11,864 nt of DNA from positions 1-11,864 of the forward strand of contig JBEULP010000094.1 of the NCBI GenBank assembly GCA_041287245.1, in the 5' to 3' direction. A program made the position numbers and the translations under genes. The notes beneath the pieces were generated by a model that was not told the origin of the DNA, did no database searches, and saw only the letters and a list, made by a program, of their open reading frames with translations. Shown in pieces: positions 1 through 11,864 of this stretch. The DNA is from Infirmifilum sp. Lineage in GTDB: Archaea > Thermoproteota > Thermoprotei > Thermofilales > Thermofilaceae. Position 1 is the stretch's first letter. Every line of letters starts with the position of its first letter.

Positions 1-193
1 TTAGCTGACATGACGTTCTCTGGCACTGCTAGGCTGGTTTCTCGCATTCTCTCTAGGGCTTTAATGATAGGGTGTCGCTAGCATCTTTCTCCACAGTTTT
101 GCTCGATGTATTCAGCCCTCTTCCGATGATCTCTCTCGACTCGAACTCTTCTATAGCTCACGATCGAGGGTTATGATTGTCTCGCCTTGTCAT
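1..193 (-). pseudogene. Probable degenerate ribbon-helix-helix antitoxin-like gene (frameshifted, internal stop; runs off the window edge)
   Basis: From ATG 193-191, the reverse strand pieced across frames gives MTR..TIITLDREL*..FESREIIGRGLNTSSKTVEKDASD..IIKALERMRETSLAVPENVMSA. This resembles crenarchaeal RHH antitoxins as I recall them (KTSITIDRELWEEFK...GL...VEE...IEALEKM). It needs several frameshifts and a TGG>TAG change. Confidence 0.3.
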
Positions 194-195
194 CT

Positions 196-325
196 GTGCT
201 ATCGCATGATTTAGTAGGTGATTTACTGAGAGACGTAGAGGAGGTTGTCAACGGGGGGTATGAGATCTATTGAGACTCTGATCCGGGCGGCTCTGGATTT
301 GTATGTTACGCTCAAGACGCAGTAG
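196..325 (+). pseudogene. Possible CopG/RHH-like remnant
   Basis: DLLRDVEEVVNGGY in one frame continues as RSIETLIRAALDLYVTLKTQ* (stop 323-325) after a 1-nt shift next to the G6 run at 253-258. This resembles the RHH helix pattern G-x-Y-R-S-x-S-E-L-I-R-x-A-L. Confidence 0.2.
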
Positions 326-555
326 TGTTTGTATTGTGAGGAGAAGATTGTATTTAAAGAGAATAAAGATTAAATACCAGCTATCTTAAATTGATATCGG
401 AGCGAATAATTATGATAAGTCAAAAAAGCAAAAGACTGTCAAGATTAGCGAGAGCGCTCGTCAGAGTTCTAGACCCGCCTCACCCCAACCTTGGGAAGTG
501 TCTGTGCTGGTATCACAATTTAATTTTGTAGCAGATGTGAGAGGCTGAAATAGTC

Positions 556-915
556 TTGGGACTCCCAACAACTCGCCGCCTCATCGAAACCCCCCGCTTC
601 CCAGCCGAACTCGTCAACAAGGCTTCAGCAAAGGAGAAAGGCGGTGGCGGGAGACCCGAGCCTTGGGAAATGGTCTTCTGGTGGACTAGAAAGCCTCTCG
701 CAAGTGCGAGAGCAGTGCTGGCAGCAGCAGCACTACCCGCCGACTCAGATGTAGGTATGTTCACCAAGAACCTGCTTAGAGTGCGCACCAACGTGAAGGG
801 TGAAGTAGAGAATGTCCCACACCGCGAAAACCCAGCCCCACCCCTCCGAGAGGTTGCCACGGTTTTAAAAACTCGACGTGGTAAAGAGGCGGATAGTCGC
901 GCAGGAAAGATTTGA
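556..915 (+). pseudogene. Truncated DUF1156-family DNA methyltransferase (N-terminal fragment only)
   Basis: RRLIE..FP..LVNKASAKEKGGGGRP..WEMVFWWTRKPLASARAVLAAAALP is the DUF1156 N-terminal signature. The ORF stops at 119 aa, before any SAM-binding (DPxxGxG) or DPPY motif, whereas intact members are about 900-1000 aa. Confidence 0.8.
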
Positions 916-977
916 AGGAGAAAGTAGTGTGGCGGAGGTTGAGCCCTAGAAATCTTCTTACTGAAAACTTCTCTCAA

Positions 978-1000
978 TTACTTAAATAATTTATAACCAT
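978..1000 (+). promoter_or_regulatory. Putative archaeal TATA-box promoter
   Basis: AT-rich intergenic tract with TTAAATA (982-988) and TTTATAA (990-996), about 22-28 nt upstream of TTG 1018 and of the start of the DUF6884-like reading frame. The spacing suits a leaderless transcript. Confidence 0.45.
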
Positions 1001-1021
1001 GATAATTAATTTTTAACTTGG

Positions 1022-1474
1022 GTACGGAAACTGTTAATCTTAAGTCTCTCACATGAGCGCAATCCAGATCCACACTCGCTACCGGTTATCAAGCACTACA
1101 ATGGTGTATTTTACAGAATGGTTCGCAAGCACTATGATGAGCTGAAAAAGAAGAATGTTGACGTGTTCATAATCGCAGAGGATCTCCGCATAATAGCTCC
1201 TGACACTACGCCTCCATATAGGCCACCAATAGGGAAGAGTTGGAGAAACTTTCTACCCAAAGGCAAGGAGCTGGGTACTGTTAAAGCCCTAAGGGAACAT
1301 ATACTTTCAATGATTAAAGAGAGAAAATGTAATGAGATTTTTGTCGCACTGAACAAGCATTTTCAGACCCTATTACCAGATCTAATCACTTGTTCTTGCA
1401 AGATGCTATCTAATTTTAGCGGAATAGGTTCTATGGTTCAGGCATTAAAGTTGCGGCTATCGGAGTGTGGGTGA
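1022..1474 (+). CDS. DUF6884/YaaA-like protein, possibly degenerate (track ORF 1118-1474 extends upstream in frame)
   Basis: The frame is open from 1010. Upstream of ATG 1118 it reads VRKLLILSLSHERNPDPHSLPVIKHYNGVFYR-MVRK...NVDVFII...II.PD...PY, matching the recalled DUF6884 pattern (LLILSCS.RK....PA.ERY.G..FR..RK...DV.I.S...G.I....I..Y). There is no in-frame ATG/GTG/TTG before 1118. Confidence 0.5.
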   Translation, partial: VRKLLILSLSHERNPDPHSLPVIKHYNGVFYRMVRKHYDELKKKNVDVFIIAEDLRIIAPDTTPPYRPPIGKSWRNFLPKGKELGTVKALREHILSMIKERKCNEIFVALNKHFQTLLPDLITCSCKMLSNFSGIGSMVQALKLRLSECG

Positions 1475-1478
1475 AGCT

Positions 1479-4400
1479 ATGATGAACAAATCTTCTCGTC
1501 GTATGATAGAAGAAACCCTGCCTCTTAAAGAAGTGAATTTAGATTCATTGTTTGAGTCAAGCTTCAGGGGTATGGGTATTCCTAAAGAGAGTAGAACTGA
1601 ATACTACAGGGCATTCGGAGTAAAACCAATGATTGCTGGTCCTAAGTTAAGAAATATACATGTATGGTTTGCTAGGAGGCCTCCATCTCCAGCACGCATT
1701 CTCACACTAGCCGCATTACTTCCGTCAAAACTAGATGCTAACATAGAATTAATAAAAAAAGCCGTTGGCTTTGAAAATTTAAGAAAATCAGCGAGAGAAC
1801 TCGGCGGATCCTTACTTATTTATGCAAGTCCGGACAGATATGTGATAAATGAATTATTTAAAAAACATCTTGGCCGTGAACCCAAAGAGTTTGTAGTAGT
1901 GGATCCAATGGCTGGCGGTGGCAGCATCCCCCTAGAGTCTTTAAGACTCGGCTTCACTACTGTAGCCGTCGAGTATAACCCGGTTGCCTACCTCATTTTA
2001 AAGGCTGCGGTGGAGTTTCCAGCTAAGTACGCTGATGCTGGTCTCTTCGAGGAGACTCTGAGGGTGGCCGAGAAGTTCATAGCAGAGGCTCGTCAAGAGC
2101 TTGGAAAGTACTACGGTGAAGGTTCTAATAGGTACATTTTTGCTCGTGGCATCAGATGCCCATTCTGTCACGGCCTTATACCTGTACAGGGAGTCGCTCC
2201 TCAAATAACGAGAAAAGAAACTTTCAAGAAGAGATTCCTGCGAATCGAGTTCGATAGGCAGAGGAAAACATTCACTGCTGAGACGACAGATGACCCGCCT
2301 CCCAAGCCCCTTGAAAAAAGGGGTAATAACATTAGGTGTCCCTACTGCGGTAGATGGTTCCAGCTACAAGGCAAGGCAAGGACAGGCCAGACAGCATTCG
2401 ATAAGTGGTTCCTGGATCACGCCACTCTAATGAGAAGCGTTGTTGAGGAGCTAGAGCAAATCACTCCCGAAATGGAGGAGAGACTCCTCGAGCTACATAT
2501 CCCACTAGTAAAGCAGCTCAAGAAAGGCTTTGCAGCCATTTGGGGCGATAAAAACGAGGAGGGCGTTTTCCTCCGAGCTTTTAGAGATCTTGCTGCTGAG
2601 ACGCTAGAGCTACAAGATTACATAGCACTTGACAAGATACCGGGCGAGAATAGATGGGCGAGCACAGCGAGGAACAAGGGTCTCACGCATTGGTACATGC
2701 TCTTTAATCCCAGGCAGCTCTTAGCCGTGGCGAAACTCTCGAAACTTGTTGCTCAGACTGCTGAGAGGCTTACATCGAGGGAAGGCGAGTTCGGAGCGGC
2801 GGTAGCGCTGTACCTAGCACTCGCTATCGATAAAATAGCTGATTATAACACTATTGCAACGGCGTGGCATGGTACAAGAGGGGTTATAAGAAATACGATT
2901 AGGGGTGAGAGTAGCATAGATTTCAGGCAGGAGTATGCTGAAGCGGTCTGTCCAGGACATGCCCTTGAATGGGCTCTTGAAACTGAGGTTGCCAAAGCTG
3001 GTAAGTATACGAGGACAGCTGGTGGTATTCTGCCGGTATTAAGGTTCCTTTGCCAAGAGTTTCGTGGGGCTGGTCTCGGTGATAGGATCTCCATTTACAT
3101 GGGAGATGCTACTAGGCTCTCAGAGATGCTGGGAGCTGGTGCCGTTGACGTGGTGAATGTGGATCCCCCATACTTTGACCAGGTTATCTATAGCGACAGG
3201 AGCGAGTTCTTCTGGATGATTCTACGCAGGGCACTGGCTCCTGTGCTTGAGATTCTCTTTAAACCTGGGCTGAGGCTATCAGGCTGGAGTTGGACGAGCC
3301 CTACGGTGCCCCGTGAGCGCGAGATCGTTGCGCGTGATGAGAAGGATACCAACGGCGGTTTCAGGAAACTCCTCAAGGAGTTCGTGAGGGAGACGTACAA
3401 AGTCTTGAAGGATGACGGCGTCCTTGTGCTCTGGTTTACGCACCCGAGGGATCTTGCATGGAGGACGGTTGGAGAGGCTCTATATGACGCAGGGTACGTG
3501 GTCTCTAAGGTGTGGCCTATCAAGACCGAGATGCCAACTCGCTACAAGCAGCAGGTTAACCTCGTTGCCCAGCAGACAAGCCTCGTGATCGTGGCGAGGA
3601 AGTACGCGAGGTCGAGGCTGATCGAGGTCGGGTTAGATATGAAGCGCGGCCTCCTGAACCACCCGCTTTTTGTCCGAGCTGCTGAAGAGGCTGTGGAGGA
3701 TGCCCGCCGGGTCTCGCGGGAGGCAGGAGCCAGCCCAGCCGATATGATGACTTTGATGCTGGGTAGTGCCTTGTCTGTGGCGACACGCTTCGAGGTTCCG
3801 CGGCCTGGAGGCTTCGACAGCCTATTCGACGCTGCCGCGACGAAGGTGAGCGAGTTGTTTGTCGCGCCCCTGCTTCGTCGAGTCCTAGTGGAGGTGGGGC
3901 TGGTGAAGCTCTTAGATGCTGAAGCGGAAAGGGTTTTGGATAATGTACGAAGGGCTATGCTGCGCGATGCCGCTGCGAGGTCGTATGTCATTCTCTGGTT
4001 CCTTTCAAGGGTGGATCTGCAGTCTGGCAAGCCGAGGGAGCCTCTCCTCCTGCTGAGCTATGACTTTGCGCAGACGGTGGCTAAGTTGCTTGGGTATGAT
4101 ATTGACAATCTACTGGGAAGGGGTTTAGTAGACATGGTCGCGGTTAAGGAGGTATCAAGTGTCGAGCCCGAAGAGGGAGGAGGGCGGAAAAGCGGGAAAG
4201 CATTTGTTCCATTGATGTTCGAGGCTTTGAGCGCGGCCAAGGCACGGACGACATGGTCGGTTCTCTCAACGCTGTTGCCAGGTAGGGCCCTGTATCTTGC
4301 TTACTTGGCTCTTCACGAGTCAGGTGCCCCTAGAGTGAGGGCGAGGGGTATACGGGAAAAAGTGCTTGCTTGGACTGACGAAGAAGTTGCGGAGGCCGCA

Positions 4401-4577
4401 TCCCTATCGGTGGTACTGCTGGAGACCGCCCGTGACAAGGACTTGGGATTTAAGACGGCGCCAGCTGGTAGCCTCGATGCTTACCTCTCGGGCTCTCTTA
4501 ATGCCTCAGAGGCCCAGACAGCTAGGGAGTTGGCTGTGCGTGCACTGCTCTACCTGACGGGTGGGGTGACTTTATGA
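1479..4577 (+). CDS. DUF1156/COG1743-type Zn-ribbon amino (likely N6-adenine) DNA methyltransferase
   Basis: DUF1156 motif IHVWFARRP; SAM-binding motif I VVDPMAGGGSIPLE (D at 1902); CPFC (2157-2168) and CPYC (2337-2348) Zn ribbon; LFNPRQL; catalytic motif IV NVDPPY (DPPY 3162-3173). GGTGA RBS at 1470-1474 favours ATG 1479/1482 over GTG 1467. Confidence 0.92.
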   Translation: MMNKSSRRMIEETLPLKEVNLDSLFESSFRGMGIPKESRTEYYRAFGVKPMIAGPKLRNIHVWFARRPPSPARILTLAALLPSKLDANIELIKKAVGFENLRKSARELGGSLLIYASPDRYVINELFKKHLGREPKEFVVVDPMAGGGSIPLESLRLGFTTVAVEYNPVAYLILKAAVEFPAKYADAGLFEETLRVAEKFIAEARQELGKYYGEGSNRYIFARGIRCPFCHGLIPVQGVAPQITRKETFKKRFLRIEFDRQRKTFTAETTDDPPPKPLEKRGNNIRCPYCGRWFQLQGKARTGQTAFDKWFLDHATLMRSVVEELEQITPEMEERLLELHIPLVKQLKKGFAAIWGDKNEEGVFLRAFRDLAAETLELQDYIALDKIPGENRWASTARNKGLTHWYMLFNPRQLLAVAKLSKLVAQTAERLTSREGEFGAAVALYLALAIDKIADYNTIATAWHGTRGVIRNTIRGESSIDFRQEYAEAVCPGHALEWALETEVAKAGKYTRTAGGILPVLRFLCQEFRGAGLGDRISIYMGDATRLSEMLGAGAVDVVNVDPPYFDQVIYSDRSEFFWMILRRALAPVLEILFKPGLRLSGWSWTSPTVPREREIVARDEKDTNGGFRKLLKEFVRETYKVLKDDGVLVLWFTHPRDLAWRTVGEALYDAGYVVSKVWPIKTEMPTRYKQQVNLVAQQTSLVIVARKYARSRLIEVGLDMKRGLLNHPLFVRAAEEAVEDARRVSREAGASPADMMTLMLGSALSVATRFEVPRPGGFDSLFDAAATKVSELFVAPLLRRVLVEVGLVKLLDAEAERVLDNVRRAMLRDAAARSYVILWFLSRVDLQSGKPREPLLLLSYDFAQTVAKLLGYDIDNLLGRGLVDMVAVKEVSSVEPEEGGGRKSGKAFVPLMFEALSAAKARTTWSVLSTLLPGRALYLAYLALHESGAPRVRARGIREKVLAWTDEEVAEAASLSVVLLETARDKDLGFKTAPAGSLDAYLSGSLNASEAQTARELAVRALLYLTGGVTL

Positions 4578-7500
4578 AGCCGGTCGGCGAGCTTTTCAGG
4601 TCTAAGGTTTCCTTAGAGGAATTAAAGGAGGAGCTTGTCCCAAGCTTCGACGCTGTGCTGGAAGCGTGGATGAGCGGACCCAAGAGAACCAAGTTCTCGG
4701 ATCCCGACTATGTGCTTGAGATCACATACGTGACGCCACCACTGAAACTCTTCGTTGAAAGGGTCGCGGAGCGGTTAAGGATTCCAAACGTGGTAGGAGT
4801 TCCGCTAGAGAGAGGGTTCGGTTTCGGCAAGACGCATTCTCTCATTTATCTCTGGCACCTTTTCACCTCGGATGCCTACAGAAAAGCGGGCATCACAATT
4901 CCCGAGGACTTGGTTCAAGAGACTCTGGTCTTGGGCATGGACTTCAGCGCAGATCACCCCTTTGCAAGGCTTGTACAGGAGTTGGAGTTCTATGCTAAGT
5001 TCCCAAAGGAGCTGTCAGGTATCAAGGATGTGAATCTTCTCCGAGCTGTTTTAAATACATTCAATATGTTTGAGAAAAGCGAGAATCTAGCCGATCCCGA
5101 GAGTCTGGCAAAGTTCATATCAAAGGTGCTTGAAGAGTATGAGCGCCTCGGCGGCAAACCCAAGCTACTTCTGCTCATGGATGAGCTTGGCTTAGACCTT
5201 GCGAGGAAGTTGAGGGAGTACGCAGATAAAAAGGATGATAAGATCTACACTCTCGCCAATAAGCCCTTGAACTTCCTCAGCTACCTTTACAGTAAATTGC
5301 AGGTAAAGAAGTTTGCAGGCGTAGTCATCTGGGCCCTCGCGGAGCAGGATAAGAGGGAGATAGAGGCCCTAGCTATGAAGTACGTCGATGACGAGAAACT
5401 ATCCAAAAAGATCGAGGGTGTCATAAAAGACCTGGACACCATATCTGAGCGCTACTCGAGGGGTCTCGGTGGGACAAGCATTGCCGAGTTATCTTATAGC
5501 CCAGAGTACGCACTGGATATTGCTAGGCGTAGGTTGCTCAAGGTTGCTCCTGGTGTGAGTCTCGAAAACTTACAGGCTGAGTACGTGCACTGGCTGGAGG
5601 CGCTTGCGAAGCAGCTGAATTTGAGCGAGGCATTCTTTAAATACAGAGAGGAGCTCAAACGATTCTACCCGTTCTCCCTTGGGTTGATCAACTTGCTGAA
5701 GAAGCTAATGAGCAGCCGCGATGCCCCCCGTACAGAGTTTGTGCGAACGGTTTTACAGGTTGCCTGCGAGGCTACCGAAAACGCGTTAAGGAAGGATCCT
5801 GAAGGGGCTTACGCTCTGAGCGTAAAGCACCTCAGCATGGGTAGCGTGGTGCAGGCTAAGCTCGTGACCCCCTTCGAGGAAGATTGGGTAAGGGTGGCCA
5901 TGGAAGTCGAGGACGCCGTTGGAAAGCAGGAGCAGGAGATGAAGGTTGTCGCGGAGTTGGTGGCGAAGTACATTCTCGCTAAGGGCATTACCGCAGATGT
6001 GCTGACTCTTCTAGAGTCGAAAGAAAAGAGAGATGTAGAGAGATATGGTTCCACGCTGGAGGAAATACAGCTCGAGGTGCTAACTTCGATGAAGGGGGAT
6101 GAGGCGCTAGTGGCCATCGAGAGATTGGGTAACGCCTTGGAAATCCTGCGCTCCGAGAGCGCGAGGATTGATGAGCGGGAAGTAGAGAGTGCAAAATTTT
6201 ACGTACCCTCTCTCGTCAGGACAGTTTTCAACAAGCTAGCTGTGTACATCTTAGAGGAGAGGAAGAACGTTGAGAAAGAGGAGCTGATTCCCGTCTACCT
6301 CGTGCAAAGAGGGACTTTACAATCCCTCTTCACAAACCTATCGCTGGTGATCGGTGGTAGGAGTAACGTGAATGTGAGTCTTACGGAGTACCGTAAGCTC
6401 GTAAACTTGAACCTTCTACTCTCGGATGAAAGCTTTCGCGACGCGCAGAACAGGGGAAACCTGCTGTTGGTGCTAGTTCCGCCTTGGGATGCGGCGCTCT
6501 TCTTTTCACTGCGCCAGGGTGAAAGCTACGATACTGTGGTTAACAGGGTTGTCCGGGAGCTGCAGGCTGCGTTACAAGAGGGTAGGGTTAAGAAACCCCT
6601 CCACCTCGTAGTGCTCGTTCCGAATCTCTCTGTTACAAATATGAAGAGACTCCTGAGTAAACTGGTGGAGTATGAAGGTACGAAGAGGTTCATCAACTAC
6701 TTGGCGAAAAAGGAGGAGATAATCAACGAGAGGTTGAAGGAGTACGAAGCCACACTGGTGAAGAGGGGGGATCTTATAGAGTTCTTGAGAGGCGATGATG
6801 CCAAGAGGGTTCAGCGCAACTTGCGGACGAGGCTAGAAAGCGAGATCGTGGAAGCGAGAAACTACGCTCAACAGCGTCTAGTACGACTATCCAGGGAGAT
6901 AGTCAAGAGTGTTCTGGAGCTGTACGAGAAGGTTGTGTATTACAGTCTCGATGAAAAGTCATTTACCGCTAAGCATGTATCGTCCATTCAGCGTCCTGAA
7001 GAGGCGATAGAGGCAAAGGATCTCTCGAGTTACGCGGCTACGGTCAACGAATTTCTCAAAGAAATCGTGAACCAATTAGGGTACAAATCGGACGTTGTGC
7101 AAGTAGCAAGAGCTGTTCTTGATGCCTATCGGGAGGAGATGAGTAGGGGAGTCATTAGGGAGTTCGACAGGTTTGAGGAAGTGAGCGAGAATATCATGCT
7201 AGGAACATTCGGCGTTAAGCCCCTCAGCCTGGCTGTAGCGCGGGAGGCTCTGCTCAGACTCAACAACGAGGATATCGAGCTCGAGGATAAAACTGTGAAG
7301 ATTCTCGTGAACGAGAGTGAAGGGGTCATCCGTTTCTCGGCGACTCCAAAGAGAGCGGAAGTGGCTCCCACGTTTGTCGAGGAGCAAGTGATGCCCACCG
7401 TTATACCTCGCGAGGTTCCTGTGAAGCAAACTGCCGAAGTACTTGAGAAAGTGGTCGTCTCAGAGCTTCCGCCTGGCTTCGATGTGCAGGATCTGTCTTT

Positions 7501-7786
7501 GAAGCTCGGTAGGTTTCTCGACAGTGGCGAGGTGGAGACACTCGAATTTGTTCTAGAGGGAGATCTTGTTAAAATCAACTTGATTCTACGGAGTCCTACG
7601 AAGGATCTGTGGAACGAGTATAAGTCTGTTGTGAACATGTTAAGGTTGATCTCTGAGAAGGCGAAGAAGCCTGTCACCCTTGAATTGAGTCTTAAGTCGC
7701 CGAAACCTCTCTCAGAGCTACGCGAAATACTCGGAGACTATGTAAAGCAGAGAAGAAGCCCCATAGACCGCCTCCTCCCAGCGTAG
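4574..7786 (+). CDS. DUF499/COG1483-family large P-loop ATPase (BrxC/PglY-related)
   Basis: 1070 aa. N-terminal DPDYVLEITYVT; Walker A RGFGFGKTHSLIYLWH (4811 onward; DUF499-type FGxGKTH); Walker B LLLLMDE; RFYPFS (YPF motif). ATGA overlap with the MTase stop and a GGGGTGA RBS upstream. Confidence 0.85.
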   Translation: MKPVGELFRSKVSLEELKEELVPSFDAVLEAWMSGPKRTKFSDPDYVLEITYVTPPLKLFVERVAERLRIPNVVGVPLERGFGFGKTHSLIYLWHLFTSDAYRKAGITIPEDLVQETLVLGMDFSADHPFARLVQELEFYAKFPKELSGIKDVNLLRAVLNTFNMFEKSENLADPESLAKFISKVLEEYERLGGKPKLLLLMDELGLDLARKLREYADKKDDKIYTLANKPLNFLSYLYSKLQVKKFAGVVIWALAEQDKREIEALAMKYVDDEKLSKKIEGVIKDLDTISERYSRGLGGTSIAELSYSPEYALDIARRRLLKVAPGVSLENLQAEYVHWLEALAKQLNLSEAFFKYREELKRFYPFSLGLINLLKKLMSSRDAPRTEFVRTVLQVACEATENALRKDPEGAYALSVKHLSMGSVVQAKLVTPFEEDWVRVAMEVEDAVGKQEQEMKVVAELVAKYILAKGITADVLTLLESKEKRDVERYGSTLEEIQLEVLTSMKGDEALVAIERLGNALEILRSESARIDEREVESAKFYVPSLVRTVFNKLAVYILEERKNVEKEELIPVYLVQRGTLQSLFTNLSLVIGGRSNVNVSLTEYRKLVNLNLLLSDESFRDAQNRGNLLLVLVPPWDAALFFSLRQGESYDTVVNRVVRELQAALQEGRVKKPLHLVVLVPNLSVTNMKRLLSKLVEYEGTKRFINYLAKKEEIINERLKEYEATLVKRGDLIEFLRGDDAKRVQRNLRTRLESEIVEARNYAQQRLVRLSREIVKSVLELYEKVVYYSLDEKSFTAKHVSSIQRPEEAIEAKDLSSYAATVNEFLKEIVNQLGYKSDVVQVARAVLDAYREEMSRGVIREFDRFEEVSENIMLGTFGVKPLSLAVAREALLRLNNEDIELEDKTVKILVNESEGVIRFSATPKRAEVAPTFVEEQVMPTVIPREVPVKQTAEVLEKVVVSELPPGFDVQDLSLKLGRFLDSGEVETLEFVLEGDLVKINLILRSPTKDLWNEYKSVVNMLRLISEKAKKPVTLELSLKSPKPLSELREILGDYVKQRRSPIDRLLPA

Positions 7787-7787
7787 C

Positions 7788-9224
7788 TTGGTGAACATTT
7801 TGTCCAGCCTAGATGAGAAAGTCGTAAGAGTCTTTGGCGATGTGGCAGTAGATAAGAGGTTAGCTAGGCTCGACGTTGTCTCAAGGTTGCCTAGATTCAT
7901 TTCGGAATACTTGATCACATATTATCAGAGGGACGGGTCGCCTGATTGGCAGGATAGGCTTGCCAAGGTTGTCAATGAGTGGTACCCAGACCCCAAGGAG
8001 CGGGATAGAGTTCTTAACAGGGCTAAGCAAGAGGGTAAAGTAGTGCTGCTAGACGAGTTCAAGGTCTCCGTGGACTTAAAGAGAAATGCCTACTTCCTCC
8101 ACGTACCTAACTTGCAGATTTATGATGCACTAGTGAAGGAGTCTCTCGTACAAAAGTACGAGAGACTCCTAGGAGGCCTATGGGGTGTGGGAATATTGAG
8201 GTATGTGCCAGAGCTGGCCAAAACGGTTCTTACGCGGAATAAAGACAAGCTGTCTTTCACACCCCTACTGCTTGAGGATTTAAAGCCCTTCCAGGTCTAC
8301 TCCATAGATGTGAAGCACTTCATCGATGCTCGATACAAGTTTTCAATGTGGGAGTGGGTTGACCTTCTCGTCAAAAGCATCGGCCTCAACCCTAAGGTGT
8401 ACAGCTCTAGGCAGAAACTGCTGTTGCTTATCAGGCTCGCGCCCCTAGTCGAAGGGAACGTAAACTTGCTCGAGCTCGGGCCCAGAGCAACCGGCAAGAC
8501 ATATCTCTACAGGAACATCTCTTACTACACTCGAATCTACGCAGGAGGCAAGGTGAGTCCTGCGATGCTCTTTTACAATATGAACCTGAAGACTCTCGGC
8601 GATATCGGGACACGAGATGCCGTTGTCTTCGATGAGGTGGCGAGGATAGAGTTCTCTGATCAGGAGGTTGTTGCTAAGCTGAAGGACTATATGGTCGATG
8701 GGTTCTTCGAGAGAGGTACTCTCAAGAGAGCGCACAGTGACTGCTCCTTAGTCTTCATGGGGAATGTAGAGCTTGGTGGCCAGAGTATCCTCGGAAGCGT
8801 CCAGGACTACTTACCGAATTTTATGAAGGATACTGCGTTCCTTGACAGGGTGCATGGCTTGCTTCCAGGTTGGGAGTTACCCAAGATTATGAAGAGCGAT
8901 ATCCACCTCGCCACCGGTTATGGTCTTGCGGCAGACTACCTATCAGAGGTCATCCATAGAATGCGTGTACAGAGCTATATGCCGGTTGTGGAGGAGTCCG
9001 TTCAGCTTGAGAGCAACTACTCGATAAGAGACGAGATTGGGGTTAAGAAGCTGCTCGCAGGTATGCTCAAGCTGCTCTTCCCTCATAGAGAATTCGACAA
9101 GAGCGAGCTCGAGCCGGTGGTAAGCCTCGCGGTGGAGCTTCGGCAGTATATCGCTGACATCCTGACAGCATTGTCACCTGCGGAGTTTACACCGAAGAAG
9201 TTGAGCTGGTCGATAACAGCATGA
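7788..9224 (+). CDS. brxL: BREX BrxL-like AAA+ protein, short form lacking the C-terminal Lon protease-like domain
   Basis: LPRFISEYL, EWVDLLVKSIGLNP, KLLLLIRLAPLVEGNVNLLELGPRATGKTY (Walker A at 8478), VVFDEV (Walker B), LKDYMVDGFFERG, DTAFLDRVHGLLPGWELPK, GLAADYLSE and IRDE are all BrxL/COG4930 hallmarks. The protein ends at 478 aa. Start is TTG 7788 or GTG 7791. Confidence 0.92.
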   Translation: MVNILSSLDEKVVRVFGDVAVDKRLARLDVVSRLPRFISEYLITYYQRDGSPDWQDRLAKVVNEWYPDPKERDRVLNRAKQEGKVVLLDEFKVSVDLKRNAYFLHVPNLQIYDALVKESLVQKYERLLGGLWGVGILRYVPELAKTVLTRNKDKLSFTPLLLEDLKPFQVYSIDVKHFIDARYKFSMWEWVDLLVKSIGLNPKVYSSRQKLLLLIRLAPLVEGNVNLLELGPRATGKTYLYRNISYYTRIYAGGKVSPAMLFYNMNLKTLGDIGTRDAVVFDEVARIEFSDQEVVAKLKDYMVDGFFERGTLKRAHSDCSLVFMGNVELGGQSILGSVQDYLPNFMKDTAFLDRVHGLLPGWELPKIMKSDIHLATGYGLAADYLSEVIHRMRVQSYMPVVEESVQLESNYSIRDEIGVKKLLAGMLKLLFPHREFDKSELEPVVSLAVELRQYIADILTALSPAEFTPKKLSWSITA

Positions 9225-10051
9225 AAGCTTGGTATCTCAAGTTTGAAGAGATTCAAAAAGAAGTTGAAACACTCTTAAGGAGGAACGACATTCGCAAGGT
9301 GTATAATGCCGTTCTATTCGCAGCCATTTACGCAGCACTCCTGAAGCGGAAAGTTAGCTACGAGCACCTTAGTTCTCTCGCGGAAACTATCCCACCGCAT
9401 TTGCTAGGGGAGGCTAAAGGAAAGTTGCACAGGCACTTTCTCGATTTGATTAGCGTCCTAGAGGAAGCTCTTCGATCTAGGAAGCCTGTGATTGTGGATG
9501 GCGAAGCAAATCTACAGGTAGTACTGGGCTGGTTGAAGAAAGAGATTGGCAGCGTGGATTACGTAGTTCTTTACGACTGTCTATCGCCGATCGAGCTCTT
9601 GGTGATTTCCTCCTACCTTCTAAAGAGCGGATTCTATGCAAAGCCTCTTGGGAGAGTCTTCATCAACCCCGTTGGCCTCACCCGCTTTGTCACAAGCCAG
9701 CTTAGCGAGCAAGAGCATCCTCGAACCTTGCACATGGTGGCCCAGCATATAGCTCGGGAGCTGGGAGCTAGGGGTGCTGACGTGAACCCTTTAGTCGATA
9801 GAATTGTTCATGAAAGTGGCTTAAAAGGGATCAAAGAATTCGCGGATACTCTTAATATCGAAGAGATCGCCAGGGAGGTGTTCAGCGCGGCCAAAAAAGG
9901 AAGGCTTTTGCTAGGCTCTGACCACGGCTATGACCTTGTTCTCACTCCCGACAGGGACATCGTTGTAACACATGGATTTAAATTAAGAGATGAAAGTTCC
10001 ATATTGTTACCTCTAAGTAGGCTGGCAGTATATTCAGTATTTTGGAGGTGA
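9221..10051 (+). CDS. pglZ: Minimal PglZ-like alkaline-phosphatase-superfamily phosphodiesterase
   Basis: VVLYDCLS (D119), NPVGLT (T154, candidate nucleophile), VDRIVH (D193/H197), LLLGSDHGY (D234/H235) and VTHG (H251), in the order expected for the PglZ/AP two-metal site. ATGA overlap with brxL. Confidence 0.75.
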   Translation: MKAWYLKFEEIQKEVETLLRRNDIRKVYNAVLFAAIYAALLKRKVSYEHLSSLAETIPPHLLGEAKGKLHRHFLDLISVLEEALRSRKPVIVDGEANLQVVLGWLKKEIGSVDYVVLYDCLSPIELLVISSYLLKSGFYAKPLGRVFINPVGLTRFVTSQLSEQEHPRTLHMVAQHIARELGARGADVNPLVDRIVHESGLKGIKEFADTLNIEEIAREVFSAAKKGRLLLGSDHGYDLVLTPDRDIVVTHGFKLRDESSILLPLSRLAVYSVFWR

Positions 10052-10056
10052 GTAGC

Positions 10057-10575
10057 ATGAGTACTGAAGGAAAACATGTTTATTACATCTCACTGCTTCG
10101 CAGGAAGAGTACGTGGGAGATCCTCTACAATATCGGTGGCGAGGGAAAGGATATGACCGTTCTCAGGCTGAACGGTAAACACGCCGATAAAATCTTCAGG
10201 GATCTCGTTAGAGTCTTAGCCAGGCAAGGTGCGGTGACTCCTGTCAGGGTGTCGGACAGGGAGGAAGTATACGCGATGCGCGACGACGTAGGACCCGTGG
10301 TAGGCGGCTTCTTAATCCTATTCAGGAAGAGTGGTAGCTTTAGGGGGTGGGGTGCTATCCTCGACGAACTATTCGATAGGGGGTATATAGGCCTAGCTAA
10401 GGCGTTCATAAGCTTCCTCGAGCTAGCAATGGATCTTTCTAGAGCGATGCCCAAGAAAGGCAGAGGATACACTCTCTCGCCCGTGGTCTTAGACGCTCTA
10501 GCACCTGCAGCGAGATGCTTCATCAAAAGATTATCGCAAACTTATAAGCGCTCCGAAGAAGAGACCCAACGGTAG
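10057..10575 (+). CDS. Hypothetical protein (172 aa), last gene of the operon; possible DUF3780-like accessory subunit
   Basis: Strong GGAGGTGA RBS (10044-10051, overlapping the pglZ stop) 5 nt before ATG 10057. Codon style matches the operon. The family guess rests only on position and a loose YAMRDDVGPVVGGFLILFR pattern. Confidence 0.75.
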   Translation: MSTEGKHVYYISLLRRKSTWEILYNIGGEGKDMTVLRLNGKHADKIFRDLVRVLARQGAVTPVRVSDREEVYAMRDDVGPVVGGFLILFRKSGSFRGWGAILDELFDRGYIGLAKAFISFLELAMDLSRAMPKKGRGYTLSPVVLDALAPAARCFIKRLSQTYKRSEEETQR

Positions 10576-10710
10576 AGGTAGCGAAAGTGCCCTAAGTTGC
10601 TTGCCCCGCACTAGCCGAGAGGCGGGCGACCAAAAGCGATCGAAGTCATCGAGGGGGAGCGAGAGTAAGACTCGTAGAGATACTCATATCAATAGCACCA
10701 CCACAACTAG

Positions 10711-11394
10711 AGAAAGCATACAGAGTTTGTTGAGGCGCAGATAAAGGTTCTTGAGGAAAGGATAAGGGATCTTGAGTCACGTATGCCCGAGGAAGAGAGA
10801 AGGCGTGTGGAGAGGCTTGCCTCCCTAGCTGGGGAAGTCAAGGCGTTAAGGGAGTACTTAGCAGGCATTAACAGAAGGATCGAAGCTCTAGGTGATGTGG
10901 GACAGGAACTGGCAGCCGTGGACAAGGAGCTAGGGGAGGTCACCAAGAAGCGTGAGGAGATTGAAAGAAAGATTTACGATCTGAGGAGGAGCGTTGCAAT
11001 GGAGTTCCGCAGGATAGCAAATGAGCTCGTGAGGACACTAGGATTCACGTGGTTTAAAGCTATATCCCTCGATGAATACGGCGGCACATACTCCGTCAGA
11101 ATAATTAGAGCGTTGCCAAGTGGTAGAGAGGAGAAGCAGAACCTCAGGCAACTGAGCACTAGTGAAAGAATCGTTGTAGCATTAATAGCTATACTAACAG
11201 GACTAAAGCCCGGTATAACTAAGGATTACCAGCCCGAAAAAGTGCTGATCTTGGCTGATGAAGCGTTACTAGCATTAGACCCCGAGAGGTATGAGAAGGT
11301 AAAGGACGAGCTAAGGAAATATGGAAAGTATATTGTTGTAACGAAGCTAGCTGAGCCCACAAAGACACCAACACTAACAATATTACACGAGTAG
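10711..11394 (+). pseudogene. 5'-truncated archaeal SMC/Rad50-related ABC ATPase (coiled coil plus C-terminal head half)
   Basis: The coiled coil runs in frame from 10711 (RKHTEFVEAQIKVLEERIRDLESR-MPEEERRR...), directly after TAG 10708-10710. Signature QLSTSER, Walker B/D-loop LILADEALLALD, terminal strand IVVTKL. No Walker A half is seen in the window. Confidence 0.75.
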
Positions 11395-11763
11395 TGTTCC
11401 AATGTACTATGTCACGTTCTAACACCTCTTTCTTGGCAAGTTACGTCTCACGCCAAACCGAACAGGCCGAGGTGTGTCATCTCAGCACACGGAGCCCCCG
11501 GGAAGCGCTCGTCGAGATGTGGAGGAAGGTTGCAGGCTAGCTTAGACGAGTTGCGCGAGGCCCGCCTATTAGTCTGTGAACATCTCGCTCTCATATCAAT
11601 ACGAGATCCTCCAGCTACTCACGGCTTCTACAACCTCACTCTCTCAATTCTCTCAGTGAAAGAGAGATGCTGGGCGGGTGGCGTTTTGAGGAGACAGGCG
11701 TGTTGCTCGCGTGGGGCGAGACGAATTTAATTGCTCGAGCGGTTACTGGCTGGGGGATGGTCT

Positions 11764-11864
11764 GTGAGAATGTGGATGGTGCCGCCGAGTATTATGTGCG
11801 ACAGGCACTTGCTGGGCGAGCATGTCGAGTTGCACATGCTCGTCGGCGCTCTCAGGAGGAAGGT
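11764..11864 (+). CDS. Pyrimidine dimer DNA glycosylase / T4 endonuclease V-like protein (5' part, runs off the window)
   Basis: GTG 11764 gives MRMWMVPPSIMCDRHLLGEHVELHMLVGALRRK, the family N-terminal motif (MRMW...P..(L/M)C..HLLGEH.ELH). G-rich RBS-like GGGGGATGG at 11752-11760 and TTTAATT at 11726-11732. Confidence 0.85.
   Translation, partial: MRMWMVPPSIMCDRHLLGEHVELHMLVGALRRK

Follow-up and report, generated by a model that had tools for sequence, protein, structure and literature searches.

A conserved archaeal operon that joins a DUF1156-type methylase and a large ATPase to BrxL and a mini-PglZ: a probable helicase-free BREX-related defence system

We describe an operon, on a contig of the hot-spring archaeon Infirmifilum, that is rather likely to represent a conserved archaeal BREX-related system, providing restriction-modification-like defence without a helicase. 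The window, meaning the whole stretch of 11,864 nt that was analysed, contains five plus-strand open reading frames between 1467/1479 and 10575: a methylase, a large ATPase, BrxL, PglZ, and a small protein (ORF5). A sequence-only reading had proposed that a DUF1156/DUF499-type module is combined here with BrxL and a mini-PglZ, while PglX, BrxA, BrxB, and a helicase are missing, and this proposal holds. The closest known system is the Type-3 BREX-related (BR) system. The new part is the loss of its helicase and iSTAND and the gain of BrxL and two small genes.

The five genes are intact, co-oriented, and coupled, just as they had been read. The methylase (1467/1479-4577; 1032 aa from the ATG at 1479) overlaps the ATPase (4574-7786; 1070 aa) at an ATGA at 4574, and BrxL (7788/7791-9224; 477-478 aa) overlaps PglZ (9221-10051; 276 aa) at another ATGA at 9221. 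Between the ATPase and BrxL, a TAG at 7786 is followed by a TTG at 7788 or a GTG at 7791. At the last junction, GGAGGTGA at 10044-10051 includes the PglZ stop, and ORF5 spans 10042/10057-10575 (172 aa from the ATG at 10057). Intact catalytic motifs were likewise present, as claimed, in the methylase, ATPase, BrxL, and PglZ. The count of five genes was incomplete, since a sixth member lies upstream, in the frame at 1010-1474. Contigs of two of the three DNA runs, which may stem from the source sample, showed no indel inside the five genes or at the start of the upstream gene.

The predicted conservation of gene order was found in other genomes. Among the 39 metagenome loci with at least 2900 nt after the ATPase, 36 had the order methylase, ATPase, BrxL, PglZ, ORF5 and the other three had PglZ and ORF5; the 36 loci span 22 ATPase clusters at 90% identity. 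BrxL lies 3' of the ATPase in 44/51 informative loci (at least 400 nt), and the order is identical in the genome loci L001, L003, L043, and L044. The operon goes beyond chance because dozens of divergent loci, with ATPases 30-56% identical to the window copy, show the same gene order and the same close spacing. In sister lineages that lack both BrxL and a helicase, the genes for the methylase, ATPase, PglZ, and ORF5 are still intact. A first metagenome scan with a single ATPase query gave no matches, and none of 122 candidate stretches on viral contigs were relatives. Among the genes near the cassettes are those for GmrSD, Mrr, and HNH nucleases, and no other gene is conserved there besides the small genes named here.

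The methylase (1479..4577, plus strand) is a DUF1156-type N6-adenine DNA methyltransferase with two zinc-ribbon motifs. It matched PADLOC HmaB (E 1e-36), NF042963 (E 9e-29, under the cut-off of that model), and, weakly, Pfam DUF1156 (E 0.003); its PADLOC match to PglXI was weak (2e-8 over 88 aa, against 1e-36 for HmaB). The motifs are DPMAGGGS at 142, DPPY at 562, and CxxC at 227 and 287. In full-length copies, motif I is kept in 34/35 and DPPY in all 35.

Two hypervariable loops of the methylase (2862..2963; about aa 462-474 and 487-495) are separated by a conserved RGESxxDFRxEY stretch, and near-identical methylases differ mainly around them. The loops present three and four recurring types, defined once the alignment had been inspected, and all 12 combinations occur among 34 typed copies. 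On the backbone tree they changed 17 and 20 times, versus shuffled means of 17.8 and 20.2, whereas backbone columns changed a median of 5 times (maximum 15) on the same tree. Because the types occur in all combinations and are unrelated to the backbone tree, this pattern suggests that the loops are sequence-recognition cassettes that switch specificity. In MANTIS, the exchange of MtsC aa 445-527 switched specificity (10.64898/2026.09.23.753747).

For the large AAA+ ATPase (4574..7786, plus strand), the name DUF499 survives as a loose label. It is a remote DUF499/HmaC/BrxC-like protein that matched HmaC in PADLOC (E 1e-5) and a Pfam DUF499 protein in hhalign (77.8%, E 1.9e-5, 335 columns), but the Pfam scan gave no DUF499 match. 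On the tree, a long branch separates it from the proteins with a Pfam DUF499 assignment. The protein is ORC/Cdc6-like and contains GFGFGKT at 81 and LLLLMDE at 198, with Walker A kept in 49/50 copies.

According to its AlphaFold2 model (pLDDT 85.6), ORF4 (9221..10051, plus strand) folds like PglZ and has invariant metal ligands. This standalone mini-PglZ has a helical N-terminus and an alkaline-phosphatase-superfamily core, and its top Foldseek matches were PorX (E 4e-5) and the BREX PglZ chain 9zn5_B (E 1e-3), with TM-scores of 0.34-0.45. No match was retrieved from Pfam or PADLOC, nor from the PDB using phmmer. Residues D119, T154, D193, H197, D234, H235, and H251 do not vary across 27 sequences that share 25-44% identity. 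PMC12205998 describes BREX PglZ as a metal-dependent nicking nuclease that requires the PorX-equivalent Thr and His. Within the host genus, the mini-PglZ was found in none of the seven other genomes.

BrxL (7788..9224, plus strand) is a short form, with the N-terminal domain and the MCM-like AAA+ domain and no Lon-like or HKD tail. It scored 449.7 bits against TIGR02688 (cut-off 329.3), matched PF13337 and PF20442, and contains GPRATGKT at 230, VFDE at 279, and AFLDR at 349; Walker A and B are kept in 37/37 copies. PMC10164562 presents BrxL as an MCM-like protein whose binding to DNA depends on ATP, and type 1 BREX loses restriction in BrxL ATPase mutants. In the ATPase tree, the loci with BrxL make up a single clade (support 0.98) that lies inside a set of loci lacking it, which suggests one acquisition of BrxL by a cassette previously without it; the tree of BrxL itself was a quick tree. 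In the host genus, 6/6 genomes carry a BrxL, solitary in most, and therefore roles outside defence are possible for it. In the same phylum, BrxL is also paired with Eco57I-like type IIG enzymes.

ORF5 (10057..10575, plus strand) is a small basic alpha+beta protein (pI 9.2-10.1 across 42 copies) and probably a remote relative of DUF7680. Its model (five strands and five helices, pLDDT 76.5) had no PDB match at E<=0.001 in Foldseek, and its top structural match in the Atlas was DUF7680 (TM 0.48). Six hhalign comparisons with DUF7680 gave 0.2-78.7% depending on the profile pair (best E 1.7e-5). Direct HMM scans of ORF5 were empty, single-sequence comparisons with DUF7680 members were negative, and no member of the ORF5 family passed the Pfam DUF7680 cut-off. 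In Type-2-like BR loci, DUF7680 takes the place of the small gene, as seen in 4/4 plasmid loci scanned. Its kinship with DUF3780 (MtsB) would be one of position alone. Profile scans gave no DUF3780 match for ORF5 or its relatives and found DUF3780 in 0/151 genomes, with a profile equally silent on controls. ORF5 was also considered as an iSTAND and rejected on its fold, which combines helices with an antiparallel sheet and gave no match to a P-loop. It was found in none of the six other genomes of the host genus. Relatives occur in 11/12 genomes of family f23, mostly without the system, and therefore non-defence roles are possible for ORF5 too. Solo relatives adjoin a family B DNA polymerase.

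The upstream gene (1010..1474, plus strand) is DUF6884/YaaA-like, and 23 of the 30 informative loci have a homologue of it immediately 5' of the methylase gene. Its stop overlaps the methylase ribosome-binding site GGTGA. HMM scans gave no direct Pfam match, and the family was assigned via the homologue L126, which showed ESM features of 0.91-0.92 with DUF6884-bearing clusters and 84.7% in hhalign with two DUF6884 members. The window copy is likely decayed, judging by its sequence: the frame has no in-frame start before the ATG at 1118, a TTG at 1018 is one base out of frame, and it keeps 16/20 otherwise invariant columns, where other copies keep 20 of 20-22.

No PADLOC system was complete in the window, in line with the earlier view that none of the six classical BREX types fits. 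The suggestion that the architecture might be new stood in part, because Type-3 BR, as described by Rakesh & Krishnan 2026 (PMC12839542), already combines a DUF499 ATPase and a DUF1156 methylase with a PglZ that stands alone. Our operon shares with that system the DUF1156 N6-methylase with two zinc fingers, a remotely DUF499-like ATPase, a standalone PglZ with intact metal ligands, the lack of a classical restriction nuclease, and richness in archaea. It lies outside Type-3 BR because it has BrxL and neither a Swi2/Snf2 helicase nor an iSTAND: no BrxHII-like helicase was found among the open reading frames of the window, and ORF5 and the DUF6884-like gene, both additional to Type-3 BR, differ from iSTAND. 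According to PMC12839542, iSTAND is a BrxB-like inactive P-loop protein present in 82% of Type-3 BR taxa, and the main text of that paper restricts BrxL to BREX types 1 and 4. The operon ATPase, outside Pfam DUF499 and on its long branch, differs as well.

Other systems share smaller parts. MANTIS (Gao_RL, Type-2 BR; 10.64898/2026.09.23.753747) also combines an ATPase, an alpha-class DUF1156 methylase with a variable target-recognition region, and a small basic co-factor, but our operon has PglZ and BrxL instead of the PLD/HKD helicase-nuclease MtsD, and its ORF5 lacks a DUF3780 match and resembles DUF7680 remotely. Hma (Type-1 BR) provides the best PADLOC matches, HmaB and HmaC; the operon lacks the helicase-nuclease HmaA and has PglZ, BrxL, and two small genes. 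Neither MtsD nor HmaA was found in the window or in related loci. BREX types 1 and 4 share PglZ, a large AAA+ ATPase, and a BrxL above the TIGR02688 cut-off, tail-less as in type 4, whereas the operon is without PglX/BrxX, BrxA, BrxB, and PAPS reductase, and its PglZ has about 276 aa versus about 860. PADLOC gave no BrxA or BrxB match in the window, and Pfam and PADLOC no PAPS reductase (BrxP, the phosphorothioation enzyme of type 4) in the window or among conserved neighbours.

In the mechanism we favour, the ATPase would load the methylase on DNA with the assistance of ORF5, much like the action of MtsA and MtsB on MtsC in MANTIS. The methylase would hemimethylate adenine in a short asymmetric site, set by its two swappable loops. 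Where incoming DNA is unmethylated at its sites, this complex would also bring in the mini-PglZ, which may nick or cut via a two-metal site. BrxL, presumably a later gain outside the minimal core, would act as an ATP-dependent ring on double-stranded DNA that strengthens restriction or blocks replication, and the DUF6884-like protein may be an optional DNA-binding accessory.

BrxL could instead be the main effector, clamping unmethylated invader DNA and blocking its replication, with PglZ cutting little DNA and serving as an assembly factor or as a phosphodiesterase on signalling oligonucleotides. The retention of BrxL in 44/51 informative loci, its pairing with type IIG enzymes, the restriction loss reported for BrxL ATPase mutants in type 1 BREX, and PorX, described as an oligonucleotide phosphodiesterase, as the best structural match of PglZ all fit this reading. 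We consider it unlikely, however, since sister lineages intact without BrxL or helicase leave a persisting core in which PglZ is the sole candidate effector.

It is quite improbable that the operon is a degenerate Type-3 BR dependent on the Snf2 helicase of another locus, or that it serves for modification only, as a cassette shielding a mobile island. On other contigs the host does encode Snf2 helicases that could act in trans: C50 carries DUF499 and Snf2 genes, and C100 another copy of the helicase. Gene remnants flank the window. A Snf2 helicase adjoins the locus L178, but such genes occur in 2/66 related loci and on the opposite strand, the PglZ ligands are invariant in 27 diverse copies, and specificity-like diversification is more readily explained by invader-driven selection than by passive marking. 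A role in DNA metabolism, for instance in controlling replication or in repair on a mobile element, seems very improbable. BrxL is MCM-like, the ATPase is ORC/Cdc6-like, DUF6884 is YaaA-like and tied to DNA lesions in the account of PMC11701544, and the polymerase neighbours of solo ORF5 relatives point the same way; against it stand the patchy distribution, the nuclease neighbours, the shuffled methylase loops, and the fact that the closest tested relatives (MANTIS, Hma, and BREX) are defence systems.

Within the defence reading, we tentatively propose, at somewhat less than even chances, a fourth BR subtype of thermophilic archaea: helicase-free, with PglZ as effector, BrxL replacing the helicase motor, ORF5/DUF7680 as an MtsB-like co-activator, and specificity combined from two short loops. 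As part of the same proposal, the coupling of BrxL, PglZ, and DUF7680 may have arisen independently in a second archaeal lineage; the protein 5' of these genes there did not match as a DUF499-like ATPase, and a class-wide search gave no longer contig. How BREX stops invaders is still open; PglZ nicking was only recently shown, and the role of BrxL is unclear. If the proposal is true, the operon would offer the smallest system in which restriction by PglZ and BrxL could be reconstituted, with a readable recognition code. The protein set is small and likely thermostable: a MANTIS-kind methylase-ATPase module, a PglZ of 276 aa, and a BrxL without a tail. Sister cassettes with and without BrxL offer a natural control for the separate contributions of PglZ and BrxL, and the two swappable loops predict a simple specificity code, comparable across natural alleles.

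Finally, profile scans placed the gene remnants on both flanks of the window. The fragment at 556-915 was considered as part of the operon methylase and rejected, as it belongs to a different DUF1156 subfamily. Across the related loci, 5/66 contained a split gene.

At the operon level, the window sequence bore out the sequence-only reading of a BREX-related (BR) hybrid operon, with its five + strand ORFs, gene junctions and motifs all as described: methylase (1479..4577), ATPase (4574..7786), BrxL (7788..9224), mini-PglZ (ORF4, 9221..10051) and ORF5 (10057..10575). Conservation of this gene order was one of the checks it had set. We searched metagenomes with an alignment of five ATPases from BrxL-bearing loci, so the resulting fractions apply to this clade and not to BR systems at large. 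The search retrieved 66 loci (43 clusters at 90% identity). BrxL followed the ATPase in 44 of the 51 loci that extended at least 400 nt beyond it, and 36 of the 39 that extended at least 2900 nt had BrxL, PglZ and ORF5, the remaining three having PglZ and ORF5 without BrxL. All five genes were complete in 20 loci, with spacings mostly from -8 to +19 nt. The proposed lack of a helicase also held: a Snf2 gene was found in only two of the 66 loci (L177 and L178), on the opposite strand in both, many contigs having short flanks.

The cassette has a scattered distribution. Of 120 genomes of the class, four, the host genome (G000) among them, gave a strong mini-PglZ match (E<1e-19); the seven other genomes of the host genus gave none. 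Nucleases, GmrSD, Mrr and HNH among them, lie near the cassette (from scans of 32 of the 48 neighbour representatives). The window makes up contig C4 of G000 in full, has 50% GC, matching G000, and is present in three runs, all hot-spring metagenomes from a single study. Named relatives come from Thermoprotei, Sulfolobales and other Thermoproteota MAGs; from these relatives and the hot-spring runs we infer that the host is a thermophilic crenarchaeon. Contigs from two runs carry a joint omitting 10549-10746, its short side only 29 letters. Further downstream, 10783-11394 (+) encodes a fragment from the C-terminus of an SMC-related protein specific to archaea (NF045487, E 2e-35).

The methylase matched PADLOC HmaB (E 1e-36) and, under the cut-off of that model, the DUF1156 anti-phage model. 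The ATPase had been called a DUF499 protein; Pfam DUF499 gives no match, but remote kinship stands, through HmaC (E 1e-5; matched by two of the five ATPase alignment members) and a true DUF499 protein (hhalign, 77.8% over 335 columns). By sequence comparison, it is a remote DUF499/HmaC relative. BrxL exceeds the TIGR02688 cut-off and, in HMM scans, lacks the C-terminal Lon-like domain.

ORF4 matched nothing in three HMM libraries. Its predicted model (pLDDT 85.6) hit PorX first and a BREX PglZ chain next, though the TM-scores were low (0.34-0.45). Residues D119, T154, D193, H197, D234, H235 and H251 are invariant across 27 sequences (the window copy and one from each of 26 clusters); by the alkaline-phosphatase-superfamily pattern, we take them to be a two-metal site and nucleophile. 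The equivalence to PorX T272/H500, in the part of PMC12205998 available, supports this reading.

Published titles and abstracts describing this arrangement were not found in our literature searches. Type-3 BR systems, per the available part of PMC12839542, comprise methylase, ATPase, Snf2 helicase, standalone PglZ and iSTAND; the cassette falls outside them, as it has neither helicase nor iSTAND. The main text of that paper restricts BrxL to BREX types 1 and 4, and 12 of its 19 BrxL passages give no BrxL-BR link, although its supplements may list such loci. The cassette is a real, conserved and apparently uncatalogued BR variant, and it likely functions in the manner of Type-3 BR. Every activity in the proposed mechanism would be carried over from MANTIS (Type-2 BR, parts MtsA-D), BREX PglZ and BrxL, as partial sources describe them.

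Regarding specificity, two short variable methylase segments (within 2862..2963; about residues 462-474, loop A, and 487-495) flank RGESxxDFRxEY and occur in recurring types. From 36 full-length methylases, 35 were parsed and 34 typed at both loops, with types set after inspecting the alignment; these 34 copies included all 12 combinations of the 3 x 4 loop types. On the backbone tree, the loop types required 17 and 20 changes, no fewer than shuffled labels (17.8 and 20.2), whereas 383 variable backbone columns required a median of 5 and a maximum of 15. Loop type differed in ten pairs at ≥85% backbone identity, and loop A was identical in five pairs at <65%. Since the DNA of those shared A loops was identical at 4-9 of 15 codons, against a background of about 40%, we take the alleles to be old and selectively maintained, not recent transfers across distant lineages; it is also possible that the likenesses arose by convergence. 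In five close pairs profiled, differences peaked at or beside the loops, inside wider mosaic tracts. The MANTIS specificity switch spans MtsC residues 445-527, between motif I and DPPY, according to the accessible part of 10.64898/2026.09.23.753747; compared by position, the window loops likewise lie between these motifs.

ORF5 had 55 relatives at 50% clustering, and its model had no PDB match. Three weak lines point to a relationship with DUF7680: it topped an Atlas structural search (TM 0.48), 4 of 17 proteins in one set and 2 of 40 in another had sub-threshold Pfam matches over the same region, and hhalign gave 1.2, 35.8 and 78.7% with a broad profile and 0.2, 1.0 and 6.1% with a narrow one (controls, middle template only, 0.1-0.3%). 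In plasmid loci that carry a helicase, true DUF7680 genes lie between the genes for a DUF499-type ATPase and a DUF1156 protein (4/4 scanned), the position of DUF3780/MtsB in MANTIS; in 2 of 201 genomes they come after BrxL and a PglZ-like gene. The available part of PMC12839542 gives DUF3780 a sheet of four antiparallel strands plus five helices; the ORF5 model combines five strands with five helices. From the DUF7680 likeness, the gene slot and the DUF3780-like fold description, we reason that ORF5 would have an MtsB-like role.

A literature search for DUF7680 returned 0 papers. In plasmid BR loci of haloarchaea, cyanobacteria and alphaproteobacteria (L195, L196, L198-L204), the small gene next to the DUF499-type ATPase is DUF7680 or a tblastn relative; the four loci scanned matched no PADLOC model. 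ORF5 relatives occur in 11 of 12 genomes of one family (f23; L108-L120), mostly alone and several convergent with a family B DNA polymerase gene; they are possibly domesticated. BrxL, a PglZ-like gene and true DUF7680 also adjoin in a second archaeal lineage, named Bathyarchaeota (L057:976-3812, L059:3460-6083), where BrxL belongs to another clade and both contigs stop upstream of the set.

Of the 30 loci that contain a full methylase and extend at least 500 nt upstream of it, 23 have a gene of about 150 aa in front of the methylase. By ESM features this gene resembles DUF6884; the Pfam scan gave no match, and hhalign against DUF6884 gave 84.7% with two members and 1.5% with one member alone. 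PMC11701544, in the part available, describes DUF6884 as YaaA-like and predicts that it binds DNA. In the window copy (frame 1010-1474, +), none of the first 36 codons offers an in-frame start and 4 of 20 invariant residues are gone, which makes decay of this copy probable. About 25 nt ahead of its expected start, a TATA-like element, TTTATAA (990-996, within 983-1022), is a possible promoter of a leaderless operon.

A FastTree of 36 selected ATPases (14 of the BrxL-bearing metagenome loci, six of the seven without BrxL, genome loci and five DUF499 references) placed the BrxL-bearing ones in one clade (0.98) nested among BrxL-less cassettes, with one apparent BrxL loss (L140). A DEAD/DEAH-type helicase lies upstream in two outer lineages; the other lineages show none in the sequence available. 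The BrxL-less sister cassettes L081/L208 and L083 are preceded by a DEAD/DEAH-type SF2 helicase with no Pfam SNF2 match. In a quick BrxL tree (39 rows), BR-type BrxLs stood apart from BrxLs paired with Eco57I-like enzymes and from the second BrxL-PglZ-DUF7680 lineage. The solo BrxL of the host genus nested inside the BR-type clade, and may thus be a domesticated defence ATPase.

This solo BrxL lies among housekeeping genes across the genus (L047-L052 and L054, the last on G000:C29), with BrxL in 6/6 other genomes. Many Thermoproteota carry a recurrent pair, a protein of about 1230 aa with BrxL immediately after it (L034-L042, L045, L046 and L055, the last on G000:C66); the sole copy scanned was an Eco57I-like type IIG restriction-modification enzyme. 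Within the window, 556-915 (+) encodes what remains of the N-terminus of another DUF1156 methylase (Pfam E 9e-12), which belongs to a different subfamily and has 37% identity to the intact one over 27 aa; this suggests that cassettes turned over here earlier. Finally, G000 also carries pieces of classical Hma (Type-1 BR), apparently two versions of it, on contigs C28, C50, C76 and C100 (L067, L209, L068, L210); they comprise a DUF1156 methylase, a Pfam DUF499 ATPase, a Snf2-NOV_C helicase and a metallo-beta-lactamase gene.
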